A stretch of DNA of 64,000 nucleotides, taken from the NCBI GenBank assembly GCA_038496445.1, contig JALMLS010000062.1, positions 434,001 to 498,000 on the forward strand, read 5' to 3'. Of this stretch, positions 1-64,000 are shown one piece after another. Origin of the DNA: Trichosphaerium sp. ATCC 40318. Taxonomy: Eukaryota > Protista > Tubulinea. The translations under genes were made by a program, and so were the position numbers. Below the pieces are notes generated by a model that made no database searches, was not told the origin of the DNA, and saw nothing but the letters and a program-made list of their open reading frames with translations. Position 1 is the first letter of the stretch; each line of letters begins with the position of its first letter.

Positions 1-1670
1 GCGTTTATCATGTGAGCTCCTGCTTTAATGATACCACTTTCTTCATACTTTCTACCAACCTAAAAAACGAATCTAAGCAACAAAACAAAAAAGTGAAGAA
101 AAAAATCATCAATGCGTACCATGAATCCTGTAATATTATGCAAATATAATAAAGGTATGCCACGTCTATCACATAGTTGAATAAACTGAGCACCTTTATT
201 GGCACTTTCCTTGAAGAGGACCTAAAGAGGAAAACGACTTAACAAAAAATTCATTCGCACTTATTCGTTTTGAACGTACGCCATTGTTGGCAATAATGCC
301 AACCAAAAAACCATGTATTCTTGCCCAACAAGTAATGAGCGTTTTTCCATAATTTTCTTTAAACTGAGAGAACCGTGATCCATCTACAAGCCTTGCAATG
401 ACTTCTCTGATATCATATGGTTTTCTAGTATCAGCCATAGCAACACCAAGTAGTTCCTCTTTGTATGAAATCAGTATTTGATAAAAGAGCTAATAGTATA
501 AATTTATACCTGTAGGGTATACAGGTGGATCTTCTGGCTTGAAATGACGTGTAGGTAAGGCTGTCTTTTTTTTGTAGTTTAGAGAAGCTACTATTTCTCT
601 TGCAATGATTAAGGCATGTTCTTCGTCTTCGGCTAAGTAGTCGCTTACACCTGAGATCTTACTTTACAAAAAGTCAGCACAGAGGTCTTTTCCAACTAAA
701 TGAGGGATTACCTGTGCATAGCTGCACCGCCCAAAGATTCTGCGTCTGTAACTTCACCAGTTGCCATCTTAACAAGTGGTGGGCCACCCAAGAAAACCTT
801 TGCTTTATCCTTTACCATGACGACGTAATCAGACATACCAGGCGTGTAAGCACCACCAGCTACGCGCAAGAAGGTTAAGCCAATGCTAAAAAAATTTCTC
901 AAGTACCTGTGCTACTTCCAAAGACAACAGCAATTGTTGGGATACCTTGTCTAGATTTGTTTGTGAGCGTTTTGAAAGCACCGCCGAAAGTATGAAAAAC
1001 CTAGAACGTGTTAAGATCTAACGTCTCAATGCGATATAGTTACCTTCTCTTGTTCCCTTAGATCAGCGCCTGCAGACTCTACAAGCATAATCAAAGGCAA
1101 GCGGTTTTCTTCCGAAATGACACTACATCTTGCGCCTTTGATACCAGTTGTTTCGTTAATAGATCCTCCTCTATGGGGCGTTAAACAGACAAAATCTACC
1201 GAAAAAGCACGAAAAGTTTTCTAATTGTAAAAGTAGGCAGTGAACGTACTTTATTGTTGGTACGTTAGCTGTAATGATGCACTCTACTCCCGAAACGAGA
1301 CCAATACCAATAACACTTGTAACTTTCTGTTTACCGTATCCAGCAAGAGGCATGAGCTCCAAGAAGGGCGAATCTTCGTCTAGAATCATTTCTAGTAGTC
1401 GTGTTAATTTGTTTTGGTAAAAAAACGTCTATTACCTATCCTATCGCGCGCAAGTAGTTTTCCACGTTTGACGTGACGTTTTTGGTGTTTTTCATGTCCT
1501 TGGTACAAACCGTGCTCTTGTAATCTGCCGTTGAGTTGGTCCACAAGGCTTGTCATCTCTTTATAGTTTTCTGCATAGTCTTGGGTGCTTTTGTTAACCT
1601 TCGTTTCCCATACAGCCCAATTATCATCAATAGTAAACTGTGGACCTGACCCTAGAGCTATGTTGGCCAT
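1..1670 (-). CDS. Acyl-CoA carboxylase carboxyltransferase (beta) subunit, geranyl-CoA carboxylase AtuC / methylcrotonoyl-CoA carboxylase-beta family; multi-exon, 3' end outside window
   Basis: Spliced exons give [89 protein letters not shown]; GT-AG introns. Confidence 0.9.
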
Positions 1671-1744
1671 GTGTACTTAGTAAATGCGGAAGTGAACTAA
1701 TGTGTTAAGCCAGTTTCCTTAGTCTATCCCTACTGTAGTACACG
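1671..1744. promoter_or_regulatory. 74-bp head-to-head intergenic region (bidirectional promoter)
   Basis: Start codons of the carboxyltransferase (1670, -) and MutS (1745, +) face away from each other 74 bp apart. Confidence 0.6.
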
Positions 1745-4700
1745 ATGGCGTTGTTACGTTCACTGGCTGCTAGACGTCAATGGGTGACTCAAGCACACCC
1801 TACAAATTACAAAAAACGTTGGATACAAAAATCGCGTACTAGTAGCGTAATTAGGCGTTATTGTAGCGATACTGAGCTTCCACTCATTTCAAGTATTGTA
1901 CGCTTGTTAATGAAGCCAATCACGTCGATAACCATACGTTAGGATGAATTAGCGCGTTTAGGGCTTGTGACACCAGGGTAGACGCAAACTAAACTCAACG
2001 GAGCACTTACGCATTTTAGACTCAAACAATACCATGAAATGAAGAAAGCATACCCAAATTACTTGCTTTTGTTTCAATTAGGCGATTTCTATGAGATGTT
2101 CTTTGATGGTTCGTATATTAGGCTCCCTACGCGCCGAAAGCGTTTTTTGGACAAACAGAAGCGACAAAGAAAAAACTTTTAAACTAGTTTCAATGACAAA
2201 CTGACAAAAACCGCGCAGACGCTGTCAGAGGCGCAGAGATATTTGAAATAACGTTAACAAGAAAGAAAATGAAGAAAAAGGATACCCAAGGTGTCATTTC
2301 TATGTGTGGAATCCCATGCCATGCTATAGAATCATACTTGCATAAAATACTACGTCACGGCGTTTCGGTGCGTTTCATTAGTCACAATCCAAGAAAATTG
2401 CTATCAATCTAAACGCTTTTTTATTGCATCAAAAAAAAGTTGAAGATTTACGTCTATAGGTTGCTGTATGCGATCAAACGGAATCACCTGATACAAAAAG
2501 TAAGCGTGGGGGTCTTGTATTGAATAGAGAAGTATCTAGACTGTATGTGGCTATGCAACTCAACGCAAATTCTCATGTTGTTTTTTTTTGATTTCTGATC
2601 ATTTTGCTAGCTTGACACCTGGAACAATAACAGAAGAAAACTTGCTAAGTTCTAGCAAAAATAATTATTTAGCAGCCGTAGTAGCTCAAGGGAAGCAATA
2701 TGGTTTATCTTGGATGGATTTATCAACAGGAGAGATCAATGTTGCTACAGTACCAGGTGAGACACAAATATTTTGATTAAAACAAAGTCGATTAAATTTG
2801 GAGTTTATAGAGGAGCGATTACATGTAATGCTTGATACAATTTCCCCTCGTGAAGTACTTATTCCTAGTGACATAAATTCCGTTATTTCGAAAACTGGTA
2901 TAGCAGTACGTATAACAGGCTATTAACTTTTTGTTAACTCGGACATGTTAGGATATGACCATCACAGTTCAAGAGGCTGAACTATTTGATGCAGCAGCTG
3001 GTGTTCAGCACTGCGATAATTTATATGGAAGTACTAAAGAGTCTTCAGCAAGTACAATGTTAGAGCTCAAATCAATGGGGGCACTGTTCAGTTTTATTCA
3101 AACAACACAAAACGGTAAAGACATAGTTGTCGATGATAGTAGACTCAAAAAAAACTAATTACCAATAGGTATGATGCCAAAGGTGTCTAGAATAGGACGC
3201 CAAAATGATCAGTCGTCTATGCGTATAGATGTAGCTACTAGGAGGTCATTAGAGCTCGCTAAAACTGTTCAGAGTACATTCCAGCCATTGAACTTTGTTA
3301 TCTTCTCTTACTCTATTTCCAAGGTGATTCAACGGATAGAAGTGTCCTTGCATCTATTGATAGAACCTGTACTGGGTTCGGAGCAAGAATGCTAGCCTCT
3401 TGGTTAAGTACGTTAATATTTAGTTACATTGGTTTAAAAGAAGCTAACTAGATGCTATTAAGACGCACCTTTGACTGAAATACAGGAAATATACTCCAGG
3501 CTTGATGTAGTACAAATCTTTGTTGAAAATATAACTGTTGTTGATGATGTACGAACTTCATTTTTTTTATCTGAGTTCACTTGCTCACTCTTTTGTACCA
3601 GGTGAAGAACTTGCTCAAAAGGTGTTCTGACCTTCAGAGATGTGTTCAACGTATAGCATTGGGTAGAGGAACACCAAGAGAATTAAAGAATATCCGTGAT
3701 ACATTAGAAGTATTGACACCTCTTGAAACGTTGCTTCATGGTTTACATAAAAAACCAACAAGTAAGCTTGCCAGGAAACTAAGAGCGTACGGCATCAATT
3801 TTGATTGGTTTGTGTTTGTTGTTAAGATGATTACGTAGCCAGCACAAGGGCGCTAGCGCACTTGATACTTTATTGGGTGATCTTCAGCGAACTATTGTTG
3901 AGGATCCTCCAAGTACGGACCATTATTATTTTCGTTCTACCCTTCTAACATGATTTAGTTGTTGTAAAAGACGGAGGGTTTATAATGGAAGGATATGACG
4001 AGAATCTAGATAACCTCCGAGGACTTGCGACAAAGTACGATTACACCAATGACCTTTTTATTGACGAAAAAATAGAGGTGAAGCAAAGATGAAGTCACTA
4101 TTAGCTGTGTACAAGAATGCTATGGGTACTGATCACGTGAAAAGTCTATTACTAACATGTTGTGTGAAAGGAAACGGCATAAAGCTCAAGAATAGCCACT
4201 CTTATGGGTACTACTTGGAAGTACCTAATGAGTACACAAAACAAGCAGCTCAATCAAAGTCTCTTATCCACGTGCAAACACGAAAAGACGCCGTTGCTTA
4301 TAAGACCAAAGTACGATTATAAAGGTATATTTTCACGTTACTGATGCCCTCTAGGATATTGTTGATCTTGAAGGGCGCATTGCACGTTCAAAGGGTCAAG
4401 CAGCGAGTGCAGAGCAAGCGATCCTTCAAAAAGTATTGGAAGATGTACGATGCTTTTCTTCCTTTTTTAAGATAGCAAGTTAAGTTAATTTGTGGTTTAG
4501 GTTTTGAAGTACAGTGACGAACTCAAGCAAACTGCAGAAGCGTTAGCACAATTGGATGTATTCAGTTCTTTTGCTGTTATTGCTACAGAGAGAAATTATA
4601 CACGACCAACCCTAGACAACAGGTAGGTTGTTTGGTTTAACCAAAAGTTATCTGGTTTTTCTGTTATGTTGTAGCTGAAGCTTACTTTTGTACTAGTACC

Positions 4701-6780
4701 AAATTCTCTGTTAAAGGTGGGCGGCATGTAACTGTAGAGATGTATCAAAAGCAATTTGTTTTTGTTACAAATTCGTGTCACCTTGATAAAGAAAAGTTTT
4801 TATGGATAATCACCGGGTAACATTTGTTCTTGGCAAAAAAAACCATTCTCGATTACTTGTGACTCACTTGTTGTGATTTATCGTCATCCACTTGGTTGTG
4901 TGTATTTGGAATTGATATCTTATTAATTATTAGAGCAAACATGGGAGGAAAGAGTACGTTCTTGAGACAAAATGCATTGATAGCTATAATGGCACAAATC
5001 GGCTGTTATGTCCCCGCTGACTCTGCACATATTGGCATCATTGATGCCGTATTCAGTCGTGTAAGCAATTATCGCTACTTTCTACAACTGACGTATCATC
5101 CAAAAGGTCGGTGCTTCAGATGATTTAGCAAGAAATAGATCTACGTTTATGGTTGAAATGGAAGAAACAGCGAACATCCTTAAAAATGCAACAAACAAGT
5201 CTATGGTATCTCCACCTCTTCTTTGTCAAAAAAAGTGTTATTAACATCAGGTGCTTTGTTTTAGATTATCATAGATGAACTTGGTCGTGGTACAGCAACA
5301 AAAGATGGTCTTTCTATAGCTGCAGCTGTTGTTGAACATTTAAACAGCAGATTGAAGTCAAGGACTCTCTTCGCTACTCACTTTCATGAGTTAACGCTTG
5401 TTGATTTATCTCATGTTGATTCCTACCATCTAAGTGTAAAAGAGAAGGTACGTGCACTATTGTAGACGCTTACAACTAACGCCAATATCGTGTTCTTTTC
5501 TATGTGTTATTCTCATTTATTTCTAATTTTTTTCTTTTAGAACAACATGCCTGTATTCACTCACAAAGTGACGAAAGGACGTGCTTTACGTTCATATGGT
5601 ATCCAAGTAGCTAAAGTAGCAGGTAGGAATATTGAATCTAGTCTAATGAGTATACATTTGTGCTTATACTTCTAGGATTACCAGCAGAAGTTGTTGAAAG
5701 AGCTTATGAGATAAGCCAACAAATTTATGATAGTACGTCTTATTATTTTTTACGCGACTGTTACATTCTAACTCTAACTGCTAGCTGAAAATGCTGATCC
5801 TACTCCACCGCCTATAAACGATGGTAATGAGAATAAAAAATCTAATACTTCAAAGCAGAAGCATCCTGAAAAAAAGAAGAAAGAACAATATTCAAACAAA
5901 AAGACAAGACAACAGGATAGTGGTAACACACAATCTAATCAACAACAACAGAATCAACAAAACCATCAGCAATCTAATCGCCAAGGACAACAGCACAACC
6001 AGTCATCTCAAAGGCAGACACAGCAGTTTCAACCGCAACACAATCAACAACAATTTCAACCACCACAGAACCAACAGCCTCAAAGAACAAACCCTAAACA
6101 GTTTCAGCCTCAACATCAGCCTCAACAACCACAACAATGGGTGCCACCAGAGAGTAATGTACCAAGACAAAACAACCAACAACAGAACAATAATCCTCGT
6201 AGACCATTCAAGGCAACAAACGATAATACAAATGCTGAAGGAGTAGTTACATTGGATAGAAATCAGATGCCACCGCATTTATGGCAACAGATTAATCAAT
6301 ACCAACAACAGCAAAATCAACAACAGTCAAACCAACAAGTGAATCAAAACCTTAACCAATCGCCAACAATGCATCAAAAACAACAATTTTGGAAGTCTCA
6401 ACAACAAGAGCAACAAGAACTAAAGAATGATAACTCACAAAATCAGCAGGAACTTTGGCATCAAAATCAACAACCTCAAACAAAGCAAGTCTACCAACAA
6501 ATACATAATATTGATAATAAAAATGCAAACTATGGCCAACACCAAGGTCAACACCAAAACCAAAACCATGGCCAACACCAAGGCCAACACCAAGGCCAAC
6601 ACCAAAACCAAAACCAACAAAGTTCTATTAAAAAGAACAGACGAAGGAAACGTAGACTACTAGCGAGGAATGTTAAAGTACGTTAGTTGTAAACAAATGT
6701 CTTTTGGGTTTTTATGAAGTACTGTTTACTAATATTAAGCTTAGGGTACAGGTGCAACAAAAAACCACAACAAGGAGTGA
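1745..6780 (+). CDS. MSH1: MutS DNA mismatch repair protein, MSH1/MutS1-like, probable mitochondrial presequence, about 25 introns, long Q/N-rich C-terminal tail
   Basis: [107 protein letters not shown]; Arg-rich, acid-poor N-terminus. Stop at 6686 if the last intron (about 6678-6744) is retained. Confidence 0.88.
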
Positions 6781-7011
6781 ATAAAAAGAGAACAAAAAAA
6801 GATGTAAAATAATGACAATAAAAAAAAAGAAAAAAGAAAGAAAAAAAATTGTCTCTATTTTGGTGGCTTTAAGAAGCAGTGGTTGCTCGCAAATGCAGAC
6901 GATTTTCTCGCTTAAATGTAACGTTTTAAAACGTGACGACATTCAAGAGTAAAATTATGACTTAATTCTGAAACGACATCGTGAAGATATTTATTGTTTA
7001 CCACTTGTTTG

Positions 7012-7763
7012 TTACTGATTGGCCGTAGAAAACAATGCATTACGCTTTGATACACTACTACGTTGAACTGGCACACAAACATTTGGGTCTATTGGTTCAG
7101 GTGGTTCTGGAAAGTTTATGACAACATTAAACTCTGGAACATCAATAGTAGGTAAGAGCACCCTAGAAAAAAAAGCTGTTACCAACGCAGAATACAGTAC
7201 ACAGAGCTAAAAATAAAAAAAACCTCTTACTCAAGTAAATTTGTGCCAGCATCAAGTTCTACAGTATCAGTTGGAGATATAAGGGTTGATCCTAACGGAA
7301 TAATAGAGTTAACATTGTTGACTTCTTTTTTTGTTTTAACACGTGATTTAATTATACCTTCTATGCCTGGATTGTCAAAAAGACATAGTAATATTGTAGG
7401 AGAAAGGCTAGCACCTTCAGAAACAACCCTAATATCAATACCTGTAGAATCAATATCAATTGTAAAGATTCTACTTTGCCCTGGATCAAGCGGTTCTATC
7501 CAAGTATACTCGACTGGGGTAGCAGAATCTGGCGAATCAGCATCTAGCACAACGAAGTTTGGGAAGCTGGGGCCCGCAGTATCGCTTTCAAACAAATTTG
7601 TCCCTCCTCCAATGAGCACGCAATTACCGGTATCACCTTCGCCTGTAATACATGTATTTAGGGGTTTTAACTTGTTCATAGTATAAAACAAATACGTACT
7701 AATTTGAGCGGCTATTGGAAGTGCTGCAAAAATACAAAATAGAAGTACAAGTACGAGGTGCAT
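7012..7763 (-). CDS. Secreted protein of unknown function (about 2 introns)
   Basis: Hydrophobic signal peptide MHLVLVLLFCIFAALPIAA; a GT-AG intron near 7165-7230 extends the ORF to a TAA at 7012. Confidence 0.6.
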
Positions 7764-8761
7764 TCTTTGTGTTTTAAATCAAAATACGAGATTTATTAAG
7801 CACAAAACAAAACCGTCTTTCTATGATGAAATGTGTAATGGTTGCTAATACTACCAATTTCTATATTGTACTTTATGCCCTTCCGTTATGAATGAATAAT
7901 ACGAATATTCAAATACAGCCAGTATTCACTAGTATTCATGAGTAAACAATTCATTATTCATACCTATTTTGCCGTTGAGAAGTTTGCGAGTTGATGGGTT
8001 GATTCTTAAGCCCAAAAAATCCCACATACAACTTTGATAGTATTCGTGGTTGTTAACAAACCAGCAAAAATTTCTCTAAGGTAGACAATCTGGCAATACT
8101 ACGCACATAAAGTGGTGCCGGCAAGTTTCTATGGTTTTACGAGCACGTGACAAATATCGCTTTTTTGCCAAGCGTCAAGATTTGTTAGTGACCGGTTTCC
8201 AGTACTACTAGCAGTGTAAAAACAATAATTAAGTGTTTGTTGTTGGAAATCAAGTGCGTATGCTCTAGACGGCTATCAATGGGAATGGGCTATAATGAGC
8301 TAACCAATTTTTTTGGGTCACAATTGTCATCGAGACCATTAAAGCGTGTAATTCCATAAACAAGATTCGCCGTACTGTAAACTATCAGCTGTATGTAAAC
8401 ACAAAGACTATAAAAACAGTATTAAGAAACTGCATTGAACTGGTAAGTTGCCACAGAACTCGCAAAATAGTTCTCTGCGTCGTAGTCAGACACAGTTGAT
8501 TTCGCTAGCATGTTTCCAAAAATCCTTGATTTTTGGTGGAAGGATTGCGTTAACGATTGCGGCAGTATTTTATTATCAGTACTAGGCAGATCGTCTATTC
8601 AAGGTCCACACTTCACAGCTCATGCGAACTGTCAACTGTTACTTAGTATTACCATTTTTTGTAGCTGTTGTTTTTTGTTGTTGTTTGGTGCAACCACAAG
8701 CTTTATTTAAGGCTCTTTCAAAAGCTTATACTTGGTTTCTTGGTTGTCCATTATCACACCA

Positions 8762-8981
8762 TTAGTTACATCCGCCTTGTCTACTATCATACCACATACA
8801 TACTTTCTTAATTTGACCATTTTCATACCATACCTTAGACTGACCATGTAGTTTACCATCGACCCTTGAGTTGTCCTCTTTCATACCATAACATAACCTC
8901 ACCATTTCGATTATTAGCAACATTGCCTGTTTATCGTTACCACATACTTTGTACCTTAAGTTGTCCACTGTTTGCCCATTA
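8762..8981 (-). pseudogene. MORN-variant (YwqK-like) repeat gene remnant
   Basis: GKLHGQSKVWYENGQIKKVC matches repeats of the intact 61414-62094 gene; no proper start. Confidence 0.65.
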
Positions 8982-9114
8982 ACTTGTAAATGTTGATGAC
9001 ATTGAAATTCGGTATTGTAAGAAGGTGACAAACCAATGCATAAAAGACCTAAAAGCCTTGCAGAAATCTAAAATATTGTATGTGCCCTAAGTTTCGGCAG
9101 ACTTCAATCCAATC
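8982..9114 (+). repeat. Duplicated 3' fragment of the F-box/LRR gene at 22532-23824
   Basis: 8982-9077 is identical (96 nt) to the reverse complement of 22548-22643 (LVNVDDIEIRYCKKVTNQCIKDLKALQKSKI); similarity continues into the 3' flank. Confidence 0.9.
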
Positions 9115-9414
9115 ATCATACCACTACAAGCAAACAATAAATACTAAATCATTTCTTTGGTGTGTTTTTTGTAAGGAAATACTATTAATCATGCTGCTGT
9201 TTGAGAAAACAGTTTTACCCTTTCTTGTGGAAACGCTTTCTTTTTATCTAACACGTGATAGGGTATGTACTTGTTTTGTGTACTACTGCAAATACTTTGT
9301 CAGTACTTCGTTATAAAGGCCAGCTAAAGTCAGAGTTGTTCTGTATTCTTCATGAGACAAAAGCTAAGTTGTCTAACCAGAAGTTCATAGTTTAAAAGAG
9401 TGTTTATTTGTGAC

Positions 9415-10752
9415 TTAACAAGCTTTATTCCAGAAAGAGTCCTTACATAAAGGCTCATTAAGGCGACATAAAGGGTTATTAAAGCAAAATGTTGTGCAAA
9501 AGCCTTTTATACAATTTGAAGCAAATACACATGGTGTGCGTTTTAAGATTTTAAAGCAATCGCGTTGGCTTCGGCATCGTATTTTACCAGGATTTTTAGG
9601 AGGTTTTGTCGGTGGTGGTTTAGTAGTAGGTGGAGGAACAATACTAGGGTTTGGAAATAATGCCATGTCGAAAATTCCAACTGCAGGTCCATTATCCACT
9701 ACGTCTGTGAACTCGAATGATGTGGTATTGAATAATATTACTGATGTATTCATACAAACAAGTAGAAGGGTTTCTCTGTCCAATGTGGTCATGCCTACAA
9801 TAGATATAAATACACTCAAACACAAAGGTGCGAATAAGATTACCAATAGGTACTGAACAAAACGCTGGCATTGCAGTAGTTCTTAGAGTCTCACAATTGT
9901 CTGTGATAGTGACTTGAGGAATTGAAGCTTCTATGATCATGCCAGAGGGTCCCGCAAAGTAAAGCTTATCACCAATAACCGCAGCTAACAATAAAACAGT
10001 AAGTTATCACATTGTTGATGTAAGTGTACCGTGTTGGTGGTCTGGACTGCCTGTTACTATGTCTGGACATCTTGTCGTAATCTCACATGTATCTACATTT
10101 AATTCTGCAAGTCCGCTGACCTCGAAACTTGACGTAATTTCACCCCACATGTACAACTTGCCAGTGTGTGGATCAACGCTCATAGAAGAATAGCTCGCTA
10201 CGTCACATTCTTTCAACTACAATACATAGTTAGTTCTAAATCTAGTGATCAGAATGCTATGACTTTTGGAATCTCGTGGGAAGCTGTTGTGAGGCGTAAT
10301 GATAGCAATACTATCCCACGTGTTTTGGTGGGGTCTATTGTACCTTGTTACAGTTTCTGTCATATATAAAGGTGGGCATACTTGTGCCTGTGGAAGGAAT
10401 ACCGAAGGTTGTAGGTCCACGAGAAAGTACAATTCGTTCATCATCTAGAACGCCAATACCAACTGTATCATATCCAAACTCTGTCGTGATATTTACGCAC
10501 TCTAGTGCAAAGTTAGTACAAGGTCATTAAGTGAGGAAACAACTTTGTTACGCTGAAGTAGAAAAAGTGTCAATCTTTCGATTGGTACTTACCACCAAGG
10601 ACTTCATTTGGGTTAGTTCTGCTCAAGAAACGAATGCCCGTTGTAGGCCCATCGCGAAAATCGACGACATAGCTTTCGAAGCTATCTGGGACCAAAGCAA
10701 TAGATATCGCAAAGTAAAGAGTCAAAACAAAGCTCAAGTGATGTGCTTTCAT
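9415..10752 (-). CDS. Secreted protein: beta-rich domain, Pro/Thr linker, Cys-rich C-terminal module; multi-exon
   Basis: Signal peptide MKAHHLSFVLTLYFAISIA; spliced exons; PPPTTKPPPTKPP linker; C-terminus with about 7 Cys. Confidence 0.65.
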
Positions 10753-11127
10753 TCTTGTTGTATTTTTTTGAAAGTTAAGTATCTTTTTTCTCAAAAAGGT
10801 CAATCACGTTTTTTCTCGAACGACACGATATTGTCATTTTTCACATTGATTAAACGTCTGAATTCTATTATGTGGTAGTGTTTATGGCTGCTTCGCACTA
10901 GAATTCGCGAAACTGCTCTCATTTTGGCACGTTTTCGTGTAAACCGTGTTTTACCTTTAGTTCTTATCTTCTCAGTTATTGATTGTCACAAGACTAGCAC
11001 ACGCTTCGGGTGTACGTGTTAAGGTGTAACAAAGTGCTAACGAGTGTAAAACAGGATATATAAGGGAAAATTCGTGACTTTCTACGTGAAAAGACGAGAC
11101 GTAAATCGTATTTTTTTATTTTATTTT

Positions 11128-13625
11128 TTACACGTCTAGAATACTTCTCCAATCATCGTCTGAATCAAAATTAGCCTCGGTAGGGTAAAGGTGGACAACT
11201 TGATCGAGAAAAATATTATCGGGATTAAACTCGTCAAGTGGATCTACAGACAACGGTGATGGACTTTCTGTTTGACTTTCGTGTCCAAGGAACATCGGTT
11301 CGCCAAGTTCTGGTTGTGGCGGAGCACTTGCACTCATATTTGTCCTTATATTGGTAAGAGTACAATGGGTAAAAGACAAACAAGGCTATCGTACATTTTG
11401 CCAAACGGCATTGTAAGTTGTATTAAATCCTGTATTATCTGTTTAAAAGGACTTACATCTAGTCTATTCTTTTCTGCTTCTGTGTATGCAAAGCTATTGA
11501 AGATTGTTAAAAGTTACGTATATATAAAACCGGCGCACATTATGAACACAGTCACCGGTTTATAAAATTCAGACAAATCTAATAAGCCCTGAAACGCCTT
11601 AAAAAATAGTCAGAGGTCAATGTAATAATGGATTCTGGAAGGTTTGAGGAACACCGCTTATTTCTCAAGTAGAAAAATGATTTTCTCAAGAAAATCCGAT
11701 GCTGGTTTCAAGTAACTTCCAGAACATCTTGTAATCTTACTTCTTGAAATAGAATATCGTCTCTGCATCTTATAGCAAAATAACAGCAACCATAAATAAT
11801 GTATATACTCATCGGCACATATTTCATAGTTGGGTAATCCTTGTACTTACGCCAACAATCCCATGCTATCTAAGAAAAAAGTAAGAATACTCAATTTTTC
11901 AAATCGCTAAGGACGCTTAACATGAGTTTATGCGTACTGTTCTTGCTATCTTCTCATCATAAGCGCTTAAAGTTACCAGTGCTCTTACTACTGATACCAT
12001 TATTGTTAAGAAGACCTTGTTAATATGGGAAGTTTCAATATCATTCACCAATTTTGATACATTTTCTAGTGTTGCCAAGTATACTGAAAACTCGGAAGGT
12101 TTCTATTTTAAAACATAGATTAGTGATCTATTTTAAATATAGTGCAATGATGTACCAGGTGAACGTCTCCAGCATCCTTGAACCAAGGCATTCGTGCGAA
12201 AGAGAAAAATATCTAACGATATGATTAAAAAGTGCTAGAAGAGTTCGCTGGTTTTACTTACTGTACATGCTGTTGCCCATATCTGTTGTATGAGCTCAGG
12301 TTCTTTCAGTTCTCCATCTGTTTTTCTTTCTTGTGTCATTTTTCTGGTATTCAAGTGCTCCAAGACAACATTATGTTCGTTAACAATAGTTTTTCTGTCA
12401 AAAAAAAAAGTTACTTTTGGCTACGAAGTTCTATGTTCAGGATTACCTGTCTGCCGCTAAAACCTCGACTTTATGACGTTTAATAACTCTTTGTATTAGT
12501 TTCAATCGCCATAAATCAGGTGAGTTTCTAAAAAACCTATCACGGAGAAGGTGTTTGGCCATTGCTACAAAAACCCTCAATAATTTAATTAATTTTCCAC
12601 AAGGTCTTGGCTTACATGACGCTATATCCATCAAGAATAGACCTTGGTGAGTGTCACCCATTGTTGTTTCGTAAAAGCTCAAGCTATATGCGCTACCTAA
12701 TTTATATTAATCCTCAGCAAGTCAAGAAAATCGAGAGTGTTTAAAAGGAACTCACTAGCAACCATTACGTTTTTGGTATCAAATAAATTTCTTAGTATTT
12801 GTCTAGCCATATCATAAAATGTCTTAGCATGTCCATTGAATCCTCTCAATTTTGCTCCCCACACCATACACGATAATACTTCCAACATACATGGGTCGAC
12901 AAGCCAGACTAAAGTAAAAAATTACCTAAAAATAAAAAAAAGTCCACAAAAAGTTTAAAAAACTTGAAATGGATGTCGTCATAACCACATACTTGTGTTT
13001 GTCTTAAAACTATCTAGAACACGATGAGGGGTCCAAGAAACAGTGATTTCCCCCTTTGATATTGTTTAGCATTTGATGACGTGATTTTGTTGCTAGTATT
13101 CTTGCGTACATTCCAAGGACTAAAACACTCTCGGTAGATATTAAGGTAGTTGGTTATAGATGATATTAGTCCGAAACGAACAGCCAGACTCCATATAGTT
13201 GCCTAAATAATCTGTTAAAATTCTTGAGCAAAAAATGCATGTAAGCCACGTGATTATTTTCATCGATATTATTGGCTTACGCTGGACGCTGTGGTGCTCT
13301 CATAAAGGCTTTTCCATTGCTTTGCCATTTTAGTTTGTTGTTCAAGCTCTAACCTCGTCTCTTCAAGTTCTCGTACAAGTTTACTGCGTCTCCCTTGTTT
13401 AACATATAAATTAAAGTACATTTAGAGTTCTGGTACTTTACCTTCAATAGGTCCCCTTTTTTGACGTTGTTTATACTCACACACGTCTCCACGTTTGATA
13501 CAACGTGAGCAAGGGTTTTTACCATCGCATTTAGAGTGCGCGGTGCGACATCTCTCACATGCATGTTTCGATACGTTATTGCTTACCTTACGCCGTCTCT
13601 TCTTAGGGCGCATTTGTTGTGACAT
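11128..13625 (-). CDS. Zn(II)2Cys6 (GAL4-type) transcription factor, multi-exon
   Basis: ACERCRTAHSKCDGKNPCSRCIKRGDVCEY fits CxxCx6Cx5CxxCx6C; NLS-like PKKRRRKV; acidic C-terminus (FDSDDDWRSILDV). Confidence 0.88.
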
Positions 13626-14469
13626 GGTTAACAAAAGGGAAAACAAATGAAAAAGATTTGCTTACGAAACACAATTCGATTTCTGCTGTACCCTGTGGAG
13701 TAATATATTGTATCATAGCATACTCTACTGAAAATTACAAACTATCGGCAAAACAAATTGGCCGGATTTTCATTTCTTTCGTATTTGTTTCATACGAAAT
13801 ATTTCCTATCTTCAATTTATAAACTCCGTGGTCTCTCGGTTATGGGTAGGAATCACATGCAGTCCTGGTAACATTTACTACCCATGTACCATTAATAAAA
13901 CCTACAAGAACCACCGAGCAGTTGCATGAGATACAAACGATGTAACGTGTGATGGGACCAAAATATAGTACTGCAAACATTACAAAATTCTGCAATAATT
14001 TATTGGTTTGGGGAGTTACGAACGGTAGCACAAAGAAAAGAACACTGTCGGTGCTGTAATGTAAAGTGAGCATCTAACTCGTGTACAGCATAAACCAATC
14101 AACTGGTAGATTTGTTTATTATTCCGGCCCATCGAGTCGTCATCAAAAAAGTCAACTTTTGTAAACCCAAAAATTGTGGATTTCACAATAAAGAATACGT
14201 AACTCCCCAATGTCGCAACAACGCCGTGGCTTTTCCAAGTATTATGACAAACGCCCAAAGGAGCGCGTGTTGAAACGGTCAAACAGAGAATCCATACAGT
14301 ATGTACTTCATAACATCTGCGATACTGGCAACTAATATTTCTTAGAGCTCCGATTTTGACAGCAGCATTGAAGCCTTACGGATTTACCTATGTTGACTAT
14401 CCCGTGTAAGACGTTTGGACTAAACTTTAAAAGCAACGTAACATTATTGGTATTGGAAAAGCCAAGACA

Positions 14470-15670
14470 CCAATGGCATTTTTCACCTTCAAGTGGCATA
14501 GTAAGATTTTTGAAAACTTGTTACTCACAAGCACATATGAACAACATCACACTGACCTAAAAAATGGGATCACTACCCATATGACGAACTTCTATGGCAT
14601 AGTGATATGGCATGGGATTATTGGAATACAGAATATTCATACATTGTGGAGCACAGGTGAAGCATAAATTTTATTTACTGGGAAAACAGGTTTGTTGCAA
14701 CTTAATCACTACTTCAACATCTCTGCCAACATGAAATTTGATGCTAACAGGGTACATTCATTTCTAGTGATTGTCTTTAAGCGCCACATGGTACCAGGTT
14801 ATTTCACTTGTGCTGATGAAATCTGTATTCCATCATAATATTTCAATTGTCATATCAAAACTCACAACACTAGGAAACCATACGCATGGGCCATAGAATT
14901 GAAGTGTCTCGATGATTCGAACTAGGATTCTGATTGACTTTATCAATACTTTGATATAGCCTCATCTCACACCAAATGAATCCTTCTTTCATGTGCAAAA
15001 TGGTCGAAAACAATTGGAAGGTGCCATTTTTTTACATGTGACTCTAATTTTTGTTCAGCCATGGATCTCAACAAGCCGGGGGAATTTGACTTAGACGCTA
15101 CTTCATCATGTAATACCAACCACTTTCAGTGGCCTTGAAGCAATCACTTGCAAAAAAAGTGCCTGTGGGATACACAAGATTGGCACCATTGGACAAAACT
15201 GTTGCATTTGCAACAAATAACAATGAAATCGTAAAGTTGGCCACCACTCTCTACTGTGTGCATGATGACAAAAGTTCATTTGACAGTAGCAATAAAAGGT
15301 ATGTTCAAAAATAAAAATGATCACACCAAGGGAAATAGTGATCAATTTGGCCAGCTGGTCAAGTCCTATTGTACAGGTAGGCGGTTCAAAAAATGGAACA
15401 TGACACTTCTTGTTGGTTGGTTTTACTACACCCTCACAACTGCTTTTATTCTGTATAAGTGTCAAAACGGCCCTTACTCCCAAAGGTTTTTTACAAGAAA
15501 TTGCAACGGAATTGCTTCTCACAGGGACAGGAAAATAACCTCCTAATAAATTTGTGACAGTTTTTTTTTTTTTTTTTTTGTGATTTTTCATGACGACTCC
15601 TTTGGCCGGTACAGCACAAATATTATACTGTCGTATAAGGTTCCACCATACTCCAGAGTGAGTGTGTTAA
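14470..15670 (+). mobile_element. Degenerate piggyBac (DDE_Tnp_1_7-like) transposon fossil
   Basis: Across frameshifts and stops: FKRHMVPGYFTCADE, KTHNTRKPYAWAIELKCLDD, FTCDSNF, KGNSDQFGQLVKSYCTGRRFKKWNMTLLVGWFYYTLTTAFILYK, all colinear with piggyBac motifs. Possible right end ...GTG-TTAA at 15667-15670; left TIR not found. Confidence 0.75.
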
Positions 15671-15716
15671 TACGTTTTGTAGCGTAGTGGTTAGTACGAG
15701 ACAATACTCTATTTAT

Positions 15717-16238
15717 CTAACACCAACGATCGAAAGTTGTTGTTATCACGTGTCCTCCACTTGTATATTTTGCATTAGGCACTTTTTCATGTATCAATTT
15801 GATGACGCTTGCATTTGCGTTTTTGTAGCTAGGAGATTGTTTGAATGTATCCCATTCACCTACTTTTCCCTTTGAAAGATACTCTATTATCCACAGTTTA
15901 TGATCATGACTGTACTTTAAAAAGACAGATGCTATTGGACTGTCATTTGTTGATACAATCCAGTAGTATTTAGTCAAATCATCGTCATGCCCTGTGAAAG
16001 AACCTGTGTATGAGCTCATTTTCAGTTGTTTCCTATTCGGTACTGCAACGTTTGTGTCGATTGGTACTTCTTTAGACATTAGCGCCCTTCTTTTTTCTTT
16101 GTGTAGCTCCTTCATGAGCAAGCACGTTGAGGAAGCGCTTATACCATCTACATTGTTCATTTTAGAAAGCGTTACTGCGATTAGTTCTCTAGGTAAGTCT
16201 AAGACCGAGAAACTTGTGTAGTTATGCTCGTTTGTCAT
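15717..16238 (-). CDS. Intronless F-box protein
   Basis: VLDLPRELIAVTLSKM...SASSTCLLM F-box-like N-terminus in a 173-aa ORF. Confidence 0.65.
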   Translation of the reverse strand: MTNEHNYTSFSVLDLPRELIAVTLSKMNNVDGISASSTCLLMKELHKEKRRALMSKEVPIDTNVAVPNRKQLKMSSYTGSFTGHDDDLTKYYWIVSTNDSPIASVFLKYSHDHKLWIIEYLSKGKVGEWDTFKQSPSYKNANASVIKLIHEKVPNAKYTSGGHVITTTFDRWC

Positions 16239-16829
16239 TGTATGTTGTGGTTTTGTTGCTTGTTGTTTATGTGGTGCAACTCAAGTAATGTTGTTGGTTA
16301 AATAAGTGAGAATCTTTCCAAAAACGGAGAATTCTATTTGTTGAATGCTTTGCAAAGCTTCTTGTGGGTGACATATAGAAAAGAGTGACAATTATCAATG
16401 CTTTGTAGGATATTGTGGATTGTAGAGAAAACCCAAGGGCCGTGCTCTTGTACACTTCTCAAAAAAATGGTAGCAATCTCAAACTTCCTTTTTTGTCAGG
16501 TATTGTTAAACAGCCATTTGGATCCAAAAATTGAAAAGTTTTTGTTTATCAACAAATTATGACAGTTAAGATAAATTGGACGAACGCACGTAGCGTGAAA
16601 GTAAGAATGTGTTGGAAGTCACCTATACGAGTTGATTGCATAAATCTGTCTTATACTCTTTTGAGGGTACAGCACCATGGGTGCTAAATTTGTGGCGTCA
16701 ACAGCTGCAATGTTGTTACATCTCGCACAAAATCGTATATATATCACTGGAAAACAAAAGGCGTAAGGCACATGGATGGTACTGGTTTTTTGAGCTATCC
16801 AACTAACTTGCTTCGTCAATAGTTAACAA

Positions 16830-17560
16830 CGAAATTACCCCTAGGCTTGGCACTGACGCTACAGCGAACATAAAATGCTAATGGTATCGATTCTAATGGC
16901 AATTTACGCGTTAATGACTACAACTGATTACGGAAGAAAACCAAGGAAACATGTTTAAGGTAGAGCTACTTCTTAACTTGTTTCTCATTTTTTTCTGAAA
17001 GCAGCTATTAATGACCTCATCCAACGAGGTGCTCCTGTTGATGGTACAGATATACAAGGACATTTCAAAGGTTTAGTATACCATGAGAGAGTTAAACAAA
17101 GGCTTGACATTGTCTGATATACCCAAACGGAAAAAGAATTCTAAGTACGAATTGTATCCAGCTACCTTGTCTTTTGTTAATTGTTCCAGTCACGGTCACT
17201 GAGTACGATAGCTCTACATCAGATATACAAAGACGTGAGAAAAACTTCGACCGTTTGTATTATACAGCATACGCACCTCCCAACGTTGAAGCAATCCTCA
17301 TGTGGTGATTGGGTATTTTTGTTTTGAAGTTTATTCAGGTATCCAACCTTTTATTAACTCGTTGAAGGTAACCACTGGAGAAAAAATACTCACATTGTAG
17401 ACATGGACTGGATTGTCAATGCTGCTGGCCTGATATACCAAGCTCTCATGAACCTATGGCAAACAACCACTGTAGTGCATACAAACTAGTCGATACCATG
17501 CAACATATGACGTTACTGTCACCTCTGGTGTTTACAGTAAGACTGTAAATGTTCCAAAGT
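16830..17560 (+). pseudogene. Glycoside hydrolase family 10 (xylanase-like) pseudogene, C-terminal half, intron remnants
   Basis: LRVNDYN, DLIQRGAPVDGTDIQGHF, VKQRLD, VTVTEYD (nucleophile motif), AYAPPNVEAILMW, interrupted by stops and frameshifts. Confidence 0.7.
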
Positions 17561-17683
17561 AGCACCGAACGGTGTGTCGCTTACTTTAACTTACCTTAAA
17601 TAAACAATGCTTCATAAACAGGACTTGACTTAACAGTTGCTGTATTTAAGTCATTAGCTGACAGTTTGCCGAACGAGATACCA

Positions 17684-20600
17684 ATGTCGGATCTATACGC
17701 CAAGCAAAAGAAGTTTTGGAATCGTATTCAAACAGATGTAAACTCGTTCCTTGATTCAGGAAATTGGAAAGATGCTAAACGAGGCTACGCTCAGCTCGTT
17801 AAACAAGATACAAACAGAGCCAGAAAGAAAAAAACAAGGCTAGACAACGACACTCTTCTTCTTCACAAGGTACGCTATAAAATAGGGATACGAGTAACAC
17901 CAGCGTAGTGCGCCAAGGCTTATGTGTATGCAAGGTACAAATTTTGCGTTTTCTGACCTAGCCCAACAATATCTACAGATTACCACCTGACATGGTCGAT
18001 TCGTCGTTCGATAACCTTCTTCAATCAATTCAGACATCTCTTGTACAAAACAAGGGCCAAATGGAGAAAATGCCCCAAATTACTCTGCATTACATTAAAC
18101 GCGCGTCCAGATTCGCGTGGCAGCCAGGTTTGTGATTATTACGCAAATTTGATCTTGCTAGACATAAAAGCGCTACAATACGCTTACATACTAACCAACG
18201 CTTTAAATAGAGGTTGGATACGCTGTTTTTGATAAAGCGCACAGCATCGCCAAAGATGATTGGACACTAAACAGCAAAATATCATTCGCAATCGCTCAAG
18301 AAAACTGGAAGGCAGTGATGCAGGTAGAGAAAACACGCAAAAACACATAAAAAAACTTTTCGCTTTATTTTTAAGTCGTTCTGTCTAATACTATCTTTAA
18401 TACGCTTATCTTGTATATTAGATAGCCATCAGACAATTCATGATGACCAAGAAGCCAATGTACAAGTTCTGGCGCATTGCAGTTCACTTTCAGAAGGTAT
18501 ACAAGCAAGAAAAAAAATTTCCTTTAGTTTTTTTATGAGTAAGCCAGATTTTTACTTAACGCACTTAGGGAGAGTTTGAAACAGCCAAAAAACTCATGGT
18601 CGGTGCTCTTGAACATATAAAGAAGCAACAAGAACTAGAATTATGCCTAGCAATACACTGGCATCTAAATGAACATAAAGAAGCGCTTGAATTATTAGAA
18701 AAACATGGATCTGTAATTAAACTTCATCATGAGTCTCTAGAGTTTACTTTGAAGTCTCAACAAGCTCTTGGTCAATGGAAAGAAGCTCTTGAAACTACAG
18801 AGAAGCTAATCGAATTCCAGTACGCTCAATCAAAAGACGTAGTCCTCTCGAGTTAAGTAATGGTTTAGAATTGATGGTTGGAACTATTATATGGCTTATT
18901 TCGATGCAGCACAACAACTCAAGACTGATGCTGATACTGTCAGAGAATTTGTTACTAGTAAACAAACAGAAACCCTAAAGCAAGGGGCAAAGGCTGCTAG
19001 AGGACCATTCTTAGCAATGATGGAATGGGAGATGAGACTCACGAAAGGTAAAAGAACTGGTGTACTTTTCTGCTGATTTTTTTTTAGATTGTGATACTCC
19101 AGACTACGCTAAGCTCAAGGAATCTATCCTTGCATACTTTAATATGTTCAAGACAAAGGCTTGTTGTTTTAGAGACCTGAGAACTTACCTCAATGTGCTC
19201 TCAAAGGCAGTTTTGGAAGATATAATAAAAGCCCTTGATCAAGACAACACAATCGACGCTACTGAAGAGTTCTCAGAAGGTATGTCATGCAAGTTAATCT
19301 AGTGCTTCTAGAGAATCTAGAGGGTGAAGTTAAAGCATATTTCAACTAACAACATCCCCCACAGAGGATATCAAAGGAGGCGTTGCTTTCAGTGCACAAT
19401 CAAAGCGTGTATTCACTTACACCAATGTGGAAGCATGTAAACTTGCTATGGCCCAGAAGTTCGATACTGATTTTAGCAAAGACACTTATGGAGACACGTA
19501 TGTTCGTTTATAACCGTTCTTATACACGACCAAGTCTATGTTAATCTAACCAGAAAAATTAGAGTTGAAAATATTCTAAAAATTGTATTACGTGAACGTG
19601 CTTTAGAGAAGCAATACAGGCCCAAAAAGGAAGATACTGAAAGGTGCATTACTGATAATCTAGTTTCTATAGCATCAAGGTACGTCATATTAAAGAAACA
19701 AACACTTTTTTTTACTTCTTGCATTTAAAACTAAAGTGTAATCCTCTAGATACTTGCAATGCTTTGGAGATATCATTAAGGCTATTGTTGTGTTATCCTA
19801 TGGTGTAAACGAGAGTCCATTCAACTTTCAGTTCAAGCTCAACCTCATACAGTTGTATACAAGCCTAGGTACATACCAGGAGAAGTTTTTATCTTAAAAT
19901 ATTCTAATGTTATTCTTGTTAGGCGCAGTAAAACCTGCGTGGAAACTCTTTGATGGCCTTGACATCAAACACACTTCGCTTGAGAATTTGTCATACCTTA
20001 TTCTAGATGGTCTCATGGCCAACGCTGGGCACAAGGAGACACGCACTTTGTGTTCACGAATTCGCAAATTCCACACCAGCAATTTCTTTGACGTAAGTGT
20101 TTGTGCGATCTTCAACCGCTTTTATAGTAATTTGCTTACTCAGTATACTTAGACCACCGATGCTGTATTTGATGCCTTGCAGAAGGAATCTTATTCGAAG
20201 ATAGCTGAGATAATGGAGTTCCGCAGCACTTTATCTCGGTCAACACAAGTACGACTTTTTGTATGTGAACTGTATTAATAACTACCTCCTTAGAGATATT
20301 CTGCAATTGTAGCTGATGCAACGACAGCTCTGACATATGATTCAACTTTACCAGTGTTCAAGAGAGGCAATACAACTTGGCAAAGTGCTTCAGGTCTTTG
20401 GAAGCAACTTAAGAAGTTACCTACATCTTGTATGTCTCTAAGCCTAACGGAATTATAACTTATGGCAGTATTAACTTCTCGCATTTCTGTAGCAACCTCT
20501 AAGGAGACTTGTACATCTCAGTATGATAACAAAACTATCGACACTTGGCAGTTTGAGTCAAGACAAGAGTTTGAAAGCAGAAATATTTGTACTGTTTGTT

Positions 20601-21967
20601 GGCCTTCTGATGCACAAGTTTCACTCATAAGAGCGTATACACTTGCCTTGCAATCCATATCTGGTTGTTTTGATAATGTATCATCACCTGAAGAGTGGAC
20701 GCGCATTGTCAAGGAATTCAAGGAAACCACAACAGCACTAAGTGCATGGTAAGCAAGAAAAAAAAAGGAAAAGAATCAACGATCTTACTTTATGTTTAGG
20801 AAGGACAAAATGACTTTTGTTTGCTCCTGTTTCGAAGCACTGGAGGGAATCGTATCCGTACAAGCTACCCTCCAAAAGCTGCTCAAGAGTAAAAATGGTA
20901 CGCTAAGACCAAAAACTCAACAAAAAAAAAGCATTTACTGACTTTTTTTCAAAGTTAAAGAACTAGAAGCCGAAATTGCTGCTGTTGATGAAAGCTTGAA
21001 GTCTGTAGTAAAATTAGGTACGGTGTATCACTTACATTACCTTTAAATTAAGTGGATGACATACTAATACTCTTGTGTAGTACAACAAAATCGTGAATCA
21101 TTAAGCAGTCTTAATGATTCAGAAAGACTAAGAGGAACAACACTTTTCGTACAAACTACATGGTTCATTGTTGCACATAGTCTATCGATGAAGAACACAA
21201 TCCAAAATTTGCCAAAGAAGACCCCAGCATCCATAAGAACTCAAGTACGAACACAACTCCTAAACACTTTCGAAAAAAAAATCTTGAAATCGTTTTGGTA
21301 ACGACAGTTCGACTTGAGCGTGACTTCATGACAAATCATGACTTCACCTCTATTTAATACCTTGGCAATATATTGATAACATTGTTTTATGAAAATATAT
21401 GTACTCCTGTGCTTGGTTTATTGATTTCTTTGTAGGCAAATATTATAAAAAAATCGGTGCTTGAGAATCACAGTTCACTTGTAACCAATTTTAAGGAATC
21501 TACTAAAGTTTCAATCAAATCACAAGTTACACTACCAGAAGGATGTAGCTCTTTTTTCACAGAGGTACGAGTTGTAATGTTACATAAAACTTTTAAACAA
21601 AGATACATGCTCTTCAAAAGAAAAGAAACTTTATATTAACACGTGGAAAACCAAGAACATCTTTGAAAGAATGAAGAAGTTTATATGTCCTTACACTTCT
21701 TTCAAATTATTACTTTGTTTACCCCACACAAAGAGATTCTGTTCATTCTTGAGAGCCCAAAAAAGCCTGTTTCTCAAGAAAGAGACTGCCTTGTTTTTGT
21801 TTTTCTATTTTCAGTTTTTTTGTACTATTGGTTTGCTTAATATAACTTCTTTGTAGATTGCACACAAGCAATTCTTGGAAGTCAAATCTCATATAGAAGA
21901 TAGTGTTAAGGAATCAAAGAGTGCGCTAGAAGCTGTAGTTACAAGTAAAATTAGTCTACTCAAATAA
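17684..21967 (+). CDS. NAA25: N-terminal acetyltransferase B auxiliary subunit (NAA25/MDM20), multi-exon
   Basis: TPR-like N-terminus, RGPFLAMMEW, YFNMFKTKACCFRDLRTYL, SPFNFQFKLNLIQLY, LDIKHTSLENLSY. Confidence 0.85.
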
Positions 21968-22531
21968 ATGGCTTTTACATGACAATGATATTATTATTGT
22001 GAGTCAAATGTTTCGTGTTTACCGCATTTTTATTAAAAAAGATTTTACCGAAAACTTCACTTAGATGTCATACGTTGAATAGCGCTTGTATCCTCTAATT
22101 TGGGTTCGAATATTTTGAATACAATGCTCACAAACAGTGTCTTTCAAAAATATGGGTTTGACATTAAAACCATATTTTTTAAAAAATGTTAAAGCTAGTT
22201 TTCCGAGATTGTTTGGGTGCCCAGGTAACCCCTCTAGAGCACACAAGCTAGCTTTATCCTTATAGAGTACGTTGTGATGTTAGGTTCAGAAAGTCACATG
22301 CTTGCTACTATCGGGAGTTAGCTTTTCAAAAGTAAAGTTTAAATAGCGTCGTTTCAGGTCTTCTGCTTATTCACACTGTGTTTTTAGGGGATACCTGGAT
22401 TGCTCTTATGACAGAATTTTAGAGGCAAACTCAAAGAATGATGCGTGATCCCCACCGAATAAATGTATCAAAGAAGAAATATTTTTGTATTTTATTGTTT
22501 GTACGATTGGATTGAAGTCTCTGCCTGAAAC

Positions 22532-23824
22532 TTAATAGTGCGTATAAAATATTTTAGATTTCTGCAAGGCTTTTAGGTCTTTTATGCATTGGTTTGTCAC
22601 CTTCTTACAATACCGAATTTCAATGTCATCAACATTTACAAGTGCCTTGATGCTCTCATCTGTTATTTGAGTACACATCAGCAATTTGATTGTATGAACG
22701 CCTTTGAGGGCTTTGATTGCTTCATCTGTAACCTGTGTAGAGTACTTCAGGGTTATAGTATGAACACCTCCTAGAGCTTTAATACCATTGTCAGTTACTT
22801 GATCACATGCGCACAAGGTAATCAAATGTACATTTGAAAGTGCTTTTATACCTCTATCTGTTATGTTGTGACAACGTTCCAAGATGATAGAATGAACACC
22901 TTTCAATGATTTGATGCCTTTGTCAGTTAATTGCGTGCAGTGTGCTAATGTAATTTTATGAACACCTTCAAGTGATTTGAAGCCTTCATCTGTTATTTGA
23001 TCACATAATGTAATACTAATGGTATGTACTCCCCTGAGTGCTTTTACACCTTCATCTGTTATTGAAATACTCCATAGGTGTATCGTATGGACTCCTTTTA
23101 GCGCTTTAACACCCTCATCTGTTACCCCACAGAGTATTAGGCTGATTGTATGAACTCCAGCAAGTGCTTTTACACCTTTGTCAGTTATTGAATTGTTGTT
23201 GAGGTAAATTGTATGAACTCCAGCAAGTACTTTGACACTTTTATCTGTTATTTTAATACATCTTCTTAAGTTAATAGTATGAACGCCAGCAAGTGCTTTG
23301 ACACCTTTATCTGTTATTTTAATACATCTTCCTAAGTTAATAGCATGAACGCCAGCAAGTGCTTTGACACCTTTATCTGTTATTTTACATCCTTCTAACG
23401 TAATAGTGTGAACGCCTTTTAGTGCCATGATACCTTTGTCTGTTACTTTTTGACAGTCTTCCAAACTGATTGTATGAACCCCTTTGAGAGCCTTGATACT
23501 CTTGTCTGTTACAGTTGTATCACGCAGTATAATATCATGAACTCCTATGAGATACTTGTAGTTATTATTAAATCTTGCTTGTGGACCAATTCTAATCTTT
23601 TTTGTTTTTATTAATTTCGGTGCTTGCTTCCACAGTCTCTTCAGCTCTTTCGGATTATTTATTCTTATTGTTGTGCGCTTATATCCAAGGTAGTTTGTTG
23701 CTATTTTAAAGAACAGAGCACATGTTTCAACCACAGATTGAAGAGAGGACGCAGGAATAAAGCGTAAAACAAGTACTATTATCTCCACAGGCAAGTAATC
23801 TATAAATCGGATATTTGCGTTCAT
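22532..23824 (-). CDS. Intronless F-box + Cys-containing leucine-rich-repeat protein
   Basis: FIDYLPVEIIVLVLRFI F-box, then about 13 repeats of GVHTIxLxxCxxITDxGxKAL. Confidence 0.9.
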   Translation of the reverse strand: MNANIRFIDYLPVEIIVLVLRFIPASSLQSVVETCALFFKIATNYLGYKRTTIRINNPKELKRLWKQAPKLIKTKKIRIGPQARFNNNYKYLIGVHDIILRDTTVTDKSIKALKGVHTISLEDCQKVTDKGIMALKGVHTITLEGCKITDKGVKALAGVHAINLGRCIKITDKGVKALAGVHTINLRRCIKITDKSVKVLAGVHTIYLNNNSITDKGVKALAGVHTISLILCGVTDEGVKALKGVHTIHLWSISITDEGVKALRGVHTISITLCDQITDEGFKSLEGVHKITLAHCTQLTDKGIKSLKGVHSIILERCHNITDRGIKALSNVHLITLCACDQVTDNGIKALGGVHTITLKYSTQVTDEAIKALKGVHTIKLLMCTQITDESIKALVNVDDIEIRYCKKVTNQCIKDLKALQKSKIFYTHY

Positions 23825-24421
23825 AATACAATCTATTCTTTTGCTCTACAATTGAATAAATTAAGCTAATAGTTACTGCTCGTTTGAGATTTATAGCCAC
23901 TCTGAGACTAAAAACGAAGACTAAGCATAAAAAACAGGTGAATGAATAATCTTGACTAAAAACAATGTGTGTTTGATTGTAACGTTTGAAATGTTTGAAA
24001 TGTTTGGAATGATAGACGCTCGTGCTAGGGGAGAATGTTTTTAGCACCGTAACCTAGGTAGAAAAATAGCATAGGAGTAATATATGCTAGTCAAATACAG
24101 TATCCTCTCGTGAAGTGAGAGCTGTAGCTTGATACTCAATTGAATGTTATTACAATTTTTTTTATGAACATAAGACTAAATACTTTTTTCACGTGTTTGT
24201 AATACTACAATTGACTTTGTTCTTCAATATAAAAGTCCGTACACAGCAATGTTGGCAACGTGTCACACAAAACCGCATCAAAAATTACCACCAGAGATGG
24301 TTGTTCATATTCTATATTATCGTAGGCTACTGATTTCCGGAATAATAATTGGGAATTTCTTCAAAAATAGAAAATATGTGTGCCATTAGAAAAAAACTCG
24401 ATGTAAATAGAAATAAGATAT

Positions 24422-26807
24422 TCATTGCGAGTTTAAGGTTCCATTTGTACTCACAAGGTTTGTACTAATATTGTTCGTTATGTGTGGACTTGTATCAACT
24501 GTTTTTGTATCAATGGGGCCCATACTTGTGCCAACAAGCCTTTTTTTCATCCTTTTACAAATCATATGGTACAATACTATAATTTCGTCAAGAAATGCCT
24601 TGATAACTAAACCATATGAGATACGCAAATCACCAAGTTTAGACGAAAAACTAAAGCGCGTACCTAAGCACCCCAGAAACAGAATAAGAGGCCTTGAGAA
24701 AAGATTGAACATACTCCATACAGAATGCCACCAAGCTGGCATTAGTTCCCATTCTAGGTTGTATTCCGTATAAACACGTGTTTCGAAACGGTATTTTTTT
24801 TAAAATCAAAGCGTACCACATTGTCCAGGAGTTGCACGTTCGCATTGAACCCACTCATAGAAAGTTTCACTGGCTCGTTTATCAGAATAAGATGCTCTTT
24901 TTATAGTTAATGCTCCGGACACGATAGAAAAATATATAAACAACAGCATCCATACAATCAATACTGCTTGGCTCCTAATATACCTCACCTTTGAATCTAC
25001 TTGATGCTTCCCGGCTATTTTCACAAGGGACAAATAATTCTATGTACGATCAGTAAACAGTTTATGGTATTTTCTACGTACTTTGCTAACAAGAGCAGCA
25101 AAAATAATTATCCCAATAGATCCAACTATCGCAACAAATAGTATTGTGAATGACACTGCAATATTCATTTCTTGTGAATGATTAAGAACTAATAACCATT
25201 TAGTACACGTGAGCAACAAAACAACAAATACAAGACAAAAAAGAGAATTTCCGAAAAAAATTATTCACGTTGATTGAAGTTGTTGATGCCGTACGAAAGC
25301 AATGAGATGCTAAAACAGAAGAAGATCCAAAATTTCTTCTAACCAGAAAGTATGTATCCTCTAGCATAACAATAATCCACGGGATGATAACAAAAGCAAT
25401 TCTAAATTGAAAGTTACTTAATTCCGGAGATTTTTTTGATTTAATTTGATTTATGTACTGTATATATTTGTGTGGAGGCTTCTTTCTCTTGAATGTGTAA
25501 ATCATACCGTAAACCCACATGAGAAAAGTGTAATTAGATAGTTCCAAAAAGTGGAAAAGCCAAAATCCTAACATCGTTAATTAATTTAGAACGAAAAAAA
25601 TCGGAATAACCTTGTATAGTGCATAAAGCAGAGTCTTGTTGTCTGTTAGATATCTCGCTGTTTAAACATACAAGATCTCTCGGATTACTAAATATACTAG
25701 GAAGATAACCTATACAACTCAACCACGTGTACCTAAAAACAGATGTAAAAAAAATAAATAGAAAGAAAAAAAAAAGGTACCAAATCAACAAAGAATGATT
25801 TAAAAGCGGAAACTTGTGCTTCAAGGCAACCCGAGTTGATACAATAACAGCAAATAATCCAATTATCATTGACACTGGAGTAAATACATACATGAGCTGC
25901 AAAATGTTTCAGAGTTCAAGTAAATCAGTTTCGGTATAGTCACAACTTACTGCCAGTTCTACTGGAGGTGCTCTATCATCAAGGAAGCGCGGTAAGCACC
26001 CAGTACTACATAATCCATCAAATCCGTATTCATGATCTTTGTTTAATCCCATTGGGTAGACACAATCTGTGGGTAGAGTCTGTGTACTTTCAGCATTGCA
26101 ATTTGGTCTTTCACCAAAGTCTGGTATCGAAACTACGCAAGAAAAAATTAACACGTGGTATCTAAGACATAACTTGTACTTGACAATACAGTTGTGACAC
26201 TTGAACAATTGGTCAACAACCTGGCTGCGTCTTCTCCGAAAGTACCAGTTAGGCAGGTATTAAGATCTTGGCATATATCTCTACAAATTGGCATCGGCCA
26301 CGGCGTGTTGCCTGAAAATAGGATTATTAACGGTGAATTAATTTAACCGCAGTTTACCTGTACATCGCTTGTATACGCTCTTACAAATAACCTCCTTTAA
26401 CAGAAGACCACACCTAATAAAACTGATTAAAATTGGATTTAAAAATAACGTTTTTTTAAAGACACCATTCGTCATAAAACACGTGTTTTTATTTGAATGC
26501 GTTAACGCTCTTGCAAGCTCTTAATAAACAAGAGATTCAGGCGAAACATAACAATGACGCCAATGACGTACCGTTTTGAAACAAGCGAAACATCTGATAC
26601 TGTAATTCCGAAAGTGTCCCTGTAGTACTCGTCTACAGCTTCTGTGGTGACATTTGGAGGAAGTATAAATAAATAATCGTCTGAAAACCCACATGGGTTA
26701 CTTGTACTGTTTACACTGACGCATTCAAATGCAAGACACGTGTGTAATGTTTCGAACGTGAATAGGACAAACAATAGTCCCCAAACCATGGTTACTGTTC
26801 CCGCCAT
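24422..26807 (-). CDS. Frizzled/Smoothened-like 7TM GPCR with Cys-rich extracellular domain, multi-exon
   Basis: Signal peptide, CRD (PWPMPICRDICQD), CVYPM linker, CTIQG..HFLEL helix, multiple TM exons, EWVQC..GQC loop. Confidence 0.75.
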
Positions 26808-27665
26808 GCAGCAGTTTGCTAGCCTTTTTTCAACACGAAATGTGCCTATTTCAACCTGTTCAAACTAATTTTAACATATTTTAAGGTAGCATAAGTTTGT
26901 TGACGGCCACAAAATGAAGCGTACACTTCCTTCCGGCAGTACTCATACTGTTTTCTGTGCTAATCTATGTGTGTTGCCTTACTGCGCTACCCACGCTAGC
27001 ACTGGATCTCACCATATAAAAAGGTAATTGCACTAGAAACCATTGCAGGCAAGAACAATTGGTTCGGCCCTGGTTATGGTGAAAATGAAAGATGGCTCAC
27101 AATGTTCTAGAAATGCCAAGTTGAGTGAGCATGTATTTTTATCATAATTGTATAATTGACTTTCGCTACAGTTTGCCCTACCCAACACGTTGCTTCACTT
27201 AGCTTTTAGTATTAATAACATTTCACTGAATCATCGCCAAGGAGCCAGGTTGAAAACGGCTTTCAAACCCTAAGCTAAAAGCTAATTAAAAAGGTTCAAT
27301 GGCCTAAGAAAGCTTTCTCATTACATCCAAACATGGTATGAATGCCTCAGACAGTTTGCCAGATGTTTGCTTCAAAAAAATCAAGCGTAAAACTTGCTAG
27401 CGCTGACACTAGCGCCTAGCCCACGCTACGAAAAGCCTCTCGCAGCCTTCATACAGCAAATCAGGTACAATAACGTGAAAACCCAAAACACTGCCAGTGT
27501 TCTGTAGGCTTTGCAAACGTCAGGCGTCAAATATGTAAAATAAATAAATTGGCCTGATGTTTGTTAAATCACGTGCGTTGAAACAGGATTTTCTAAAAAA
27601 AATCTGTTTGGCAGATATATTTAAAAATGTGATATTTGCTCGTTCTATCAGAAGTGTCAAATCTG

Positions 27666-30341
27666 TCATGTATACACCTCCTTACAGCACTCTATCGCTT
27701 CCATAAGGAACTCATGTAGCGCCATAGGGTGTTTACAGACCGAATAAAGTAGTAAGGGACATGGTATATCCTATTACATAAACCAGTAAGTTTTTAAGTC
27801 CAAAAAAGAACATTCTAAAAAAGAGAAGACGCACGAGGTTGATAGATAAATTACAGGAAAGAATATAAAATGAAACACATCAAAGGCTTTAGTAATAGCA
27901 TTCTTTTTTGGTTTTGGAGGGTTAAATATACTAGCATACATATTGGTGCATGTACTAAAGGAATACTGTTAGACTTCAAACCAAGTGACATGTATTTTAG
28001 TTCATACTATCTTGCTGCATCGCGCATTTCTTTATCTGACATATTCTCATTAGCACATTCCTAATTGCGTGTGAGAAAAATCATCAAGTTGGGTGTAACA
28101 GAAGATAGGTATTGTACAAGTTTCAAAGCAATAAATCTGATGAAATCATGATCGTCTGGTATATCTGGAGATTCAAGAACAGTGAAATACAGCTCAAGCC
28201 TATCACCAATTCATAAGCCAAAACCAATAACGCACGTATTAAAAACAAAGAAAAAAGAAGTACGAGAGTTTTGTGTGTTGCGCTATGGCGAATGGGATGT
28301 ATATTTTAACTAGTCCCTCTTTCATACTGTCACTGTCACCTGTTACGATAGAGTTTAGTTGTTATCTAGGATCTTGGCACGTTTATATATGTTAGCGTAC
28401 TGGGTTTATAAACATCTTTTTGGAGGAAGAATGGTTCAAGGAGAGGTAAGTACTCATTTTGCCATGGTGTTTCAGGTTTTGATATAAGTGCATGAAATTT
28501 GTGTAAAGTCATAACGTCATTATACCGTAGTCCTGGATCTTCACCTTTGTACACACGCCACATTGCATTTTCGATTGCAGTTAAGGAATGAACTTGTGCA
28601 GTGTATGATAGTACTTGATGAATCTCCTGTATAAGAACAAATAAGGATCTACAAAAAGTAACATCATTTAAAGAAAAAAATCGTACAGAAAACGATGCTG
28701 TGTTTATATCAAAGGCTGGTATTTGACCAAGACGTTGCTTGATGTAGTTCATCAATTTACGATTTTTGAAAGCTGACACACCAAGTATAGCTGTGTGTAG
28801 TAAGTATATTAACAAGTAACACTTGACTTACTAAATTGCTCGAGCATCCAATTAAAAACTGAATATGAATCTAGTATCGTGTTCCAGTCTATTGGGACAT
28901 CCTTCCACTAATGTACAGTTAAAAATAACGTTGGTTACGTTCAAAATACCTTGGGTACTACTGGATCCTTCAATGGACCATCAGCAACTTAAACAAAGAT
29001 GATTTAGAACGGGAGAATATTGAAAGAGTAAAAAAAAAGAAAGTCGTACGTTCACATTGCTTGTCAATGTATGCAATCACATCAAATCGGAATGGTTCTT
29101 TTCCAAAGTTTACACTGCATTTCGCATTGTTTGATCTCATGCCAATTGTTGGAAAGAACATTTGCCCTTCAATATCAGGCTACAAACAACATTCATGAAC
29201 AAAGTCTGAAACAACCAAAAAGAAGAAAAAGGAGTACATAAGGAACAACGCCAATAAAGTTGCCATTCTTTGTAAAGAACATTTCTTTTTCTTGAAAGTC
29301 AAATCCACATCCAATTGTATCATGAAGTCCCCACTTTTCTTTAAATGTGTATGTCCATCCATTCTCTGCATGCAAAACAAATTAAACACAAAACTTCATC
29401 ACTTGATTGCAAAACAAAAAAAAGCCCATCTTACGAAAGTAGAAGCCACCATCATCTCTTAAAAACACAAACAATTAATAGACACTTTGTATTTAGAACG
29501 CATATATTACCCGTGATATCCGTAAGAATACCTTTTCCATCCTGGCAACGCCTTGGTTTTTTCAAAATGCTTGATAGCAGCACCAATCCCGATAACACTA
29601 TAATTTTTGAGTATAATCATTACCAACGAAAAATTTAGCTAATAAGCAACCACTTACCCAGGGTGATCACCGCTATCAATCACATAGATCTCGTAGTATG
29701 ATACTGATGCGATTTTACCAAAAGGAAGTGGTCTCATAGGGTGTGATGCTTGACAACTCTAAATACAATTAAGCCATGAAATACAGAATGCAGCGTTCCT
29801 CACCATAGGCCTATTTTCACCAATTTTTGTGACCTCTGTATTGTCGTTTGAGAAACGTAAGAGTTGATCATGTTCTTCTACAAGAATGGTAGAGGTCACG
29901 TGCGCGGATAACATGAGTTGTAGTCATACCTTCTTTTACAAGTCTAAGTGATGACATGTATTCATGGAGAGGATATCGGTCTCTGAACAGTTGTTTCCAT
30001 GTCACACCATTTGGCAGATGGTGAACCCATTTATATTTGCTACAAATCATCGCCTTTTGTTGTAAACGCAACATGTCAGGCAAGTATTAGATGCGTAAGA
30101 TGCGTACCCATAGAGATTCAGCGGAATACATCTTTTTCCAACTCTTTGACACCAATGGAATAACACCTATTCATTTCAGCGTCAAATACGCGTCAAAAAC
30201 AACTTGCCGGTGTGTTTGATGGGTATTAACATAAATATCTTGTGAGCGATCTAATACGGTTACATCAGCGATTTTTAGTTATTTAAAAGCGTTTTACGTC
30301 ACCTCAAGCGGTATTTGAGATAAATCGTTGCGTGAGTTCAT
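27666..30341 (-). CDS. F-box + SPRY (RanBPM-like) domain protein, multi-exon
   Basis: LSQIPLEIAHKIF..LVSKSWKKMYSAESLW; SYYEIY, QPGW..YSYGYHG, DTIGCG, FFTKNG, FPTIGM, VNFGKEPFRFD. Confidence 0.8.
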
Positions 30342-30607
30342 TTTTTTTTTGAGATACGCAAGTAAATACAAAGCAGATGGTGGGTTCAAGCGTTAGCAAG
30401 AGAATGGATATTAATGTTAACAACAAGCACGTGTTAAGTGAATTGTACTCGGTCAACTACATTATCTCCAGAAAAATCTTGTTTCTATCCACGTGTAGAA
30501 CACTACACCAAAGCGTCATACACAGAGCACAACAAAGATACGATCAGTAATTTACTGTCAATGCGAAGGTTTATTCTATCTGCTACTACAAAGGGCTTTT
30601 ATGGCGT

Positions 30608-33600
30608 CTAAACTTCAGAGCCTCTATCAAGAGTGTGTACGTTCCAACGGTGAGCATTGCTACCAGGTGCTCTTGGTCTACAACCATTGCAGCACTCAAT
30701 TTTTCTCATACAGTAGCATCTTACAGCAAATACACCATTGTATTCAAGCGTAGTATAGTCTTGAGTATAGATCTCATCAGAGCACTCAGGATCTTTGGAA
30801 GCAGCTACTGCGCAATCATTTCCAAAGTGTCGGTTGTGATAAGGTGAAGCACGTCCTCTAATTAGTACTTCTTTCTTGCAATCCCTCCATGTTTCTCCAG
30901 GGCAATCGTGATGTCTTGTTCCTCCTCCAAGGTTTATGTAGGTTCCATGTCCATCGCAATAGACTCCGGCTTGTTTCAAGACGAGCTTTGGTGGGTTGAA
31001 AAGAGGTGTATCTGTTTTAGGTTCCAAATCACAGTTCCTGCAGTCGTTTGTCATTGGCCATTTAGGTACGCGTGTTACGTTTTTGTTTAAGTTTACAGCA
31101 TCGCAAGAGATACATTCATCGCCGTGTCTCCAAGGGATATCTTGATGTTGTGGAGGCGATACATAGCCTGGGAAGAGACGACCTGATCCTTTAATGTAGC
31201 ACGTGGAGTGGTATGCTGGATCTCCAGGAAGTACAACTTCTTCAAGTCCAAAGGTCTCGGATGGTATACGTCCTCGCACATTAAAGCACACGTCAACGTT
31301 TTTAGGGTCTTCTCCAAGATCTACTACGTCATCTACGCAGATTTGTGGGAGGAGATCAGCTTCAGCGTTGTATTGGTTCTCTAAGATTTCTCTTGGCATG
31401 ACAATGTATGCGTTACATCCACGCCTGATATCACATAATCTAGCACAAACATCGGCATTGTTATAGATTCTAAAGCAATCTAAATATGATGTGGTTAGCA
31501 GGCAACAGACATGAGTGCAAATACAGTTTTTCTCAAACAATTTTGCTTCTAAGATCTTTTACGTACCATAAACGTCACGACGAGCAGGTAAGTAACAGTG
31601 ATCAATACGACTTGAAAAAACAGTTAGCGCACGTGATTCAAGAAAGAAAAATTAAAAAACACGTGTTACGTACACGAATCCACCCTCAGGGTTTTCAAGT
31701 CCATAAATGTGTTCAATTTGTCTATTAACAAAGTCTATATCAATACAGTCTCTGTATCCTCTCCACAGCCATTGAGCAACATATGATCCGAACTCAGCAC
31801 CGGCTGGCATTGTAAGCTTAACCATATCAGCATCAGCAGGCCTATGTGCCCAATGTTCGAACTTGAAGATACCAAGAACGAAATCCAAGTCAGTGTTTGT
31901 GTATTCGCAATAGTTCTTTACTTCGAGATCATCTTTGTATCCAAATAGTTTTGCATTATCTGCCCAACCACCGAAAGATTCTGGTCTAGGAATGAAATTC
32001 GGAGAAGAAGGAAGGATCTCGCCGCTGTAGAATTCCTCATGAGGTATAAAGTCATCAGAACGAGCTCCAAGCCGTCTGTGGTAAACAGGCAAGTTTTTAC
32101 AAGCTCCATCAGGTGCGTCCTCGAAGTAGGCATCCATAGCGGTGAAAGAAACTTCTTTAAGTCTAGCTTCATCCTCGGCTTTGACAATGACATAGTATGA
32201 AGGTTGAGTGTGACCAACTGCCCATTCAATCTCAAACTCTTGACCAGGACCGACCTGAACATTTGGAGAAGAATGTCTTCTTGGTGGGCAAGGTGTGGTT
32301 GTACTGGCGATATCCTTACTTCTGGACCCACTTGTCCCCCAATTGTGGGCGTTAATCGAAGGGAAGGAGACCAAAGCAATAAGGAAGACAGCCAAGATTA
32401 GTGTTGGCATCTTTCCATTTAGACGCATTGTTAAACCCAAAATAGCAAGAGCCATGATTAAGAAAGAAGCTGTCGATTTCGAAGCAGGTGAGGTATTTGA
32501 TCCTCTAGCTGCAATTACGGTGTCTTCAGGTTCGGCTGGAGGATTAGTGGTTGCAAGACACTTGCACATGCGAAGTCTAAAAAAAGTCAGTAAATATAAT
32601 AAAACCATGTGAAAAAAGAAAGAGCGTTATTGACACATACCCGATGGTGGTATCACCACTTCTGGAATCACAAGTAACAGCTCCTGTGCTACGTCCTTGA
32701 TCGCCGCATCTTGTGTCGTCATAGTAGCATAGGCCGTCAGTACCCATTGTAGCTCCTTTGTTGTTGCATCCGCTTACAAAAGGAAGTTTACAAGGGAAGC
32801 TTTGTGGAATAATGAGTTCTTCAATTTTTAATGGACTGTTGATGCTCTCCATGGAAACACGATCACATAAGAGGTTCTCTTGAGCACATCTAGCGGTACA
32901 AGATTGACCTAACTACAAAGAGATTGTTAACGCAAATCGAAAAAGAAAAAAAGTTGAACAATACTCACGTTTGATTGGAACCATGTTTGAACTGGTTTGG
33001 TTTTAGAAGATTCTTTAAGTGTTAATGGGCCATCTGCGCCATTTGGCCAGTAAAAGGCGCCAGTATTGGCATCGCCTTGCTTGATTAGGCAATGGAAAGT
33101 GACACTTCCGGTTCCTTTTGCTGGAGCCTTCCATTTCCATGTTGACTTGAGAGGCTTGAGTTCAGCGCTCTGGTGTGTAATACTCTGGCGACACTCGTGT
33201 GTATTAGGCCAAGGTAATTGAAAGAATGCTACAAAAAAAAGTCAACACGTGAACAACAAGCACAAAAAAAGCAAAAAAAAAACAAAGTCAGAAAATGTAA
33301 CGTCAACAAACAAAAAAATGATAACAACAAACAATTCATAATAAAATTTGTGAACACCGTACGGTTTGATTCATCAGGTAAAAGCCATTCACCAACTCTG
33401 TTACCATCCTCATCTTGAGCGTATATGAGAATACCGCGGTATTTGAAGGCATAGTTGTTGACACGAATGCTAATGTCCATAACCATGTCTGGAACATATT
33501 CGTTCTGTTTATCGTCTTCTGGACCAGCCCATGTGCTGTATGCACTACTACGAACCACTTTTGTAGCCCAAGACATACGAGGTTCTGGATCCGTTCTACA

Positions 33601-33759
33601 AGTAAGCCTGTCGACTCTTCCGTTTCCGAAAACTCTGTAATCTTCTGGAGGACAACCCCATTCAGATGAAGAGGCGTCACAATTCGGTACAGATTCTGTT
33701 GGCCTCGAAGCGCCATAAACAGTCACAATGAGAGCAACCAAGAAGAAAGTTACCCGCAT
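30608..33759 (-). CDS. Large secreted/membrane protein: signal peptide - Reeler domain - Cys-rich region - TM - internal signal peptide - His-initiated LPMO-like domain - Cys-rich C-terminal region
   Basis: Exons join in frame via GT-AG introns. Reeler: YRGILIYAQDEDGNRVGEW..WKAPAKGTGSVTFHC. Two hydrophobic segments around RLNGK; HNW..EWAVGH..QWLWRGYRDCIDI. Confidence 0.75.
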
Positions 33760-34724
33760 TTTCTACAGGGAAGTTTAGATCAAATGAAACCTTATTGTTA
33801 TGTCACGTGATGAGGAGAAAAGTAAAACAGAACATGTATTTACCTGAGTTAAAGTAATATTAAAGTAATATTCACTTGTTGCCACAGGTGTTTGTGTTAG
33901 AATACACTGAAAAATTTGACGAGTTTTTCAGCTAGCGGTGAGTCATTACCGCGGTACCGCTAGTGCTGCATAAAATACACAACAAAGCCGTACAGAACAT
34001 AGCAACACTATCGTTTGTAACGAAAGGGAAACACTCCTAAAATAATATGTGAACCACGTGATACGAAAAGGGCCTATACCTGTACCCTGCTCAAGCATAG
34101 ATGTCCCAATAAAAATAACACGTGAACAACACTTAACTTTTTACTCTCAATGCGAACGATCTGCACATATGAAAATGTCAACCACAAGTTACACGGAAAG
34201 TTCCAGAGAATGAAAAGGTAAAATTACGCTATTTTTATATGACGCAAAATTACGATTTCGCGGTTTTAACAATCATCCTCTACGTAGATAATGTAAACTA
34301 ACAACTAGCGCCTCAAATATTATGTGCATTGTACCGAACATACCGCAACTACACTTTGCCGATACTTTCGGCCACTACTTTTTTTGCACTTTTTGTAAAG
34401 TTCATGTAATTACAAAAAAAGTATATACTGCTGTATAATCACTGTTTCGGGTTGTGCAAATGCCTTTTCAGTTGACATACAGTGTCGGACAAAAGAATTT
34501 TCCTGGCGTCATATTTTAGTTGATACCTGCTAGCTGTTAAAATAAAGCAACTATTCTATTGTCAACTGTATGCTTGCAAGGGAAGAACAAAAACGATCAC
34601 AACAAATAGGATTACCAAGGCTTGTTTATCGATTATCTTCTTAGCCGGTCGACACTTTCACCTAGTTAAAGCATACTAAAACTCCACAAAAGTACAGACT
34701 TGTGTGAAAAAAACTGTGTCTATT

Positions 34725-35106
34725 TTATTGTGCTAAGCAATTATACAGCCATTGGTAGCTTTTTTCTTTACACCATTGATGTAGTCGAATGTCTCCACAG
34801 TTTGTTTGTTTACCAACATACCAGTACTGCTTATTTTCTTCCTTTTTAGCATTGACATAGTGACATTGCACGGCCAATTGTCCTGTTTCATACCACTTCT
34901 CCTTTTCTCGTTCCTTTTCATTTACATACTGACACGGGTCTCTCAACTCCCATTTGCACACCATCTACTATGCTTTCCTTCACGGTTACCATTGCCATAA
35001 AACCTTGACCTTGCAACTGGCCACGTGTAAAAAATACTACACTCCTTAGATTCGCAATACTCTTTAACTTTTTCTTGCCCTTGCCATATTCTGCCTCAAA
35101 GACCAA
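34725..35106 (-). pseudogene. MORN-variant repeat gene remnant
   Basis: Frameshifted fragments GQLQG, KWYETGQLAVQCHYVN, YINGVKK. Confidence 0.65.
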
Positions 35107-35261
35107 TTACTTTGTGTGTATGACCCCTGGCTACAACGCAATATTTGCTTGGATGTTATCGCGTGAAAACTCATGTACAAAGTTGTGAGATTGAATTTCT
35201 GAGTAGAAATTACTGCAAAGACAAATACAAACAAATAATTATTGGGTCAGGGATAATTTTA

Positions 35262-36104
35262 CTAAAGTTCCTTCTTATCATCAGCGTCTTTAACACTATT
35301 GACATGTTCGCACAACGTTCCCTGAACAGGCGTGAAAGAACCTGTTACGATATCGTTACCAGTTGATTTGAAGGCTACTTTAAATTGACAATAGCAGTCT
35401 TCTAAGAAGGAGATAAACTGCATCTCAGCATTAAACGGTGTTCCTTTCACAAAAGGAACAGTAGGAGAATCCAACCAACGTGCTGTTGTACCACTTTCCA
35501 CTTGAAACTCGCTTGGACCTACATACTCGTCCCCAGCGTACTTTGGGTTGCTTCCTGACATTGCACCAACCTCTGGAACATCATCATCTTCTCCATTAAC
35601 AACAGCGATAGTGAAAAAACTGAAATCTGAAGCTGTTGGTACTTCCTGAGCGTAGTATTCGGCATACTAGTGTAAACATTCAGTGAATTGTTTTGTTTAG
35701 GTTTGCTTGCGTACCCTTGAGTCTGTTGTTGCTTGGACGTATTGTCCGGACGCACAGCGACTTCCAGAGATTGTAGAGAACACTTCGAAGCTATATGTAG
35801 CAGTGTACATATCTCGAGGTGCTTCAGCGCTTCGTAGTGGTCCAAGGTCGCATGTATACGCAAACTCATTTGCCTGACATGACCCAGATACCTAAAAACA
35901 AGGTTTACACAAACAGTAGTCTTAACAGCTTCAAACCTTGCGACAGTAGTCGCCCATGCCTGTAATGACACTTCCAGTTTCTGCACAGTACACTTGGCTA
36001 GTTCCTGAAGTCTTTATCTCCATGTTCGAACAAGAGCATGCGCTTTGAGCTACTGTAACGTATAATACTACCACTAGAGGTATCAAGTAAAAGAAAAAGC
36101 TCAT
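35262..36104 (-). CDS. Secreted Cys-containing protein of unknown function
   Basis: ATG at 36104 gives MSFFFYLIPLVVVLYVTVAQSACSC; a GT-AG intron links it to the ORF ending at 35262. Confidence 0.65.
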
Positions 36105-36659
36105 CAGGTGCTTCGGTTTATGTTGCGAGATTTTATGTGGACTATAAACTGAATCAATGCACTGTGAACTTACTTGGTAGCATATGTTACGCAGTCTCTT
36201 TACAATCTATACAGTTCCTTGACTCATACAGTTCTAAAGTGTACGGAAACCGAGATTGAGCAGCGTGGTGTATAAGTTGAACATAAAACTCAGTCACGTG
36301 GTTACAAACAAATTGAGCGGCATCAGTCTTTTTAGGAGTAGTGACAGATTACGGTTTAAAAATTAAACGGAGCATTCAATAAGACGTTACTCGCATCCAC
36401 CTAAAACGCCTGTGTCAACAACCGTTGAATCTTGGAATATTATAGTACTAGGTTCAAAACAAAGGTACAGTGTAAGTTAGACATTACCAAGTCAATGTTT
36501 TTGTACGAACTAAGTACTTGCTTTGATGTATGAGTGCTTTATGAAGGCTACGAAGAAGCTTGTTTCGGTGTTAGCTAAGTATAATATGATGCATAACGAA
36601 CAGTTAGAAGCAAAATTGAATACTCCTAAAAAGTCTACCCAACAATAACCAACTGGTTA

Positions 36660-37665
36660 TTATGCATCAAGTTTCTTAAGAATCATGGCTGCTGATAGAA
36701 TAAAGGTTTCTTTAACTACAACGTTCAAGTTAACCACTTTTACATAGCGACAGTGAATCACATACCATTGATTGCATCTTTTGATGAAATTTCAATGTAC
36801 TCCATCCCAAGCCCAGAAGCAAATACCTAGCACATTTTTTAACACTTCAAAACAAAGGAGAGATTGGCATAATACCTTGGCAACTTCATGATCAACAGTA
36901 CGCTCTTCAATGAGATCACTTTTTGTTCCAACAAGCATTTTTATTGTACTCTGTAATGTATATCTTTCAAGCTCTTGAAGCCACCTTTGGCTATTATGGA
37001 AACTCCCTTGGTCTGTCGTGTCATACAATATCAAAACACAGTGGGCTCCTCTAAATTGATTGTAACCAACCCTCCGTAATCTCTCTTGACCTACAAAAAA
37101 GCCTTTTACAAACTATCTTCCAGCAAAGGACTCACCACAAGTATCCCAAATTTGAAGCTTAACCTTTTTACCATACACTTGTATGGTTTTTATTTTCTAC
37201 ATTTGACACGTGTTAAAACTGCATACTGTTTCAAAGTAGGCTCAAGAAAAGAATGGTTACTTTTGAGGTATCCATGGGTACGTACAAAGTCAACACCAAT
37301 TGTTGAGATGAATGAATCTGTATATGTGTCATCAGCAAATCTAAGTACAGTACAACTTTTTCCAACACCAGAATCTCCAACAAGGAGTATTTTGAATAGA
37401 TAGTCACTAGCAATGTAAATCAAACATGGGATGAACTTAGAGGAGTGTATTGTACTATTCTCGCGCGGGCATGTCTCGTTTAGGCTTGTTTGTAACTGTT
37501 GAATCTGATAATTGTCAGTATCGCTTGACGATAATAAACCATAAACAGCTCAAAGCAGTTGCGCTTGTGGCGTTCAGAGTAAAAAAATAGGGAAATCAAA
37601 GTTTAGCAGTCCCTACCTCCTTTTCCGTGTTTGCCGTTACTCTCTTTACTAATTTTACTACCCAT
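36660..37665 (-). CDS. Divergent Rab1-like GTPase with N-terminal MGSKIS and no C-terminal Cys
   Basis: Spliced: [89 protein letters not shown]. Confidence 0.85.
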
Positions 37666-38310
37666 TGTAGTTTTCCTTTTGCCTGTTGGTATATTTCAAA
37701 GAATCTAAGCCCACCTTAGTTGTGTCTAAGTGAAAACAGTTTTTTCTTTCGCTTCTTTGCTCTTATACTCACACGCTATGAATACTAGTTTGATTGGTGT
37801 CATGCCACGAACTATAGCCCAGATTACTTTTTTTAACTGGATAAGTTGATTCAGCTTTTCTTCTTTTTTTTGTTCAACACGTGACTTGTCCAATGTTGTG
37901 TTGAAACTTTGGTGTGCCAATATTTTTCTCTATTTCAGACGCCTGTATGGTCATCAAAACATTGTAAATCGGTAAGCAACTTGCTATATAATGTACTATT
38001 CCAAACTCCTTACTAGAAAATTGGGTCTCGGCACAATCCAACAGCTACTTTTACAGAATACATGCTCGCACATAAATAACAACAACGAAGGTTCTCAGGT
38101 ACTGTTTATGCATGAATCGTTTATTTAAGTCAACGTTGGTACCGTACGCAACCTCTCCTATTCTCCACTCATTGAGTCACCTCATGTGAGATTTCCTTTT
38201 TAGTCTTCTAAATTATCGAAAAATACAATGATAGTCAACCAAAATAAACAGACATTGTCATTTATCACTCTTGTTCACAACTCGCTGTATATTTTGACAG
38301 CGTCGTAAAT

Positions 38311-39589
38311 ATGGAGTCAACTACACAGTTTATTGATTACTTTCCTATGGAGGTTATAGTACTTATTTTACACTTTATACCAACGCCCTCTCTTCAATCG
38401 GTTGTTCAAACATGTACTCTTTTCATTACCATCGCAAGAAATACAGATAGGTGATTCAAAACAGCTAAAGAGGCTATGGACTGAGGCACCAGAATTCATT
38501 AAAACAAAATGTATCATTATATACCCACGTGCAAGGTTTAACGACTACTACAAGCATTTCAAAGGGGTTCATAATATTAAATTCGTAGGATATTCTTCAT
38601 TAAAAGACAAGAGCATCAAAGCACTCAAAGGCGTTCATACGATCCACTTGGCAGGGTGTCACCAAATAACAGATGCTGGTGTTAAAGCACTCACAGGTGT
38701 CCATACTATTAACCTAAAAGAGTGTATTAAGATAACAGATAAATGTATGAAGTCGCTCGCAGGTGTTCATAGTATTGTCCTCTCACGTACCAAAATAACA
38801 GACAAAGGTATCAAAGAACTGAAAAACGTTCATACTATCGATTTGCATGACTGTAAAAGTATAACAGACGAAGGTATTAAAGCACTAAAAGGAGTACATA
38901 ACATCAACTTAATGGCGTGTAAACAAATAACAGATGAAGCTGTTAAAGCTCTTGAAGGCGTCCATACCATCAACTTAGTGTACTGTATGAAAGTAACAGA
39001 TGAGGGCCTTAAAGCGTTGAAAGGAGTTCACACCATACACCTTAACAGCAACTCAATAACAGACGATGGTATAGCATCTCTCAAAGGTGTCCACACCATT
39101 ACTTTGGGTGAACAATGTGATCAAATATCAGATAAAACCATCAAAGCTCTGAAAGGTGTTCATAAGATTAAGCTATCATCGTGCAAGCAAATAACTGATA
39201 AAGGCATCATGTCATTAAAAGGTGTCCATACTATAAGCTTGGAGCGTTGTGACACAATAACAGATAGAGGTATAAAAGCACTTAAGGGCGCACATAAGAT
39301 TACCTTGTATAATTGTAAACAAATAACGGATATTGGTATCAAGGCACTAAAAGGTGTTCACGCAATCACCTTGAAAGACTTACAAATAACAGATGAAGGT
39401 GTGAAAGCCCTAAACAGCGTACACACGATTAAATTGAAGATGTGTGGCAGAATATCAGATGAGGGCATCAAAGCACTGATACATGTTGACAATATTGAAA
39501 TTTTCTATTGTCAACATGTTACAGAACAAGGCATCAAAGAGCTTAAAAAAGCTTCACAAAGACCTAACCTAGTTTTATCGTACTATTAA
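38311..39589 (+). pseudogene. F-box/LRR paralog of 22532-23824 with a frameshifting deletion after the F-box
   Basis: ATG 38311 gives MESTTQFIDYFPMEVIVLILHFI..CTLF, with a stop at 38454. The LRR array continues in another frame, and about 25 nt are missing relative to the paralog. Confidence 0.8.
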
Positions 39590-40062
39590 TGTAAGCCATT
39601 CTATGGTCACAATTAGTAATTGGCCAACTCACATCAAAAACAATACACTATCAAAACACCTACCAACCTCTGAAACAATTGTTTGAATGTTTGAACATAT
39701 TGTACCACAATGCCATAGTTTGTGTTCAAAGGTTTTCAGGTCACTTTTTTAGATTCTAGTAACTAAACCCAATAAATTAAATTTGGTTTATATTGTGTAG
39801 TTGTAACGTTGTCAGCTTCTGTATAATATTTACTTTTGCACCATTTTGACGTTGCATTCTAGTTTGATTTCTTATTGCCATGCAATTTATTCCTATGCAC
39901 TCTGCGTCAATATGTCAGTACCAGATGAGAAATACACTACACACAAACGAACGTATGCTAACATCAAATATAGCCATTCTCACATCACGTTTTGATCGTG
40001 ATAAGCCGATGAAACAACTTAACAAAGATCATTTTGAATAAGGATTATTAGCCAACAAGACA

Positions 40063-40410
40063 ATGACAAATCTCGCTCAACTACCACCTGAACTGCTACA
40101 GAATATACTAGGCCATGATATGGTATTCATGGATTGCTCAACGACTTGTACATTATTCCATGATATCATTGTTAACGCACCGTACTACAAGGTTACTAAC
40201 TTATCTACAAGCGACGACACGATATGTCGCCTTTGTTTCTATTTTATATGAAAATCCGTTTAATACGCCTACACACCTTCTGATACTACTTTACATAGAT
40301 AAAAAAGGCGGTTTCGGCGTTTAATAAAGATTATAAAAAAGGTTTAAAGAAGTTTGATGCTCTAGGCTATGGAATAGAGATGTTGTTGGGAAATGGAATT
40401 TACGTGAATT
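40063..40410 (+). pseudogene. Truncated F-box gene, second exon resembling the start of a Sec7 domain
   Basis: LAQLPPELLQNIL..STTCTLFHDI; after a putative intron, IKKAVSAFNKDYKKGLKKF; the ORF then runs into low-complexity DNA. Confidence 0.45.
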
Positions 40411-40797
40411 GCAACTTTTTTGTTTTTTTTGTTTTTTTTGTAAATCGCGTTACAAAATTGAAATATGTGCACCAAAAACAGTTTCAACAATAATTTCTTT
40501 GAAATATTTGTAAAAAACTGTTGGCACCAAAAAAAGTATTAAAACCAAAAAATTATCAGACCAGCAAACTTTTCTTACCATTTTCTTTTTTTTTTGTCTT
40601 TTTTTTGACTATCTTTGGAGGCTGTTCAAATGAGCTACTGCTTATATTGCCCTTCAAGTCAAAGTATACATAGTCTTAGAGCGTCACATTCACTTGGTTA
40701 CTTGTGACTACTTGCGTTGCCACATGAAGCCTCTTTCCACCACTCCACCTAACAAAGTTTATACATACATGGTGTAAACATACCGGTAAAAGAAAAA

Positions 40798-40871
40798 GGC
40801 GCAAGTTGCAAAGTAGGATACAATGCTCACTCTCCATGCATGGGTTAGTGGTTCGACTCCTGCCAAGGCCA
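40798..40871 (+). other. Degenerate tRNA-like / Pol III A-box and B-box element
   Basis: Exact B box GGTTCGACTCC at 40850-40860, A-box-like TTGCAAAGTAG about 44 nt upstream, 74 nt GGC...GCCA; stems pair poorly. Confidence 0.3.
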
Positions 40872-41510
40872 AGTGGAGGGCAACAGTATGGAATTAACAG
40901 TATTTTCAGAATTGAATCATTTTTCACATATCTGCGTTTTTACAGATTTATTTCAAATATGCAGGATTAACAGTTTTTGATTTTACGTAATTCTTGATAT
41001 TTTTCGTGTTTATCATTTAAAACGGAAATTACGTTTTCCAACAACATCTCTAATAGATTCTACATATGTACCTCTGTTAGGCCAAAAATAGTGCAAAAAG
41101 GGTTTTGCCTCCAAAAACAAAAAAAAGCTGTAAATGGCCAACGCACATGCATGATGAGGCTTTTTACCAATTGAACCTGGTCCAATTGCTTTCTCACACG
41201 AATTAAAACATCAGCAAGGTATGTCAATCAAGCAAAAAAATGTAAAATTGTATGATGGGTTTTATAAACAAAACAAACAAGCCACTAACAATGACATTTC
41301 GATGCTTATAGTGATAGCAAAGGTCGTTTTAGCTCTTCTAAATTTTGTCGTCACGTAACGTACATCTTCAAAGTCACGTGAACAATGACAGTTAGAAATT
41401 TTGGTGAACCTGAAAACTATTCAGAAAAAAAGGCAATTTTCTGCTAAAGCTACTTAACGTATTCGGCACAAAATAAGTAAAAACACAATAACGGTCCGTC
41501 AAGTGAATAA

Positions 41511-42410
41511 ATGGAAAGTAATAATACCGTTTTAAACGTAGAAGGCCATACAGCCACACTTCCTCTAGAAATATTAAACCATATCGCCTCGTATGCGTCT
41601 CTTAGTGCTTTAAACAATATTTAACGTGTACTTAGCTACACTGACCTTGAAACAAAGCTAAATTTCGCGTCAACTTCTAAACAAGTCAGAGACATTGTTT
41701 TATCGCTCGTCAAGTACCACGGAAACGTTACAGACGCTGTCGTAGGGTAAACTAAAACGAGATTGTACTTTAAGTTCTTTTTTTGGACTAACGCCTTCAA
41801 AGGTGTTATTATAAACATTCAGGGTGGTATGAACACTATGCAGAAGTTTATTTTCTTGAAATAAAACGAGATGGGAAGTACAGTCTATCTGAACTGTTAT
41901 TGGTTGAATCCGCTCTTGGAAGGATACTCAACTTGCCTAATTCCCAAGAATGGTTTTTCACAAGTGGTAACTGGTCTGTCAAAAGACAGAAACCAAAACA
42001 AGATGGTATGTTGCACGAACGATTTTGTACAAAGTAACTTAGTTTTTTCTGATTTTTTGTGTTTTTAAGAGAGAAGTCAGCCTTTACTGCTCCTTGATGT
42101 AGTTAAGCAAACTACTGGCGGTGCAAGTTTTAGATATCTTGAGATTGAGTGGTCGGAAGAAGGAGAAGTTAAGAGTGTTGGAGTGTATGTTAAACAGTTG
42201 ACTTCCTCACGAGCTTGTTTTTATTCAATTTTTAGAAAGCATAATCATCGATTTGTGAAGCAACCGTCAGGTGATTTCAAGAGCAAGTTCTGGAAAGAAA
42301 GGTACTACTAGTGTTGTGTTATTTTTGCATGCTAAATATTTATCAAGGTTATGGTTTAATTGGGAAAAGAACGATGAACAATTTGAAAAATGTAGTATTA
42401 TGTAATATAA
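41511..42410 (+). pseudogene. Decayed intron-containing F-box gene
   Basis: ATLPLEILNHIASYASLSALNNI* followed by exon-like pieces with stops. Confidence 0.5.
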
Positions 42411-42751
42411 CAAGTTTGTAAATTAAAGTGAATTAAATGCTTATTACGACGAATAGACAACCTATTCTTTAGATTTATTGAGAACGTGTAAATTGTTTTG
42501 AAGTATAATTATTCTTAAGTCTAATGGCGTCATATTTGTGGGGTTGATTCTATTCGGGTAACTGACTAACAGCCTTGCATCTTATGTTGAATAAAAGAGC
42601 GTGTTAGAGAAACTGCCTGTAATGCTTCTATAGTGCCACAAAGCATTGTTTTGATTTCTCTTATAGACACAATAAACACTATATGTTGGGTACATATATT
42701 CTTAGTTGAGCACGTGCGTAATAAACAGCGTAATTCAACGTCAAAAAAACA

Positions 42752-43587
42752 TTACTTTTCTTTGGTTTTTTTCAAATGTATTGGAGTAGAACTCCAATAC
42801 TTTTGCTCGTATACTTCAGATTTATCTTCATGTCTATATAAAGCATCGTCTCCATCAGATGTAAACCCGTCATAATATAAAATAGTATCAAGTATGTCTA
42901 GTCTTGGAATAAGATCAAATCCTTGGTCAATACCAAACTTGAACTTTTTGAAGCTTTCAAGTGTTATTATACTCTTAACAGTCATTTTACCTCCTTCCTT
43001 TACATCACAACATATAACCATATACTCATTTAACTCAACATCATACAATAAGTGATCTTTCACATCGTCCAAGTTCGATAATTTTAAGTGAATGTATCGT
43101 TTCTCTTGACGTGAATATTCTATTTTTGTAATCTCATAGTTTGCCTTGTAATCCGTTGAGTTTATAAAGACAATACCACCTAAACCCTTTGGGCCTCTCT
43201 TGAAAGCCATATGATTTCTCTCAAAATCAAACGGACAAGTCCAATCGCTTATATACGAGCTAGTAAGCGCCTTAACGCAAGAAGTCTCAAGAAATGCTGA
43301 AAAGTTGAGCATTTCGATTATTTCTTCGGGATCTTCTTTGTTTACGAAAGCAATAGCGTCTTTGTGATAATTCATCCTTGTAAGGCACATACAAAGTACT
43401 AAAGGAAGAAAAGAAGGTATAAGCGATAAGATTGGTTTATTAATTGTTTTAACGCACGTCCTACGCCTCTCCATCTACTGTGCATGAGCTGGCAAGTACT
43501 TACGAATGATAAGGCTGAATTACCATCTAAGCGATCCAAAATCTCTTGAATTGTGTCTGGAAGACGTAAAATGTAGCAAGCTGTCAT
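42752..43587 (-). CDS. F-box protein (one probable intron near 43400-43480, otherwise frameshifted)
   Basis: ILRLPDTIQEILDRLDGNSALSFVSTCQLM joins the 240-aa downstream ORF through a GT..CTTTAG intron. Confidence 0.6.
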
Positions 43588-44299
43588 ATTCTAGAAAGTG
43601 TATAAGGCTAGACGCTAATAGAGACTAATTTACCTAAAAAAGAGCTTTTACGTATACGAACGTGCGTTGTGACTGAGCTTGTGGGTGTTCAAGGTGGCTA
43701 TTAAATTATGACTTACGACTAAAGCTGTGGTACACAAAACACTATCTATGCTTGTGATGGCCTGTAAAGGATCCTGTACTACGCTTCAACCACTGTAGAA
43801 TACCGCCTGGCTATTCTCTGAAAGTTCAAGGGAACCGTTCATGAAAACGCTTCAGAAGTCGCCTAACACAAACCTACGCAAGCGAAAAAAATAACTAGCA
43901 TTCCCACTTGGCGATATGTAGCTACAACTAGCCATAAGACAGTGTCTAGTACACTTCGTCTAAGATGTTGTGCGGATAGCAAAGAATTTTGAACAACTTG
44001 ACCGCTGTCTACTACTCTTATTATTGTGTTCTGGGGTATAGTATTTACCGTTTTTATTCACAATGATTTGAGTTTTCCTATTCTTTTCTGACACCAGATG
44101 ATTTCTTGTTTGAAAATATACGGGAATTTTTGATAAAATTTGCAAAGATCAATGTATCTTTCAATTATATCAAACGCTAAGTAACGTATAAATTGCTTGA
44201 GTATATGGTCATATTAATATACGTACAAATAGCATGACATAGCTTGTGTAGATCAATAGGACATAAAAATATTCTAAAATCAGTTTTAGACATTTTGAA

Positions 44300-45687
44300 T
44301 TAAAAAAAACTGAAATCTATCCTGCAAGCACGTGTTCGTGTAGTAAAAGAACAAGATCTCTGAAATTAGCCTTTTGTAAATCGTTTTCAAACAAATTTGA
44401 ACTTGCGCACAATAGAAGAGGCACAAGCAAGTTGAACTAAAGCAAAGGAAAATAAAGTAAAGAAGTTTTTTTTCTCGATTGTGTAAGCTTACGATTGACT
44501 ATCTGACTCTTCTAGGTGATTTGCACCATTCATACAACAATCATAATAAACACAATGATGTATACCAAACTATGAAACACTATTAAAGACCATTCAAACG
44601 AATAAAACTGTTTACCATGTGCCCTGTTTCATGAGCAAGTACTTGACAAGATCTTTTAATTAAAAGAGCCATATCACTTTCAGATAACGTTGGGTTTTGT
44701 ACACCCAGACCAAAATACGGCGAGTACCTGGCGAAACTAAAGACGCCTACGCCGTTACTTAAGCTCGCTTCTCCAAAAACAAAGTTCCATTTGTCATTAG
44801 GATACACATCAACCATGGTAACAGCAAGCATACAGAAACCTAAAAAGTATGAGTACAAAAAAGAAAAAAAACAAGGAAAATAAGAAAAGCTTCGTACAGT
44901 TCCCACGCTTTGACTTTTCATTCTTTAACGCATTCATTATATCTCCTACATCACTTCGTGAGAATTTTGGTATTACAACGGTTAAAACTGTAAAGAAAGC
45001 GAGGTTAACCTCAACAAACCTGTTACAAGCTGAAGATTATTCGTTTCACTATTTGTGCGACTTCGAATATTATAACGTTTGCCTACACGTGACAATACTT
45101 GAGAAAAACGTGGTACTTTTTAAGTCACTTACCTTTACTGCTTTGATAAACACAAGCGCCAGATCGGCGGTTACCAGCTGTAATATTCTTTAAAGGTTCA
45201 AGCAATTCAACATTCATTCCATGAAAATAACATGAAGCAAACTCGCCTAAAAGTTCCAAAGGCGGCGAGCACGATTCATCAAATGTACCGACAGGTTGTA
45301 TGTAGAATGTATTACGTCTCTTAGTACTATACAGACTATCAATAGTGTGTTTTATAGCGTATAAAATGCATACGGTTTGCAACATTGATGTTGCCTGTAT
45401 TCAAAAAAGTTTTGGGCGCCTTCTTGATGCTCAGCCAGCCAATCGCCCTGAGGTTGTTATAATACGCGTTTATATATCTCTTTTACCTCGCTTGGTTGTT
45501 GTATCTCTCTGAAACCTTCAGTACAAGCGAGAATTGGTTTATTCTCTTCAGATGCGTTGGAAACACATATAGCAGCCTCCCTTTGCTAGTTGTAGCGTAA
45601 CCAGGAGGTGAAATTGCTCATAAAGCGTACGCGGCGGTTTGGCTTTATGAATCTGCCTCTTTTATTGTAGTACAATACGTTGTCCAT
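44300..45687 (-). CDS. Archaemetzincin (peptidase M54) zinc metalloprotease; last exon looks degenerate
   Basis: GDWLAEHQE, YIQPVG, DVYPNDKWNFVFGEA, GVFSFARY, HETGHM-FGIHHC..CCMNGANHLEESD. Confidence 0.85.
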
Positions 45688-46151
45688 GTTGTGATGATGT
45701 TAAAAAGCAATAAAGGCTCCAATATGAAAAGTCGTTAAAATTTCGTATTCAACAAAAAGTTGGGTTTTTTTCCCTTTTTTTTTTCTTTTATGCAACTGTT
45801 GATTTCCTTTTTCTTAGTTTTATCGTCAAAGATCCTACAAATATCAATAACTATGTTACAGTCGTAGAGCACTTATCAACAAGTGATAAATCAGCGTGCA
45901 TCTTGCTAACTTGTATCAGGAGGTGTACCTCTAGCTGAGTTGAAGGCGCGTTTGGACTTCAGTAATAGAGTCAAGATCTCTTGCTGAACCGTCGCCTCTG
46001 AAACATTTTGAAGACTATTGAGCTAACGGTAATACTTCATTTGAGTTGCCAAAGAAAGGTCGTCGAGATACATACACATAAATTTGACCTTTGAAAAAAT
46101 GATCACGTGAAAACTCAAGACAAGAAAAGGCTTGTTTTTTTTACACTTCAA

Positions 46152-47054
46152 ATGACAACTAAACAGCTCTCACATGTTGATACATTAACAGGCAACACAA
46201 ACTTGTTTTCCGTTCCTTTAGAGATACTACAATATATTATTATAAGTAACGACCTTTCATGGCAAGATCTAGCTTCGTTACAACAATCAAACCATTATCT
46301 ATACGAAATGATAGTATCCTCGTCAGATTACATTTATCGCCATTTGTACCTACAAAAATGGGGTCGTGATGCTGAAGAGATTGAGGTTGCCATCCATCAA
46401 ACACTGGTAAGCCATTCGCAGCGCATAAAAATTCCAAGGACTTGCTACAATCTTAATGCAGTCACATGGAAAGAAAAGTATCAAAACAAACTTCTTCCAA
46501 ATATCATCTCTGAGTTGAGCTGTGACAACACACATGTTCACAAAGGGCAGACGGTAACATTCAAACTTACACTTGAGAATATTGGTAAAACACAAGAGAT
46601 AGTTTACCTTGGTTTTTGCTCCACGTTCTGTAGTCTACTTGAGGGTGATGCTATTTGTATTTGGAAGCCTCTTATCAAAGATAGTAGCGGGTTTCTAGAT
46701 AACGCCAAAAGCATGCACACTTTTACAGATGAGCTCTTTGATGAAGAAAAGACTGATTGTAAGTTTGCATTGAATCCAGGAGACAAGCACACTTTTGAGA
46801 TACCAATACTTTTTGACAAGTCCAAGCCGTTAGTAGGTATAGCTACGAATTTTGGAACATTGTCTTTTCAAGGTAAACTCTTTCAAGTACTGGTTGCCTG
46901 TGATGAAACACCAACTGTATTTCCTCTTCAAGTATATGCAAAAGTCAATACTTATAAAGAAACTTGCAAAGGCCGTATCACAACCAATTTTGGACACTGC
47001 TCAATAGTTACAAGCAATGTTGTAAATCTTACAATGTATAAAACATGCTTATAA
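46152..47054 (+). CDS. Intronless F-box protein with Ig-like beta-sandwich C-terminus
   Basis: LFSVPLEILQYII..DLASLQQSNHYLYEM..WKEKY; GQTVTFKLTLENIG. Confidence 0.75.
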   Translation: MTTKQLSHVDTLTGNTNLFSVPLEILQYIIISNDLSWQDLASLQQSNHYLYEMIVSSSDYIYRHLYLQKWGRDAEEIEVAIHQTLVSHSQRIKIPRTCYNLNAVTWKEKYQNKLLPNIISELSCDNTHVHKGQTVTFKLTLENIGKTQEIVYLGFCSTFCSLLEGDAICIWKPLIKDSSGFLDNAKSMHTFTDELFDEEKTDCKFALNPGDKHTFEIPILFDKSKPLVGIATNFGTLSFQGKLFQVLVACDETPTVFPLQVYAKVNTYKETCKGRITTNFGHCSIVTSNVVNLTMYKTCL

Positions 47055-47136
47055 AACAATGTCTTCAACTAATAATTTGCACTCTTGTGCAGGTGTCTTC
47101 TACTACATAAATACTCACCACTTTTGGGTAGTAGGC

Positions 47137-47380
47137 TATTGATATTCGAGAACTGATGCACGTGTCATTTGTGTCAGCAAAAAAAAAAGTGAATTTATAA
47201 ACTAATAGACACATGATCAGTACTAATCATGTTCACACGCTCATTAGGTGTACGTAGGTTTATTGATATTCACGAACTGACGCACGTGTCAATGAGTCAT
47301 AAGCAAAAAAAAGCGAATTTGTAAACTAATAGACATGCTCGCTACTAATCATGTTCATACGCTCATTAGTTGTACATAGC
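47137..47380. repeat. Tandem duplication, 2 x about 124 bp
   Basis: Two diverged units TATTGATATTC..AACTGA.GCACGTGTCA..GAATTT.TAAACTAATAGACA..TACTAATCATGTTCA.ACGCTCATTAG.TGTAC. Confidence 0.85.
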
Positions 47381-47819
47381 TCCAAAATTGCAACACGTGC
47401 GATATGATAAATTAGACTAGTAGCACGGCAGACGAAAATTGTATTTTCCAAAAAAAAACAGTTGACATTGACCCAGCACAAATGTAGTGCTACATGGCGC
47501 ACCATGAGATACAACGAACATACCAAAGACACAAGTATTTGATTAAACAATTTAATAAGTATTTTTATCAACAACATTTGCAGTAATCTTACCACAACAC
47601 ATTACAAGTAAAACGTAAAAAATGAAAAAAAAGAAAGAGAAAATGAAAAATTTCTTGGATTGCAAAAACTTCTTTTTTATTATAAACCGGGCTACGTGAA
47701 AGTCGCGAATGTGAAGACAGAGTTTGTTTGACCAACTTAGCCATAATAAATGAACAACCACTTCTTTTAATAAACCAAGTAATATAATGAATCAGAAAAA
47801 GACACAATACGAGATAAGC

Positions 47820-49577
47820 TTATTGTTGTGCTGCTTTCTTCTGGTTTTCGGCAAATATTGTACCCAAAGAAGGTTTTGAAGGCAATACGTATGTTGGATT
47901 TTGAGGTTGAAGGTTTGGCATGTTGAGCTTTTTACGCCATGCATCATCTTCAGCTTTATCCTTAGCAGCATCACGGAGAGCGGCCTTTTTATCTTCTCTG
48001 GCTCCTTTACGGGCTTCAGCTTCTTCTCTAAAACAAAAAACAGTTAGTAAAAGGCATATAAAGTAGTATAAAAACGAAAAAGAAAAGAAATCGCATTTTT
48101 TGAAATTTAATTTTTTTTCGGCGATTTTTTTTTTCGTTTTGTTCTTTCTTTCTTTCTGTTTTTTTTTTCGTCTACGTACTCTCTGCGGGTGTCGAGGAAT
48201 CGCTCGTATGGGTTGAGTTTGTACATAATTTGTCTGTTCTTGAAAGGATTACCCTTCTTGCCTTTAGCCCATGGGTACTTTCCGTTTACATTGTAACGCA
48301 AGTATTCGTGAACTGCAGGGTCTGACATGATACGAGTAATGTCGCAGTTGGTGAAGCAAGAGCGTGGAGGTCTAAAAACAAAGAAAAAAGTAAGCATAAA
48401 ATTCAAAACATGAGACTCGTTTAAAAACGCACCTGAATCCAGATTTGACAGTGGAATCTTTATCGTATGTTCCGAAGGTTGCGTCAAGTGCTTTGAAAGC
48501 ATCATCAGCCCAGATGACGAATCTACCAACTGAACCACCTGGAGCGAGATCCAAAAGGTTCAAGTAGTCAAGACGGACTACTTCAACACCAGGGATGTTT
48601 CTGAAAGCGGCAAGAGCGGAACCAGCATCGTCTTTGACAACAATGAGAGGACCACGTTTGGTAACAGTCTTTCTAAAGGAAGAACGTAAGAAAAGAGCGA
48701 AACAAGACGAAGAAAAAAGAAAATCCAAAAAAACAGTTTAAAGTGCCGTACCTGTTACGCCATTTTGATTTACCAGCGCGCTTCTTTCTGTTTGCGCATC
48801 TGTCGACCTCAGGACCAGCACCAACATCATCCAAGAAGTCAAGAGCATCTTTTGTCTTCTCAATGTCCAAAATTTTGCCGGCACTGTAAAGTACAATTAG
48901 GTTAGCAATTCGTACAGATAAATAGTAAGCGCAGCGGTTTTTGTAAGTTTTTTCGCGCGTTTTGTTTCACGTACGCTACAACAAGTGGTACTTCAGCTGT
49001 TTCTTGAATTTGATGTCCACGGGCCATAACGAGGGCTGGGACAGCGGTTGCTGACAAAGCAGAGCATACAGCGTAACGCTTTTGGTTCTTTGGAGTCATT
49101 CTTCTCCAGCGTTTCCAAAGCCTCTTTGGTTTGAACATACGACCACCGCGGGCGAACTTTAAGAGTGAAGAAAAAAAACAAAAAAATGAAGAAAAAATTA
49201 TTTGCAGTCATAAGGATACAGGTGCAAAAGCTACTTGTCCAGCTCTGTGGGTACCACCACCGTGTACACGAGGTGCACGAGATACAGCGCGACCAGTACC
49301 CCAAGATTCAGCTGAGACATCCATACCAGCGCTGTGGTGTACAGCGGTTGGTTGTCTGAGTGATAGTCTAAGACATCTGTGGATCATACGAACAATATCG
49401 ATACGAATTGGTGCGCGTAGTACATCAGGCATAGCTACTTGCTCAAGTTTTGAAGCGTCCTCGCTAGAGAATTGTACAGCGACGGTAGGTCTCTCCGCAG
49501 CCTTTGAAGGTTGATCAGCTTAAACGCAGAAAAAGCTACGATATACAACGAAAAGGGTCGTAGTATTAACATACCAT
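47820..49577 (-). CDS. RPL4: 60S ribosomal protein L4 (uL4), 6 introns
   Basis: [72 protein letters not shown]. Confidence 0.95.
49157..49219 (-). other. Candidate U12-type (minor spliceosome) GT-AG intron
   Basis: 5' end GTATCCTT; branch-like TTTCTTCAC close to the 3' AAG; removal restores AFAP|FARGGRMF. Confidence 0.6.
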
Positions 49578-50161
49578 GGTTGAGTTCTATTTGTGCCTAT
49601 TGGATAAGGATTAGAAAATAACTGTGACTAGGCTGAGAAAACTTCGGAAAATGGTTGGGTAAAATTTTTCAAATGCGACCTCTGTTTTACAAATAGCTTC
49701 AAATTGCATTCTATCGTCAGTTTTATATTGTTTGAGTACTTTGGTGGAACTTTCATCGCGTTTTACGCTTGTTTTCTACCAGGAATGCGTAAATGGAGTT
49801 AATGCGCACTGTTACGGCAGTACTCTGCGACATATATCTTACCAGCGCACAACGCAGTTTTTATGGTAATTAGTACATTACATGCATGTAGTAACAACGT
49901 TATCCAACCCAAAACGACGTTGAGTTACGTGTTGTTACGTGAAGAACGAAAGCTGGCTTCCGTGACACTACTTAACGGGCGAGCGCGTACACTCCGCGTG
50001 CATGCACGTTCTTTCCCATCAATACGGCCGTAGGAACTACATAGCAATCACGTGACATGCAACGTTCATCTTTCGTCGCTAAACTAACGAATCACAAAAA
50101 ACCGAAGTATTGGCAAGTACATAACGCAGCAACAGGACTTTTTTTTATTATTATTCGCTCA

Positions 50162-52006
50162 ATGCCTGTAAGACTTGGAGTCCTTGTAGTTTATATACTA
50201 CTCCTAGGATCTCTACTGACAACTACAAGGGGTTTGGTAACTACATTAGTTAGAAGTACGTTTAGCAAATAAACAACAACTCATAGAGTTTTAAATTAAT
50301 ACTAAAATACGTATTGTTTAGGAGTAGCGGCATGCCAAGACGCTACAATATTTCAAAAAGACACTAATCATGCATCCGGGGCGGACCATACACTCTTTGT
50401 TGGTAATGTATTCGTTGTTCTTTAGAAATTGACTTTTTTGAATCAACAACTCAAAAAAAAAAGTGTTCATTCTCTGGAATCTAAACCAAAACGTATATCG
50501 TTTATAACCATTTATTTTGAATCTTGTATTAAGGTTCTTATTAGATCTTTTTTCTTAACAAGTGTTGAGTGCCGTTGTGTTCAATTTTGTAACCAGAAAG
50601 CCATTTTTATTTATTATTTTTATTGTCAAGATTTTCTTGCGTTATATTGTTTTATTTACATCTAAAATAGGTACAAATGGTGGCCCTAATGAAGAACTCC
50701 GAACATTAATAAGATTTAATGTAAGCTTCATTCCTAGTGGTTCTGAGATACATGCAGTGCTCTTAACACTACACGCAACAGAATTAATACATCACCAACC
50801 TATTGCTGTACACAGACTTACATCAGATTGGGGTACGTATCTTGTTTTCTTCAAAAACAACGCACAAAAAAAAAACGTGCAAATTTTGTATTCTCGTGAT
50901 TTTTCATATGTGTTCTCTCGTGTGTTATTAAAAAGTCTCATTTTGTTTATTAATACAGGCGCTGGTCCATCGAATGCAAATGGAAGTATAGAAGGAGAAC
51001 CAGCAGTAGCAGGAGAGGGTGATGCTACATGGTCTCATGCGTTTTACACTGATGATGCTTGGCAGAACGCTGGCGGCGATTTTATTGGTAATATATCTTT
51101 CTCGTATACCATTGTATCTAGAGGGGACTGTACGTAGCAATTCGAACAACCACTGTACAGTACAGCTACTTAAAAAATCTCGCGTAGTCAGTCTTGGTTA
51201 CACCAACAGGAAGTCGAGATTAAGCCTTGATATTCAAGCGTGGGTTGATGGCACTGCTCCTAACTATGGATGGATTCTTATGGGTCCAAACGATAGAGAT
51301 TCTCATGTCGCTTTTGGTGCTATGAATGCCACATACGGACAGTATAGTATTGCGCCAGGTTAGTTTGTTAGCACAGACGTTTCATCTTTTTTCTTGTCTT
51401 TGCTGACCAATAGTAGCGTTAACCATAGCCTATATACCTCCGCATGGTAGCGGAGGCGGTGCTGGAGTTCAAGTTCCTCCATCTAATCCAACGGAAGCGG
51501 TACCCACGGCGCTACCCACAGCGTCTCCCACAGCGTCACCAACAGAAGCTACAATGGCACCAACGAATGTACCAACAACAGCTACGGTTTCCCCTACACA
51601 AGTACCAGCGACATCTACAACTGCACCTACAAGCGTTGTGACTTCATCACCTACAGATGCCCCAGTCGCTTCCCCAACAGCTGTGGTGCCAACAGAATCA
51701 CCTACACCACTTGTGACACGATCTCCTTCGGCTAGAACAAGTGCACAAGGAGCAGTATTTTGCGTTTTCCCAACAGTTTCATCTGACTCTTGCGGGTAAG
51801 TCAAAGTCCTCTACGCGAACTACAAAATTATGTAGATTCTAAGACTAACTCTACAATTTAGTTGCAACGTCGTTGAATGCCCTTTTAATACTCAGATGGG
51901 CGGTTTCGTATGTTCTACTCCAGAGTTATGTATTTACAGAGGAACAACACTACCACCCACACTTGATGTCGCATACAGTTCTACAAGGTGTTCTTGTGCA
52001 CTGTGA
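50162..52006 (+). CDS. Secreted DNRLRE/CBM96-like domain protein with Pro/Thr-rich mucin-like stalk and Cys-rich tail
   Basis: Signal peptide; DATI..LFVG..RTLIRFNVSFIPSG..LTLH..VHRLTSDW..ATW..WQNAGGDF..DIQAWVDGTAPNYGWIL; SPT repeats. Confidence 0.75.
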
Positions 52007-52590
52007 GCTATAGTTATTCACCAACAAACAAAAAACGAACAAACCAAATAAACAAGAGATAAAAATCCAGTTACAGCACGCCCTAGTACCTGATGGACTG
52101 TGAGTATCGAATAAACAAATGTATGTACTATTCTTTCAGAAAACATTTTCTTGAACTATCGACTCAGAGTGCAACATGTGAGTACTACAAAAGTCTAGTA
52201 TTAAAGTTCGTTTTCAATCACGTGGACATTTTCTTGTCGCTATTTTTCTTGCTGTCAATTTTCAACAAAAGCTGAGTCTTGACGTTTTATCATAGTGGCT
52301 CTGTGGATGCCTATAAAATCGCCAGTTATAATAGTCACATTCCATAAGTTCGTGTATAGTTCTGTACATTGACACAACTATTCCGATTGAAACATTTTGT
52401 CCACAAAACACTACAGCGACGGCATTTTTCAAGACTTGTCCCAGTTATGAAATAAGAATGAGACAATACACGCCACACATGCTACCTCATAAAACAGCAA
52501 TTATTTACGCCCGTGCAATAACAATAACAACTGTGTGGTTGTTTTTATTGGACTCTAAAGTACAAATACTTCACTTTTTTTACTGTTTAT

Positions 52591-54358
52591 CTATTCTACA
52601 CAAGATCTTCCCTTATTTGACCGAAAACCCAATGGCCAAAGTGGTAAAACCCTATAACAAAACGTATTATTAGTTTCAAAGGAAAAAACACAAAACACGT
52701 GACAATCACTTGTTTCTTTGTTAACACGCTGAAACATACCTTAGACTTTTTAATATACCCCATCCCGTCTTTCCAACACGCCACCCGCCAATAATATAAC
52801 ATGTGTCAGAAATAACAACACACTCACTAGATACAAAGTAGTCTTGACTCAAGTCATCGTCATCCTACGTTGATTTAAACATGTGACTTCATGAGAAAGT
52901 TCCTTTTTGTGGTAGATTACCTTACAAGGTACTTGTGGTGATGACCAAGCAAGTGTTCTTAAGTCAAGAAGCCAAACTGAATATGTGAGTGAGAAGTAAG
53001 TCCACCTTGTTTTGGACTGGGTAAACACGTGCCTTTTGGGTAAGCTATGAGGATAATATTTTCTTTGTAATAAAAACTATTCAACTCTCCAAAATAGTAC
53101 TTTGGAACACCAAGTCCTAGAGCAGTCGATTAATGTTGAAAATAATCCCAAATATAATAGCATACGCCTTGTATCCGTAGAACACTGCGTTGATAGAGTG
53201 ACCCACCGCAATTTTTCTAAAACGTATTAAACAAAAAAACCTGAAAAAAATAGGAATGACTTCGTAATCGTTCCATAAAACAATTAAAAGTGTAATTGAA
53301 CAGTTCAACAAAAGAAACCATAAAATAGCGTCTGTATTAAGATAGTAAGAACTGACAAGATTATTTGTGAACTTCACTGAAGAAGGTGCTTAAAAAAGAA
53401 ATGTACCTGTGTTTAATACGAATAATGATGGCATAGTGTTCCAGCTCTTCTCATAAGAAAGTACATAAATAAGATCATCCACACCCACAGCTTGTATTCT
53501 CAATCCTCCTTTCGGACCAAGGCCAGTTGTTTTAAGTGTTTCCCAAGTCATATTTTCTATCGCGAAAACTTCAATAAAAATAGTAAAATTGTTTGAAAGT
53601 CGTACTCAAGTTGAGACAAACTATGTCGTTATATGGTATCCATTTTTCTTTTCTCTTATCATATCGATGTCCTCCAATAAAATAAGCGTTACCTATATAA
53701 TAAACAGGTTAACAGAGCACTACCACTATGACATCTGGTCGTGTTAACATACTTCCTAAAATAACAGTTTTGTGCCCACTTCTAGGCGTTGAACTATTTA
53801 CAAAATCAACATTCCTCCACGTGTTCTACAAAACATCATTCAGAATCGGCTTTAAAAAAATATGGATTAAGTACGTCTTCAATGTTGAATATTACACCTC
53901 CTTCTGAAGATAGCGTATCTTCTTTTGTAGTTGCAACATAATCTTCATCGATATATCCTTCAAAAAAATTTCTCCTTCCAAAACAAAGCAATATCTCTTT
54001 ATCATTCAATGGAATGGCACTGTGTCTACAACGCCTGAATTTATCTGACTTATTATCAATACTACTCCTTTTAAGTCTGGGATAGTGCTGCGTCCATGAT
54101 ATAGCTTTGGAAGGTTCAAATGAATGAATCTGGAATCGACTATCAAAAAAAGACTTTTACTTCATTCGTTTTTTGTACCGTATCCATAGTTTTATAAACG
54201 CTATCCTTGAACGCCTGGCCACCAGATAAGACGATCTTATCCTTTACTACGGCTGCAACGCCATGAGAATGATCAGGAGGCACTGAAGTGTTAAGAACAC
54301 GCGCCCATTCAAGACTTTCTATCACACCAGTTAGAAAGGATATTTTTCTGGATTGCAT
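52591..54358 (-). CDS. Kelch-repeat beta-propeller protein, multi-exon
   Basis: IVLSGG, LCFGR, PRSGHKT..LFIGG, WETLKTTG, VWLLDLRTLAW, CYIIGG. Confidence 0.75.
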
Positions 54359-54541
54359 AACAAGTTGAAAAGAAGGTGTGCGTTATAACTGAGAATAACG
54401 AAAATTCAACAAAAAAATTCCATCGCCAGTGTATTGATACAAAACCATTAAAACAAAATGCGTCCAAGCGACGAAAGCAGTTAAAAAACGAAGAAAAAAA
54501 AACCCAAAACTTTTTTTTTTAATTCGATTTTTTATAATTAA

Positions 54542-54888
54542 TTAAATCACGTGTTTTTGGAACGTCTTCACTAATGTAAGCTCCATTAACAAGGTTTTAT
54601 ACGTACTTAATTTGTTTAAATTTTTCTTAAAAGTGTAATGAGGATGTAATCGGTATTGAGCGTCTCCACGATCACCAACAGACTTAGTCCGTGCTTTACG
54701 AGCTCTACGCCTCGCAAACACTTTTGGTATATCTACTTTTCCGTTTAGAATCTTGCCTATTATCCTGTCACGCGTTTCTTGCGTGAGTGGGTCCTGTTGT
54801 GGTTCAGTTATAACACAACTGTTTTAAAAGTATGAGTTACCTGTATCTGCGTCCGAGACTTTACATGCTTCTTCTTACGCTTGGACAT
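54542..54888 (-). CDS. Small basic protein (two introns; start uncertain)
   Basis: MSKRKKKHVKSRTQIQ|DPLTQETRDRIIGKILNGKVDIPKVFARRRARK, joined by a clean GT-AG intron. Confidence 0.45.
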
Positions 54889-55113
54889 GGTTACAGTGAA
54901 ATCAGAAAGCTTGTAGCTCGGAGAGGGGGATGTTGCGTTTTTTGAACTGCACACAGTGCACCAGTACTCACAAGACCAAGGCCAATACTGAGAGGTGAGG
55001 GTATGCAATGTTTGACATGTCACTTAACGGCTTGACAAACCCAACGAAGCAATAATACGTGCAAACACTTTACGGCGCTTGGAGACTCGATTCGACGCTA
55101 ATTGATAGTAATA

Positions 55114-56039
55114 ATGGCTCGTACCCGCCACGTAAACACTCAACTAAACTACCAAGTATCAAATTAACGCGTACAGCCAGAGGAGACGTTATTTCCAGCC
55201 GAATTGCTGTGTAATCGAAACGGCGCGAATGAAAACAGCCAAGAAATAGTTATTTCGCCTGGATATCATCTAAGACCACTAAAGATTGGAGATTTTGAGC
55301 GAGGTGAGACTATTTTATCCATTTGCTTTAAACCAACTGTGAACCAGGTTATTGCGATCTACTTAAACAACTCACCACACTCGGAACAGTTACAAAGGAA
55401 ATGCAAGTACAAGAATTCTCCAACAGCGAGATTTTTTTGTTGGTTTTTTTTTTATTTGTTTTTATGTTTTTTACGTTCTTCCTAGGTTCCTAAATCGCTT
55501 TGATTTCTTTTCAAAACACAAGTACTACATCATAGTCATTGAGGAAGTTTCCGTTGGTAAAATTGTTGGTTGCGCGACATTGTTCGTTGAGGGAAAACTA
55601 GTACATGAATGCGGTTACGTATGTAGTATTTACGAGAGAGGGTAGTTTTATTTAAAGTGTTTCAGAAAAAAAAGAAAAGTCGAAAAAACCCAAAAACTCC
55701 AAGACTCTGCTTTGGCAGTACCCGAATTTCTGGATGGGTAAAACCATAACCCCTAAAATAGGTCGGACATATAGAGGAGGTGGTAATCGATAAATCTTGT
55801 CGTGGTTTACGGTTTGGAAAAATGTACGCTGTTGAAACTTTTGTAAAAAAAATACTTTGCTTGTCTTGGAAACTCATGTTTCTTATAGTATAATTAATCA
55901 CCTCAGCCTAATGGCTGACTCCTTAAAGTGTTACAAGGTAACGCTCAACTGCAGTGAAGATAATGTTGGATTTTATAAAAAGTGCGGTTATGCACGAAAG
56001 GAGGTGCAAATGGCAAAGTACTTTCGCAGTAGATTATAG
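55114..56039 (+). CDS. GNA1: Glucosamine-6-phosphate N-acetyltransferase
   Basis: LRPLKIGDFERG, LLKQLT, ATLFVEGKLVHECG..GHIEEVV, CYKVTLNCSEDNVGFYKKCG. Confidence 0.92.
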
Positions 56040-56733
56040 CTAAAGCGGTTCCGGACAATACAAAAAAGTTTCGCTCAAAACAGCGAAACTGCACAGCAAC
56101 GACGCACAAACGTATTAAAGAATGCTACCAACAACCAAGAAAATGTAAATATTGTACTAAGCAACCCTTCACGGGTAAATCGGAAGATATTCGAAAGTGT
56201 TATGAAATAGAAAATTCGCCAAATTTCCTATTGCTTTCGTCTGCATTTTGGGCTCGCATCACTTTACTATTTAATTATTTGCGCTCCGTTCAGACAGCAA
56301 CACCTGCTTGTATCATAATATTATATTATAACAACCAATTGTAAATAACACGGTACGAACTCATAACTTTACAAAGCGCTCATATGAAACAAAAACCCTT
56401 GCTCCTTGGCTTTTGCGTACATAAAACAACGCACCTAAGCCTTTTTTACAATTTGAACGCCATATCTCCCAACGAGCAAAACTTGATTTAAAAAACGTTT
56501 TTATGGTTCCCCTAACATTTGCGAGTGCTTGTGGGTATATTTTATGCCTTTCAGCAAACGACAAACGCCTAAAAGCACAAAACAAAGATCGTTTCTATTA
56601 CTTCTTTAAAACTACCAGTCGGTCTCTTTTTCAAATATTCTTATTCCTCCTTTAAAATACTATGTAATTTCTATGTTTCTAGCGTTCTCCCTTTTACCCC
56701 TTTACTAATCTCTTGACATAGAAAAAAAAAAAA

Positions 56734-57622
56734 ATGTTGCAAGTTATGCATGAACCCGCCCTATCACCACTTCATTACTCCCCGCGCGTCACAAAACTGC
56801 GGTGTCCCCGACCTCAGCGCCCACCATCTCCTAATATGGGAAAGAGACAAAGTTGGAGGTACATATACAATCGTACTGTACTCCCAGTAGCACAAAACTA
56901 ACTCCTTTTTCAGCAAACAAAAAGACCTAAAAGTCTCGACTTCCTCAGACGAAGAATTGCTTCAAACCTCTACTTTTGGTGAAGAAGCTGAGTGTCGTCT
57001 TGAAATCGAGAGTATTTTATCCAAACCGAAAGTGCGTAAATCGGCCGACTCTGGAAGCGATTTAAGTTCGTCTGACGGTTGCTTTGATGGCTCTCCTGTA
57101 CCTTCCCCTGGTACTCCAACGCTAGAATCATGGCGTCCTGTAAATTTTGGGGGCTTGCGCGACTCTGCGGGTGTTCGCCTCAACATTTTTTCTCCATCGC
57201 CTCCATTTGTGTCGCGATGCGCTGTGGTGACACCACCTGTGCGTGCAATGAATCCCTTACCCCGAAACACTCCATTTGCGCAAAACAAGCTTTCGCTTGG
57301 CGATGGTGATGAATTCTCACTATTGAGTGTATCTCCACCACCACTTCAGGTACGAATAATTAACAAGCATCATGAATTGTTTTAGCCGCTCTTTTTTTTT
57401 TTTTTTTTCAATTTTCATGGAGGCCCAGAAAACTATTTTAGAAAATGAACACTGAACACATTACTTACTCTTCTACCTTAGTCACGCTTTGTAAGCACTG
57501 TTGGCTCTTTCGATTTAGATATGAAAGTGCCCCAATTTTCCAACCGTAAGTCCTCGGCGTCCAAGTTTGGTACACCAAAGGCAACGCGAAGGCGCCTCAA
57601 CTTTGGCGTTGAAGCGTTGTAA
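56734..57622 (+). CDS. Ser/Pro-rich protein of unknown function (2 introns)
   Basis: In-frame spliced model; many SP/TP sites; PPVRAMNPL motif; C-terminal RRRLNF (RxL-like). Confidence 0.6.
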
Positions 57623-58027
57623 ATAATGAATGGCCGAAAATCTTTTGGTCATTGTACAAAAAAAAATTTAACCCCTGTTTATAACCCCATGTACAGCACT
57701 ACTGTAAAACAAAAATAAGATTGTAAATACAATAATACCGTAACAACAAAAAAAGATTCGTCGTTTTTTTTTGAATTATTTTCGTATAACTCTCAAATAC
57801 TCGAGTGAATTACATGGAGAGTGTTTTCCGTTTTAAATATCGCTTTTGGTTGGTTTATTTTTATGATTTTTTTGTCACTTCCGGTTGGATTGTTTACCGG
57901 TTTTTTTTGTGTACGCGGTTAAGACAGTTATTTCTCCGATATTGACGCTTTGTTTATTTGGGGTTTTTTTTTTGTTTCGTAGGTTTTGGATGTTACAAAC
58001 TAAGACCTGCGTTTTTTACAGTTAAAG

Positions 58028-59188
58028 TTACTGATACTTCAAGTAGATTATATATCCTATCCATCCAAAGAATGCTATTACTCCTAAAACAAAGTCAGTG
58101 AGGACAAACTACCGAAAATGGAATCAAAAAAAAAAATTGGTTTAAAAAAACGCGGAGAAGCATCCATTTACAGCAATTCTTTGTTTCTGTTGCTCTTTTC
58201 ATTTTTTACACTTTACCTAGTACACCCTCAACGATAATAAGAGGTAGTAGCCAACTTCTCTTTTTCTCTATGAAATCGCATCCAGTTGCGTTAACACGAA
58301 TTACAGTAGTCAAGACATTGGTTTCTAAAAAGGGAGTGAGTGCGCAATAGCAGTTTGTGTTTTTTATAATTAAACAAGCGTTGTACCCAGCCCTGGGTTA
58401 GATTGGCCTGTTTGGCAGCCTCTATCCGCTCTTCCTTGGTCGAGAGTAAAAAATGGTCTGTTTGGTAAGTTTTCGTTATCTGTAGACTCAAGGAGGTCGG
58501 ATCTGTAAACACCTACGCATATCAATATAAATGGCGGTAAGTAGAAAATGTTTGGGAGTAAACTTTTGTTTTTGTTGCTTTTTATTTTCGCTGTTAACGC
58601 TTGGTGTTGCGTCATCAATACCTCTGGCGTTTACTTCAAATTCAAACCTCATGAATAAATCGTTTCTCACCCACACAACGTCATTGTTTCTGAATCGAAG
58701 GACGCCACTTGTCATGACCTGAGACGCAATAAACAATCAGAACGAACGGAATTACCAAACCCCTCCGTACCCCACCCTCTGCTGGTACATGCACGTCATA
58801 ACGAATGGTTGTATTAGTAAGGCTTAATTTTCCCTTGTATTATCATTAAGAGCCGTTTTTGAATCCGGATTCAATATAAAACGTACGTCAATTGTAATAT
58901 TGGTACTTCCAACAGGAAATTGAGCGCCGACAAGCGTTACATCCTAAAATATTAAATGTCTTCGTATAACAAACATAATAACGCTTTACGCGTTTCGTTG
59001 CGTACACCAGTAACGAGTAGCTGACCTTCTGCTGGGTTTGAACAAGTAAAATTTCCCGTTGCTGAGCCGAAAGGAGATGCAGGGCACTGTGCTAATTATT
59101 GTGATTAATTTGGGCTTTGATAAGAGTACCTACTATCAACATGTGATAAAAGTATGCAAAAGCACGTGATGTAGAGTATAAGTTTCAT
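58028..59188 (-). CDS. Single-pass type I membrane glycoprotein, multi-exon
   Basis: Signal peptide MKLILYITCFCILLSHVD; NxT/S sites; C-terminal TM WLLPLIIVEGVLGVIAFFGWIGYIIYL. Confidence 0.65.
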
Positions 59189-59446
59189 AGCGTGCTGATA
59201 ACTAAATAAACTTTATTTGTAAGTGGGATATTGCGTGATAGTGATCTTCAACGTCAAAGAAACGCCTTGACATTTCAAAAGCAGTTAATAGCCACTAGCC
59301 CATCGCGGGTTGCTCTGGGTAGTATTATTGAGTTACATAGAGGTATTTAGTTCGTTTGTAGAGTGTTTAGCTAAGGTAATTGCTGCTGGTTAGCTAAAGA
59401 ATAAAATTCATATTTTTCAACGAAGAAAGTGCTAAAACAAAGCGAC

Positions 59447-60980
59447 ATGGAAGTAAAAAAGGCATTCAGACAACCAACGACATATAACGTAGTCACTCAT
59501 GGTTAGTAGCCTTATATTGCGCTATGTTTAAACGAGTTGTTAACTCAGTTTTGCATTAGGGATCTCTAAAACCTGACAAGGATCTAAAGAACGTATTTTT
59601 GACTAATTCGTGCGTGCAAAGACACGAAAAAGAAATATTGAAGCGTTTGAGGGTACGTTTATTTATTACGTACTATAAAGCTCACCAAGTACTAGAGAAA
59701 GTCTAGGTCACCAAAATATGTCAGTTTTAACATATCTGGAGAGAAATTGGTTCACCTTCCCTTACAGCTATTCGAAGGACACGAGTAAGTAAACAACACG
59801 CTTACAATTGCACTATGCTAACGAATGGAAGCCTTCCTGTTGGCTATAAATGGGCTTCACTTAAAAAATCTGCACCTGAACCATTATACATATCAGATAC
59901 AGCAACGTTCGAAGCCATAAAGGGTTTTCTGGAGTGTACGCATTAGCCGTTTTTTTTTCTGAAAACGAACGAAATTTATCAATTTTTTTGTTTTTCACTT
60001 AATAACTTTTTTATAGATGGTATTGAAGTCCTTTACGATATCCCAGAATCTGTATTAAAACGTGTGTATTATACAAGTGGAAAGATTGGACTATTGAAGT
60101 TACATGAAGCGATTTCTGATCACTTTTATTTTCCGGCATGGTATGCCCCGAAAAAACAAACTACTTTGCTTAAAATTCCCGACCCTTCTCTGATGTTTAC
60201 GAACTATAGGCAAGCGGATACTTTGTCTAATTCAAATCAAATACATCTAAATAACAGAAGCTTAACTGCTCAGTTATGCTTGCAACACCCAGACAAGGGA
60301 AAAAAGAAGTTGAGTGCAACGTTTGTTCCTTTACCAGTAAAAGGTATTAGATTTTTCTTCAGAGTCATTTCTCACATTTTTACGAAGCCGAATATGAGCT
60401 ATGCTTTGTCATATCTCTAGTAGAACCACTTACATGGAGTAATAATATATCTATTGATGTTGGCATAGAACATGAAGGTGCTACAAGCTCAGTGAGTTGT
60501 TTTGCAAGACTACGAGCAAAAAGTGTCACTTTCTACTCTTGGGATGCAATACATCGCACTAAAAAGATTACAAAACCTCTCAAGTCCTCTCAGATGCGCT
60601 TTATTAAAATGACAGTGAAACCAGGTCATTTTGTTTGTTTTTCTACAGGGGTGCGTGCCGGAAGGGAAAAAAAACCTTTTTTCTTAAAGAAGATTATTTG
60701 CTTACACTTTGGTAGTCTTCTTTGCGTAAATATGAATGGTCCCATGAAGTTCCTCCAACACCATTTGTTAGAGCACATCTATCTCCACGTGATGAAAATG
60801 ATGAGGCTGTGATTGTAGCTAAACTTCAAAAGTGTTACAACAATCAAAGTGCTTGATAAAGAAATTCAAAAAAAGAAGAAAAGAAACCAACTTGGGAACG
60901 TCTATGGATATTGTACATATCAAACAACGAAACGACTTGGTACCAGTCTATTCCGTGTACAGATCAAACAAAAACATAGC
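59447..60980 (+). CDS. Multi-exon protein of unknown function
   Basis: ATG at 59447, repeated GT-AG bounded exons including ORFs 60064-60420 and 60492-60812. Confidence 0.5.
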
Positions 60981-61413
60981 TCCAAAGTCTGTTATTTGAA
61001 CAAACTTGTATTTTAGAATAAAAAGATTATACTTTACATTGCTCATTGAGTACAGTACAGCGTTCGTAATGTGACTAATGTTGCTTTTTTCAACATGTGG
61101 CCTAGCACTTGTTCATAATTTATTGTTAGAGTTACACTAAAGGTTAGAGTGCCAGGAGTGGCATGATCGTTTCGCCAACTTGTTCAAGTAATTTGCTCCT
61201 TTAGTTCACGTGGACTAGTACGCCTCCAATCGTTTCATACAGCTCTGAAGAAGGGTGTTGTTGAATGCCTTAGCTAAATCTGATTGACTTATTCAATTGT
61301 GAGGCATTTACCAAAACAGTTACAATAAATACTCACGTGTATTTATGGGAGAAACCACGTAGTCTAGCTTCAATAAAACCGAATAATCTCTTTAACTTTT
61401 TATTCAAACAACT

Positions 61414-62094
61414 ATGGAATCAGAGTGTCGCTATCTGTTTGACCTTCCTTTGGAGTTACAGCTTGATATTATCGATACTGACTTTGAAATATACTTAAAA
61501 TGGCCTTTATTATCAAAATTGACAGCAACGACCACAAGGTTTAATGGCGAGTTGGAAAAACGTGGCAAATGGAAAAACAAAACCAAAAGAAATCAATGTC
61601 ATTTTGTAAATGGTAAACGAGAAGGAGAGTACAAGTCATGGTATGAAAGCGGTGATTTAAGGTTATCTTGCACATATAACAATGGTAAACGGCATGGCAT
61701 AATTAAGGTGTGGTACAACAACAGCAACTTGCGTATACAGATGAGTTATACTAATGGTAAAAAAGATGGAGAGTTTCTCAGGTGGTTCAAAGATGGTCAA
61801 CTTCAAGAGCAGCGTTGGTATGTCAATGGTAAGGTACACGGAGAATACAAATGGTGGGATGAAAGTGGCGTATTATCTGGTGAGCTCACATACGTAGAAG
61901 GATGCACAGCAGGCATGTATAGACTTTGGCATTCCAACAGTAAAATTAAGGAGACTGGTTATTATCTCAATGGTAAACGAGAAGGAGAATATAAATGTTG
62001 GTATGATAACGGCCAATTAAAGGAGGTATGTAATTATGTAAATGGCGTGAAAGAAGTGAAACAGAAGACATGGGACAGAATTATAGACAACTGA
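61414..62094 (+). CDS. Intronless F-box-like + MORN-variant (YwqK-like) repeat protein
   Basis: LFDLPLELQLDII, then about 6 repeats of NGKxxGEYKxWYxNGQL. Confidence 0.85.
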   Translation: MESECRYLFDLPLELQLDIIDTDFEIYLKWPLLSKLTATTTRFNGELEKRGKWKNKTKRNQCHFVNGKREGEYKSWYESGDLRLSCTYNNGKRHGIIKVWYNNSNLRIQMSYTNGKKDGEFLRWFKDGQLQEQRWYVNGKVHGEYKWWDESGVLSGELTYVEGCTAGMYRLWHSNSKIKETGYYLNGKREGEYKCWYDNGQLKEVCNYVNGVKEVKQKTWDRIIDN

Positions 62095-62456
62095 AAATGA
62101 TTAGAGAAACATCACGTGTGCTGGCACAGATGTCTATTATTTACTAGTTTAGATATTTTGTAAGTACAGCTGCGTAAGGTATATTTACATTGAGTGATTA
62201 TTATTACCATCAAACTTGTAGGTGATTATACAAAACGTCAAAGAAAATACCTTGTGTACTATTTCAAATAATGGTCAATTCACGTGTACTCTTCTAGCTT
62301 TTTTTTACCTTGATAGTTATTATTACTGTCACAGTTTCTTCGTCTGAAGGTTCACAAGAAGCAATACCGTACACAACTATAGGTTCACTTGACAGAAGGA
62401 AAAAAAGTAGTCCTTTATTTACAGAGTTTTACATAACAAGTCAGTTATTTATGCTC

Positions 62457-63834
62457 TCACCATTGCAGTACTGGGTTTGGAAAGTATTTCTTGATGAGCG
62501 ATTTGTAGTAAGGCACAAGTTTCTCGACATCAGGCAGTGCACCACTTTTAGTGTACAGATCATATTCGTTAAACAATAGCACCCAACGCTTTGTTTCTGC
62601 GTCATTCTACACACAAAATGTTAAGCTATTTAGATCTAGCTTGTAGCTATTGTACCTCTGATAATAGGTGAGTGTATTCACCTTCCTTATGCCATGGATA
62701 GAAGCTGTGATAACTAAAAAAAGGTTAGCATAGTTGTTGTTGAACGAAGGAACTGTTTTTTTTTTGGGTGTTTTCTTTAAGGTTTGCTGATTTGTTGTAC
62801 CGGATCATATTAAGTCCTTGCTGCGGAATAGTACACTTGTTATGCTTACACACTTGGTACATGTATTCATCATGACCTAAGTATTATGAGAAGTCTAGTA
62901 AAGGCATAACATGTGTTTTTTTTTGTTGCTATCCATAAAATTAATACGTACCCCAAGACATCTCCAAGTTATCCAAACCAGTTCCCTTCTCGTACATACC
63001 ATAATGGGTATTGTATTTATGGTTGTTGGAATCCGGGTTTTCTGAAAAGAACTAGATAAACCACGTGTTAAAAAACAACTGTCATTAAAACGTCATGGAG
63101 GACGTACTTGTGGAGCTACAATTTTTTGAGAGAAAGCGCAACCAACAGGAAAAGTATCACCGACAACTGCCCTAAACGGATATTTAGAAAAAAAAAGGAA
63201 CTGGGGACTAAAACCGACACTTACCACTGCTCAAGCCCTCCGAACTCAGGAAGAGCTAAAATCTTTCCTAAATCATGGAGTAAACCTACTAATGGCATCC
63301 AATCCATAGACTCATCACTGTAATCAACACGAATAGCCTAACAACACATCAAAGAAGAATTCAATTTTTTTAGAGTTCACAATCACGTGTTGTAAAAACG
63401 GCGTTCACGTTGTTCCCTGAAACATTGTAAAAACGTACCTCTGCAGTTTGAAGTGCGTGGATAATTTGAGGATAGTCTGTATCCGGATCACTCTCATCAA
63501 CAAGTTCGTCTATCGGAGTTTTAACGAAAAAACTACAAGGATTTGTTTTAAAGAAACGATGTTTTCTCTCAATCACTACCTTGTTTTTGAAAAAAGAATG
63601 CGTACCTAGCTTCCTAAGCATATCCCAAATGCTGTACGACCCTTTATTGAAAGCCAAGTGCTCTTTTTTTTGAGCGCGAACAAAGTCGACTGTTTGGTTC
63701 TTGTGGTTCAACCTGTATGTCTCAAGTACTTTATCGAGCCTTGTTGACGTTTCGTAGTTTCTAAAAGCGTCTCTTGGTCTATTTTCATCGTGAAGGGATT
63801 GATCAGTACTGGGTTGTAGAAGAGCTGTGGCCAT
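62457..63834 (-). CDS. MIOX: myo-Inositol oxygenase
   Basis: FRNY..YRLNHKNQTVDFV, LVDESDPDTDYPQIIHALQTAE, GLLHDLGK, QWAVVGDTF, SWGHDEY, DLYTK. Confidence 0.95.
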
Positions 63835-63862
63835 TTGTTACGTGAGTTTGGTAAATTCTGTG

Positions 63863-63919
63863 AGTATGGGCAATTGCCCAAAAAACCGTTTTATTGCTGT
63901 TTGGGCAATTGCCCATACT
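63863..63919. promoter_or_regulatory. Perfect 20-bp inverted repeat, each arm containing the palindrome TGGGCAATTGCCCA
   Basis: AGTATGGGCAATTGCCCAAA-17 nt-TTTGGGCAATTGCCCATACT, about 30 bp upstream of the MIOX ATG. Confidence 0.7.
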
Positions 63920-64000
63920 TTGGGTGTAAAAAAGATGGTTTTGATAGGTAAATCTCGGTGGAATTCTATGATTTTCTTTACGGCTTTTTTCAAGCCGTAA

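Follow-up and report, generated by a model that had tools for sequence, protein, structure and literature searches.

A gene in the window (the whole 64-kb stretch of DNA analysed here) encodes a protein that we read, with a probability of roughly 0.6, as a self-splitting precursor of a tethered Reeler protein and of an LPMO-like copper protein starting at its own first histidine (His1). LPMO-type proteins are thought to be confined to the position directly behind an N-terminal signal peptide, because the amino group of the first histidine itself binds copper. The candidate first histidine of this protein, His387, lies in the middle of the chain, behind a second, internal signal-peptide-like segment, and this layout recurs across a family of protist relatives. 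Cleavage at the internal segment had been proposed in an earlier note made from the sequence of this DNA, and that interpretation is supported by the gene model, the relatives and the predicted structure.

Gene structure and transcript

The gene has one clean frame over six exons (Table 1), which agrees with the spliced frame of about 900 amino acids outlined in the earlier note; the elements lie in the order and at the places first described, the codons of His387 and of the histidine in EWAVGH among them. All five coding introns are seen in spliced cDNA contigs (Logan contigs from two runs), with joints at 33228>33363, 32912>32969, 32576>32641, 31610>31674 and 31479>31567, and the joint of a further intron in the 5' untranslated region is present in contig sets X1, X2 and X3. 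One contig (X1 record 2) spans exon 6, exons 5 and 4, and exon 3, and exons 3 and 4 are joined in a second (X2 record 8). The two hydrophobic segments of the junction (H1 and H2), the loop between them and the His-started domain are all contained in exon 4, with no stop between the two halves of the protein. The spliced contigs thus bridge both halves and a single mRNA covers them, while the Logan contigs remain compatible with an additional, shorter transcript. Several full-length relatives are themselves Trinity or MMETSP transcripts (from Flabellula, Rhizamoeba and an MMETSP culture), and a single frame runs across both halves in these transcripts as well. Two non-canonical joints with 30-letter sides (31156>31853 and 31779>33201) were set aside as chimeras or paralogue contigs; a tblastn search of the window found no paralogues of the gene.

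Table 1. Features of the gene and its predicted product, in window coordinates
Feature	Position	Strand	Basis or remark
Whole coding gene	30608..33759	minus	six exons, 915-aa precursor; one clean frame
Exons 1-3	33759-33363, 33228-32969, 32912-32641	minus	GT-AG
Exons 4-6	32576-31674, 31610-31567, 31479-30608	minus	GT-AG
Stop TAG	30608-30610	minus	single, terminal
Intron of the 5' untranslated region, directly upstream of ATG	33763..33843	minus	joint 33762>33844 (CT..AC on the plus strand)
N-terminal signal peptide, residues 1-16	33712..33759	minus	Val at -3 and Gly at -1 of the likely cut; hydrophobic window at residue 1
Reeler-type domain, residues ~84-200	33026..33510	minus	PF02014; interrupted by intron 1 (33229-33362)
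Cys-rich region 1, residues 216-335, 10 Cys	32501..32980	minus	Cys count
Ser/Thr/Ala-rich stalk before H1	32471..32500	minus	recalls the omega and spacer stretch of a GPI signal
H1, first hydrophobic segment of the junction, residues 346-360	32426..32470	minus	presumed stop-transfer
Basic loop RLNGKMP	32405..32425	minus	presumed cytosolic
H2, internal signal-peptide-like segment	32348..32404	minus	h-core residues 368-381; c-region PSINA
His387, His1 of the domain, predicted new N-terminus	32345..32347	minus	homology start
HNW domain, 224 aa, LPMO-like beta-sandwich	31676..32347	minus	predicted structure, LPMO structural matches
His46 of the domain (EWAVGH), candidate second brace histidine	32210..32212	minus	invariant in 86 sequences
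Tyr198 of the domain (WRGYRDC), candidate axial tyrosine	31754..31756	minus	at least 90% conserved; position only
Late strand YVAQWLWRGYRDCIDI	31736-31783	minus	
C-terminal Cys-rich region, 305 aa, 22 Cys	30611..31675	minus	interrupted by introns 31611-31673 and 31480-31566

Domains flanking the junction

The 915-aa protein has only three hydrophobic segments: residues 1-16, H1 and H2. The first of these is the N-terminal signal peptide, likely cut after VYG. The Reeler domain is interrupted by an intron, so that its exon 1 piece alone scores 16.4 bits against PF02014 and stays under the gathering cutoff of 21; three full-length relatives that align with the window protein across the entire N-terminal half, Reeler region included (P0002, P0003 and P0006), score 30-36 bits. 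A Pfam search gave no family match for either Cys-rich region, and the C-terminal one offers only a weak PAN/apple-like lead. The presence of this C-terminal region is a correction to the earlier note: the chain runs on past the late strand of the His-started domain. The window protein lacks a hydrophobic tail at its C-terminus, and such a tail is found in only one of 79 relatives of the internal type.

The Reeler half is plausibly a membrane-anchored protein, and its anchor may be a hairpin, GPI, or a single span left once signal-peptide peptidase has acted. A search for stand-alone N-terminal halves ending at H1 gave fragments and one doubtful genomic model only.

The junction and its layout across relatives

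Among 82 relatives, the 15 residues ahead of H1 are 59% small (Ser 20%, Ala 13%, Gly 9%), and the loop has a median length of 7 residues and a mean net charge of +1.67, with Lys or Arg in 80 of the 82. The hydrophobic core of H2 (median 13.5 residues) compares with a median of 13 in the N-terminal signal peptides of the same family; its c-region is about four residues long, with Pro or Gly at -4 to -7 in 69 of 88. All 89 internal forms carry Ala, Gly or Ser at -1 and Ala, Val, Ser, Thr, Cys, Gly or Ile at -3, and His stands at +1 in 88 of them. The 34 forms that follow a true N-terminal signal peptide display the same pattern at +1, -1 and -3, with His at +1 in 33. Judged from sequence, the junction pattern is far beyond chance, being repeated in 89 divergent relatives. 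The site is of the signal-peptidase type, the internal signal sequence would be of the cleavable kind and follows a presumed stop-transfer segment, and signal peptidase would probably cut after SINA. In the window protein the site reads Ile (-3) and Ala (-1), followed by His387. Ile is permitted at -3 but uncommon, and the Pro7 of the family is missing from this copy; both points count against the main reading.

The His-started domain, named here HNW after its opening motif, stands directly behind an ordinary N-terminal signal peptide in about 34 relatives and is internal in 89, always behind H1, a Lys/Arg loop and H2. The succession of membrane segment, loop, signal and histidine is thus conserved, and its place can be taken by an ordinary N-terminal signal peptide. 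In the domain tree, the internal and N-terminal layouts interconvert at least ten times, with at least six switches forced by well-supported branches and with sister pairs at 100% support. Alignments of full-length relatives to the window protein cover its whole length (P0004, E 1e-134).

H1 cores have a median length of 14 residues (interquartile range 11-16), which is short for a membrane span and counts against the main reading.

Relatives and predicted structure of the HNW domain

Public data yield 349 relatives of the HNW domain, of which 159 reach E<=1e-10. Among the 150 best of the 349, the match begins at His1 in 132; three relatives have Asp in place of His1. Across 86 aligned domains His46 is invariant, with Gly45 ahead of it in at least 90%, and His1 and Tyr198 are each conserved in at least 90%, so that both histidines singled out in the earlier note are retained in the family. 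Asn occupies position 2, and the Trp at position 3 is invariant.

Searches of Pfam and of PDB sequences gave no link to any LPMO family. The domain of the window has no match in Pfam; none of the 86 relatives matches PF03067 (AA10/AA15), and the one match to AA9 (PF03443), at E 0.006, is below any cutoff. The family profile finds nothing among PDB sequences up to E 10, and its search of a set of 5.8 billion sequences returned 16 matches, none with a Pfam label. The nearest Atlas clusters, identified as language-model neighbours, contain PF03067 in 13-23% of their members. In terms of sequence families, the domain is outside the existing LPMO families and unclassified.

The predicted structure is LPMO-like. 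AlphaFold, supplied with the 86-sequence alignment, models the domain with a pLDDT of 91.6 and a pTM of 0.88; a model from the single sequence was discarded (pLDDT 40). The top structural matches from an exhaustive VIA search are of LPMO type, with AA15 at Z 7.9 and X325 at Z 7.6, followed by AA9, AA10, AA11, AA13 and AA16 at Z 5.3-6.6. The LPMO matches all pair their own His1 with residue 1 of the model, LPMOs aligned from His1 make up about 30 of the 50 second-look structural matches, and identity in the structural alignments is 13-25% for LPMOs versus 4-12% for most of the non-LPMO entries. The fold suggested by the first reading of the sequence is borne out to the extent that LPMOs head the structural lists from His1, at Z of up to 7.9, with Foldseek against the PDB giving only weak, mixed beta-sandwich matches at a TM of about 0.3. 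Z scores up to 7.9 fall within the range that the search tool calls common for beta-sandwiches. In the folded domain the side chains of His1 and His46 are probably adjacent, and the domain may bind copper and have oxidative activity.

Proposed processing

Under the main reading, a single mRNA would give a single secretory precursor of 915 amino acids, whose first half, Reeler and Cys-rich, would enter the ER lumen by way of the N-terminal signal peptide. Transfer would be halted at H1, leaving the short Lys/Arg loop on the cytosolic side, and H2, oriented as a signal peptide, would restart translocation; the predicted membrane topology of the precursor follows this scheme. Cutting by ER signal peptidase after SINA would then produce a Reeler-domain protein that H1 keeps at the membrane, perhaps trimmed further, and a soluble protein starting at His387 and consisting of the LPMO-like domain and the Cys-rich tail. 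The free amino-terminal His1 would build a copper histidine brace together with His46, with Tyr198 in the axial position.

A broader reading is tentative, with the odds against it: a whole family of LPMO-like copper proteins would arise in protists from the second half of a cellular polyprotein, the internal signal peptide being selected for creating the catalytic N-terminal histidine when it is cut, and the domain would found a new AA-type family. The Reeler partner, equimolar and membrane-held (possibly GPI-anchored), would work with the released enzyme, and under this same tentative reading its role might be docking, substrate presentation or electron relay at the cell surface. If the two products are necessarily made 1:1, the LPMO-like protein and the Reeler-domain surface protein would be a functional pair open to direct testing.

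Alternative explanations

The main reading has a variant in which H1 would be a GPI-attachment signal, with signal peptidase cutting after H2 and GPI transamidase before H1; the Reeler product would then be GPI-anchored and the LPMO-like product secreted. The short H1 cores and the small residues before them, resembling an omega/spacer region, favour this variant, and both LPMOs and X325 proteins are commonly GPI-anchored (PMC8615602). We nevertheless give it only a minor chance, since H1 is not at the extreme C-terminus of the precursor (the Lys/Arg loop, H2 and 529 more residues come after it), the basic residues behind H1 are a stop-transfer feature, and the search for N-terminal halves that stand alone and stop at H1 gave no convincing case. 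A GPI signal at H1 could operate only after processing. Two hydrophobic segments with a basic loop between them also have the look of a helical hairpin, which, if left uncleaved, would keep both ectodomains in one surface chain and make the His-started domain a binding module without a brace. The fold scores of that domain are only moderate and the cleavage itself is predicted, which leaves this arrangement some room, but it appears quite improbable: H2 cores have the length of a signal peptide and not of a span, a -3/-1 site precedes the position of the histidine in 89 of 89 internal forms, and the same domain is found right after N-terminal signal peptides. The repeated swaps of layout would be hard to explain unless the junction residue had to become an N-terminus.

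The cut might instead occur in a domain that is not a copper histidine-brace protein, its conserved histidines serving another metal, the structure or ligand binding, as they do in LPMO-like proteins that are not catalytic. Sequence membership in no AA family is in keeping with this, as are the replacement of His1 by Asp in three relatives and the match to X325, a copper-binding non-LPMO, which fits the structure as well as AA15 does. The best-conserved histidines, however, are residue 1 and a loop histidine after Gly; with the Tyr that is conserved in the penultimate strand they correspond to the LPMO triad, and LPMOs aligned from His1 predominate among the second-look matches; we regard a non-copper domain as unlikely. 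Least probable is that two messages or two starts, whether from a promoter inside the gene or from translation beginning at Met367 (MPTLIL...), make the long frame incidental. H2 of the window copy does open with Met, and transcript starts are not visible from contigs, but spliced contigs from two runs cross the junction, other species have single transcripts of full length, and the H1/loop/H2 layout is conserved, unlike a spacer. A Met lies 15-30 residues upstream of the histidine in 30 of 89 relatives against 26% by chance, a frequency so near chance that the upstream Met cannot be called conserved.

Relation to known systems

Cellular polyproteins split at an internal signal peptide have a precedent in the Bradyrhizobium fbcH cytochrome b-c1 precursor, which is cleaved there by signal peptidase. 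Unlike the protist precursor, fbcH belongs to a bacterial respiratory complex and has no histidine brace. Among viruses, the structural regions of flaviviruses and hepaciviruses and the glycoprotein precursors of bunyaviruses have a stop-transfer segment followed by an internal signal that host signal peptidase cuts at its luminal end, giving two proteins from one chain (reviews PMC7926653, PMC4974537). In hepacivirus, signal-peptide peptidase goes on to trim the signal peptide that is left behind (PMC4857398). By analogy, such trimming of H2 is possible. The protist precursor would share the stop-transfer and internal-signal logic of the viral polyproteins but differs in being the product of a cellular protist gene family, with a specific catalytic N-terminal residue as the proposed aim. 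A search of the literature found no description of an LPMO with an internal signal peptide or with a Reeler domain, or of such a family in Amoebozoa or Rhizaria.

A cellular polyprotein with a signal peptide inside it would be a second, repeatedly used answer to the constraint of an N-terminal histidine. If confirmed, the precursor would bring in a new family of LPMO-like proteins, from amoebae and marine protists that have been little studied, provide a rare non-viral case of signal peptidase making two functional proteins from one chain, and mean that annotation pipelines overlook histidine-brace domains not located at the N-terminus.

AA10 proteins start with His, a small residue, an aromatic and an aliphatic residue, then Pro-x-Ser-Arg, which we take to resemble the HNW..PSR start of the HNW domain. 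The domain differs from both AA15 and AA10 in its residues at positions 2 and 3, in helical insertions between residues 57 and 130, in the lack, at any threshold, of a sequence match to PF03067 or the PDB, and in lying mostly mid-protein instead of directly behind an N-terminal signal peptide. X325 (LaX325, PDB 6ibh), the second-best structural match, aligns from residue 1 over 126 residues with 10% identity. It is a membrane-associated histidine-brace protein that does not cleave polysaccharides, and serves as a model for a non-LPMO outcome. X325 proteins have a C-terminal GPI anchor (PMC8615602), unlike the His-domain product, which lacks a hydrophobic C-terminus.

The closest structural counterpart, TdAA15A (PDB 5msz), aligns from His1 to the last strand over 116 residues, with an rmsd of 2.5 A and 21% identity. 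Its triad is His1/His91/Tyr184, and AA15 LPMOs are found in eukaryotes, protists included (PMC5823890). The HNW domain resembles AA15 in its occurrence in protists and in having His at residue 1, a second histidine in a loop and a late Tyr, and differs in that the second histidine is at 46 and not at about 91. Tyr198 lies 11 residues from the end of the aligned core, the same distance as Tyr184 in TdAA15A, a correspondence of position only.

Gene structure and transcript

The six exons on the minus strand translate into a single 915-residue frame with one stop, at its end, and other donor choices were rejected since they break the frame. The earlier note's order of parts, from a signal peptide through a Reeler domain, a Cys-rich region and a hydrophobic segment to a basic loop, a second signal-like segment and a His, matches this frame. 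One exon holds the two hydrophobic segments (H1 and H2), the loop between them and the His-started domain, with no intervening stop, and the parts and the single frame are confirmed as observations. The late strand is followed by another 305 residues, which contain 22 Cys and lack a hydrophobic tail.

Features of the gene in the window
Feature	Window position	Strand	Residues	Remarks
Eukaryotic gene, exons	33759-33363, 33228-32969, 32912-32641, 32576-31674, 31610-31567, 31479-30608	minus
5'-UTR intron	33763-33843	minus		81 nt, GT-AG; ends three bases before the start codon; joints in three runs
Signal peptide			1-16
Reeler-type region				after the signal peptide
10-Cys region				after the Reeler-type region
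Ser/Thr/Ala-rich stalk				between the 10-Cys region and H1
H1			346-360
Loop				RLNGKMP, between H1 and H2
H2			368-381	c-region PSINA
His387	32345-32347	minus	387	codon
His of EWAVGH	32210-32212	minus
Late strand	31736-31783	minus

Contigs of the gene from two sequencing runs of the same organism lack introns and are therefore cDNA; their joints coincide exactly with all five coding introns. A 1494-nt contig (run X1, record 2) spans exons 6, 5, 4 and 3 in succession, and exons 3 and 4 are also joined in another (run X2, record 8). As these spliced contigs span both halves of the protein, the two share one spliced message, in line with the single transcript presumed by the earlier note; the contigs give no transcript starts, and an additional shorter message may exist besides the full one. 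Internal initiation would likewise yield a separate second half, and no conserved Met was found at the would-be initiation site among the relatives with a mid-protein domain (30 of 89, against 26% expected by chance).

Both cDNA runs also contain a second, far deeper contig type (depth 163 in X1) that joins window positions 33228 and 33370 with seven other letters between them and carries eight mismatches to the window across 33370-33462. Rather than an alternative splice, it is probably a paralogue of this gene with high expression, or a divergent allele. In run X1, G>T at 32422 (plus strand) replaces the loop Leu by Ile (RLNGK to RINGK); this and about 20 further single-base differences between runs and window suggest strain or allele variation. 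Long single-exon ORFs flank the gene on both sides (22532-23824, minus strand; 38402-39589, plus strand) and code for leucine-rich-repeat proteins of the RNI type (PF13516 LRR_6, E about 1e-25).

Family layouts and the junction before the His

When the 224-residue His-started domain (the HNW domain, numbered from His387 as His1) was used in a full HMMER search, 349 relatives were recovered, of which 159 reach E<=1e-10. Among the best 150, 132 match from query residue 1 onwards and show the motif HNW there. The window protein aligns end to end with full-length relatives (P0004, residues 1-896, E 1e-134), three of which pass the Pfam Reeler threshold. Several relatives are single Trinity/MMETSP transcripts (Flabellula baltica, Rhizamoeba saxonica and one MMETSP culture), and others lie on environmental contigs of mRNA size.

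The domain directly follows an ordinary N-terminal signal peptide in about 34 proteins, the acantharian Phyllostaurus being the source of one such cluster, and is internal in 89, mostly at residue 300-500. The arrangement that the earlier note saw in one protein recurs across the internal class: a hydrophobic segment, a short polar or basic loop and a second hydrophobic segment precede the domain in 89/89, and 88/89 have His at +1. The residue at -1 is Ala (75), Gly (9) or Ser (5), and that at -3 is Ala (38), Val (23), Ser (9), Thr (8), Cys (7), Gly (3) or Ile (1); the N-terminal class displays the same pattern at its cleavage site. Three relatives (P0049, P0108 and P0111) have Asp in place of the first His (DNW) and are possibly non-copper or degenerate members.

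Cleavable signal peptides have a short h-region, a helix breaker and small residues at -1 and -3. In H2 the median h-core length is 13.5 residues (13 in the true signal peptides of the family), and a c-region of about four follows; Pro or Gly occurs at -4 to -7 in 69/88 internal signal peptides against 8/29 N-terminal ones, which may reflect a requirement for cutting in a hairpin context. Because H2 follows these rules, it is, as judged from sequence, a signal peptide of the cleavable type. H1 cores are short (median 14). Loops have a median length of 7 residues and a mean net charge of +1.67, with Lys or Arg in 80/82, which fits a cytosolic turn under the positive-inside rule, by which basic residues lie on the cytosolic side.

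A maximum-likelihood tree built from 86 domains shows at least 10 switches of layout, at least six of which are required by branches whose SH-aLRT is no lower than 95; sister pairs of internal and N-terminal members (P0024/P0056 and P0101/P0135) reach 100% support. A true signal-peptide junction can thus take the place of the junction preceding the His, and vice versa, as expected if the His must become the N-terminus under both layouts.

Identity of the HNW domain

Neither the window copy nor 86 relatives gave Pfam matches to the domain, and the family profile has no sequence match in the PDB. The alignment-based AlphaFold model is confident (pLDDT 91.6, pTM 0.88) and depicts a beta-sandwich with helical insertions. 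The LPMO-like fold proposed in the earlier note is supported: Foldseek matches are weak, and LPMOs lead an exhaustive structural search. There, AA15 ranks first (5msz; Z 7.9, rmsd 2.5 A over 116 residues, 21% identity) and X325 second (6ibh; Z 7.6), with several AA11, AA13, AA9, AA10 and AA16 entries at Z 5.8-6.3; according to the tool, folds of this kind often give Z below 8, so the fold evidence is moderate by itself. In a second look, LPMOs make up about 30 of 50 rows, each aligning its mature His1 to model residue 1, at 13-25% identity against 4-12% in most non-LPMO rows.

Residue conservation, the known AA15 site and the nearest ESM Atlas neighbours strengthen this evidence. Trp3 and His46 are invariant, and conservation reaches at least 90% at His1, Asn2, Arg9, Gly45, Trp195, Gly197, Tyr198, Asp200 and Asp203, so that both His residues singled out initially hold across the family; the site of TdAA15A comprises His1, His91 and Tyr184 (PMC5823890), and the neighbours, found by language model and structure, are haptophyte clusters partly labelled PF03067. 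The domain resembles LPMOs in fold and key residues but falls outside every existing family by sequence, and we treat it as an unclassified relative with AA15/AA10 as the nearest families.

Proposed processing

Transcript, family layout, tree, fold and residues all support the earlier interpretation of a self-splitting polyprotein, with cleavage, copper binding and activity as predictions. Most likely, the first signal peptide would begin translocation, H1 would halt it, and H2 would resume it before being cut by signal peptidase, leaving the Reeler half membrane-held and releasing a His-started LPMO-like protein with a Cys-rich tail. Viral polyproteins split by the signal peptidase of their host follow the same processing logic, whereas here the family is cellular and the cut would create a catalytic N-terminus. 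Full-text searches found no literature that connects LPMOs to internal signal peptides or to Reeler domains.

The Reeler half may retain the hairpin, or may lose H2 to signal-peptide peptidase, for which the hepacivirus core (PMC4857398) offers a parallel. It may also be moved onto a GPI anchor, as suggested by the short H1 and the many small residues just ahead of it. Free-standing N-terminal halves were searched for, with no usable result. No Pfam family covers the 22-Cys C-terminal region (30611-31477). By language model, PAN/apple-domain clusters come nearest to it (score 0.90, with only 135-143 shared features), a weak lead, and the region could be a binding module carried on the released protein.
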